The notes beneath the pieces are model-generated. The model had not been told where the DNA came from. It did no database searches and saw nothing but the letters and a program-made list of their open reading frames with translations. From assembly GCA_951406725.2 (NCBI GenBank), contig OX597827.1, forward strand, positions 24,552,001 to 24,616,000: a stretch of DNA of 64,000 nucleotides. Direction: 5' to 3'. Both the position numbers and the translations under genes were made by a program. This stretch comes from Octopus vulgaris. Taxonomy: Eukaryota. Within the stretch, counting starts at the first letter, position 1; each line of letters opens with the position of its first letter. Below are positions 1-64,000 of this stretch, piece after piece.

Positions 1-25
1 AAGCAAAATGGACAGAAATTTTATG

Positions 26-128
<103 letters not shown>

Positions 129-130
129 AG

Positions 131-526
131 ATGATGGACACAGAGTACTACAAAAATTTAATACTCTCCATGCTGGAAAATAATATTTACTATGAGAAGA
201 TAGTACAATACAACCCACAGAAGACACTTAAAAACTTATCCTCCTTACTTCAAACACATGGAAAGGGTCTCACTTAACATGAAATTGACTATTTATGCAA
301 TTTTAAATACAGACCTAGTCTATTCTGTGGATTACCTAAAATACACAAAAATCTACATATTTGTAAATCTTGCAAAGATTCTCCAAGCCTGAGCATTAAT
401 GTTCCTCCCCCTACTAACCTTAAACTGAGAGCCATCATTGCTGGCCCTGCTTGTGAAACCCACTGTTTGAGCAACTTCCTTGGCATCTTACTGTTTCTAA
501 AATATGTGTAAAGCTTCATCAGGGAT
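131..526 (+). pseudogene. Penelope-like element (PLE) reverse transcriptase N-terminal fragment
   Basis: Reading through the stop at 275-277 gives [66 protein letters not shown], matching the PLE RT motifs FYGLPKIHK and LRPII..P....LS..LD.LL; in-frame stops present. Confidence 0.8.
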
Positions 527-727
527 GTGCATTCAAAGCAATGATTAGTAAATTTACGAAACTGGTATGCTTTTGAATCTCTTTAACAATTCACAATAAT
601 GACTTTTATTACTTTTATTCCTACCTCAGTTCATCTAATTGTATATATCTTTCGTTACTTTGCATAAAAAGCCTTTACTTTTTTTGATTTCCAATGAGCA
701 TTTTCACTTATTTTCCTTCTTACTTTC

Positions 728-793
<66 letters not shown>

Positions 794-799
794 TTATTT

Positions 800-980
800 A
801 TTCTTTTACTTGTTTCAGTTATTTGACTGCGGCCATGCTGGAGCACCGCCTTAATCGAGCAAATTGACCCCAGGAATGATTCTTTGTAAGCTAAGTTACA
901 GGGAACGTAAACACACCAACATTGGTTGTCAAGCGATGGTGGTGGTGGTGGGGCAAACAGAGAGAGACACACACACACAC
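800..980 (-). mobile_element. SINE family A, 3' half
   Basis: Reverse complement of the tail AAGGCGGTGCTCCAGCATGGCCGCAGTCAAATAACTGAAACAAG shared by many copies in the window. Confidence 0.8.
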
Positions 981-984
981 AGCT

Positions 985-1640
985 CGGGTGCCAGTCAGGT
1001 GGCACTGGTATCAGCTATGTTTGGATGGTGTTTTTTATGTGCCTCTGGCATGGGTAGCCAGTCAGGCAGCACTGGCATTGATCCATACTTGAATGGTGCT
1101 TATTACATGCCACCAGCACAGGTGCCAGTTGGGTGGAACTGGCATCGATCCACACTTGAATGGTGCTTATTACGTGCCACCAGCACAGGTGCCAGTCAGG
1201 TGGCACTGGCATCGACCACAACTACAATTTCCATTTTGATTTCAATCTTGATTTGATTTTCAATTTGATTTTTGATTTTACTCGATTCTTTGGTTCTTCT
1301 CAAGCGCAGTGTATTGCCCAACAATTAAAGATTATTTTTAAATGGGTTGGTTATGCGATACTGGTATAGGCCACGACTGTGATCTCACTTTACTTGCTGG
1401 GTCATTGGTCACGATCTGATTTCACTTGACTCAACAGATCGTCTCAAGCACAGCATATCGCTTGATGATTCTAGGTTCCTTTTAAATGGGCTGGTTATGT
1501 GACACCGGTATAAGCTACAGCTGTCATCTCACTTTACTTGCCAGGTCTTCTCAGTCACAACATATCTCCAAGGATCTCGGTCACTTGTCATTACCTCTGT
1601 GAGGCCCAACGTTTGAAGGTCATGCTTCACCACTTCATCA
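985..1640 (-). mobile_element. RTE-clade LINE 3' fragment (ORF end plus sub-repeated 3' UTR)
   Basis: Minus strand reads DEVVKHDLQTLGLTE as in the 44008-44955 and 59405-60130 copies; ~60-bp GGTGC(T)nA(C/T)GTGCCAC subrepeats. Confidence 0.7.
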
Positions 1641-1652
1641 CATGTGTGTATC

Positions 1653-1705
<53 letters not shown>

Positions 1706-1708
1706 GTG

Positions 1709-1797
1709 CTGTTGTGTCTGGTGAGAATCATTCTCTTTTGGTGCCTTATAATTTAACACACTCACCAAAAGAGAATGATTCTCCCCAGACACAACAG
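1709..1797. repeat. Near-perfect inverted repeat (35-bp arms, 19-nt loop)
   Basis: CTGTTGTGTCTGGTGAGAATCATTCTCTTTTGGTG pairs with CACCAAAAGAGAATGATTCTCCCCAGACACAACAG with one mismatch. Confidence 0.9.
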
Positions 1798-1865
1798 AAT
1801 ATGCTTCAACACATGAACTCATATAAAGAATCTTGCAAACCAAATCCCAAAACGAAATATATGTG

Positions 1866-1907
<42 letters not shown>

Positions 1908-1918
1908 ATAAAATAAGT

Positions 1919-2295
1919 AATATATAAATATATGCATATATACATACACATACATACATACCAACATATATATGTATATAAACATGCATATATGGGTACA
2001 GGACACATTGAGAAACGAAAAACATACAGACAAAAGCATAGAAAACGAATTTTTTTCGAACAAAAAAACAAACAAACAGAGAACCGAGACATAAAGAACA
2101 TTCCCTTCATCAGCTGTCCCTGTTTCATTTTCCATGTTTTTGTTTCTCATTGTGTCTACTTTTTTTTAATGTCCTGTACCTATATGTGTGTGTATATATA
2201 CATATATATGTACGTATGTACATATATGTATGTATATATGCATATATTTATATATTGTTATATGATCGAATGCCATGCATCCTTTTCCAACTAAG
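1919..2295. mobile_element. Interspersed AT-rich repeat with internal inverted duplication (arms ~1919-2005 and ~2170-2256)
   Basis: TGTCCTGTACC..ATATGCATATATTTATATAT occurs in both orientations; the same family is at ~20710-20855 (-) and ~27470-27805 (+). Confidence 0.6.
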
Positions 2296-2297
2296 TT

Positions 2298-2353
<56 letters not shown>

Positions 2354-2409
2354 ATATATATATATATGTAAATTTCAACTATACATATATTGTGTGTGTG
2401 TGTATGTCA

Positions 2410-2690
2410 TCATCATCATCATCATCGTTTAATGTCCACTTTCCAAGCTAGCATGGGTTGGACAATTTGACAGAAGTCTGACGAACCAGATGGCTGCACC
2501 AGACTCCAATCTGATCTGGCAGTGTTTCTACAGCTGGATGCCCTTCCTAACATGAAACACTCCGAGAGTGTAGTGGGTGCTTTTACGTACCACTGGCATG
2601 AGGGCCAGTCAGGCAGTACTGGCAGCAGCCACACTCAAATGGTGCTTTTTATGTGCCATCTGCACAGGATCCAGTCCAGCGACGGCTGTA
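2410..2690 (-). mobile_element. RTE LINE 3' UTR/tail copy
   Basis: (CAT)n-CGTTTAATGTCC..CTACAGCTGGATGCCCTTCCTAAC; other copies at ~5085-5315(+), 8300-8540(+), 11575-11850(+), 21040-21545(-), 31090-31400(-), 45490-45980(+), 56945-57470(-), 60620-60820(+), 60840-61060(-). Confidence 0.75.
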
Positions 2691-2795
2691 TATGTGTGTG
2701 ATTGTGTGTATATAATACATATGTATGTATATACATGTGTATGTATGTATGTATGTATGTATGTATGTATATATATATATATATATATATGCATG

Positions 2796-2829
<34 letters not shown>

Positions 2830-2832
2830 ATA

Positions 2833-2868
<36 letters not shown>

Positions 2869-3636
2869 GCATATATGTATTTATGTATGCATATATGTAT
2901 GTATTGTATACAACGAAGCAAGGCAAACCACACTTTTAGCGATGTATTGTGTCCTACAGTTGTAAATGTTGTATGTCTGAAAAGTCCTGAATCTAGAATG
3001 CATAGAAACACACGACGGAAGGCACCATTATTATTAAACACTGCAATAAAGATACGCATAATGATCACAATTGTCATCATCATCATCATCATCACCACCA
3101 CCACCACCACCACCACCACCACCACCCTCCTCCTCCTCCTACTTTTCATCCCCCCATCATCATCATGTTACTGATACTGGCCTGCATTGGTTGGGTTACC
3201 AGATCAAGTTCCCTTTTTTTAAGTTAATGTTTTATTTCCAAAATCCTGCGTTGAAATCTGAAACACTGACCCCCACCAAACTTCCAGGGGCTTCCATTCC
3301 CCTCTTTCGTCTCAACTCCATGCATTCACAACTCCAAACATATTGTTGGTTCAGGGAAAGAAAATCGTTGCCCCCCACCTCCCCACATCTCTTTCTCCAT
3401 CTGTCTGTGTGTCTGTTTACCTCTCTCTCTCTCTCTCTCTCTCTCTGTTTCTTTGTTTCTCTTTCTCTGTTTGTCTCTGTTTTCTCTTTCTGACTTTCTG
3501 TTTCTCACTGTTTCTCTCCCTCTCTCTTTTTCTCTGTCTCTTCCTCCTCCTTTTCCGCCTCCTCCTCCTCCCCATCTCTTTCTCTCTCTCTCTGTCACCT
3601 CTTTTATAGAAACTAACACTTGGTGAAACCACAAAA

Positions 3637-3637
<1 letters not shown>

Positions 3638-3677
<40 letters not shown>

Positions 3678-3685
3678 AGATAGAG

Positions 3686-3717
<32 letters not shown>

Positions 3718-3728
3718 ATAGATAGATG

Positions 3729-3799
<71 letters not shown>

Positions 3800-3807
3800 G
3801 GATAGAG

Positions 3808-3870
<63 letters not shown>

Positions 3871-3876
3871 CAGAGG

Positions 3877-3918
<42 letters not shown>

Positions 3919-3973
3919 GATAGATAGATAGATAGATAGATGGATAGAGAGATAGATAGATAGATAGCTAGAT

Positions 3974-4037
<64 letters not shown>

Positions 4038-4172
4038 GGATAGATAGATAGATAGATAGAGATAGAGTAAGAGAGAGAGAGAGAGAGAGATAGAGAGATA
4101 GAGAGAAAGCTAGATGGACAGAGATGGATAGATAGATAGACAGATAGATAGATAGAGAGAGAGAGAGAGATG
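3638..4172. repeat. (GA)n/(GATA)n compound microsatellite
   Basis: Direct inspection. Confidence 0.95.
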
Positions 4173-4875
4173 GACAAACATGCTACAGTTAATCCTCATA
4201 AACTACCACATAAACACTAGCTCAACCCCACCACATACATAACAGGTTCTCTCTTTCTATAACTTTCGGTAATCTTTCGACCTTTGGCATCACATCTGTC
4301 AGTTCCATCATTGAAACTTCTCCACTTAAAACGCTGATATAGAGTTACGGGCATCTCTCATGTCTTAATTGCTCTCTTAATTATGAAGTCGTTATTTATT
4401 TCTCTGCTGGAAGTTGTCGAAGTAACAACAATAATAAACGTTGGTGATTTATAAGCCTGTCAGAGAGTGGGGTGGCAGGGTGGTGATGGTGGTGGCTTGC
4501 AGAGAAATTTCGCTCCTAGGAATAACAGTTAAATTCTTCCCCCTCTCTCTCTCCATATATATATATATATATACATACATACATACATACATATATATAT
4601 ATACACACATATATATACACATATATACATATATATACACATATATATACATACATATATATATATATTTATATATATATATATGTATACACATATATAT
4701 ATACATATATATATATATACATATATATAAACACACACACACACACACACACAGACACACACACATATATATATATATTTATACATATGTATATAACAAA
4801 GTAAAGTTGTAAGATACTGCACAAGTGGAAATATATATGAAAGAAGGTTTGAAAATGAAGTTTTAAATATGTTTA

Positions 4876-4922
4876 TTCACTTGACTGGTTTCACTTTTTT
4901 AGAAAAAGATTGTCACAAGCAA
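4876..4922 (-). ncRNA. Degenerate minimal type I hammerhead ribozyme motif
   Basis: Minus strand: TTGCTT-GTGACAA-TCTTTTTCTAAAAAAGT-GAAAC-CA-GTC-AAGTGA; stems I and II pair; core differs from CUGANGA at two positions. Confidence 0.45.
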
Positions 4923-5619
4923 AATGTAAAGCTTTGTATAAGCTTTGTTGTGTTAAGTACTGGTTGTCACAAAGGTATTAAAATACATATATACATTCTT
5001 TGATAATAATATGTATATATGTGCAACATGAATTCACATAAGGGATCTAGCAAACCAGTTAAAAAAAGGAAACATATATATATATTTGAGCATGGTTGTT
5101 GCCAGTCCTGCCTGATCAGCCTTTGTGCCGGTGGCACATAAAAAGCACCCACTACACTCTCGGAGTGGTTGGCATTAGAAAGGGCATCCAGCTGTGGAAG
5201 CATTGCCAGATCAGATTGGAGCCTGGTGCAGCCTTCTGGCATGCCAGCCCTCAGTCAAACCGTCCAACCCATGCAAGCATGGAAAACGGATGTTAAACGA
5301 CAACGATGATGATGATAGGCACAAAACCTAACATTTTGAAGGAAGGAGTAAGCTGATTGCATCAACCCCAGTATTCATCTGGTACTTATTATTTAATCAA
5401 CCCCAAAAGGATGAAATCAGTACCAGTTGAGCATTGGGGTCTATGCAATCGAGTTACCCGCTTCCCATGTGCCAAAACTGGTGCTGGCAGAATTGTTAGT
5501 AGGTCAGGAAAAGTACCAGTTATGCATTGGGGTCAATGTAATCGATTTAATCCTTTTGTCTGTCCTTGTTTGTCCCTTCTATGTTTAAGCCCTGTGGGCA
5601 ATAAAGAAATAAATATATC

Positions 5620-6266
5620 CATCATGATTACTCATCTGAGAAGAGTACACCAGGCACATGCATCACAAGCATATGTGTGTGACATGGTGATCTCATATCA
5701 AGATAAACAGCACATGACCTTGCAGGTGGGGACCTGGTTAGAATTTTCATCAGGTCAAGTAATCTATCTTGCTCAAAAGATACCTGAATAAGGGTTGTTT
5801 AAGGATGTTGAACATTTTCAGAGGTGAATTATCCAAACCCCAAAGAATTCTTCTCAACACATTCTTCTCCCCAACTACTTCAGCTTGTGACAAGAGATGC
5901 ACATATCGTCAGCCACTAAGGGACATGCTCAACTGGTTAAGGTCAAACAACTGACAAGCAAATCTGTGGTATCGAGCAGAATATTTGCTGTAGCCCATTA
6001 TTATTACTATTATTATTATAAGTATTATTATTATTATTATTGAGTGAGAGAGCAATGCATGCCATCAAAGTGACACTGGGGTAAAATATAGGAAGCCCAG
6101 TATACCCATCATGACAGCCCGGCTGATAAGGGTACACCAGGCACATGCATCACAACCATATGTAAGCGACATGGTGATCTCATATCAAGATAAACAGCAT
6201 ATGACCTTGCAGGTGGGGCCCAGTTAGAATTTTCTTCTGGTCGAGTAACGCATCCCACTCAAAAAG

Positions 6267-6275
<9 letters not shown>
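5620..6275. mobile_element. Two partial copies of an unclassified interspersed repeat separated by (TAT)n
   Basis: GTACACCAGGCACATGCATCACAA..GACATGGTGATCTCATATCAAGATAAACAGC at ~5645 and ~6132. Confidence 0.6.
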
Positions 6276-6356
<81 letters not shown>

Positions 6357-6599
6357 CATTATTATAATTTTATGTTTTGAAGCTAAGACATTAATCTCTG
6401 AAGGAAAATACAGCTTCCATAGTATTAGATGATATAGATCAACCCTTCACTTCCATGATTTTTATACTCATTTCCAGTCTCTCAAAATTTCTTTCTCATA
6501 CTGAATGGATTCAGTCATTTTGGAAGGTCAGAAATTTGTCTGACTGCATGTCTTTGTCAGTGTATGTGTGCGTGTGTGCATACGTGCATGTGTATGTGA

Positions 6600-7250
6600 G
6601 CATCTACTGCATTCCGAGGGTTTATTTATAAAGTGCTTGATGTTGTGGGTCATAAGTTCTCTCAGTGAAAGAACATTTCTGTTGCAGACAGAAGCAGAGG
6701 AATTTTTGTTTGTGTCTTCTTCTTAACACAATTTTACTTTGTATTTTATTGTATTTGTTTATTTTTGTTTGTGTGGTGCCATTCAGGCTCTTGTGCACAT
6801 GAAGTGATTCTTTATTTCAGACTTTTCTCATATTAACATGTTGCTTAATGATGTAATTGCCATGAACAACTCTAGTTGCTCTGCGAAAGTAAAAGAATCT
6901 TGGGCTTTTATTATTCATTTAGTTCTTTATTTATTTTTCCATCTATTTTGCAATAACAACAGACAGTTTGAAATATCTGAGATGTTTGCATGGAATTTTT
7001 GGAGAAAATATGTTCCCGCTTGTTTTATCATTGATGGTATTGAAAGACTTATTAAGATAAGTATAATACATAAAAAAAATGAACTAATGACCATTGCAAC
7101 ATCGAACATAGAATGCTCTCAATAAATAAATGGAGCCATATATTGCCAACTATGCACTGCAGAGAAATACTGCATATAATCAAACCAGTACTTATAAATA
7201 GAGATATTACCCAAATATTGCGAAGGAAACAAATTTTACTTCAAGATCAC
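6600..7250. pseudogene. Highly degenerate PLE (possibly Naiad-like) RT-thumb/GIY-YIG remnant with an internal inversion
   Basis: Minus strand PSMIKQAGTYFLQKF, IIKQH, SLNG; plus strand 7141-7240 YCQLCTAEKYCI..EILPKY..NKFYF resembles the PLE C-terminal C.LC..EK..I...SE...KCRH..KF motif. Confidence 0.35.
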
Positions 7251-7715
7251 GACAGCTAGACATAGACAAATAAGATTAATAAACAGTTTGGAATATGCCA
7301 TCACAGAATATTGAACACTAGTAGAAGAATGTATGTTCGCTTTCGACAAAATTTTCTTTGATATGCCATCTGCTTCTGCAGGTTTTGTTTATCTAGTTCC
7401 AACCTGAAAAGCTTTGTGTTAGCCTGAAGCTATGGTGGAAGATAAGTTGCCAAACAATTGGATCAAAGTAAGGATCTCCTTGCTGCAAAACCTCTTAATG
7501 ATTCAACCATATATTTTATTCGGACACACAGACACACTGACACAGACACATGCATGTGTGTGTATGTAAAAGGTTTATTTTTTTAGTTTCTATCTACTCA
7601 CAAGGAACTGGTTGGCCCACAGTATGTCACTATGACAATGTTCATGCAGTGGTATTTGAACCCCTAATCACTTGGTTCCAAAGTGAGGTTCTTAACCACA
7701 CAACCTGTGCCTATA

Positions 7716-7755
<40 letters not shown>

Positions 7756-7784
7756 TGTGTGTGTGTATATATATATATACAGCC

Positions 7785-7951
7785 AGAGTGGCTGTGTGGT
7801 AAGAAGCTTGTTTCCCAACCACATGGTTCTGGGTTCAGTCCCACTGTGTGGCACCTTGGGCAAGTGTCTTCTACTATAGCCTTGGGCCAACCAAAGCCTT
7901 GTGAGTAGATTTGGTAGATGGAAACTGAAGGAATCCCATCATATATATATA

Positions 7952-8004
<53 letters not shown>

Positions 8005-8220
8005 TTGTGTGTCTGTGTTTGCACCTCCTACTATCGCTTGACAACTAATGTTGGTGTGTTCACGTCCCATGACTTAGCAGTTTAGCAAAACAGACTGATA
8101 GAATAAGTACCAGGCTTACAAAGAATAAGTCCTGGGGTCGATTTGTTCGACTAAAGGCGGTGTTCCTGCATGGCCATAGTCAGATGACTGAAACAAGCAC
8201 AAGAATGAAAGAACAAAAGA
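7785..8220 (+). mobile_element. tRNA-derived SINE family A, full length with internal (TA)n
   Basis: Head GTGGCTGTGTGGTAAG..GGGTTCAGTCCC (A/B-box-like), body, and tail GGCGGTG..GCATGGCC..CAGATGACTGAAAC. Confidence 0.8.
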
Positions 8221-9062
8221 ATATAGTACAAAGTCCCCTCCCTCAATACTATTTGCCCTTGGCTGCGGGGACTTTGTCTTGCCTTGTAAGTTACTCAGTG
8301 ACCCTGCTGGTGCTGGTGCCAGGGAAAACGCACCCAGTACACTCTGCAAAGTGGTTGGCTTTTGGAAGGGCATCCAGTCATAGAAACCATTCCAAAACAG
8401 GCAATAGAGCTTGGCAGAGCCCTCCAGCCCTGCCAGCCCTTGTCAACTTGTCCAACCCATACCAGCATGGAAAATGGACTTTAAATGATGATGACGGTGA
8501 TGGTAATGATTATGATGATGATGATAATGGTGATGATGACATCTATATATGTTAACACTTGTATTCATTCACATACACATTAGCATACATATACACATGC
8601 ATATATCACTCGCACACACATATACCCACATAGGCATTCATATATACATTGACATACACTCAGACACACTATCTCTCAAATGCACACACACACACACACA
8701 CACATGTCTGCAAGCTGTATTTTTGCCATTTCACCATAGATGATGCAGGTGTCTGTGGTGCTTGAGCTACGGCAGATGTCCCACACATGCAACTATGGCA
8801 CCAATTAAAGTAAATACATTCTGTAATACACCCATGTTTGTCCCAGAACTTATATATTTAGTTATAATGAATCATGGATACACCTCCACCCTAATTAATT
8901 TCATAAACTGGTACAGCTGCCTAGTGAGAATTTTGCTTCCCAACTTAACGGTTCCATGTTCAATCCCACTGTGTGACACCTTGGGCAAATGCTTTCTACT
9001 AAAGCCTTGTGGGTGGATTTCATACCTGGAACCTAAAAAGATGTCCCTCATAAATATATATA

Positions 9063-9295
9063 CAGGGTTGGCTAGAAGTCACCTGGTAGTAAATCAAAAC
9101 CATTTAATTCCAAGATTTATTTCTGTTTAACAGCTGAATGTATTTAATAAAAGCAAATAAATGTGAAACATTATGAAAACTGTTCAAACTGAAGTCCTTC
9201 TTGAGCAACACATTTTCCCATTCAAGTCTATTCAGGATTACAGACAGTCTTTATGGAATTTTGATTTACTGTCGGGTGACTTTTGGCCAACCCTG
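9063..9295. mobile_element. Tc1/mariner-type MITE
   Basis: TIRs CAGGGTTGGCTAGAAGTCACCTGGTAGTAAATCAAAA and TTTTGATTTACTGTCGGGTGACTTTTGGCCAACCCTG, flanked by TA. Confidence 0.8.
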
Positions 9296-9334
9296 TATAT
9301 ATATATAGGGAGAGAGAGAGAGAGAGATACATAA

Positions 9335-9395
<61 letters not shown>

Positions 9396-9497
9396 ATATA
9401 TACATAAATACATATATATATATATATGTATATATATATATGTATATGTATATGTATATATATATATATATGTATACATATATATATATATGTATAC

Positions 9498-9569
<72 letters not shown>

Positions 9570-9581
9570 TTATGTATATAT

Positions 9582-9626
<45 letters not shown>

Positions 9627-9731
9627 TTATGTATCTCTCTCTCTCTCTCCCTATATATATATACAGGGTTGGCCAAAAGTCACCCGACAGTAAATCAAAA
9701 TTCCATAAAGACTGTCTGTAATCCTGAATAG
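9228..9731. repeat. ~500-bp palindrome (inverted duplication of the MITE right end plus flanking microsatellite)
   Basis: 9228-9297 is the exact reverse complement of 9662-9731; the GA/TC tract and the interruptions in the TA run are mirrored too. Confidence 0.9.
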
Positions 9732-9760
9732 AGCTTGGCAGGTCTCTCTCTCTATATATA

Positions 9761-11052
9761 TTGGGTTGGCAACTAAGTTTCTTAAAATTTGTTTTAAGAG
9801 TTTTAAAATTTTAAAAGTTTTAAAAAATTTTGGAATCTATTTTCTTTGAGAATTCTATATTTGAATCATTTTGGAATCTATTTTGTTTTTTTACTAGTTA
9901 ATTTTAGTTAATTTTTGTTTATTTTCAGATCATTAAAATGGAATGTCAAGTTAAGAAAAACAAGTGTTTTCGACACCTCCTCCTTTTTGTTTTTAATCAA
10001 GGTTCTAAGGCTGCAAAAGCTGTTCACGACATTTGTGCTGTGTATGGAGAGGTTACCATAGCTGAAAGAAACGCTCGTGATTGGTATGCCAAGTTCAAAA
10101 ATGGAAATTTTGACCTCAATGACGCACCTCGTTCAGGCCGTCCAGATGAGTTTGATGAAGAGCGATTAAACCAACTTTTGCACGAAAATTCTCGTCAAAC
10201 GACAAGGGAACTGGCAGAGAAAATGGAATGTTCCCACACTGCTATAGAGAAGCATCTTCACTCGATGGGAAAGGTTCAGAAGTATGGTGCATGGGTTCCG
10301 CATGCTTTAAGTGACAACAACAAAAATCAACGAGCCACAATCTCCGCTGGTTCGCTTGCTCGTCACCGCTCAACTCATGGACACAAGCAGCGATTTCTTT
10401 GCCGAATCGTTACTGGCGACAAAAAATGGTGCCTGTACATCAATATGAAGCAACGTAAAGAATGGCTTACCCCGTAAACAAGCGATACTACGCGTGAAAC
10501 AAGATCTTCATCCGCGTAAAATGACGTTGTGCGTATGGTAGGACAGGGAAGGGATTATCCATTACGAATTGCTTGAACGAAACCAAACGGTCAACACGGA
10601 ACTCTACGTTCAACAGTGGAACGATTCAACATGGAAGAGAAAAGACCTAATTGGCAGCATGGAGTTCTTCTGCTGCACGACAACGCCCGCCCTCAAATCG
10701 CTAAAATGACCAAGGAAGCCATTCAAGCACATGGTTGGGAAGTGCTGCCACACCCGCCAAACTCTCCTGATTTGGCACCAACGGATTTACACCTCTTTTG
10801 ATCCCTTTCAAATGCTATGCGGTGTTCCGTTCAATACTGATGCAGAATTGAGGGCTCGGTTGGATCAATTTTTCGATTCGAAATCGGGTGATTTCTACAA
10901 ATGAGGTATTGAAAATCTTGTTGAATGTTGGGAAGAAGTTGTAAACAACAAGGGTGAATACATTAATGATTAATTAGTTGTTATTTTTTATTAAACCTTT
11001 TAAAAAATTTAAATTTAAAAAAAAAACGGTGGGAACTTAGTTGCCAACCCAA
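9761..11052 (+). mobile_element. Full-length mariner (DD34D) element, transposase disrupted
   Basis: TIRs TTGGGTTGGCAACTAAGTT and AACTTAGTTGCCAACCCAA with TA flanks; 1.29 kb. Confidence 0.95.
9938..10973 (+). pseudogene. Mariner transposase (resembles the capitata/mellifera groups)
   Basis: Motifs RSGRP, WVPHAL, IVTGDKKW, HDNARP, PNSPDLAPTD, GEYIND*; stops and frameshifts after 10477. Confidence 0.9.
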
Positions 11053-11157
11053 TATATATATATATATGAAATAATTAAGATTCAGTTGGATTAGGTATTT
11101 AAGTTGAAGCACCAAGTGAGTCTGGTATTATCCGCACAAATCAAAGTAGGTGAATAA

Positions 11158-11450
11158 AATCAAAATAAGCAACAGGATATCAAGTAGTAATGCAGTATGA
11201 TCGTTTCAAGTGGTTCCTTTTAATTGAACAATGCAATCAATTACATCAATTTAAATGCATTGCTATCTTCAGATGCACAAAATATAGAATTCTTTTAACA
11301 AGTAGGATACATTAATATATTCTATATTTTTTGCAGCTGAAGATAGCACTGCATTTAAATTGATGAAATGATTGCATTGTTCAATTAAATGGAGTTGCTT
11401 GAATTGGTTGTACTGCATTACTACTTGATATCCTGTTGCTTATTTTGATT
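11158..11450. mobile_element. Inverted-repeat element (arms 11158-11290 and 11319-11450) carrying one hammerhead motif per arm; PLE pLTR-like
   Basis: Arms are diverged reverse complements; consensus TGCAG-CTGAAGA-(~58 nt)-GAAAC-GATC-GTA-CTGCA at 11191-11277(-) and 11332-11417(+); TA-flanked. Confidence 0.65.
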
Positions 11451-12377
11451 ATATATATATATATATGTAAATATGTATGTTTTGTTTTTGTATCTGGTTT
11501 GCTAGATACCTTATGTGAATTCATGTTGCATCTGGGGAAGAGTGTGTAATATTAATGCACTATGAGTCTCTCCCATCATTTGAGCGTGGCCATTGCCAGT
11601 GCCACCTGACTGATTCCTGTGTCAGTGACATATAAAAAGCACCATTTAAATGTGGTCAATGCCAGTACCACCTGGCTAGCCCTCGTGCCGGTGGCACATA
11701 AAAAGCACCCACTACACTCTCAGAGTGGCGAGTGTTAGGAAGGTCATCTGGCTGTAGAAACTTTACCAGATCAGATTGGAGACTGGTGCAGCCTCCTGGC
11801 TCACCAGATCTCTGTCAAACTGCCCAGACATTACACAACAATGATGACGGTGGTATATATATATATTTACGTGCGTGTGTTTGTTTGTGTTTGTTCCCTG
11901 TGACTGCTTGATAGCCAGCTTTGGTGTGTTTATGTCTCTGTAACTTAGCAGTCTGGCAAAAGAAATCAATAAAGTAAGTTCTAGGCTTAAAAAATATATA
12001 ACTAGGGTCACTCCATTCAGCTAAACATTCTTCAAGGTGGTATGCCCCAGTATGGTCGCAGTCTAATGACTGAAACAAGTAAAAGATAAAGGATGGATAA
12101 ATAACAACAATAAAAAGCAAACAACAACAACAGGAACCAAAGAATCTGCTTTGAGAACGAATATGTTGGAGAGAACGATGAGAAGTTTAGTGAATTGTCA
12201 GGAGGACTTATTAAGAATTGCCAATTGAAGAATTAGAAGGGTGTAAAATGGGGTGATGGAATATTAGGGTGGAATTTAAACCAGTAGAATGGGAGTACAG
12301 TCGCTAATGAAAGATTATATGGGTGTGTTTGTGTATTTATGTATGTGTTGTGTGAGTTATGTCCCCCTCCCCCTCGC

Positions 12378-12429
<52 letters not shown>

Positions 12430-12439
12430 CATGTATATA

Positions 12440-14071
12440 CAGTGGCGGCCAAAATGTTCAGAACGGCATTGATTTCATCAGAAAAGTAGATATAATTTTT
12501 TATCAAAGTTGTTTTATATTCTTTAATTTTCACAGACAATAAATACGATATTATTTGTTATTGCCTGAGATTTTGGTGTAATTTGAGAGGATAATACAAA
12601 AGTTATGGATGATTCAGTGATTTACTGCAAAACCCATGGCGGCCAAAATGATCAGAACAGTTGCTTTTACTCCATGTTTTAGTATATTTAACCGGCGAAC
12701 TCTAATGTTTTGAATTTGTTTACGTGACAGTTCGTTTACTAAACATTAGTAAGAATATTTGCAGTGTACTTTGTTAATATAATGCCACTTACTCCGTTAC
12801 CAATTCGTCAGCAGATTATTAAGCTTCGAAGGAAGGATAATTTAAGTATTGGATCTATTGCAAAGATTGTTAACATGTCAAAAAGTGTTGTACACGGTAT
12901 TCTTAAGGTCTACGATGATTGTGGTTCGTGTGAAGCAAGAAAGTTTACAGGTAGGCCAAGAAAAACGACCAAGAGAGAAGATCGTGCTATGGTAAAGTTG
13001 GTTAAAAAGGACAGATTTAAAACTGCTGCTGCTGTTTCTTGGAAAATGAGCATTGTATTGAAGAAAACTTTATCTCGAAAAACTGTCGCGTCGTTTAGTT
13101 GAACATGATCTATAAGCAAGAGTACCTGCAGTGAAGCCACTGATCAGATAGATCCAAGAATAAAAAGTGTCGTCTTACCTTTGCAACCAAACATGTATTG
13201 TGGTCTCAAGAAAAATGGCAAACGGTGCATTTCAGTGATGAATCTAAGTTTATGTTATTTGGTTCAGATGGGAAAAGGTACGTTCGTAGAAAAGTAGGTG
13301 AAAAATTGTCGCCTAAATGCCTTAAGACTCGTGTTAAATTCGGTGAAGGAAGTGTCATGGTTTGGGGGATGATATCTGGAGATGGTGTGGGCCCTTTGGT
13401 GCGATTACATGGAAAGGTAAATGCAGGAGTTTATAAACAACTTGTAAAAGATCATGTCTTGCCTGTGCTGAGAAATTCAACTAAGCGACCACCCATATTC
13501 ATGCAGGACAATGCCCCCATGTCACAAGGCTAAGGTGGTCATGAACTTCCTTAAGGCTGAAAAGGTTATTGTTATGGATTGGCTTGCTCAAAGCCCAGAT
13601 CTCAATCCTATTGAAAATGTATGGAATATTCTAGGAGAACGTTCGAAAGCCAGAAATCCTAAAACAACTGAGCAATTATGGAATGCCCTTCAGGAAGAAT
13701 GGAATAAGATCACCCAGCAAGAAATTGAAAATTTAATTTCCTCATGCAGTCAAAGATGTCAGAGTGTGATTGAAGCTAAAGGGCTTCACACTAAATATTA
13801 AATAATTCCAGTATTCTCTGTCATTTTTGATTATTTTGTTATTTTTTCAGCCGTTCTGATCATTTTGGCCGCCATGGGTTTTGCAGTAAATCACTAAATC
13901 ATCCATAACTTTTGTATTATCCACTCAAATTACACTAAAATCTCAGACAATAACAATTAATATTTTATTTATTGTCTGTGAAAATTATAGAATATAAAAC
14001 AACTTTGATAAAAATTTATACTTACTTTTCTGACGAAAACAATGCCGTTCTGAACATTTTGGCCGCAACTG
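12440..14071 (+). mobile_element. Full-length Tc1 (DD34E) element with long IR/DR termini
   Basis: ~220-bp terminal inverted repeats starting CAGTGGCGGCCAAAATGTTCAGAAC, each with an inner direct repeat GGCGGCCAAAATGATCAGAAC (~12638, ~13853); TA flanks. Confidence 0.95.
12782..13801 (+). pseudogene. Tc1 transposase, frameshifted
   Basis: GRPRKTT, FSDESKF, VMVWG, FMQDNAP, SPDLNPIENVW and GLHTKY* are split across ORFs 12764-13102, 13198-13533 and 13511-13801. Confidence 0.92.
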
Positions 14072-14476
14072 TATGTATGCATATATATATGTATATGCAT
14101 ATCTATCTATCTATCTATCTATATACATACACACACATACACATATTTCACTTTTGTACTTTGCAAGATTCTTGATGTGAACTCATGTGTTGAAATAGAT
14201 TTTGTTGCGTCTTGGAAGAAGCATTACGGCAATAACAAACTTGCACCACACTGAGCATAATGACCCTGCCAAGGTACAGCAACATATAAGAAATATACAT
14301 AAATGCATATGTACATATATATGTTTATATATATGCAATATATATAAACTTATATATATATACATATATGTATATATATACATAAATACATATATTATAT
14401 ATATATATATATACATATATTATATACATATGTAATATATATAAACATATATATATATATACATATATGTATATAT

Positions 14477-14523
<47 letters not shown>

Positions 14524-14546
14524 TATTATATACATATATTATATAC

Positions 14547-14592
<46 letters not shown>

Positions 14593-14594
<2 letters not shown>

Positions 14595-14940
14595 GGGTGC
14601 AGTGAATAAACTGCTGTTTAAATTACGCAAAAATGAAAATAACATTGACCTCTCATCTTAACAGATATATTTACCAAAATTACATAAAAATATCTTGAAA
14701 TACTAAAGAGTAAATTTATTCAATAAAATCGCCTTTGGTTCCAACCACAGCCTCCAGACGACTACAGAATTTCCTGCAAATCTTCTGGGCGGTTTAAGTT
14801 GGTGAATGCTGTCATATTCCTTGCCTTGAGATCATCTTTTGTGTTAGAAGCACTGTTGTTGGTCTCTCACTCAACTGCACCCCACACAAAAATCAAAGGG
14901 GTTGCAGTCTGGAGAGTTAGGTGGCCAGATGTTAGGACTT
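14593..14940 (-). mobile_element. Tc1/mariner (maT/DD37D-like) 3' remnant
   Basis: Minus strand NIWPPNSPDCNPFDF; CAGGGTG terminus at 14593. Confidence 0.55.
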
Positions 14941-15149
14941 AGGTATATTAGACTTTACAACACTTTAAAAACTTTATAAGAAGTGTTCAAAGTGTCATCC
15001 TTCATTTTCAATACATAAGTTGACTCTTTTACACATATTTTGAAATACATCTTTTAGCGAGTCTGACACGGTATAGACCATGTGAATGCAGAGAGACTTT
15101 TTGAACACCCTATATATATATATATATATATATACATGGGTTCGGCTAC

Positions 15150-15192
15150 TCCACATTGATAAGGGGCAAATACCCCGAAACTAGTCTGTGGA
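15150..15192 (+). ncRNA. Minimal type I hammerhead motif with decayed core
   Basis: TCCACA-TTGATAA-GGGG-CAAATA-CCCC-GAAAC-TA-GTC-TGTGGA: perfect 6-bp stem I, 4-bp stem II, palindromic stem III, GUC site. Confidence 0.65.
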
Positions 15193-15748
15193 TGTTGAAT
15201 CACCAATAGGAAGCTGATGACCTCCCCTGTTCGAAGGTTGTAATGGACACAAGTTTGTGTGTCACATAGCCAGCTATAGGTGAGACCTCTTGGCGCTAAT
15301 CAATGGTAGCATTCATCCTATTTTTCTGGACTGCCATGTTAGCTTTGTGATTCACGCCAATATATTTATGTATCTATATGTGTGTGTCTATGTGTCTGCT
15401 GTGTTTGTCCTCTGCGATCACTTGACAACTGATGGTAATGTGTTTACATCCTGGTCACTTAATGGTTTGATAAAATAAGTGCTGGGGTTGATTTGTTCAG
15501 CTAAAAATTCTGCAAGGCAGTACCCCAGCATGGCCACAGTCTAATAACTGAAACAGGATAAAAAGATGAAAGAGAAAAGATAAGACAACATTGAGGCCTG
15601 GTTGTGTGGTAAGAAGTTTGCTTCCCAACCACATGGTTCTAGGCTCAGTTCCACTGCATGGCACTTTGGGCAAGTGTCTTTTACTATAGCCTTAGGCCAA
15701 CCAAGCCTTGTGAGTGGAGATGGTAGACAGAAACTGAAAGAAGTCTGT

Positions 15749-15797
<49 letters not shown>

Positions 15798-16000
15798 TCA
15801 TCATCATCTATTTTCCATGCTGGTATGGGTTGGACGGATATATATATAACCAGCCGAAATTGCAAAGATAATCTGGAACTCAACTGAGGAAAGAAAACTC
15901 CGAATGACTCGTTATTGTTTCCTTGTATCATCTTGTATCACATGTTTTGTGTTCTCCCATTTTTGTATTTCATATATATATATATGAGTATGTGTGCATG

Positions 16001-16032
<32 letters not shown>

Positions 16033-18159
16033 GACATATATGTATGTATTTTTGTGTGTGTGTGTCTGTGTTTGACCCCCCCCCCCATCACTTGACAATT
16101 GATACTGGTGTGTTTACATACCCATAACTTAGAGGTTCGGCAAAAGAGATTGATAGAATAAGTACTAGGCTTACAAAGAATAAGTCCTGGGCTTGATTTC
16201 TTTGACTAAAACCCTTTAAGACAGTGCTCCAGCATGGCCGCAGTCAAATGACTGAAACAAGTACAAGAAAGAGTACGCAGCACCGTACATTAGTGTTGGG
16301 TCAACTAAGTACAGTTGACAAGCAGGAAGCAGTACAGAGCCAAAAGTACTTAAAATTCTATGTTTGTCACTCACCAAAACAAGGATATATCAAGAACTGC
16401 ACTAACTTCAGAACCGACAGAGTGTCAGTTGATAGTTCACATCCGTAATTGAAAGACAAAGCAAACTGCTTTCCATTAGAGTTGATGCCATGTCTGCTAC
16501 CAAAGTAAGCATTCTCTATGAGTTTGTCAAACATGTAGACACAAAACTGGAGTAGAAACTTGAAAACAATCACTGAGAAATGCTTTGATGGTACAGAGAA
16601 TATGAGCATTTCTTGTTGAGTTTGGTCACAAGAATAAAAAGAAGCATTCTCTATTGGCCGTCTTTGACTGTTGAACATCTTCTAAACCTTGCTTTCTAAC
16701 ATATAACAAGTACTAAACTGTTCTTCAATTCCTTTGGAACTATTCCAAGCCACTATGGCTTTATAGAGACTAACCTCAAATGACTGGCATTCTTTGAAAG
16801 CCTTATTTTTAACAGAATAAATCTCACAGGCATTTGTATATCAAAGGGTAACAGGGTGGTGTTGTAGATATCTTTCACTTGTTTCAGTCATTTGACTGCG
16901 GCCATGCTGGGGCACGGCCTTGAAAGGTTTTAGTTGAAGAAATCGACCCCCAGGACATTTTTTAAAGCCTGGTACTTATTTTATCAGTCTCTTTTCTTGA
17001 ACTGCTACGTTATGGGGATGTAAACACACCAACATCGGTTGTCAAGTGGTGGTGGGTGACAAACACAAGCACAAAGTTGCACACACATAGATATATACGG
17101 CATGATGAAAGCACCATTCAAGCGTGATCGTTACCAGCGTTGTCTTACTGGCACTTGTGCTAGTGGCACATGAAAAAACATTCGAGCAAGGTCGTTGCCA
17201 GTGCCGCTGGACTGGCTCCTGTGCAGGTGACACGTAAAAAACACCTTTGAGCATGGCCGTTGCCATGAAAAACTAAAATCCACTGTAGTCCATTATAAAA
17301 TGAATGCTTCATTTGACAAAAGATCGAGACAGAAACAGAAAGAGAGAGCAAGGCATTGTCAAATGGTGGTTTCTTAATGTGATCCACTGAAAACAATTCT
17401 GTGAAACATAAAAAGTCTCAGTAAATATCTTCAAGGAAATGACGAACATGTTATCATAACAAGAGGAACAGTTAAAACCCTCAAAGAAACCTGTGTTTAC
17501 TAAAGAAATAAAGAAAACTTTGAAAGAATTTGGAAAAACACTGCAAAGTTGAGAGAAACTATAAAGGAAGTCATTCGATGCAAATGGTTCCCCTTCAAAG
17601 AAATAAGGCTGTCTCAAAGAAAAAAGGTAAAAAGATGACTTGCTGGTAGATGATGAAAAAATTTTGCTTTGGATGTATTTTTTGCAAGAACGGGGCTCTG
17701 TTTTACACAGTTCAACAGGTTTTCAGTCAGTGAAATATGTTCTCAAAGGAAATTTCATTGCAGACCCACACAAGTGAATGAGTGAAAAACGAAATAGGAA
17801 TTTTGAAAGAAGTATCTATAAAACAAGGTTTTAAGTGTCGAATAACTGTGGGGTCCACCAGAATAAAATAGTAATCAAAAGGGCCCATTATTAAAAAATG
17901 ATTGAAACTATGCCTAGGTGCCAAATATTTTAGTGTGGATAAGGTCAATGTAGAAATGTTATCAAGGTAGGTGCAGGTATTACCATGTGGTTAGAAGCTT
18001 GTTTCTCAACCTCATGGTTCTTGGTTCAATTTCACTGTATGGCCCCTTGGGCAAGTGTCTTTTACTATAGCCTTGGGCTCACCAAAGCCTTGTGAGTGGA
18101 TTTGGTAGATGGAAACTGAAAAGAAGCCCATCATATATATATATCTCTTTCTCTTTTCT

Positions 18160-18577
18160 TTTCTCTTTTACTTGTTTCAGTCATTTGACTGCGGCCATGC
18201 TGGAGCACCGCCTTTAGTCGAGCAAATCGACCCCGGGACTTATTCTTTGTAAGCCCAGTACTTATTCTATCGGTCTCTTTTGCCGAACCGCTAAGTGACG
18301 AGGACGTAAACACACACCAGCATCGGTTGTCAAGCAAGGCTAGGGGGACAAACACAGACACACAAACACACACACACATACATATATATATATACATATA
18401 TATACATATATATACGACAGGCTTCTTTCAGTTTCCATCTACCAAATCCACTCACAAGGCATTGGTCGGCCCGGGGCTATAGCAGAAGACATTTGCCCAA
18501 GATGCCACGCAGTGGGATTGAACCCAGAACCATGTGGTTGGTTAGCAAGCTACTTACCACACAGCCACTCCTGCGCC
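18160..18577 (-). mobile_element. tRNA-derived SINE family A, young full-length copy
   Basis: CpG-retaining copy; further copies at ~11875-12090, 15385-15750, 16055-16270, 16870-17100, 17975-18130, 19125-19350, 26405-26805, 29925-30295, 32285-32500, 37450-37832, 45055-45432, 46225-46635. Confidence 0.85.
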
Positions 18578-18590
18578 TATATATATATAT

Positions 18591-18849
18591 ATTATTTACA
18601 TTTGATGGTTTATTTGTTCTCATCTTGTTTGTTGTTAACACAACGTTTCGGCTGATGCACCCTACAGCTTTCATCAGGTGTCTTGGGGAAATTTCGAACC
18701 TGGGTTCTCATTCTTAAGGTATTTTTCAAATGAGAACCCAGGTTCAAAATTTCCTAAAGACACCTGATGAAGGCTGGAGGGTATATCAGCCGAAATATTG
18801 TGTTAACAACAAATAAGATGACAATAAATATCCATCAAATGTAAATAAT
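18591..18849. mobile_element. Inverted-repeat element (~120-bp arms) with two hammerhead motifs; PLE pLTR-like
   Basis: Arms 18591-18711 and 18730-18849; GACAC-CTGATGA-A(A/G)GCTG..TCAGCC-GAAAC-GTT-GTGTT at 18637-18682(-) and a GAAAT-ATT variant at 18759-18804(+). Confidence 0.8.
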
Positions 18850-19399
18850 GTACATAATTCCTCATCTCTTAAATATAGAACTGTAATAAACACACACACA
18901 CACACACATATATATGTACATACATATATATATAAGCAGTTAATACCAAAATACTAAGAAGGAAAATTTTGCAGTGCACACAAAATTGCAGCAGAAACAT
19001 ATGTTGGTGTAGAGGTAGAAAGACATGATTGACAGCAGAATAAAACTGGATAAATCTCTGTTCTCCTTATTAATTATTTATTACACACACACACACACGC
19101 ACGCACGCGTGTGTGTGTGTGTGCGTTTGTGTCAGTGTATGTCCCCCACCACTGCTTGACAATCGAAGTTGGTGTGTTTACATCCCCGTAACTTAGCAGT
19201 TCAGTTAAAGTGACCAACAGGATAAGTACCAGGTTTTAAAAAAAAACCCCAGAAAATACAAGTTCTGGGGTCAATTCATTCGACTATAAATTCTTTAAGG
19301 TGGTGCCCAAGTATGGCCACAGTCTATTAACTGAAAGGAGCGAAAGATAAAAGATGAAAAAAAAACATATAATGGTAATTCCCAAGACATATTTCACAC

Positions 19400-19760
19400 A
19401 GTCAACCATATCATCGTCATTAATCCTGATATGTTTAATGATTCTGATAAGAATTAGGATCTTGTTGTATCCCATTATGGTGGTGATCTGGATCTTTTAA
19501 GGGCAGAAAAAGAAATCTGCTTAAAGTTGGTTATGAATTATAAGCATCGTTTGGGTTCACAGGCAACTGCAACTGGTGTTGTTGGAGCTGAATTGAAGAA
19601 CAATCCTCATGGCATCCTGCCAAGCTTTACCAAAACTGTTGATACCATTGCAACCATTCTCACTGCATTATATTGTGCAGGGCAATCCTTCAGTAACTTC
19701 CGGGGAGTATTATATTTGTTCAGCCATTGACAGGGATATTATGTGGAAGGACATTTTGAA
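19400..19760 (+). pseudogene. Possible hAT transposase C-terminal dimerisation-domain remnant
   Basis: ILPSFTKTVDTIATILTALYCAGQSFSNFRGVLYL resembles hAT P.L..L..ILATIP.TS..AERSFS.LR..KTYL; stops present. Confidence 0.4.
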
Positions 19761-20870
19761 TCAACCCCCAGCTCTTATTTTATCAAACCATTAAGCGACC
19801 AGGACGTAAACACACTATCATCGGTTGTCAAGTGATCGCAGAGGACAAACACAGCAGACACACAGACACACACATATAGATACATAAATATATATGTGCG
19901 TATTATGAGCAAGGAGATTATGTGGAACAAAAAGATGGGGCATAGTGTGTATAACTGTGGTCAATCATCTCAATAGATGCTTGGAAGGTTCTGCTGCAGG
20001 TCAGGCACCGGTGGTCTGTTGGGACAGAAGGCAAGGAGTTGGCTCTGGACTTGAGAAGTTTGAATTTTCTTTCTCTCCCTGCAATCCTGTCCTTTTCAAA
20101 GGAGACAGCACCTCTGCTGGTGCATCAGGCTAAATCTCAAAGCTTTTCAGTGAGGCTCTGAGTGTCTCCTCAAAGTGCCTTTTTATGAGGAGTAGGACAA
20201 GTCACACTCACATAAACAGTGTCGCAATGCAAAATAATGAGCAAAAGTGTGCCAACATGTCAGGCTGACCAAATAATTAATAACTTTATTGTTAAAGAAA
20301 CACACACAAAAAAAAAAAAAAAAAAAAACTCTTTTAACTTGCATAATTGGATGATTTGTGCCAATTATGAATCGTTAAATGATTAAAAAGTATTTTTTTA
20401 GTAAAAAGTTGGTATTTGCATTTTTATTGGTATAAAATGTGAGGCAAATCAACACTTCTGATCAACTCCTTAAATAATGGGGCCCACACAGCAATGTACA
20501 CACACACAAACACACACATGTATAATTGTGTATATGGTATAAAAAGAAATAGGTATTTGAAACTTATAACTGGTTGTGACTGTTTCCCTCAGTTATGAAA
20601 CAGAATTTTGAATGGATCAAAATTTTGATCTCTGAGGATAATGTAATAATACAGAGAAACAATCAAGCTTGTTGGAACTTTGGAAGAATATATATATATA
20701 TATATATATTAATAAAAGAATAGAACATATGCATATATATAAACATATATGTACGTACCTACCTCTACATGTACATATACACGCATATATGTGTACAGGA
20801 CACCAAAAAGACGTCGAACACATAGAGAGACGAAAAACATAGACACAAAATATATATATACATATATATA

Positions 20871-20920
<50 letters not shown>

Positions 20921-21547
20921 CATAAAGGTGGTGCTCTGGTATGGCCACAGTCAAATAACTGAAATTATATTTATGAATTCCTCTATTTTACATAATATCG
21001 AGGTCTCATTCATTCTTTTGCTGTCATATTATTATTAATTGTCGTCGTCATCAACATTTTTTAACGTCCACTTTCCATGCTGGCATGGGTTGGACGATTT
21101 AACTGAGGAATGGTGAACCAGATGGCTGCATCAGGCTCCAATCTTGATCTGGCAAAGTTTCTACAGCTGGATGCCCTTCCTAATGCCAACCACTGCAAGA
21201 GTGTAGTGGGTGCTTTTACGTACCACCGGCACGAAGGCCAGTCAAGCGGTACTGGCAATGGCCATGCTCAAATGATGTTTTTTACGTGCCACCTGCACAG
21301 GATCCAGTCCAGCAGCACTGGCAACAACCTCACTCAAATGTTTTTTCATGCGCCACTGGCACAAGTACCAGTAAGGCGAAGCTGGTAATGATCATGCTCA
21401 AATGGTGCTTTTTATGTGCCACCAGCATGGAAGCCAGTTAACCGCTCAGGCAATGATCACACTTAGATGGTGCTCTTGATTTTGATTTCACTTGCCTCAA
21501 CAGGTCTTCACAAGCAGAGTTTAGTGTCCAATGAAGGAATGGTACTA

Positions 21548-23951
<2,404 letters not shown>

Positions 23952-23952
23952 T

Positions 23953-24127
<175 letters not shown>

Positions 24128-24486
24128 GCGGCAAAGTAATTTATTTTACTAAGCCCTTTTATATAATGTAATAATTTGAATTCGCCTTAAATGGTCCCTT
24201 TGCATACTGAACACTTGGTGAAATTGATTAATAATTAATTAATTTTACCCTCAATTGTTGAAATTATAATTAATCTCCCTCTAATTAATGCTTCGGATTT
24301 TACCGAAATAAGCATAGTGTTTGATGATTTTAACCCACGCTGGTGGAAAGGGGAGAACAGAAATTCTTCGCTTGCTTATTTGAGTTTGTTGGCACTGTTA
24401 GTTACGAGCAGATCTTCGAAAGCGATGAGAAGCCGAAAGGGTATGTTCTTACTTTCAGTGTTTCCAAATCCAAACCAAGGAGTTTC

Positions 24487-24538
24487 TGAGCTGATGATAG
24501 AAGTGTCGTTTTGACTAATCTTGAAACGTACGTTCTCA
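24487..24538 (+). ncRNA. Minimal type I hammerhead motif (unit 1)
   Basis: TGAG-CTGATGA-TAGAAGTGTCGTTTTGACTAATCTT-GAAAC-GTAC-GTT-CTCA; CUGAUGA and GAAA boxes intact. Confidence 0.75.
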
Positions 24539-25048
24539 AATAACCTTAGCATTTGATTTTTTGATGTCCTTACCCCCAAACTTTTGTGAGTTGAATTAAG
24601 CAAACACTATATATGAGAGAGATTTTCTTTAAGTATTAGAAATAGCTTTAAAAAAGTTTTCTAGCTGCTATTTCTAATGAGTTCAGTATGCGGCAAAGTA
24701 ATTTATTTTACTAAGCCCTTTTATATAATGTAATAATTTGAATTCGCCTTAAATGGTCCCTTTGCATACTGAACACTTGGTGAAATTGATTAATAATTAA
24801 TTAATTTTACCCTCAATTGTTGAAATTATAATTAATCTCCCTCTAATTAATGCTTCGGATTTTACCGAAATAAGCATAGTGTTTGATGATTTTAACCCAC
24901 GCTGGTGGAAAGGGGAGAACAGAAATTCTTCGCTTGCTTATTTGAGTTTGTTGGCACTGTTAGTTACGAGCAGATCTTCGAAAGCGATGAGAAGCCGAAA
25001 GGGTATGTTCTTACTTTCAGTGTTTCCAAATCCAAACCAAGGAGTTTC

Positions 25049-25100
25049 TGAGCTGATGATAGAAGTGTCGTTTTGACTAATCTTGAAACGTACGTTCTCA
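25049..25100 (+). ncRNA. Minimal type I hammerhead motif (unit 2)
   Basis: Identical to 24487-24538, offset by 562 bp. Confidence 0.75.
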
Positions 25101-25290
25101 AATAACCTTAGCATTTGATTTTTTGATGTCCTTACCCCCAAACTTTTGTGAGTTGAATTAAGCAAACACTATATATGAGAGAGATTTTCTTTAAGTATTA
25201 GAAATAGCTTTAAAAAAGTTTTCTAGCTGCTATTTCTAATGAGTTCAGTATGCGGCAAAGTAATTTATTTTACTAAGCCCTTTTATATAA

Positions 25291-26291
<1,001 letters not shown>

Positions 26292-27011
26292 AATAAAAAT
26301 TCAGGATACAATATGTACCTGTTTGCTTGAAAGAGGAGTTAAAATCCTTCGAAACCACACATCTCTCACTATATGTAAACATGCATGGAGAATATTCTAT
26401 TTATTTCCTTTTCACTTGTTTCAGTCATTTGACTGTGGCCATGCTGGTGCACCGCCTTTAGTCGAAGAAATTGACCCTAGGACTTATTCTTTGTAAGCCT
26501 ACTACTTATTCTATCGTTCTCTTTTGCTGAACCACTAAGTTACAGGGATGTAAACACACCAGCATCGGTTGTCAAGCGATATTGGGGGACAAACACAGAC
26601 ACACACAAACACACACACACACACATATATATATACATGTATACGACGGGCTTCTTCCAGTTTCTGTCTACCAAATCCACTCACAAGGCTTTGGTCGGTT
26701 TGAGGCTATAGTAGAAGACACTTGCCCAAGGTGCCACAGTGCGACTGAACCCAGGACCATGTAGTTGGTAAGCAAGCAACTTACCACACAGCCACTCCTG
26801 TGCCTATATAGCAATATATTTCTCTGAAACAGTCGTCCCACTTGTAAAATGAATTTAGTAAAATACAAATAGAAGCATAGACATCCTAGTATCAACTGAT
26901 TTCACTTTTGGTGTTGAACCAACCCTTAAAGCTCGTGGGGAGGGTCATTCTCTTTTAGTGCCTTACTACTAAACACACTCACTGGTTCAGTTTCCACTCA
27001 TTTACTTATTT

Positions 27012-27342
27012 ATTGCAGCATAGAAGGTTGTTATAAACCATTTAAAAACACACAAAAACCGTTAGATTCATTTCAATACTTAAATTTAATCGGTGTCAAA
27101 ATATTTTCGTTGCTTTGAGACCGTGACCTGTTCACTGATAAAATTCCGTGCTGCATCTGAGAAAGACTTTCTGAGATGCAGTACGGATTTCCCAGATGTA
27201 GCATAAAATTTTGTCAGTGAACAAGTCGCAGTCTCAAAGCGATGAAGATATTTTGACACAAATTAAATTTAAATGTTGAAGTGAATCTAACGGTTTTTTT
27301 GTGTGTTTTTAAATGGTTTATAAACACCTTCCATGCTGCAAT
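27012..27342. mobile_element. Inverted-repeat element (~150-bp arms) with hammerhead-like fold and non-canonical core
   Basis: ATTGCAGCATAGAAGG.. and ..CCTTCCATGCTGCAAT arms; consensus TGTCA-GTGAACA(G/A)-GTCGC..GCGAC-GAAA-ATAT-TT-TGACA. Confidence 0.6.
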
Positions 27343-27807
27343 TGTTTTTGTTTCATCACACAATCTCAGATCAGGTTGCCTATTTAGTTTTTTCTATTTA
27401 TTTATTTTACATACATATATGCATGCACTCACGCACACACACACACCCAATTATTTAATTTGCTTTGCGGGAAGGACTGTTTCAACAAAGTCGCATCTTG
27501 TCCTTGCCTTCGAAACGTGGAGTAGATGAAACAAGGACAACTGATGAAGGGGAATATTCTTTATGTTGCATGTCTCGTTTCTGTTTTCTTTTTCGTTGTT
27601 CGAAAAAAGTTCGTTTTCTATGTTTTTGTTTTTATGTTTTCGTTTTGCATTGTGTTCAACGTTTTTTTGGTGTCCTGTACCCATATATGCATGTATATAT
27701 ACATATATATATGCAGGTATGTACATATATGTATGTATATATGCATATATTTATATATCATTTATATTATTATATGATCGAACGCCACACATCCTTTTCC
27801 AGGTAAG

Positions 27808-27841
<34 letters not shown>

Positions 27842-27906
27842 TGTATGTATGTATGTATGTATGTATGTACGTACGTATGTATGTATGTATGTATGTATGT
27901 ATGTGT

Positions 27907-28290
27907 GGAGGCGCAATGGCCCAGTGGTTAGGGCAGCGGACTCGCGGTCATAGGATCGCGGTTTCGATTCCCAGACCGGGCGTTGTGAGTGTTTATTGAG
28001 CGAAAACACCTACAGCTCCACGAGGCTCCGGCAGGGGATGGTGGTGATCCCTGCTGTACTCTTTCACCACAAACTTCTCTCACTCTTACTTCCTGTTTCT
28101 GTTGTACCTGTATTTCAAAGGGCAGCCTTGTCACTCTCTGTGTCACGCTGAATATCCCAGAGAACTACGTTAAGGGTACACGTGTCTGTGGAGTGCTCAG
28201 CCACTTACACGTTAATTTCACGAGCAGGCTGTTCCGTTGATTCGGATCAACCGGAACCCTCGTCGTCGTAACCGACGGAGTGCTTCCATT
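27907..28290 (+). mobile_element. tRNA-derived SINE family B, young copy
   Basis: A box TGGCCCAGTGG, B box GGTTTCGATTCCC, CpG-rich body, (TTCCA)n end; a decayed copy lies at ~60245-60380(-). Confidence 0.8.
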
Positions 28291-28487
28291 CCATTCCATG
28301 TATGCATGTATGATGTGTATGTATATATATATATATATAAAGATACACACACACATATATATATAAGATGGTGAGATGGTGTGAGGGGGTTGGTATGGCA
28401 CTGAGGTAGATCTGGCCATCTCCGTTAACGGGGGCAAAACCTGGATTTGAAACACTGGGTGATGATGATGATGATGATGATGATATA

Positions 28488-28532
<45 letters not shown>

Positions 28533-28610
28533 ATATATATATATATATATATATAACACACACACACACACACACACACATACATACATACATATATATA
28601 TGTGTATGGA

Positions 28611-28838
28611 AGGTGGTGAGCTGGCAGAAACGTTAGCACGCCAGGCGAAATGCGTAGCCGTATTTCGTCCGCCGTTACGTTCTGAGTTCAAATTCCGCCG
28701 AGGTTGACTTTGCCTTTCATCCTTTCGGGGTCGATAAATAAAGTACCAGTTACGCACTGGGGTCGATGTAATCGACTTAATCCCTTTGTCTGTCCTTGTT
28801 TGTACCCTCTATGTTTAGCCCCTTGTGGGCAGTAAAGA
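28611..28838 (+). mobile_element. SINE family C
   Basis: GGTGAGCTGGCAGAAACGTTAGC..GAGTTCAAATTCC..GACTTTGCCTTTCATCCTTTCGGGGTCGATAAA..AGTACCAG; other copies at ~42150-42300(+), 42865-43090(-), 43195-43320(+) and fragments at 29600-29910(-). Confidence 0.75.
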
Positions 28839-28887
28839 AATATATATATATGTGTATGTATGTATATATACACACATATATAAAGAC

Positions 28888-28935
<48 letters not shown>

Positions 28936-30845
28936 ATGTATATACACAAACACACACACATATATATATATGTATCCATGTATGTATGTATCTATCTTTC
29001 CATTTAACTATATATACATAGATAAATAGCGATAGATAGGCATAGAGATAGGTATAGAGTGAGGTAGCTATACATGTACAACTTCTGCATACCTCACACG
29101 ACAATGCAACTAGAAACAAGCTATAAATATATAAAGAATGTCTTGGCTGTGTTAATCAAGCTCTCCCTGTATTATTGAGTTGGCAGACCTGTTTATTGCT
29201 GTTTCCATTGTGTGACAATCATATTTTTACCTGGGGATTAGACATGCAATCATATTTCTTTAATATTCTCTTACTTAACTTCATCACACATACATAGCAT
29301 TCTTCCTTTAATATCATTAAAATCACCAACACACTACACACTCGTCAGCAAGAGGAAGCCACTGTGTGATGAATGCACCTGCTAGAAATAGCAGCTAAAT
29401 CTCTCTCTCAAATTACATTGTACCATCTTTACAAAAATGAAAGACCAAATTGGATGATGTGGTGCTGCTAAATAAACAATCCAGCTGTGACCATCCCATA
29501 AAGATGGGATGGTCATGATTGGAATGCTCTATGATGGCCAAACTGGAATTACACAGTAACATCAACAACTATCTTAATAGTTCTTTCTAATGAAGGCAAA
29601 AGGCCTGAAATTTTGGGAGAGGAATAAGTTGATTACATTGATCCCAGTGCATAACTGGTACTTATTTCATCAATGCTGAAAGGATGAACGACAAGGTTGC
29701 CCTTGGTGGAATTTGAACTCAATACATAAAGACAGGTGAAATGCCGCAAAACATTTTAATAATGATTTCAAATTTTTGCACAAGGCCAGAAATTTTGGGG
29801 TGAAAGGGCTAGGTCGATTACCTCAACTCCAGGGCTCAACTGGTATTTATTTTAATGACCCCAAAAGGATGAAAGGCCAAGTCAACCCTGGAGGAATTTG
29901 AAATCAGAACATAAGTATACGTACAGGTGTGGCTGTGTGGTAAGAAGCTTGTTTCCCAACCACATGGTTCCGGGTTCAGTTCTACTGCATGGTACCTTGG
30001 GCAAGTGTCTTCTACTATAGCCTCAGGCCAACCAAGGCCTTGTGAGTGGATTTGGTTGATGGAAACTGAAAGAAGCTCGTCGTATATGTGTGTGTGAATG
30101 TGTGTGTGTGTTTGCATGTGTGTCTGTGTCTGTCCCCCACAATCACTTGATAACCAATGTTGGTGTGTTTATGTCCTATAACTTAGCGGTTCGGTAAAAG
30201 AGGTTGACACAGAATAAGCATTAGGCTTGCAAAGAATAAGTCCTGGGGGCGATTTGTTCGCCTAAAGGCAGTGTACCAGCATGGCCGCAGTCAAGTTAAA
30301 GAATAGGCAAAGAAAAGCTGCTAAGCATTCTGCCCAGTGGTCTAACAATTCTGCCGACTTGTTTGCCTTACATCGACCTTAACAACGACAACAGCAACAA
30401 TAACAACCTCAACTACAACAACAACATTAATTACAACCTCAGCAACAAAAACTACAACAACAACAACCATAACAACAATAACAACAACATCAGCGGCAAC
30501 AATCTATATCAGCTAATAACTTTTCATGTTTTACAAAATGAAATTTCAAAGCCAAATTCAGTATTAAAGAATTAAAGAATTAAAGAAAGAATAAAAGAAT
30601 TAAAGAATTAAAGAATGAAGTAGGACAGTGAAAAGGGCTAACAGATTTTTTTCATCTAAAACCATTGTAAATTTACAGATGTATAAACAAACTATTTTGG
30701 TGTTATAGTCTCACACTTGATAAGTCAATAGGAAATGTATTGATTGGTTGACAATGGGGGAGAGAAAGCATCAATTGTGTTCCAGTTGTTCTTTTGCATA
30801 ATTACAATGTGTTGCATAATGGTTCAAGCTTATCGTACAATAGCA

Positions 30846-31015
30846 TCATCTGTTGCTTTGGTTTAATGCTTTAGTCTGTTGGCTATGGTCACTGCGAGGT
30901 TTGGCTGCCCATTCTTGTAGGTCCCACCAGGAAACCCGCAGAGCAGAGGTGGTGAATGTTAACAGCACCAGGCGCAGATTGGAAATGGATAAGAATCTGT
31001 TGGGGTCTATCTGTT
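30846..31015 (-). CDS. Candidate terminal coding exon of a small unknown protein
   Basis: Acceptor CTCTTTGTTTTACTCAG|AA; unique non-repeat sequence encoding (E)QIDPNRFLSISNLRLVLLTFTTSALRVSWWDLQEWAAKPRS..NR*; phase matches the donor at 33681. Confidence 0.5.
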
Positions 31016-31714
31016 CTGAGTAAAACAAAGAGTTCTTAATAGTTTCTAATTCTTAGGTCTGTGACTGTTATTAAAGTACTGTTTTGGTCATCATCATCAT
31101 CATCATCATTGTTTAACATCCGTTTTCTATGCTAGCACAGGTTGGATGGATTGACCGTGGTCTGGGAAGCCAGGAGGCTACACCAGGCTCCAGTCTGATC
31201 TGGCAGTGTTTCTACAACTGGATGCCCTTCCTAACGCCAACCCCTCTGTGAGTGTAGTGGGTGCTTTTTATGTGCCACCGGCACAGGTGCCAGGGGAGGC
31301 TGGCAGCGGCCATGATCAGTTGGTGCTTTTTACATGCCACCGGCACAGAAGCCAGTCAAGGCGATGCTGGCATCGGCCACGTTTGGATGGTACTTTTTCG
31401 GGGCTGGCATCAGCCACTAACCTGCCAAGGCCAACTTTATTTTTTATCCTTCTGGGGTTGATAAAATAAATTACCATTCAAGTGTGTGTGTGTGGGTATC
31501 ATAAAATAAAGTACAAGTATTGAGGACGGTAAATAAAGTACCAGTTAAAATCTGGAGTTGATTTAATCATTTGTCTTCTCTACAAATGTGTGACCTTATA
31601 CCTATGTTATCTGTCAGAGGTTTTGTCTTGAAATTTGCTTGTAACCTAAGCCTTGTGCGTGGATTCGGTAAATGGAAATTGAAAGAAGCCCATTGGGTGT
31701 GTATATGTGCATAC

Positions 31715-31774
<60 letters not shown>

Positions 31775-31795
31775 GTATATATATGTATATATATA

Positions 31796-31850
<55 letters not shown>

Positions 31851-31889
31851 ATATATATGTATACATAAATATATAGATATATATATATA

Positions 31890-32200
31890 GACATCAAAAG
31901 GATGTCTTATAATACTATTCCACAAATACAAAAACACCCATACCAACAATCCAACAGACCTCCATCATCAGCTGCCCCATGGATATCATTATGGTTTTGA
32001 CACCTGGGCAGTACCATTCAATCTGGCAGCGTCGACAGTATTATAATAAGAGTTGTTTGGGTAAAAACAAACCAAAGAAACCACAACTTTCAAACGAATT
32101 TACCCTATGTAATTAAATTACTACAAACTCCTGAACATGTAACTAAACAGCGACAAATCCATTAAGTCATACAAAAATTATAATCCCTAGTCTTCCATAG
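31890..32200 (+). pseudogene. Possible highly decayed PLE RT-thumb remnant
   Basis: TWAVPFNLA and later NYNP resemble PLE ..IPFNLARR..TYNP; TA-flanked island. Confidence 0.3.
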
Positions 32201-32230
32201 AATACTATACATATTTATATATATATAGTG

Positions 32231-32280
<50 letters not shown>

Positions 32281-33257
32281 TGTGTGTTTGTGTTTATGTT
32301 TGTCCCATCACCACTTGATAACCAGTGTTGGTCTGTTTATATCCCTGTAACTTAGCAGTTCAGTAAAAGTGACCAATAGAATAAAGATCAGGCTTTTTTA
32401 AAAAATAAATACTGGGTTCAATTTATTCAACTGAAAATTCTTCCAGGTGGTGCCCCAGCAAGGGCACAGTCAAATGAGTGAAAGAAGTAAACGATAAAAG
32501 ACAGAGCTAAGTCTACCACGCAAAGTTACTAAGTGTCTTAGCTGCAAGTTGGAGTTTTCATGGAAAAAAAAAAAAAGAGTCCAGCTGACATGTGATTGGT
32601 AAAGGAAGAACTCTATGAGTGGAATTTTGCAAAGAGGCAGGAATTTTCTAAAGTACAAAATGTAATTCTTTACCATTGTTGTTATCTAAATTCCAGCAAT
32701 GGAAATTTTGTGTCAATGTTAGGAACCAACTTCTTCTTTAGAGGAACAATTCATAAAATTCAAAATGGAAACTTTACACTCATACATAGACACACGCACA
32801 CACACACACACACAAACACACAAAAAACAAACACACACACACACGCGGTTTAACTTGAAAAAACTCTCACTAAATGTAATATTATGACAAGTGCTTGTTA
32901 ACCACAATGACAATGACAATAACTAGAACAACAACAGCAACAACAATGTGAACAAGTATATAAACAGAACCTAACAGAAGCCTCCTGTGATAAGGAGTAT
33001 TTCCTTACAGTTGGGTGATACTCTGGTGGGTATCACTTGTGTCAAACTGGTACCCAGAACTAAATTACTCTGGTCTGATATTTAGGGGTATGTACATTAA
33101 AAATATGGGAAATGGTGCTAAATCAAAGCAAGGGGATGTCATGAAAATGTTAGCAAAAAAAAGGTGGGGGCATAGTAAAAGAATTTTGAGGAGCAGTGTT
33201 GTATCATCTTAGAAAAAAAGGGGGAAAATACATGAGACAACATAACTGTAGATGCAG

Positions 33258-33535
33258 GGAGGAGGAGGAGGAGGAGGAGGAGGAGAAGAAGAAGAAGAAG
33301 AAGAAGAAGAAGAAGAAGAAGAAGAAGAAGAAGAAGAAGAAGAAGAAGAAGAAGAAGAAGAAGAAGAAGAAGAAGAAGAAGAAGAAGAAAAAGAGGAAGA
33401 AGGAAGAGGGGGAGAAAAAGAAGAAGAAGAAGAAGAAGAAGAAAAAGATGAAGAAGAAGAAGAAGAAGAAGAAGAAGAAGAAGGAAGAGGGGGAGAAGAA
33501 GAAGAAGAAGAGGACGACGACGACGACGACGACAA
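33258..33535. repeat. (GAG)n/(GAA)n/(GAC)n trinucleotide tract
   Basis: Direct inspection. Confidence 0.95.
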
Positions 33536-33681
33536 TGACATGATAATTACAGCAGGAGGAGAATGTCTTTGATTGTCTGTCTTCTTGGTGAAGACTGACT
33601 TGGAGCTAAACAACAGCAAAAACACTGACCAAATTCTAGCAGAGGAGAAAAAAGTGGAATTATGAGAAAGTGAACACTTAC

Positions 33682-33751
33682 CATATTTGCATGTTTTGTC
33701 TATGGAATCCCAATGACACACTTGTATTGTGATATGGTTTGGTTTTGCCAT
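33682..33751 (-). CDS. Candidate first coding exon of a small unknown protein
   Basis: AAACCATGG start context, in-frame upstream TAA, MAKPNHITIQVCHWDSIDKTCKY plus 1 nt, then consensus donor G|GTAAGT. Confidence 0.5.
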
Positions 33752-34726
33752 GGTTTGGCAGGAAATATTACAAAGTCTCCAGTGAGGTTATCTTTTAAAC
33801 CCAAATGGAAATATAGATCTTCTCTCTCTTTATCTCTCTCCCTTTTCATATAGATGTATAAGTATATGTGTGTGTATGTGTGTGTGTTGGTGAATTTTTG
33901 CGGTATTTGGCGTTACCAAAATATTGATTTGTTAAATGACAACATCTGTAATTCTAGAATTTATGATTACTTTTTCAAAAAGTATTTCTAAATAACTCTT
34001 GGGAATTATGAGAGCAATAATGAAAAATTTTGGTAAATTGATATATTCTTGGTTCGCTTGGAGAGTCTGTCGATTTCCAATGTTTATTTTCAAAAACAAA
34101 ATTTGTTATTTGTTTTTTTTTTTTAATAGACTATTGTTGTGAATCTTTTATCGTAATAAAAATGTTAATACACCAACAAAAACAACAAGAAAAATAAAAA
34201 CAACAACAACAACAACAAAAATGATAATTTTTGATTAGTTAAAACGAAAATTGGTGAAAACAATTATTCCGGACCACTGATGGTAAAGCAAATGCAATTT
34301 TGATCAATGTCATATAACCAACAATATCAACAAGAACAACAATATTTGGAAGCAATGAAGAAATTACAGTAAAACCATTATAGCTTTTCCTTATCAAATG
34401 TTGCAAGCCATTATTTTTCACACACTGCAGAAGAATGGTAATGCCAGATAGTTTTGATTAGGTATTGGAACTGTATGTATTTGCAATGAAGTAGGTTAAA
34501 ATAAGCAAAGATAATTTTGGTGCTGTGACTTGTCCGAAATCATTCAGTTAAATGTTCAAAGCTTTAGCGATCATGAACATTTTGAGCAGAAGAGAAAGCT
34601 ATCACAAAATGCCTATACACACCTACCTACCTACACATACCAATACATACATACATACATACATATATATATTTATATAGATACTGCATATGCATATAAA
34701 TAAATACATTTATATGTATTGGATGC

Positions 34727-34769
<43 letters not shown>

Positions 34770-36312
34770 TGTGTGTGTATGTATGTATATATATATATAT
34801 GCCTGTATATGTATATGGTGTTAGGATGGGAGTTTTATAAACAGGGGCGGAGATGCAAAAGAGAGAAAAAAAGAGACAAAAAGAAAACGAGAGACTATTA
34901 AATGCCTCCTAAACATCGTTATTACTGATTTATGAAGCCATTCTGGCAGTCAACAGTAAAATATATACATATATATATACAAAATAAATATAACAAAACA
35001 AAACCCACCACCACCACCACTACAACAACAACAACGGCAGCAACAACAAAAGTGCTTGAAAGTTCCTGTGGCAATGCAGTGATGTTAGTTCCATCTATAT
35101 TGGCTGGTTGCAAACTCGGGGAGAAAAACACAATATGTTATCTATAAATTCTTAATGTATTAGAAAAAATGACAATTGAATAGTTTAGTTTGTTCGCTTT
35201 CGTCCATTGAATAGCCAAGTACCTTGTGGTTGTAAATCCATTCTGATTACTTTGACGAATCTAAGCGAAAGAGGATCTATGTGTTTTCCGAGCAAAAAAA
35301 ACAAAAAAAAAAACAAAAAACAAAAACAACAAAAAATAAAGAAAACAAAAAGAAAAATGTTGATGAAACATTTATGGCTTTTAGTTTTACTCTACCCCCA
35401 CCTCACACCATTACCCTTTCGTCCTCGTCCCATAATCCCCTCCTCATCCCCACCCACACCACTCGCTCTCTGCTTCCTCATTAATGAAGAATATGTAATG
35501 ACACAACGAAATACCTGATGTTAAGGATTAACCATGTGACATAGTTGTACGGCCAACAAGCTCATGTTGCAATCACATGCTGATTGCAAGTTCAATCCAG
35601 TAACATGGCACCTTAGCCTCAGGTTGACCTGAGATTTTTAAGAGGAAATGGTGAGGATTGAAACCGTGCTGCAGCCTATGAGATAAGTCTGCAAACTATC
35701 ATTGAATGACAGACTTAATCTCTCATTCTCTTTAATGCCATCATTTGGGATGAATGTATCTTCTTTAGCAGCGTCAACTCGATTGCAGTCACTCAGACCA
35801 GATTCCTGATCTGGGGACAATTCACGTGTTGGAGTTTATCCGTTTTTATCCTTCCTTCTATCTCAGAAGCCCTACAAAATGTGTCATGACCCTTTCTACT
35901 TTGATTAACCTAAAACCTAATATCAAGATTCATTTTGTTTAACAGCTTTTTTTTTCATGCTGGCATGGGTTGCAATGATCCTTAACCCTTTCTGTGCCTA
36001 TGGACCCCTTTAACGATGATGATGATGATGATGATGATGATGATAATGGGACTTTAATGATGATGAAGATGATGATGATAATGGGACTTTTTCAAACATT
36101 GATTATTTATTAGGGTCTATTAGAGTAAAACAGAGATCAAAGGGGTCCATAGGCACAAAAAGGGTTAGGAATTGTATAAAAAAATTGCTGAAATATTTTG
36201 TGCCTGGTAGAAGTATAACCAAGCCATTGTAGATAAATTTTAATAGCAAACTCTTATGTGGATCCCTAAAGGGCCATATGGACCCCAGTTGAGAACCATT
36301 GGGTGAGACTTA

Positions 36313-36856
36313 CAGGGTACCCCCCCCCGCCCCCCAAAAAAGCAGACCCCGCAAATCTTTGAATAAAACAACGCAGAGGGATAGATCGAGATGAACAGTG
36401 GTTCCAGCAAGATGGGGCCAACTCCACCCTGCTGCATCAAATGACTCCCTAACCTGGCTGAGAGAGTGATTTCAGGAGAGACTGATCAACAGTAAGTGTG
36501 ACATTGAGTGGGTACTGAATTCCCCAGATTTGACCCCCCACCTCCCAGATTTTTATCTGTTGGGGTAATCTCAAGGATAATGATTACCAGAACAACCCTC
36601 AAACAATTGGTGAAGTGAAGGCAGGAATTACAGCAGAAATCAGGGAAATCCCTAAAGAGGAATGTGTTCGAGTAATTGATAATTTTGTGCGACGTATGCC
36701 ATTTTAGAGGATATTTTGAAAAGAACATGACTTTTATGCAAAGGGAATGATCAAACACAGACCAAAGTTTAAGTTCGGCAAATTTCAAGAAATTTGCCAG
36801 ATCTTTGTAGGATTTGATAAAATTTTTATGGGTTCTGTTTTCTGGGGGTCACCCTG
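36313..36856 (+). mobile_element. Internally deleted Tc1/mariner-superfamily element
   Basis: TA-CAGGGT..ACCCTG-TA termini; remnants WFQQDGA, NSPDLTP, QTIGEVKAGITAEIREIPKEECVRVIDNFVRR. Confidence 0.75.
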
Positions 36857-37658
36857 TATTTATAAATGAGATATTGTTTTACAACTGAATGCCCTTCCTG
36901 TTGCTAACACTGGTTTCCAAGGAAAGGGATCTCATATTTCACATGTCTTCACTATATTTTAAGTCTGTCCAATTCTTGATATCTCCAAGTCATGTAATTC
37001 TTGGTTTGTTTCATCTTCCTCTCTCCCATTAATGGTCTCAGTCAGCCATTTCTGCTAATTAAGTGTCCAAAATATTTTAATTTTCTCTCTCTTTGATCTT
37101 TAATTATGTCTAATAAAAACTCACTTGTTTTTACTATTTTCAGTTCTTCAGCACTAGTTTCGTACTTTTATTGTACTTTCTTATAAGATCAATATTTCAC
37201 CAATTTATTGAAGAAATATTTGGCGCCCAACCATGGCTGTTTGGTCACCAAATCTGCTTCCCAGCCACATGGTTTCAGATTTTTGGTGTGCAGCATCTTG
37301 GACAAGTGGCTTCCATTATAACCCTAGGCTAACCAAAACCCTGTGAGTGAGTTTGGTGGACAGAAACTGACAAAAAAAGGACCCATTAATACATCCATTT
37401 GACCGATTCCAGTTTTGGAAAATGGTCTGAGAAGCAAAACTTTTATCCTTTAACTTGTTTCTGTTATTGAAGTGTGGCCATGCTGGGGTACCACCTTGAA
37501 GAATTTTATAGTTGAATGAATCAGTCCCAGTACTCTTTCTTTTTTTAAAATCTCATACTTATTCTATCTGTCTCTTTTGCCTAACTGCTAAGTTATTGGA
37601 ACTTAAACACACCAATACTGTTTGCCAAGCAGATTTGGGGGACAAGCACAGACACAAA

Positions 37659-37692
<34 letters not shown>

Positions 37693-37921
37693 GACACACA
37701 CACACATACGATGGGCTTCTTTCAGTTTCTGTCTACCAAATACACTCACTTGCCCAAGGTGCCATGCAGTGGGGACTGAACCCAGAAACATGTGGTTGGG
37801 AAGCAAGCTTCTTACCCCACAGCTACACCTGTGCTTGAATAAATTTAGTGATGAAAAGAGAGGAAAAAAAACAGAATCTTTTCAGGCTTTCTCAGGTTGG
37901 TGGGGCTGAGATGATTGATAC

Positions 37922-38066
37922 ATTATTTACATTATTTACATTTGACGGATATTTGTCCTCATCTTGTTTGTGCTAACATGTTTCAGCTGATATACCCTCC
38001 AGCCTTCATCAGGTGTCTTGAGGAAATTTCGAACCTGGGTTCTCATTCCTAAGGTATTTTTCGATG
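37922..38066 (-). mobile_element. Single-arm copy of the 18.6-kb hammerhead element
   Basis: Minus strand GACAC-CTGATGA-AGGCTGGAGGGTATATCAGCT-GAAAC at ~37975-38017; stem III/I 3' side damaged. Confidence 0.7.
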
Positions 38067-38086
38067 TTATTATTATTATTAATATC

Positions 38087-38625
38087 TTGAACCAGCCAGG
38101 ATCCCTGGTCTGGTGGTACGTAAAAGCACTATCCGACCCGTGGCCGATGCCAGCGCCCCCTCCACTGGCTTCCGTGACGGTGGCACGTAAAATACACCAA
38201 TCCGACCGTACGACAGGCACCCATGCCAACCCCCTTTGTGTGCGAAGACATGTTGGGGCAAGCAAAATCGAAATCGAATTGAACCAGCCAGGATCCCTGG
38301 TCTGGTGGTACGTAAAAAGCACTATCCGACTCGCGGCCGATGCCAGCACCGCCTCGACTGGCTTCCATGCCGGTGGCACATAAAATACACCAATCCGACC
38401 GTGGCCGTTGCCAGCCTCGCCTGGCACCTGTGCAGGTGGCACGTAAAAAGCACCCACTACACTCACGGAGTGGTTGGCGTTAGGAAGGGCATCCAGCTGT
38501 AGAAACATTGCCAGATAAGACTGGAGCCTGGTGCAGCCTTCTGGCTTCCCAGATCCCCGGTCGAACCGTCCAACCCATGCTAGCATGGAGAATGGACGTT
38601 AAACGATGATGATGATGATGATGAT
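38087..38625 (+). mobile_element. Young RTE 3' UTR copy with ~190-bp internal tandem duplication
   Basis: TTGAACCAGCCAGGATCCCTGGTCTGGTGGTACGTAAAA at 38087 and 38279; ends GGACGTTAAAC(GAT)n. Confidence 0.75.
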
Positions 38626-38779
38626 TATTCAGGTCACTGCTTGGAATCGAACTCGGAATCTTGGGCTTAGTAGCCCACGCTCTTAACCACTATGCCATAT
38701 GCCCATGGGCATATGGCACAGTGGTGATATGTGATTGATATTTGGTATGAACCTTTGTAGTTAAGTATCTGCAGGCAAA

Positions 38780-38829
<50 letters not shown>

Positions 38830-39052
38830 TACATAATTGTAGTAGTTCTGATGAGGAAGATCTGGAAAAAACAGTTAGTGTTGTGGCTAAGAAAGGAAAC
38901 ATTGTGAGTCACAGAGAGGCGAAAACACCAAAAGATTAAAAAAAAACAACAAAAAAAGATCAGGTGAAGGACATATACAGATAACTAGTGTAGAAGAGCA
39001 GAGACCATTAAGCAGGGATGAGAGAGAGAGATAGAAAGATAAACTCACAGAC

Positions 39053-39111
<59 letters not shown>

Positions 39112-39116
39112 CAGAG

Positions 39117-39199
<83 letters not shown>

Positions 39200-39204
39200 G
39201 AAAG

Positions 39205-39243
<39 letters not shown>

Positions 39244-39583
39244 AAGAGATTGTAGTCTGCTGGTGAGTGACTCATTGATAATCAGCTGGATAGTCGTGGG
39301 TGGCTTTTGGATGAAAGCTAGAATGTGTGCAGCTGATTTGCTGCTGGTGCTGCTGCAATAATGGTAGCAGTATTCCAGCTTGGGTCTTGAGTTTGGCTGA
39401 GGTTTTTTTACTTGAAATATCAAGTGTCTATTTTTATATATCTAATTTCTATTTAATTTCTATAAACGATTCTGTTTATGTCTTTCTGTGTAGCATCATT
39501 GAGAGAAAGCATAGTAACTTTGTTGTCCAGTATATACCGTGAGTGGAATTTGGTAGACAGAGACCATGCAGGAATACATCACA

Positions 39584-39629
<46 letters not shown>

Positions 39630-39752
39630 TCGTTATATTTCGGAATGGTCATTTTGCCAGTTTAGCCAATAAATATATAAAATATAAATTAGAGATAAAA
39701 CCACTATTATGCAACTCAAACAGTGATAGACATAAACCAATACATAAATAAC

Positions 39753-39786
<34 letters not shown>

Positions 39787-39954
39787 TTTTTTTTTTTTTT
39801 AATATTTATAACATAACTAGATCTCAAAAATTTTATATATTTATACTGTGAAATTTGTTTTATACTAAATTGAATTTTTCCCTGTAAGTTTGGAGTTATA
39901 CTCCCTAATATTATATATAGATATATATATATATATATATATACATATATATAT

Positions 39955-40002
<48 letters not shown>

Positions 40003-40099
40003 TTAATCCAAACAAGAAAACACAAAAAAACACAACAACACAAGGACGTGGAACAAATATAGTATTATTGGATGCTCAGGAAAGAAGGGAAGAAGGAGG

Positions 40100-40134
40100 G
40101 TTTAACGTTTTGAGTGGAGCTCTTTGTCAGAAAC
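40100..40134 (-). ncRNA. Decayed minimal hammerhead motif
   Basis: Minus strand GTTT-CTGACAA-AGAGCTCCACTC-AAAAC-GTT-AAAC; both core defects are CpG-type G>A changes from CTGACGA and CGAAAC. Confidence 0.55.
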
Positions 40135-40809
40135 ATAGGAGAAGGAAAGATCCCGAGAAGGGAAGACAGAGGAAAAAAATTGCCAACGGTACACACGAGG
40201 TCACATATATATATATATATAATTAATAGCCCTTGGTTTCACAGAACAATACTAAAAAAGAAGAGAAAATTGTAAGGTTGAGCTAGCCTGGGGCAACTTT
40301 TCCTGCATTTATGCTATTTCTCTAATTTGCCTTCTCTTGTGTCCACTTTCCACTGTCCACTGGCAGTGGTCTCTTACTATTTTATTCATAATCTCCATTC
40401 AATGCAGGGTTTTTATGCCCCTTATAATGACACTTCACTCTCTGTCTTTCATAGTTATCTTTCTGTCTGCTTTGCTGTATTTTAATTACTACTGATGGTA
40501 TGGACAAATGGTAAAATAGTTTGCTTTGTAACCTCAAATTTTGAGTTCAATCCCACTGCACAGTACCCTCAAGCAATTGATTTCTGTCCTAGCCTCAGCT
40601 TGACCAATACTGGGTGAGTGAAATTTGATAAAAATTGATAAACAGATACTATGGAAACCTGTTGGAGGAATTGTTCCTGGCGGTAAATTTAATCTGTCTT
40701 CATGTTTAACATTACCCCTGACAATACTTGGGTGCCTTTAGCAATAGCGACTCCATTGCAGGGGTTTAAATCAAGTCTTCAGCTTGAGGAAACCTTCCTT
40801 TGACTTTCA

Positions 40810-41115
40810 AAAGTGTTGGAGGCTTGGAGGATACCTTCCTACATTCCCCACCTCCAATGCTGGAGCCTGGCAGGATACCTTCCTCTGTCCCTTTCACCAC
40901 TGTTGAAGGTTTGAAGAATACTATTTTCATTGTAGATAGCAGCATTGGAGGCTTGGAAAACACACCCCCTGCAGTGTTGGGTGCTGGGAAGATACCTTTC
41001 TCCATCCTTGATAGCAGCGTTGGAGGCTTAGAGGATATCTTCCTCTATTCCCCCCTACCCACCAGTGTTGGAGGCTAGGAGGATACCTTTCCTTGTTCCT
41101 CCCACCAATATTGGC
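40810..41115. repeat. Degenerate 30-65-bp tandem repeat
   Basis: (A)GTGTTGGAGGCTT(G/A)GAGGATAC/TCTTCC recurs about 7-8 times. Confidence 0.65.
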
Positions 41116-41778
41116 AGACAGTTCTAGAAATGGTCAACAGCACTACCTCTAAGTAAACCATTAAGAAATAGAATAAATTTTAAAATTGTCTCTTTGACTA
41201 CTTTCAGCTATTTTCTGCCCATTCTGAAGCCTCCAACGATGCCACTGTTCTCCTGAGCCACTTTTATTTCTGTTTCTCTGAAGCAATTAACCCGTCAGCT
41301 CCCAATTCCAATACATGAACCGGTTACATATTTGTGGTTTTCATTAAGGGAAACAAAATGACATTATTGTCTCTGAGACAGAAATCAAATATATCTGTTG
41401 GAATAACATTTTCTCATTTCATTTTGTAGTCAAAACAAAATATATAACCAAAAGAAAAATAAATATGATTGTAAAGCTTTTTGTTTGCTAAATTGTGTAA
41501 GAGGCCCTGAGTTTGTGTGTGTTGTTGTTTAGCCCTGAGAGCACTGTCAGTGGTCTTTTTTTTGTCCGTGGCCTTTTTCCTTCTCTTCTGCCACTAACAG
41601 AAATCAGATGGTGTGTATTTAGTCATGGAGCAGAGTAGAGGAGATGGTATTCGAGGTAGAGAATAGGGACCATGATGTATTTGTGTAGGTTTTTGTTCTT
41701 TTATGCGTTTCAGTCATTAGACTGTGGCCATGCTGGGGCATCACCTTGAAGAACTTTTAGGCAAATTAATCAATTAAA

Positions 41779-41810
<32 letters not shown>

Positions 41811-42399
41811 TAAGAAGAAGAAGAAGAAAAAAAAAGAACAAATGGCTTGCTACTCATGCAAAATTCCAGGAGTCCCACCAAAGCTACCAAATGTTGAACA
41901 ATGCTACTACTACTACTACTACTACTATGACAACGACGACAACGATCACGACCACGATCACGACCACGCCCACCACCGCCGCTGCCGCCGCCGCCACCAC
42001 CACCACAAAAAACAATAATGAGAATTTAAAGTGGGAAATACGATGGTTGTGGTCAATGAAGAGAGTAGATGTGATGGCATGCACCGCTCAATAAAAATAA
42101 TAATAATAAAATAATAATTATTATTATTAGTATGAAAGCTGTTACATGGTTGGTGAGCTGGCAGAATTGTTTCTGTGTCAGCCAAAATGCTCACAGACAT
42201 TTCTTCCAACACTTTATGTTCTGAGTTCAAATTTTGCTGAGGCAGACTTTACCTTTCATCCTTCTGGGGTCAATAAAATACAATGCCAGTCAAGTACTGA
42301 GGCCAACTCAAAATTGCTGGCCTAGTGCCAGACTTTTAAATTGATATTAAATTTATTTCATGCTACTTTAGTGAACAGGTATGTTGTCATGAAATTTGG

Positions 42400-42790
42400 T
42401 GGAGTAACACCTGTCCTTAAGTCTTGTGAGTCTTTCACAGGATTCTTGCAGAATACAGGATTGCTCTTCCCTGCAGGTTGACAATGCCTCTCTCAGTTCT
42501 CAATTCCCAAATCCTTCAGCCTGACAGGTAGCAGCTTGACTGTTGTGTCAAGTGCACTGATTACCACAGGTAAACATTCCCTAATAGGTCCTATTGTCAT
42601 TTTGTGCCCTTCATTTCTTAATCTTTGCAGCAGTGGTTTGATAACGCTGAAGCTCATCCTGTTGTATAGTGGGACACTTGCTGCATCAGGAATCCCCGTA
42701 TTTGGGGATCTGGTCTCACGAACCCAGTTGTGATAATACTTTTTAGTTTGCATCCCACTCAAAGAGAACTTTGGTATTGAAGTGTGACAA
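42400..42790 (-). pseudogene. R4/Dong-like non-LTR element, restriction-like endonuclease 3' remnant
   Basis: PDAASVPLYN..PVVISALDTTVKLLPVRLKDLGIE..LQGRAILYSARIL resembles R4-clade ID.AVP.D.N..PVVIGALG..LQK..LL.TARILR. Confidence 0.6.
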
Positions 42791-43709
42791 CCAATCGCGT
42801 TTTTACTGAGGCACCAACTTTAGTGAGATGCTAACCAAGCCTAGAAGATTCTCCTCCATTTCTTATTTCTTTATTGCCCACAAGGAGCTAAACACAGAGG
42901 GGACAAAGACAGAAAAAGGGATTAAGTTGATTATATCGACCCCAGTGCGTAACTGGTACTTAATTTATCGACCCCAAAAGGATGAAAGGCCAAGTCGACC
43001 TTGGTGGAATTTGAACTCAGAATGTAGCGGCAGACGAAATGCCGCTAAGCATTTCGCCTGGCGTGCTAATGTTTCTGCCAGCTCGCCGCCTTTATTCTCT
43101 TCCATTTGTAATAGACCTAACTCTGAAAGGGCAAACTCTGTTGCTTTTGGTCAATGGGGTACTCATTATCACTATTACTACTCTCAGGCTTAAAAGTGAC
43201 AGAATCGTTATCATACTGGGCAAACAGCTTAGCAGTATTTCGTCTGCCATTATGTTCTGAGTTCAAATTCTGTGGAAGTTGACTTTACCTTTCATCCTTT
43301 CAGGGTCGATAAATTAAATAGCAGTCTCCTTCTGGCCTTGTGCCTTCATTAGAAAGGATTATTACTCTCAGGTGCTTGTAATTGTGTAGATGTCATTGAC
43401 AGCTAGAAAAGACTTTGAGCTGAAAGTGAGTCAGCGGGGAGAGGTTATATAGTTGCACATAAAATTCCCCATTACTTAACAAAAACTTGAGGTCTGTTTG
43501 TCATAAAATATTTCATGACACAGAGAAATCCCCCACCTTTCACATAATCACTATTTGAGGTGCATCCCTGCAGGAAAGGAACACTGAAGATCTGGCATTC
43601 CCCTCTAATCTAAACTGATTACACCTGTTGCTATGTAGGAGTGGTAATTAATGACTTGCCAGCCCTCTCTTCACTACATATGCAGCTATGCTTATGTGTG
43701 TGTGTATGC

Positions 43710-43748
43710 ATCTATCTATCTATCCATCTGTCTGTCTGCCTGCCTGCA

Positions 43749-43825
<77 letters not shown>

Positions 43826-43919
43826 GCCTGCCTGCCTACCTACCTAACTGTCTGTCTGTCTGCCTGCCTGCCTGCCTGCCTACCTACCTACCTACCTACC
43901 TACCTACCTACCTACCTAA

Positions 43920-43953
<34 letters not shown>

Positions 43954-43990
43954 CTCTACGTCTGCCTGTCTGTCTGTCTGTCTGTCTATA
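43710..43990. repeat. (TCTA)/(TCTG)/(CCTG)/(CCTA) compound tetranucleotide microsatellite
   Basis: Direct inspection. Confidence 0.95.
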
Positions 43991-44004
43991 TCAACATATA
44001 TACA

Positions 44005-44955
44005 TAAGGGCCTCTCCCTCAGAGTGAAAGGCAAATTGTATGATGCCTGTATGCAAACAGTCATGCTACACAGCAGTGAAGCATAGGTTGTGGTTGCTGA
44101 GGACATGCGTAGTCTTGAAAGAAATGAAGCTAGTATGCTTTGCTTGATGTGCAATCTCAGTATGCGTGCATGACAGAGTGTAAGTGTCTTGAGAGAAAAA
44201 GTTAGGCATAAGAGGTATCGGATGTGGTGTTCAAGAGAGACGACTGCATTGGTATGGTCATCTGATGTGCATGGATGAGGACAGCTGTGTGAAGAAGTGC
44301 CGATCTCTACCAGTGGTAGAAAGTCATGGAAGAGGGACACACAGGAAGACATGGGATGAAGTGCTGCAGCATGATCTCCAAACGCTGGGCCTCATGGAAG
44401 CAATGATGAGTGACCGAGACATTTCGTGATATGCCATGCTTGTGTAAACCTGTCAAACCAAGTGAAATCATGGTTATGGCCGTTTTTGGTGTCACGTTAC
44501 AAGCACCAGTGCCAGTGGCATGTGAAAAGCACCCTTCAGGTGTCGGACCTCATGGAGATAAAGGGGCCAGTGCTGCTGTTGTATAACTAGCCCCCGTGCC
44601 AGTGCCACATAAAAGGCACCTTTTGAGCAGTGGGCTTCACAGTGGCAATGGCAAATGACCGAGTCCTATGGCAATATGTGGTGCTTGAGAAGGCAGTTCC
44701 ATCAAGCCAAGCGAAACCATAGTCATGGCAGATACCGGTGTCACGCGAATGGCACCCATACAGGTGGCATGTAAAAGCATCCATTACACTTTCAGAGTGG
44801 TTGGCGTTAAGAAGGGCATCCAGCTTTAGAAAACAATGCCAAATCAGACTGTGATCAGTTGTGGCCCCCTCAGGTTACCAGCCCTGGTCAAACTGTCCAA
44901 CCCATGCCTGCCAGCATGGACAATGGACATTAAATAATGATGATGATGATGATGA
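44005..44955 (+). mobile_element. RTE-clade LINE 3' fragment
   Basis: [49 protein letters not shown], followed by the sub-repeated UTR and (GAT)n tail. Confidence 0.85.
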
Positions 44956-47104
44956 TTTATATATATACATACATACATATGTATGTATGTATGTATATAA
45001 CACATGCTAGCATGGAAAGCGGACTTTAAACGATGATGATGATATATATATATATACTTGTTTCAGTCATTTGACTGTGGCCATGCCAGAGCACTGCGTT
45101 TAGTCGAGCAAATCGACCCCAGGACTTATTCTTTGTAAGCCTAGTACTTATTCTATCGGCCTCTTTTGCTGAACCGCTAAGTGATGTGGACGTAAACACA
45201 CCAGCATCGGTTGTCAAGCAATGTTGGGGGGGGGGGGGCAAACACAGACACACAAACATACACACACACATATATACGACGGGCTTCTTTCAGTTTCTGT
45301 CTACCAAATCCACTCACAAGGCTTTGGTCGGCCTGAGGCTATAGTAGAAGACACTTGCCCAAGGTGCCATGCAGTGAGACTGAACCCGGAACCATGTGGT
45401 TGGTAAGCAAGCTACTTACCACACAACCACTCCTACTCCTTTATTATTATTATTATTATTATTATTAACAGACATAGCAAAAGAAGTGCCAATGTCTAAC
45501 TGCAGGGGGAGCCTGTGGAAGGAAGATGTGGGACAAGGTTGTGAAATATGATGTTGAGTTTTTTGATGGATGCTGAGTCTGATGGAGGTGATGACAAGTG
45601 ACTGGGACCTTTGCGGGATTTGCTGTGCTTGCAAAAGACATGTCAAGCCACGTGAAATTGTAGTCATGGCCAGTGTTGGTGACATGTAAAGGCACCCGTG
45701 CCAGTGGCACATAAAAAGGCACCTGTGCCAGTGACACATAAAAAGGCAGCCGTGCTAGTGACATGTAAAAGACACACCCAATATACTCTGTGGAATGGTT
45801 GGCTTAGGAAGGGCACCAAGTTATGGAAACCCAGCCAAAACAGACAGGAGCCTGGTGCAGCTGTCTGGCTTACCAGCTCCAGTCAAACTGTCGGACCCAT
45901 GTCAACGTGGAAAGCAGACACTAAAGGATGATGGTGATGATGATGATGATGATGATGATGATGACGACGATGATGATGGTGGTGTTATGAGACAATTTTC
46001 ATTATAAAAAAATTCCATACATGATCTCCCATAGAGAAAAAATGGGCCCAGCACTTTCTTATCTTTTTTCCTGACCTACTTCACTCCCTCCCTCCCTCTC
46101 CACCACCATTTTTATTGTGAAATACATGATTCACCTGCTTGGCACTCACTATCCCTCCTTCTCTTCCTCCTCCTTGTAATGTATAGGAGAATTTCCTCTC
46201 GCGATCCTATACTTTTATGTGCAAGCATGGCTGTGTGGTAAGAAGCTTGTTTCTCAGCCACATAGTTCCAGGTTCAGTTTTGCTGTGTGGCCCCTTGAGC
46301 AAATGTCTTCTATTATATAACCTTGGACCGACCAAAGTCTTGTGATGGATTTGGTAGATGGAAACTGAAAGAAGCTTGTTGTATGTATATATATGTATGT
46401 GTGTCTGTGTGTGTGTATGAGTGTCTATGTGTCTGTGTTTGTCACCTGCCACTGCTCAACAACTGGTGTTGGTGTGTTTACCTCCCCCTAACCTAGCGGT
46501 TCAGTAAAAGATACTGACAGAATGAATACCAGGCTTAAGAAAATCACTGGAGTTGATTCATTCAGCAAAAAAATCTTTGAAGCAGTGTCCCAGCATGGCC
46601 ACAGTCTAATGACTGAAACATTTAAAAGATGAAAGATGCATGTGTGTGTGTGTGTGTGTGTGTATGTGTGTGTGTGTGTGTGTGTGTGAGTGTGTGTGTT
46701 TGTGTGTGAGTGTGTGTGTTTGTGTCTGTGTGAGTGTGTGTGTTTGTGTGTGTGTGTTTGTGTGTGTGTATGTATGTTAGTGCCACACTAATGTATAAAA
46801 CATATATATTATGTACCTTACCGAGTTTTGTGTACAATGGTGTTAAAAACAGAGTGCTACAGAAACAATTGTAACGGGTCCTTAAAGGTGTGTTAAACTG
46901 TTTTCTTGTTTGGATTATATTTTACGTTTTGCTAGATCTACACATTGGATACACCAGTTGGTACCTAGGTTTTCTACACCTGAAGAATTTCATTCTTACT
47001 TTAGACTATAATTCAATGGTGATGACAGGTTAGAGCTCAAGCTGAGTGCTGCATTGGAAATACTTTGATTTTCTACCTGTTCTGAACCATCATATATGTA
47101 TATC

Positions 47105-48223
<1,119 letters not shown>

Positions 48224-48268
48224 ATCGAGCAGTTACTGTCTATATCTCTTTTAGAGAATTATTATTGC

Positions 48269-48310
<42 letters not shown>

Positions 48311-48315
48311 AATAA

Positions 48316-48780
48316 ATAATTTACAAGATAAGGGCAAAAGAAAAATTCTAATGCCAAATATGCCTAAACAAAAATTGTCAATAACCATTATAATTTATGT
48401 GTCTCGAAACAAACCGATAGAAATTTCTAAAAATTCATTATTACCGTATTGGTCCAATTTCGGAGTTAATTCATAAGAATTTTCTCCTCTTCAGCAGCAA
48501 ATACGCGAGATATTGGGGTACTTAGGTCTGCTCAGGACTTAGTGCTTGCTTTTTCCATGGGTATGAGTAAGTATTTCACTTATATCTCGCGTATTTGCTG
48601 CTGAAGAGGAGAAAATTCTTATGAATTAACTACGAAATTGGACCAATACGGTAATAACGAATTTTTTAGAAATTTCTATCGGTTTGTTTCGAGACACATA
48701 AATTATAATGGTTATTGACAATTTTTGTTTAGGCATATTTGACATTAGAATTTTTCTTTTGCCCTTATCTTGTAAATTAT
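48316..48780. mobile_element. Young inverted-repeat element (~198-bp arms, 68-bp spacer) with two hammerhead motifs
   Basis: Arms 48316-48513 and 48582-48780; TATTTGCTG-CTGAAGA-GGAG..CTCC-GAAA-TTGGACCAA-TA-CGGTAATA at 48439-48503(-) and 48592-48656(+). Confidence 0.85.
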
Positions 48781-48862
48781 ATATAAATTTAACCTTTAAA
48801 GGTATTTTTTGATATGCTGGCCATTGATGAAATTTTTTTCCCGAAAAAAATTTTATCCTACA

Positions 48863-48907
<45 letters not shown>

Positions 48908-48915
48908 GGTGTCAA

Positions 48916-49001
48916 TACATTACGGCTGTTTCAAGCAACACCTTTAAGTGATTAATGAAAACATTACATCATTTGAAATGAACCGTTCTCATCAGAACAT
49001 A
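48916..49001 (-). ncRNA. Type I hammerhead motif related to the 11.2-kb family
   Basis: Minus strand TATGTT-CTGATGA-(~56 nt containing CATTTCAAATGATGTAAT)-GAAAC-AGCC-GTA-ATGTA. Confidence 0.55.
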
Positions 49002-49151
49002 ACCATTTCCTTAATACATTCACATCAATAATGGAGTTCAAAATATTTGCATTGTTTCAGTTGTTCTATCTTTAACAAGGTGCCTCAGTTTAAGTACCTA
49101 ACTAAACAGAACCTTAATTATATTTTATATACATACATATGTATATATCTA

Positions 49152-49187
<36 letters not shown>

Positions 49188-49789
49188 GGTCTATCTATCT
49201 ATACATACATACATACATATATATATATAAAAACGAAATGTTATATACATATATATATATATAAGTATGTATTTATATACAAGTGTGCATAAGTATGTGT
49301 GCATGCATATATATATGTGTATATAATATAAATGTATACCTGTCTATCAATTTATCTACCTACCTACCTACCTGCCAATCCAACCATCCATCCATCTATG
49401 GATTGTTGACAGATCAGCTCCAAGTAAGTTGGCTCTATTTCTATAGGAAAATCTGTTAGCTGTTAAATATTTTTTGTCAAAGACGTGTTTAACATCTCCT
49501 TTAACCTAAGTAAATCTTTTAATATGAAATTCCCCTGCTGTGGATGAATTTCCAAAATTTCCAAAATTTTCTTTGGTTTTCTTTTGTCATCTTCTAAACT
49601 AAAATGGCTAAATCAAACCAGGAAGCCACTCTCATTGACTTCCAGCCTCTACCAGAGCCAGAGGTGAGGGAGGCTGAAAAGAACGTCATTTTCCTTGAAT
49701 GCACAGACAAGAACATGAGTCTGATCGTAGAAGATATAAACAAAGTAAAGACATTTACTACTACAAACACTGCCTCCACCATCACCACC

Positions 49790-51090
49790 ATCATCGATTA
49801 CCGTCTGACCGTCGTGCCTTGTCTCGACCCTACCATCACCAAGCTGGAACGCATACTTTCTGCTTTTTGTGGAAGGGAAGAATTCCAATGGTTAGGCAAT
49901 CCATTTGCTGTCAACACCTGCTAAATGGAGGGCTGGGCATGCCGTGGTTGATGATGTGCAGACATGCACTGAGATTGACATCTCTGGCGCATCATAGATG
50001 ATGGTCAACAGGTGTGGTTGTTGTATGTGTGGCATGCTTTCCTGCAGCTCGTCTCTTCGGCTGAACTGCAGTCATGGATCAAACAGAGACCGAGGCTAGA
50101 TGAATGGCACCGTGAGTGCTGCCTTGCTCTCAAGCAACTCTGCCATCTGGGAACAAATTTGTATGACTTCAATTCCACGAAGGCATTCTATAGAGGATTA
50201 GTGGAGGGGAGGTGCGATGATGTTCTTGGTGAGAATCTGGGCATCGATGAGGAACACCTGACCTGCCTGTTCAGGACAACGTTCAGGCCGGGACCTATGG
50301 ACAATCACTGGAAATCCCTGGCCTGGCAGTGCTATTGGGAAGCATTGCCTGTTTGGGATAAGCTCTACAGGCACGGTTTGAGATACACCAGACTGACTGG
50401 CCTGAGATGCAGTCACAGTGACGAAAAAACCATTCTGCATGCACTCATGCAGTGTCCAACCATTTCGGACCTGTGGGCTTATGCCAAACAGCTGCTGTCA
50501 TGTGTGGGATGAGTTTGCTTGTTGGCCGAGTCTATCATGAAATTTTCTCTGCCACCTTCCCTTAACCGGGAAGGCAAAGCAGTGTTCATTGTATTGGTGG
50601 ACATGGTGAAAGAATGTGTGTGGTGGACTCAAGAGAAAGGTTTAGAAACAAACACTTTCCTCTCTGGCCAATTGCTCATCAACTTTTTCAAGTACCACTT
50701 GAAAAGGAAGGTGAGAATAGAGATACAGGTTTTGTCTCATGAAAGTTTCTATAAAAGGTGGGTGAATGTAGCAAAGATGGTGCATGCGAGTGATGAAACC
50801 ACTTTGAGCATGATCCTGTTAATCGAAACAAGAGAGGGAGCACTTTGCTCTGATGTGATTTTTCCCTCTCTGCCTGATGTTATCATGGTCTTTTCATAGG
50901 CTTTTCTTTCCACAGATAAACCTAATCTGTTTTTTACATTTTTGCTCTGTTCTATGATACACGATCCCTTTTGATTATTTTTTTTTACACAATCTTTTTT
51001 GATCAGAATCATTTCCCCCTTTTTTTTTCTACTTTCTCCTTTTTTGTCTTTTGAAAAGAAAAGGTCTACACTGTGTGGTTAATAAATAAA
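49790..51090 (+). mobile_element. L1/Tx1-clade LINE 3' fragment, disrupted
   Basis: NGGLGMP, LAWQCYWEALPVWDKL, zinc-knuckle-like RCSHSDEKTILHALMQC; T-rich 3' UTR and AATAAATAAA end. Confidence 0.8.
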
Positions 51091-51095
51091 GGAAG

Positions 51096-51155
<60 letters not shown>

Positions 51156-52199
51156 TTCAGCTGTCTTCCTTGCCCTGCGCAGCCCTTAATGGCCAATTGT
51201 AAGTCACAAGGTAACTTCACGGGTGGTGGTGCCTTGAAAAGAGTCTCCAGTAAATTCTGTAGAGTGATTGGAACAAAGAAAGGCATCTAGCCTAAGAAAC
51301 CATGCCGAAACTGAGGCATTGGCACAAGACAAGATCCTCCAATCCACCGGATCTCCTTGAACTGTCCAACACATGTTAGTACAGCAAATGCACATCAGAT
51401 GATGATGATGGTGGTGGTGGTGACGATGATGATGATCCTGTGAATTAATAACCTCTTGCAGTGTTAGTTAATTCTAAATTCCTAACAGAGTATTAATTAG
51501 TGTAATTAGAGTAATTAAATTAGAGCGAGGTGTATGTGTGTGTGTGTTTATAGTCGGAGATCAATAAGTGAGAAAGGCAATGGAAAGGAACAATGGCAAA
51601 TGGAATCTCTTCAGAGAAGTTCTCATTGCATACCATTGCATGGACACAAAGTCTTCAGTGGAGCCTTTAATCACGCCCGATAAGTTAGGGGCCAAAACGT
51701 TATTATCACTGCCATCATCATCACCATCGTTGTCTTTATCACTGCCATCCTCCTCCCCACTCCTCCTCTCCCTCCACCCCCTCCTCCTCTCCCCCCACCC
51801 CTCCTCCTCCTCATCATCATCAACAGCAGCAGTAGCAGCACCACCACCACCACCATCATCATATTCCATTAATTGTTTCAGTAGTTATTGTTTAGCCCTA
51901 GGCCGTCAGCTCTGATTAAGAGCTGACAATCAGAGGCCATGGCCTTCCAGCTGTGACTAACCTGAGAAGGTATAATTGGAGAGGATATGGCTGCTATTTC
52001 TAGCAAATCAGGTGAAACAAATGGAGTCTCCCTCATTGCATAAGAATGAAGTGAAGGGACTTATAGAAATTTGTGCACACAAAGTCACTTATGTACATAC
52101 CAACATACATACATGCATATACATACTTATCAAAGTAGAACTTGATTTCCAGTGAAACCATTGCTTGATCTACCTTTTAAACATGAATAGCAATGATAT

Positions 52200-53485
52200 G
52201 ATTTCATTCTCGTGAGGTTTTAGTTATTGCTTCCATGAAGCCCAACATTTGAAAGGAGCTTTTCATGTGCCACCGGCATCAGCCATTTTGCTCCCATGAG
52301 ACCCAATGCTCGAACGGTGCTCTTTATGTGCCACCAGCATGGACGCCAGTTACGTGACACCAACATCAGACATGACTATGATTTCACTTGGCTTGATGGG
52401 TCTTCTCAAGCACAGCATATCACCAAAGGTCTCAGTTCACTAGTCATTGCCTCTGTGAGGCCCAAAGTTTGAAGATCCATCTCATTTCATGTCTTTCTGG
52501 GTCTACCTCTGTTACAGGTTCCCTCCACAATTAGAGATCAGTACTTCTTTACACAGCTGTCCTCGTCCATACACATCACATGACCATACCAGTGCAGTCG
52601 TTTCTCTTGCACACCACATCTGATGCCTCTTATGCCCAACTTTTCTCTCAAGATATTTACACTCTGTTGAACATGCACACTGACATTGCACATCCAGCGA
52701 AGTATACTGGCTTCATTTCTTTCAAGCCTATGCCTGTTACACCCCATGTTTCACTGCTGTGAAGTCATACAGTCTACCTTTCACTCTGAGGGAGAGGCCC
52801 TTTGTTGCCAGCTGAGGTAGGAGCTCTCTGAACTTTGCCCAGCCTAGTTTTATTCTCACAGCTAAGCTCTCAGAGCATCCACTGCCACTACTAACTTAGT
52901 TACCTAGATAACGGAAGCTATCTACTACCTCTAGCTTAACTTGCTGGTAGTTGATGGAGTCTATTTTCTGTACATTTTGTTGTTTATTGTTGTTTATTGT
53001 ACCACAAACAAAAGCTATTTTCCCTGCTAACTTTCCTCTGATATTGCTGCACCTCTTATGTGTCTGTAGCTTACATTGGGTACATCTTATGGAGTTTCTA
53101 CCTATGGCTTTTCTACAGTTTGAACAGGGCCATCTACCTGAAGGGATTTGTGATTTGTCTGCCCTCCTACTTACCAAGACTTTGGTTTTTGCCAGGTTAA
53201 CTTGAAGGCCCTTCCATTCTAGACCTTGCTTCCATACCTGAAGCTTCTTCTCTAGTTCTGGTAGTGACTCAGCTATAAGAACAAGGTCATCAGAATAGAG
53301 GAGCTCCCAGGGGCAGCCTGTCTTAAATTCCTCTGTTATTACCTGGAAGACTATGATAAACAAGATGGGGTTGAGGACTGATCCTTGTACCTACTTGTAC
53401 CCTGGATTTTTTGTTGTACTGGTTGCCAACCCTCACCTTACTGGTAGTGTCCCCTGTACATGGCTTGTAAAGCTCCCACCAAGCC
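52200..53485 (-). mobile_element. RTE-clade LINE fragment including part of the RT
   Basis: CPWELLYSDDLVLIAES, GLQVNLAKTKVL, WPCSNCRK..CTQC..HKRCS, VDSFRYLG, LERNEASILRWMCNV. Confidence 0.88.
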
Positions 53486-53637
53486 ATGCAACTGTTATGC
53501 ATGAGAATACAAACATAAAACAAAGCATACAAATCTACACATATATATATAAAAACACCCTCTTGATGTTGAAATTCCAATGAAGGAGCCTTGGATCTAG
53601 GTTAGAAACCAGTTCTTTCTCTATTGAAATTAAACTG

Positions 53638-54000
53638 AACAAGAGCACTCAGAGAGTGCAAAACTTCACCAAGGCAACACCAATGTCCTCTCAATGATTA
53701 GCCAGAGAAGATTTTTAAAATGAGAATATCTGAAATAAACTCAACTGCTCTCACAAACGGGAATACTAATAATGAACCTGACCGCTCTCAAAAATTAAGT
53801 AAAAAAGCAGGAAAAATAATCCAGAATCCTTGTCCAAAACCAGATCAATCCCAACATTTAATCAGTTCATGCCAGTCATGAAGCCAAACATCCCTGAAAG
53901 TTTCATCCGAATCCATCCAGCAATTCTTGAGAAATCTTGTTCAAGGACAAACAAACACAACTGAAAAACAATACCTCTGCCTTTGCTAAGAAGGAGATAA
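53638..54000 (-). mobile_element. Helentron-associated non-autonomous element (HINE/DINE-like)
   Basis: AACAAGAGCACTCAGAGAGTGCAAAACTTCACCAAGGC end, central AAAGTTTCATCCGAATCCATCCAG, and ACAAACAAAC..AACAATACCTCTGCC end. Confidence 0.55.
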
Positions 54001-54536
54001 TAATGACACACACATATACATGGACACATACACGTATATACATGAACATGCATACACATACAGACTTACATACATTCATAAATATGTACGTAGTGGAAGT
54101 TAGCACGTGACTAAGTAAAACCACTTCCTAAATTCTGAGAGTCTGTGCAAAGTTTCCAAGAATCGCAGAAGTTCCTGAGCCTGAATTTGTTTTGAATAGA
54201 TGAAGTGATGGACAGCAGGGACATCGTTTTTCAGTGCAATCAACTTTAAAACCAGTGACAAAACAAAAGTTGAGATGACCAGAAACCAACTGCACTTTGG
54301 ATTTTTAATACACATTTTCCTTCTCCTGGAATGAAAACTCAGCGTCCTTCACTCCTAGTTGTTCACTTGCTACTGTCCCAGAGTACAACAGGGAGCAGCA
54401 GTGGCTAAGAGATGGGTTGACACTTACTCAAAAACCTGGAACTCCAGTACCAAGGCCCCACTACACACATACAAATACATGTACACACATGCAAGCATAT
54501 ATATCTATCTTTGTGTGTGTGTATATACATACATAC

Positions 54537-54592
<56 letters not shown>

Positions 54593-54677
54593 GTATATAT
54601 GTGTGTGTATATATATGTGTATATATATATATAAATGTATATATATGTATATATATATGTGTATATATATATATATA

Positions 54678-54731
<54 letters not shown>

Positions 54732-54776
54732 CATATATATATATATATATATGTGCATATATATATATATATATGC

Positions 54777-54839
<63 letters not shown>

Positions 54840-54842
54840 GGA

Positions 54843-54892
<50 letters not shown>

Positions 54893-55454
54893 GCTTTCGG
54901 TGCACACACTTAGTAGTAGGAGAGAGAAAGGCAAAAAGAGAGAGAAAGAGAGTAAGAGAGAGAGAAAAAGAGACAGAGTGAGTGAGTGAGTGAGTGAGAG
55001 AGAGAGATGGTGATTATTGTTTGCTCCAATATCGAGAGTAACTGATTAGAATCAGAACAGATATGATTGCCAAAGAAAGGCCTGCTGCTAGTGGCCTTGG
55101 GGGAATTAAATGTGTGTTATCCACTGAGAGAGAGAGAGAGAGGAAGAGAGAGAGGGAGAGAGAGGGGAAGAGAGAGAGAGAGAAATATCCGAAGGCAATG
55201 AAGCGTTAGATGGAAGCCAAGCCATTGTTAGTGGTCAGTCTACTAAATCATTGCCAAGACAAGTGATGTGGTAAATAGTTTTGGCTATTGCCAGAAGACA
55301 ACCCACCCACGCCCTCTCCCACTCTCCCTCTCCCTCTAGGCATCCCACCCCCTCACCCACGTCACACCTCACTTCCATGGTCCCATCCCATCCCATCCTG
55401 TTCCTGCCACTTCACAGGGCTAACTTCTGATTAGTCAAACAGTATCAGCTGATT

Positions 55455-55860
55455 GCAGCAGCAGCAGCAGCAGCAACCCTTATAGGAACAAGTACAACAA
55501 CAACTGCATCTACAGTAACAAAACCACCGCCGCCAACACCACCACCACCACCACCACCGCCACCACCACCACCACCGCCACCACAACCGCCAACATGACC
55601 ACCACCACTGCCAACATCACCACCACCACCACCAACATCACCACCACCACCACCACCACCACCAACATCACCACCACCATCACCAACACCACCGCCGCTG
55701 CTGCCTTCACCATCAGCAACAACTATGGGAGCATGTATGACCACTGTGACTGCAGCCACAGCAACAGAACCACTAGCACTGCTACTACAATAACAACAGC
55801 AACTGTACAGTGATAGAAACAGCAGCATCTAACATCTACCACCACCTCCACCACCAGCAT
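55455..55860. repeat. (CCA)/(GCA)/(CAA) low-complexity trinucleotide region
   Basis: Direct inspection. Confidence 0.85.
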
Positions 55861-56247
55861 TTATATGGACATCAGTTAACTAGTACTGCTGCCGGTGCTG
55901 TTGGTGTTGTGCTGCTGCTGCTACTGCTGTTGGTCAGCTCTGTTTAAAGAGACTTGTTAATAATGTAAACAGCAGAGAACTTGATGGAGCAGAACAATTC
56001 TGTGGTGCAATTTTTGGTAAATAATCTTGCATTGATTTGTTCTTGGTGTAAAAACTTACCATTTCTATTGGAAGACTTTATTGGAAGTGAAATGGATGAG
56101 AATTCCTGTGAGTAATCTGGATAATCAGATTATTTTAATTCTCTGGTATATCCATGGTGTGTCAAGGACGCAGAGAATAGAGCTGAGGAAGGGGCAGAGC
56201 CCATGAGGACACTTGTGATCCTTTAAAAACTGGTGAGACTGAGGTGG

Positions 56248-56477
56248 TTAATCCCTTATAGCGTTCAGATGACTTTACCAAATGTAATGCTTATTTATTC
56301 ATTGTTTTGAATTTAATCTTGCATTATCTTGTAGCTTTGAGATTTCAATGATGAGATTGTTTATTTCTAGAATGGCATTGTAGGGCAGGTGTGAGAGGCT
56401 GGATCTGGCCAGTTTGAATATAAAACAGGTAGAATATTCGGGCCAGATATGGCTGGTTTAAATGCTAAAAGGCTAAA
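56248..56477. mobile_element. piggyBac-like MITE, degenerate
   Basis: TTAA-TCCCTTATAGCGTT..AATGCTAAAAGG-CTAA termini resemble TTAA-CCCTTTAGC..GCTAAAGGG-TTAA. Confidence 0.5.
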
Positions 56478-57476
56478 GATCCGCCGAAACTATTGCAAGT
56501 CAGTGCCTTGTAGAAAAGAAGCAGGTTTCAGAAGATCAATGTTCTGGGGGAAAAGAATTGGTCTTAGAAGGTTTGGGAGAGAGAAGAAGGTAGGTTAGAC
56601 ACAGCGTGGGTGACAAGAAATGGGAAGGCATGTGGGCTGGGGGTACCAGAATGATGGAATTAGACTGATGAGCAGAGAGCATTAACAGAAGTGATAGAAG
56701 AACAGAGAGATAGATAGATAGAAAGATAGATAGATAGATAGAGGAAGTGAGAGAGAGAAAGAGCAAGAGGGAGGGGAGATAATAGTTTTGTGGGCCAGTG
56801 GCTGGAGTGTGTCTGTTAGTATGATGGAATGCCAATCAGCATATTGGCCAGTCTCTGGATGTAGTCCAAGATGCACAAGTTCTTAGTTTTTCATAGATTT
56901 CATTCAGAAATCAATTTGGATTTCATTGACCCGTGTTAGAATAATCATCATCATCGTTTAACGTCTGATTTCCATGCTATTTCCATGCGATTTCCATGCG
57001 ATTTCCATTGGACGAATGACTGAGGGCTGGCGAACCAGATGACTGCACCAGGCTCCAGTTTTGATCTGGCAGAGTTTCTACAGCTGGATGCCCTTCCTAA
57101 CACCAACCACTCTGAGAGTGTAGTGGGTGCTTTTATGTGCCACCGGCAAGGGGCCAGTCAGGCGGTACTGGGAACGACCTCGCTCAAATCTTTTACACAT
57201 GCCTCCGGCACAGGTGCTAGTAAGGCGATGCTGGTAACGATTATGCTTGAATGGTGTCTTTTATGGCAACAATCACGCTCGGATGGTACTCTTAATACCC
57301 TACTAGCATGGAGCTTGAGTGCCAGTAAGGCGATGCTGGTAACAATCACGCTCGAATGGTGCCTTTTAAGTGCCACTGGCACGGAAGCCGGTTAGCTGCT
57401 CTGTCAATGATGACACTCGTATGGTGCTCTTTGCACCCCACTAGCACGGATGCCAGTCATCGAATTTGATTAATGT

Positions 57477-59181
57477 ACAAGGTGCATTCCAGGATTTTAG
57501 AGACTTTTTTCAGGAGAGGCAGTTGTAACTGTTGTAGATTATTGTAAACTTAGTATATCATTGCAATACATCTAAGAAGCTGACCTGCCAATGTTTGTTA
57601 TTCCAGACTGGAGGAAATGGCTGTAACAACACTTTGAACACTCCTTACTAAGCACTGCTCCACACAGCTAACTAGCTTGCAGTTTTTTAGCCAGTTTGGA
57701 GACTGTTGGTGTACCACTTATTTTGTAATGGTTTTTATCTTATTTATATGTTTCCTATTTGGAAATAAATAATAAACATATTTTTCTTTTGAAGTAGGAA
57801 TATATATTGATAAACACATCACTTATAACTTACTTATAAGTGTTACCATTATACATAAATCCTGATTCCAGCTACATAAACGCCACGGCGAGACATATAT
57901 ACTCTGAAATGCTAATGGACATTTTATGCGTGCATGTATGTTGAAGATAAATAAATTTGTGTTCTTTTAACCGCTATAAAAAATACACAGTTTTATAATT
58001 GCAGAAATAAATTTCATTAACAAGTTGAAGAACGTGAAGAAAGAGAAAATAATTACTACGTTATTTTATTTATGTACATTTAGCATTTTTAATACAATTG
58101 GAAAGTAAAGTTATTTTGTCATAGAGAATTACGACTAGAAATTCACATTAGCTAATCCTTCATACTAACTACTAGAGTTCACAACAATTCGAATAAGTCT
58201 TGTTGGATTTAAGTCCTACACATGGCATAAAAAATAGCCAATATCTCAAGGAGTGAGTGTCGTGGAGTTGAGTAACATCCAACGATCACTATTGTGAGTG
58301 TCGTGGAGTTTAGAAACATCCTACGATCACTGATTAATTTCCCAAAAATCAGGGTTTTTATAACTACTCATATCCGAATTCTAAGAACTGTATTTCGTGA
58401 AAGATTTCTTTGATGAAAGTTTATAATTCGTATATGGGCAGTAATTTTAACCAATGGGATTACCAGTAATTATACTTGCTCGGGCAAATGACCATTACGT
58501 CATATTGCCGTCTTTTATGACTTGCTACAGCAAAATGCCATTGGGATGGGAAAACAATCTGGAGACTGACCAGGCAAATGAAGTTTAGTGTTAAACTGAG
58601 CAAAAAGGGAAACTTAGAAATGCTGTCGACTGCTGATGGATGAACTTGGACAAGTTGAGAATCTGTTTTTTTGCTGGCAAATGAAAGGCTAGGTAAAACA
58701 AGCTCACTGGGAAGCTCTTAATGGTCCCCTATTTTAACAGCCAGGGCATCATGTTCCTGCATTGGGCTCTCTCTGGACAGAAGGTCAACAAAGACTACTT
58801 TGTGGAGGTTTTTGAGAGAGTTCAGGAAGAGATTTCATTGCAAAAGGCCAGAGTGACTGCACCAGTTCACAATTCCATCCTGTCAATCAACTATTTGACA
58901 GAGATGGGCATCAGAACTGTTCCTCACTCTCTCTACAGCCCAGAACTTGCTCCCTGTGACTTTTGATTGGTCCCTAAGCTGAAAGATGATGAGGGCTATG
59001 ACAAGGATCCTGGACGCCTTCACTTTGGAGCAGTTCCACGGACCTTCACAAAATGGCTGGAGCACTACAACAGATGCACTGAAGTCATAAGACCCTATTG
59101 AAGGATTTTAGAGTTTAGTATTTTTTTGACATTAATAAATGTATCTCCTGATAAAAGCCAAAACTGCTGGAATGCAACTTG
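57477..59181 (+). mobile_element. Old mariner remnant with an internal AT-rich insertion
   Basis: Termini CAAGGTGCATTCCAG and CTGGAATGCAACTTG; 58721-58985 encodes GQKVNKDYF..TAPVH..VPHSLYSPELAPCDF*LVPKLK. Confidence 0.65.
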
Positions 59182-59404
59182 ATCAGTTTATTTAAATTGT
59201 ATTGTTCTACAATGCTTATGAGTCAAGGATGGTCAGTTAAGGAATTCCTTTCTCAACTATGAAATATAGTCCCAGCTCTGATGCACATTGGGCAACTGTC
59301 CTCTGCTTCAGTCTTAGACTGTCAGGTTGACCGATAATTCTAAAGTGGAATTTGGTAGATGGTAAATATATGAAAGTCTGGTCAAAACAGTTGTAATGTA
59401 AACT

Positions 59405-60130
59405 TTCATCATCATCATCATTTAACGTCCGTTTTCCATATTGGCATGGGTTGGACGGTTTCACTGGGGTCTGGAAAACCAGGAGGCAGCACCAGACTGC
59501 AGTCTGATCTGGCAATGTTTCTACAGCTGGATGCCCTTCCTAATGCCAACCACTCTGAGAGTTTAGTGGGTGCTTTTTACGTGCAACCGGCACGGGAGCC
59601 AGTCAAGGCAGTGCTGGCATCGGCCATGTTTGGAAGGTGCTTTTTATGCACCACTGGCACAAAAGTCAGTCAGGGTTAGGGGGCTGGTATCGACCACATT
59701 CGGATGGTGCTTTTTACGCACCACTGACACAGGGACTGCAACTACAATTTCCATTTGATTGTGATTTCATTTGATGTTGATGTACTTTGACTCAATAGGT
59801 CTCCTCAAGCATGGAATGTTACCCTACGATCAAAGGGTACTTTTTGAGTTGGCTGGTTATGTGACACTGGTGTAGGTTACAGCTGTGACCTCACTTTATT
59901 CGCCAGGTCTTCTCAGTCACAGCATATCTCCAGAGGTCTCTGTCTTTCATCATTTTCTCTTTGAGGCCCAACATTCGAAGGTCATGCTTCACCACCTCAT
60001 CCCAGGTCTTCCTGGGTCTCCCTCTACCCCGGATTCCTTCAACTGTTTGGGAGTGGCACTTCTTCACACAGCTCTCCTCATCCATCTGTAGTACATGACG
60101 ATACCAATGCAAACATCTCTCTTGCATGCA
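59405..60130 (-). mobile_element. RTE-clade LINE 3' fragment
   Basis: QERCLHWYRHVLQMDEESCVKKC..GRGRPRKTWDEVVKHDLRMLGL plus UTR and tail. Confidence 0.85.
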
Positions 60131-62053
60131 GTCTACTTTGTATTGAGTGCTACATACGAAAATATTCCAATTTGATTGAACCAGTTTCAGCAAAGTAAAT
60201 CCTCAATCATCCATCATTATTAAAAAAAGGGAAAAAATGGCTCAACATCACTTACAATGATGAGGGTTCCAGTTGATCTGCAACTGCCTGCTCATGAAAG
60301 TAACATACAAGTGGCTGAGTATCCCACAGACATGCATACCCTTAATGCAGCTCTCAGGGAGATTCACTGTGACAGAGAAAGAATGAAAGCAAGAACCAGT
60401 TGTGGCAGCATTTGAAATCAGAACATAAAGTCGAAAGAAATATCACCAAGCTTTGTGCCAGTGCTGATTCTGCTAGCTCACTGCCTTGACGGATGCACGC
60501 ACGCACGCACGCACATTGCCGGTTCTTTCGAGAGAGGCCATAGGTCAATGTGTTTAGGGTCTGAAGAAATGCTGTAAAGCTCAGCGCTTTATGGATGTGA
60601 AACTCAGGGTAACCTCATAGACTGGCACTTGTGCTGGTGGCATGTGAAAGCACCCATTATACTCTTGGAGTGGCTGGTATTAGGAAGGGCATCCAACCAT
60701 AGAAAACCATACCAAATCAGACTAGAGTCTTGTGCATCCCCCACCAAATTGCCAGCTCAGGCCAAACTGTCCAACCCATGCCAGCATGGACAATGGATAT
60801 TAAAGGATGATGATGATGATGATGACTACGATGATATATATCATCATCATCATCATCACCATGCTGGCGTGGGCTGGACAGTTTGACCTGAGCTGGCAAT
60901 CAGGTGGAGGCTGCACCAGACTGGTCTACTTTGGTAGGTTTCTACAGCTGGATGCCCTTCCTAATGCCAACCACTTTACAGAGTGGACTCGGTGCTTTTA
61001 GCGTGCCACTGGCATGGGCACTTTGACATGGTGCCAGCATGAGTGCTTTTGATGTGGCATTGGCACCAGACTCTTGTAGATAGCATGTGTCTGGAGGCAG
61101 ATAGTTTAGTGGTCAAGGTGTTGCACTCTTGCAGTTTCGATTCCTCAGCCACACAACATGCTGCTCGATGTGGAGATTGAACCCATGGCCTAGCAATTGT
61201 GAGTGCAATGGCCTAATCACTAGGCCACATACCTTCGCACACATACACACACACACATACACATATATACTCTCACATACACACACACATATATACTCAC
61301 ACACATACACACATACTCACAAATACACATAGTCCCACATACACACTCATACCCCCACACATATACTTACACACACACGCACATGTGCACACGAAAGCAT
61401 AAAACAGTAAAACCACCAGCAGTTACAGAATGAAGGACTCAATACATATATATAGGCTCAAATACTGATTATAACAAGGGTCACCATTTCTTTGATATTT
61501 AGACCATGTGTGTGTGTGTGCTAGTGTGTGTGTGTGAGTATATGTGTGTGAGTATATATGTGTGTGAGAATATATGTGTGTGCGTGTGAGAATATATATG
61601 TGTGTGTGTGAGAGAATATGTGTGTGTGTGTGTGAGAATATATATGTGTGTGTGTGTGAGAGAATATATGCGTGCATGTGTGTGTGAGAGAATATATGCG
61701 TGCATGTGTGTGTGTGAGAATATATATGTGTTTGTGCGTGTGGGCGTGCGTGTACATGTCTATATTGTAGGTCTAAACATTACATCAAAGATTTATTTAT
61801 TGTTTGTTTTTTCTATCAAAAGAAACTGACTTGAAAGGAGGAAACTTGCAAAAGACAGATGTTAGAAGCAATTAAAATCGAGTTGTTGCTTTGAAAACTT
61901 ATTTAAAAGCAACAGAGAAGACCAAAGCTGAGCAGACCTATTTTTTGAAGGAGACTAAAATACAAGGTTCGACTGGACAGGACGAATGAGAGAGTCAGGA
62001 GGGGAAAAGGAGATTTATGTAAACAAAAGGAATTCCTGAGTCAGCTTTCGTTC

Positions 62054-62463
<410 letters not shown>

Positions 62464-62926
62464 GAACGAAGAAGGAATTATTATTTGTATTTAATCTTTC
62501 TTAAGAACAATAAGCTTTGGTTGGTACTGTAGCCTATTTTCTTTGGTCTTGAATACTGGTTTCTTGAGTTTCAGAAAGAGGAGGGAGAGAGAGAGAGAGA
62601 GGGTGGGGGGAGAGATAGAGAGATAGAAAGAGAGGGGTGAGATGGTGAGAGAGAGAGACAGATGGAAAGAGTGAGAGAAGGAGAGCAGGAAAGATACAAT
62701 TATGTTCAAAACAATTGGCAACGTTAAAATTAGATGTTTGTGTGTACAAATACATGTACTCGTACATGTGCACACACACACACACACGTTTATATATGTA
62801 TGTGTATATATATAGGTATACATATATATATGTGTGTGTGTGTGTGTATGTGTCTGAATGTATATATATAGGTATATCTGTCTATGTTTATCTATCTATC
62901 TGTTGGTCTGTCTATCTAAAGAAACA

Positions 62927-63042
<116 letters not shown>

Positions 63043-63094
63043 CGTCCGTCCGTCCGTCCGTCTATCTATCTATCTATCTATATATCTATCTATA

Positions 63095-63133
<39 letters not shown>

Positions 63134-63188
63134 ATATCTATCTATCTATCTATCTATATATCTATCTATACACACACACACACACACA

Positions 63189-64000
63189 TTGGGTCAAGTC
63201 ATAAATAATTTCAGTTTTTTGGAAGTAAATTGTAACGATGCATTTTGAACTTCCAGGTGTTTAAAATTGAAATGGAAGTTACTGTTTCTAAAAGAGCCTT
63301 CATCTGTCATTCGTATTTAAGCAGGTAAAACATGCACATCAGATTTTAATATTAAATTTCCCTCCCCTAAAATGGATAAACTGAAAGTGCATATTCGACA
63401 TGTGATATTGCAGAAGATTAAGAATGGTAAAATATGCAACAGAAGCAGCTGAGAAAATATGCAGTGGTTGGCTATAGCAAGGCGTCATTTCTGAATGGCA
63501 AGTGCGAAATTGGTTTTCAAAGTTTTGTTCCAGAGATTTGTCATTGAGAGACAACTCAGATCATGATGCTCATCAGACTTTGATCAAGAAACTTTAAAAG
63601 AACTGGTGGCATTCAATCCTTGTAAAAATACTCAGGAATTAGCATTTCACCTGATCACATCCTAATCCACCATCTGTTGCCACTTGGAAAAGTCAGAAAG
63701 TTGGGGGTATAGGTTCCTCAAACTGTTAGTGAGGAGAATAGGGAAGATCGCATGTCCATAGCGACAAGTCTTCTTCCAAGACAGAGAAATTGCTTCTCAA
63801 TAATATCTTCACAGGTGATGAAAAATGGGTTTTTTATGACAATGTTCAATGCAAAAGGCAGTGGACTGACAAGGATAAATCTCCATAAGCTACCTTAAAG
63901 GCTGAGCTCCACTGAATGAAGGTTATATTGTGTGTATGGTGGGATCACTGTGATATTATTCATTTTGAGATTTTAAACCACAACCAAACACTAAATGCTG
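63189..64000 (+). mobile_element. Decayed mariner element, cut by the window end
   Basis: Probable TIR TTGGGTCAAGTCATAAATAATTTCAG; from 63372 MDKLKVHIRHVIL..QVRNWFSKF..FTGDEKWVFYDN..KVILCVWWD with stops and frameshifts. Confidence 0.85.

Follow-up and report, generated by a model that had tools for sequence, protein, structure and literature searches.

According to the Fig. 2 legend of PMC8557442, Penelope-like element (PLE) insertions are 5'-truncated, often come with an inverted 5'-truncated copy, and carry a tail of 30-40 bp at one end. In PMC3846280, the head-to-head order is the usual arrangement, the tail lies on one inverted pLTR, and self-priming is suggested. The protein of an anole PLE nicks and extends both target strands and prefers AT-rich DNA; it starts at two internal RNA sites that bound the tail, and uncut RNA is its main template (PMC11167929). 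Hydra-clade PLEs, as given in the supplement of PMC8557442, insert into (TA)n; stem III of their hammerheads is a palindrome with a single central nucleotide, the base at the cut is often A or U, and one member of the clade, Penelope-13_HM, has a ribozyme on both strands through its inverted 5' copy. Pairs of hammerheads on opposite strands, 100-700 bp apart, occur in Schistosoma near truncated PLEs, and metazoan type I motifs cofold as dimers through stem III (PMC4209133). PLEs have been recently active in Octopus vulgaris, where 31 families are described (PMC13282606).

We analyzed a stretch of 64,000 bases of the Octopus vulgaris genome (the window; positions are counted from its first base). 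An earlier note on this DNA had described a young, inverted pair of hammerheads at 48316-48780 and had proposed a PLE-type insertion with an inverted partial copy. Our analysis supports that proposal, through two 3' ends, a one-sided tail and truncated copies set head to head. At the locus, two 5'-truncated copies face each other head to head in (TA)n; both derive from the 3' end of one high-copy family, the part that bears the hammerhead. The locus is very probably the product of a single insertion by a PLE RT and GIY-YIG. This reading starts from direct observations, namely the anatomy of the locus, two 3' ends of the family, inversion points that vary among copies, and three rare letters shared by the two arms. 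The whole insertion spans 48312-48865 (554 bases) and is asymmetric. Its features are as follows.

48267-48311, no strand: (TA)n target tract on the left (from the sequence, left flank of the foldback alignment).
48312-48513, minus strand: left arm, the inverted 5'-truncated copy, whose 3' end is the short end of the family (equivalent to 48784/5).
48436-48505, minus strand: left type I hammerhead, core and stem II intact, with C3 at 48494 and the predicted cut between 48447 and 48446.
48514-48581, plus strand: 68-bp spacer, by which the longer (+) copy exceeds the other at its 5' side (from contigs joining spacer to arm).
48582-48784, plus strand: right arm of the inverted pair (from local alignment).
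48590-48659, plus strand: right type I hammerhead, with C3 at 48601, the predicted cut after 48648, and stem II pair 10.2-11.2 broken.
48785-48865, plus strand: one-sided 3' extension ("tail") of about 80 bp, which stops at the long end of the family (from contigs bridging arm and tail).
48866-48904, no strand: (TA)n target tract on the right (from the sequence).

The earlier note had given arms of about 198 bp with few mismatches and a 68-bp spacer. Local realignment of the two arms yields 198 identities, 4 mismatches and 1 gap, and the spacer is exactly 68 bp. The previously given extent holds for the inner arms; the insertion itself is longer, and the extension on the right had been missed. 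The left arm stops at the short family end, and only the right arm bears the extension. No further copy of the arm was found in the 64-kb window among the BLAST matches listed.

Each arm carries one type I hammerhead, and both point outward from the centre. The motifs first reported for them were all confirmed, and GAAA was found in addition: CTGAAGA, ATTGG-A-CCAAT and the triplet AUA are in both arms, with the core CUGANGA/GAAA/UH in order, and stem II reads GGAG..CTCC with an inner hairpin AATTC-TTAT-GAATT, the right arm having CTAC. Helix I, which is open, has 6 pairs beside the core, a 2x2 internal loop and 3 further pairs. Helix II has 4 pairs (3 of 4 in the right arm), beyond which lie an internal loop and a 5-bp hairpin. 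Helix III forms 4 pairs and a 3-nt loop in the monomer and 10 pairs between two molecules. The U at 1.7 and the A just 5' of the helix II 3' strand stand where loops 1 and 2 of natural hammerheads touch, and are candidate contact sites. A strict descriptor (6-bp helix I, 4-bp helix II, 3-bp helix III) found one site in the window, in the left arm, and none in 200 order-2 Markov simulations of the window. At gathering score, Rfam gave no match in the window; the 30 matches at E<=10 within 47800-49000 include no hammerhead family, so that the assignment rests on the core and helices. Matches to Rfam miRNA families were set aside as hairpins without family identity. An exact 23-nt pattern had no match in metagenome contigs.

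With endonuclease-bearing PLEs (PMC8557442, Fig. 2; PMC3846280), the locus shares the type I hammerhead in the terminal repeat, the head-to-head inverted 5'-truncated copy, the tail at one end, and a microsatellite target without a clear target-site duplication; any such duplication here is indistinguishable from (TA)n on either flank. The variable inversion points described below are a further PLE trait. In contrast to those elements, the octopus insertion consists of two ends without an ORF between them, its tail is about 80 bp rather than the published 30-40 bp, and the parent ORF was not found. A Pfam scan of 150 window ORFs (148 of the 370 passing a complexity filter, longest first, plus 2 added) detected no PLE RT or GIY-YIG domain. 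The search for the arm attached to a PLE ORF, proposed in the earlier note, is thereby covered for those ORFs of the window and, in other copies, for the part from 48515 on.

By hammerhead design and target, the closest PLE clade would be Hydra. Families of this clade (Penelope-13_HM, Hydra-1_Obim; PMC8557442 supplement) likewise have a (TA)n target and a palindromic stem III with a 1-nt centre. Their listed hammerheads lie 100-200 nt from the 3' end, and in the octopus family C3 is 184 nt from the short end; Penelope-13_HM also has the hammerhead on both strands. Unlike them, the octopus family has no unpaired base between A9 and stem II and has an extra 5-bp hairpin in loop II. The clade is defined by RT phylogeny and an EN without the CCHH motif. 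Identity with Hydra-1_Obim was considered and rejected, as its sequence, including the hammerhead, differs. Compared with the dual hammerheads of Schistosoma PLEs (PMC4209133), the octopus pair is similar in lying on opposite strands about 100 bp apart with a dimer-type stem III; the Schistosoma motifs are minimal, whereas the octopus ones are canonical, with a 6-bp helix I, a 4-bp helix II and a 4-bp monomer stem III. Opposite-strand hammerhead pairs have thus already been published, and only the family and its 80-bp tail are new here. We found no published description of this repeat family, but Repbase, Dfam and the repeat library of PMC13282606 were outside the search and may catalogue it.

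Public sequencing runs provide other copies of the family. Part of the stretch is present in 20 of the 24 runs listed, under four organism codes. Four runs were mapped to 48515-48866, which covers the spacer, right arm and right flank: X1, X4, X6 and X10, with 4,630, 2,337, 1,336 and 138 contigs, respectively. None of the runs is on record as RNA; X10 is guessed to be RNA, and the others are DNA-type. All 30 of 30 bins are covered in each run. Summed depth is not taken as copy number, and contigs give no strand, transcript start or expression level. Six contigs bridge spacer and arm, with at least 31 letters per side, and eight bridge the arm and the 80 bases to its right, among the 32 pieces listed (8,470 more exist). 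Because contigs bridge both to the arm, the spacer and the right "flank" are parts of the element; and because the family ends match on both sides as well, the insertion is 48312-48865. Foreign DNA as the origin of the spacer is ruled out, spacer-arm bridges being seen in all four runs.

Contigs come loose from the family at two places and run into (TA)n. Among the matches listed, this happens at 48785 in 19 contigs of X4, 14 of X6, 4 of X10 and none of X1, and at 48865 in 54 contigs of X1, 35 of X4, 24 of X6 and 3 of X10 (433 further loose-end rows lie beyond these matches). The family has two alternative 3' ends, 48785 and 48865, both in (TA)n, and the left arm terminates within 1 base of the independent end at 48785. 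The joints listed number eight: four between opposite strands, three skips, and one head-to-tail return. Those between opposite strands are 48565/48692 (X1 and X4), 48606/48775, 48612/48649 and 48649/48797, each in one contig per run. Inversion points vary among copies, with no uniform size or fixed internal layout.

These data bear on the possibility that the locus is a DNA MITE, for example a Tc1/mariner derivative with a TA target, whose long TIRs contain a hammerhead-like motif by chance. Such an element would account for long, near-perfect inverted arms, the lack of coding capacity and the TA flanks, and there are mariner/Tc1 remnants in the window. However, the right terminus of the element lies 80 bp past the mirrored part, which means that it has no TIR at both termini, and there are two alternative 3' ends. 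The fixed layout of a MITE is likewise absent, and a target-site duplication, another hallmark that the earlier note had set against its own reading, would be hidden in (TA)n. In other copies, spacer and arm run on collinearly, the joint of the 48312-48865 locus is not recurrent among the joints listed, and the hammerhead is complete, with variation that preserves its stems. That the inversion points differ between copies also argues against a MITE. Contig evidence has already largely refuted this explanation, and we consider it very improbable.

The head-to-tail return bears on a narrower question within the PLE reading, which is whether the family is the end of an autonomous PLE or a non-autonomous unit, that is, a non-LTR retrozyme of about 330-350 nt, possibly with a circular RNA, mobilized by a PLE in trans. 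Metazoan non-LTR retrozymes (PMC7229834; 10.64898/2026.07.22.740005) resemble the octopus family in having a canonical type I hammerhead and a short, non-coding, AT-rich, high-copy unit, and 10.64898/2026.07.22.740005 argues that retrozymes descend from PLE pLTRs. The canonical architecture, with a 6-bp helix I and a 4-bp helix II, is of the retrozyme type (PMC7229834; PMC4209133), no ORF was found in the AT-rich unit, and one X4 contig returns from 48837 to 48515 (back 323). This return is nevertheless the only head-to-tail joint listed among 8,441 contigs, and it comes without the letters in between; partial head-to-tail tandems, which form the pLTRs, are a trait of PLEs as well. Retrozymes have abundant circular RNA and form head-to-tail repeats of 170-400 nt, each with a hammerhead, whereas the copy at 48312-48865 is inverted and not tandem. 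Moreover, autonomous Hydra-clade PLEs carry canonical hammerheads too (PMC8557442 supplement). We regard a retrozyme as a tentative option, possible but not the favored form of the PLE reading.

In no contig among the matches listed does the inversion joint of the 48312-48865 locus appear, and palindromes are a known class of artefact, so that an assembly or library fold-back might be suspected. Against this, the arms are not identical (4 mismatches and 1 gap), each has private changes, and the asymmetry of the insertion matches biological family ends in independent runs. An artefact is in our judgment extremely improbable.

Sequence variation within the family was evaluated from 40 rows at 36 places (5 rows more exist). 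No listed variant falls on the 12 strict core letters, and N7 (48605) is the only core position that varies among the variants listed. The earlier note had named an unconserved core as grounds for abandoning its reading, and this is not what the variants show. The absence of core variants is by itself not significant (P about 0.27), and we rejected it as proof of selection. Seven of the nine single-letter variants in stems I and II preserve standard pairing without a second change, and the remaining two need a listed partner: A-U to G-C at 48610/48631 and G-C to A-U at 48608/48633. These compensatory pairs are deduced from frequencies, which are 62% and 61% in X1 but less alike in X4 (43% and 71%), and the contigs do not give phase. 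The change C>T at 48633, at 37% in X1, turns G10.1-C11.1 into a weaker G-U. Because it weakens a conserved pair and lies in a CpG, part of the stem variation is likely to be decay. The CTAC of the right arm reads as private decay, because the A at 48632 is private and the family has C in more than 99% of summed depth (91,534 of 91,589 in X1).

At three positions, the two arms agree with each other but not with the family majority: T at 48599, A at 48696 and A at 48731. In the DNA-type runs, another letter makes up 99%, 78-98% and 94-96% of summed depth, respectively. Three changes are private to the right arm and one to the left, and most family contigs differ from the arms far more than the arms differ from each other. 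Because these three rare letters are common to both, the arms, judged by their letters, come from one source lineage. The same closeness would follow if a single PLE-type copy had been duplicated in inverted orientation at a later time, through template switching during replication or repair in the (TA)n-rich region, independently of the insertion, and a second near-perfect palindrome, at 47889-48223, adjoins the locus. A random duplication is unlikely to have stopped within 1 base of family end 48785, as the left arm does, and other repeat families in the window share the outward-pointing layout. We find this explanation quite improbable.

Over 203 aligned columns, the arms differ 5 times. 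If a JC distance of 0.09 corresponds to 25 My, as in PMC13282606, this amounts to roughly 3-4 My per arm; the estimate is coarse, and gene conversion would lower it. The original description of the pair as young is plausible on this scale, unless the arms have been homogenized.

A PLE insertion could have produced the locus as follows. The PLE endonuclease would nick (TA)n, and one cDNA would begin at the distal start site, 48865, and run to 48514. For the second arm, either the opposite strand of the target would prime synthesis at the proximal start site, or the first cDNA would snap back and be copied; in both cases, the arm would stop at the short end, 48784. The two 5'-truncated ends would then be joined, and the 68 bases by which one copy exceeds the other would become the spacer. 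Two-strand priming and snap-back alike predict arms that point outward and differ in their 3' ends. At least 66 bases 5' of the cut site are retained in both arms, so that the RNA used as template had likely not been cut, or had been religated. The ribozyme likely serves tandem or multimeric transcripts of the source element, cutting as a dimer via the palindromic stem III, and at 48312-48865 it is a likely passenger; only a transcript started in the spacer would expose the left ribozyme.

Motifs in the same region suggest a 5' UTR intron that holds the ribozyme, with an ORF start in the tail (48567-48865): a donor-like GTAAGT in the spacer at 48567, an acceptor-like AG at 48800-48801, and an ATG at 48814, within the tail, that opens 17 codons reaching the element end. 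In PLEs, pLTR plus tail take in the first codons of the ORF, and the 5' UTR has an intron. Upstream ATGs are out of frame for the candidate intron 48567-48801, and no spliced joint for it was among the joints listed from contigs of the four runs. Protein relatives of the tail ORF start were absent among 869 and 131 candidates and from a representative library, and it had no Pfam match and no counterpart in the available supplement of PMC8557442. These blank searches are weak because the query had only about 25 informative residues. A sigma-70 scan of the spacer found nothing, and that model is irrelevant to an animal.

Folding models were used to evaluate what transcripts of the locus might do. 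The hammerhead fold of the left arm has -11.0 kcal/mol against an MFE of -14.2 (a gap of 3.2), and that of the right arm lies 1.9 kcal/mol above the MFE. With family-majority letters, the distance falls to about 1 kcal/mol and the helix I probability rises from about 0.1 to 0.4, while that of helix III remains near 0.05. Through the palindrome of stem III, two copies cofold, in agreement with the earlier remark that it suits dimer pairing. No dimer can form in cis between the two arms, because their ribozymes sit on opposite strands. For transcripts of the full insertion, the predicted structure is a long hairpin (-340 and -328 kcal/mol), and in both directions all 22 of 22 hammerhead pair probabilities are 0.00. 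A minus-strand transcript starting at 48700 has its hammerhead locked too, and one starting at the spacer keeps stem II but loses helix I in the model. The expectation that read-through gives dsRNA of about 200 bp is therefore borne out, in the predicted fold only, but the model does not support the accompanying claim that transcription from either strand meets a ribozyme, because the sense ribozyme is predicted to be fully paired within the long stem. As a substrate of ADAR or Dicer, such dsRNA would be a candidate. Read-through RNA is predicted to sequester both ribozymes in a hairpin of about 200 bp rather than to cut. Because the arms point outward, the antisense arm precedes the sense ribozyme in such RNA and, being made first, would favor the lock during transcription.

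Near-perfect hairpins of this length resemble the Harbinger palindromes of Xenopus, which are self-contained ADAR substrates (PMC5625713) and likewise fold on themselves over about 200 bp. The Harbinger consensus is itself palindromic, whereas the octopus palindrome is likely made anew with each insertion. The octopus has an exceptionally high share of near-perfect dsRNA loci (4.4e-3, repeats not annotated), and a lizard Penelope is heavily edited (PMC5625713). As a speculation that we consider unlikely, Penelope-built head-to-head stumps could be the octopus's main self-contained source of near-perfect dsRNA, comparable to primate Alu pairs and the frog palindromes, and could explain much of its A-to-I hyper-editing; unwinding by ADAR would then free the hammerhead and make cleavage dependent on editing. 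Our literature search found no published work that ties octopus hyper-editing to PLE foldbacks. The kinds of change in X10 (11 A>G and 6 T>C) are like those in X6 (11 and 6) and X4 (10 and 5) and give no editing signal, X10 being only guessed to be RNA and having 138 contigs. As a separate observation, A>G at 48557 makes up 10% of summed depth (6 contigs) in X10 versus less than 1% in the other three runs, and might reflect editing, an allelic difference or a subfamily.

Simple repeats, (TA)n among them, are abundant in the window. Pfam domains in the 150 ORFs are only of Tc1/mariner and LINE type, and there is no clear host exon. The best named relative of the LINE ORF at 21798-23015 is from Argonauta hians (63%). 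With simple repeats masked, the window contains five foldbacks, 270-470 bp in length, whose arms are separated by spacers of 4-68 bp. They cover 1,713 of 64,000 bases (2.7%), which is no estimate for the genome because the window was picked for such a feature. Among the other four, two have an outward CTGANGA in both arms, one has GTGAACA in both, and one has no core; because other foldbacks show it, the outward layout is common in the window.

Directly to the left of the 48312 insertion, 47889-48223 is a GC-rich palindrome with 164 matches, no mismatches, 3 gaps and a 4-bp spacer. It has a one-sided extension of about 45 bp (48224-48269) and (TA)n on both sides, lacks the CTGANGA core, and is possibly a very young PLE-type foldback of another family. 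The foldback at 27012-27342 (133 matches, 20 mismatches, 23-bp spacer) has GTGAACA in place of CTGANGA in both arms, after which come a stem II, GAAA or GAAG, then ATAT, and a stem I that closes the motif. By its letters, it is a candidate natural hammerhead in which C3-G8 is swapped to G3-C8. At 18584-18856, outward minimal hammerheads (CTGATGA at 18677 on the minus and 18764 on the plus strand) surround a 16-bp spacer, with a short one-sided extension; a single, non-inverted copy of this family lies near 37930-38070 (at 38012, minus strand). The foldback at 11154-11454 has outward CTGAAGA at 11272 (minus) and 11337 (plus), a very long insert (about 60 nt) in stem II, and a spacer of 28 bp.

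Other arrangements are present as well. At about 24191-25290, a pair of 562-bp units stands head to tail, each with a hammerhead (CTGATGA at 24491 and 25053, palindromic stem III), and ends in (TA)n; this could be a pLTR tandem or a retrozyme-like dimer, whose two ribozymes could pair in cis. Inverted arms of about 88 bp at 9223-9737 enclose a palindromic, (TA)n-rich core of about 340 bp, and a mariner remnant (9908-10477) adjoins. A different repeat, at 2113 (minus) and 27541 (plus), has a CTGATGA half core and a T-rich run, with a TA-rich repeat at its end.

As a locus, 48312-48865 is a routine transposon stump of an ordinary kind. As an insertion, it is a clean natural record of PLE integration, with two 3' ends, both strands and an uncut template, in agreement with what the anole element does in vitro. 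Of wider relevance is the density: one 64-kb window has five foldbacks, of different families and with spacers under 70 bp. MITE finders would likely misfile such foldbacks. Were they transcribed widely, they would amount to a large, unannotated reservoir of substrates for ADAR and small-RNA pathways in a lineage that edits heavily.
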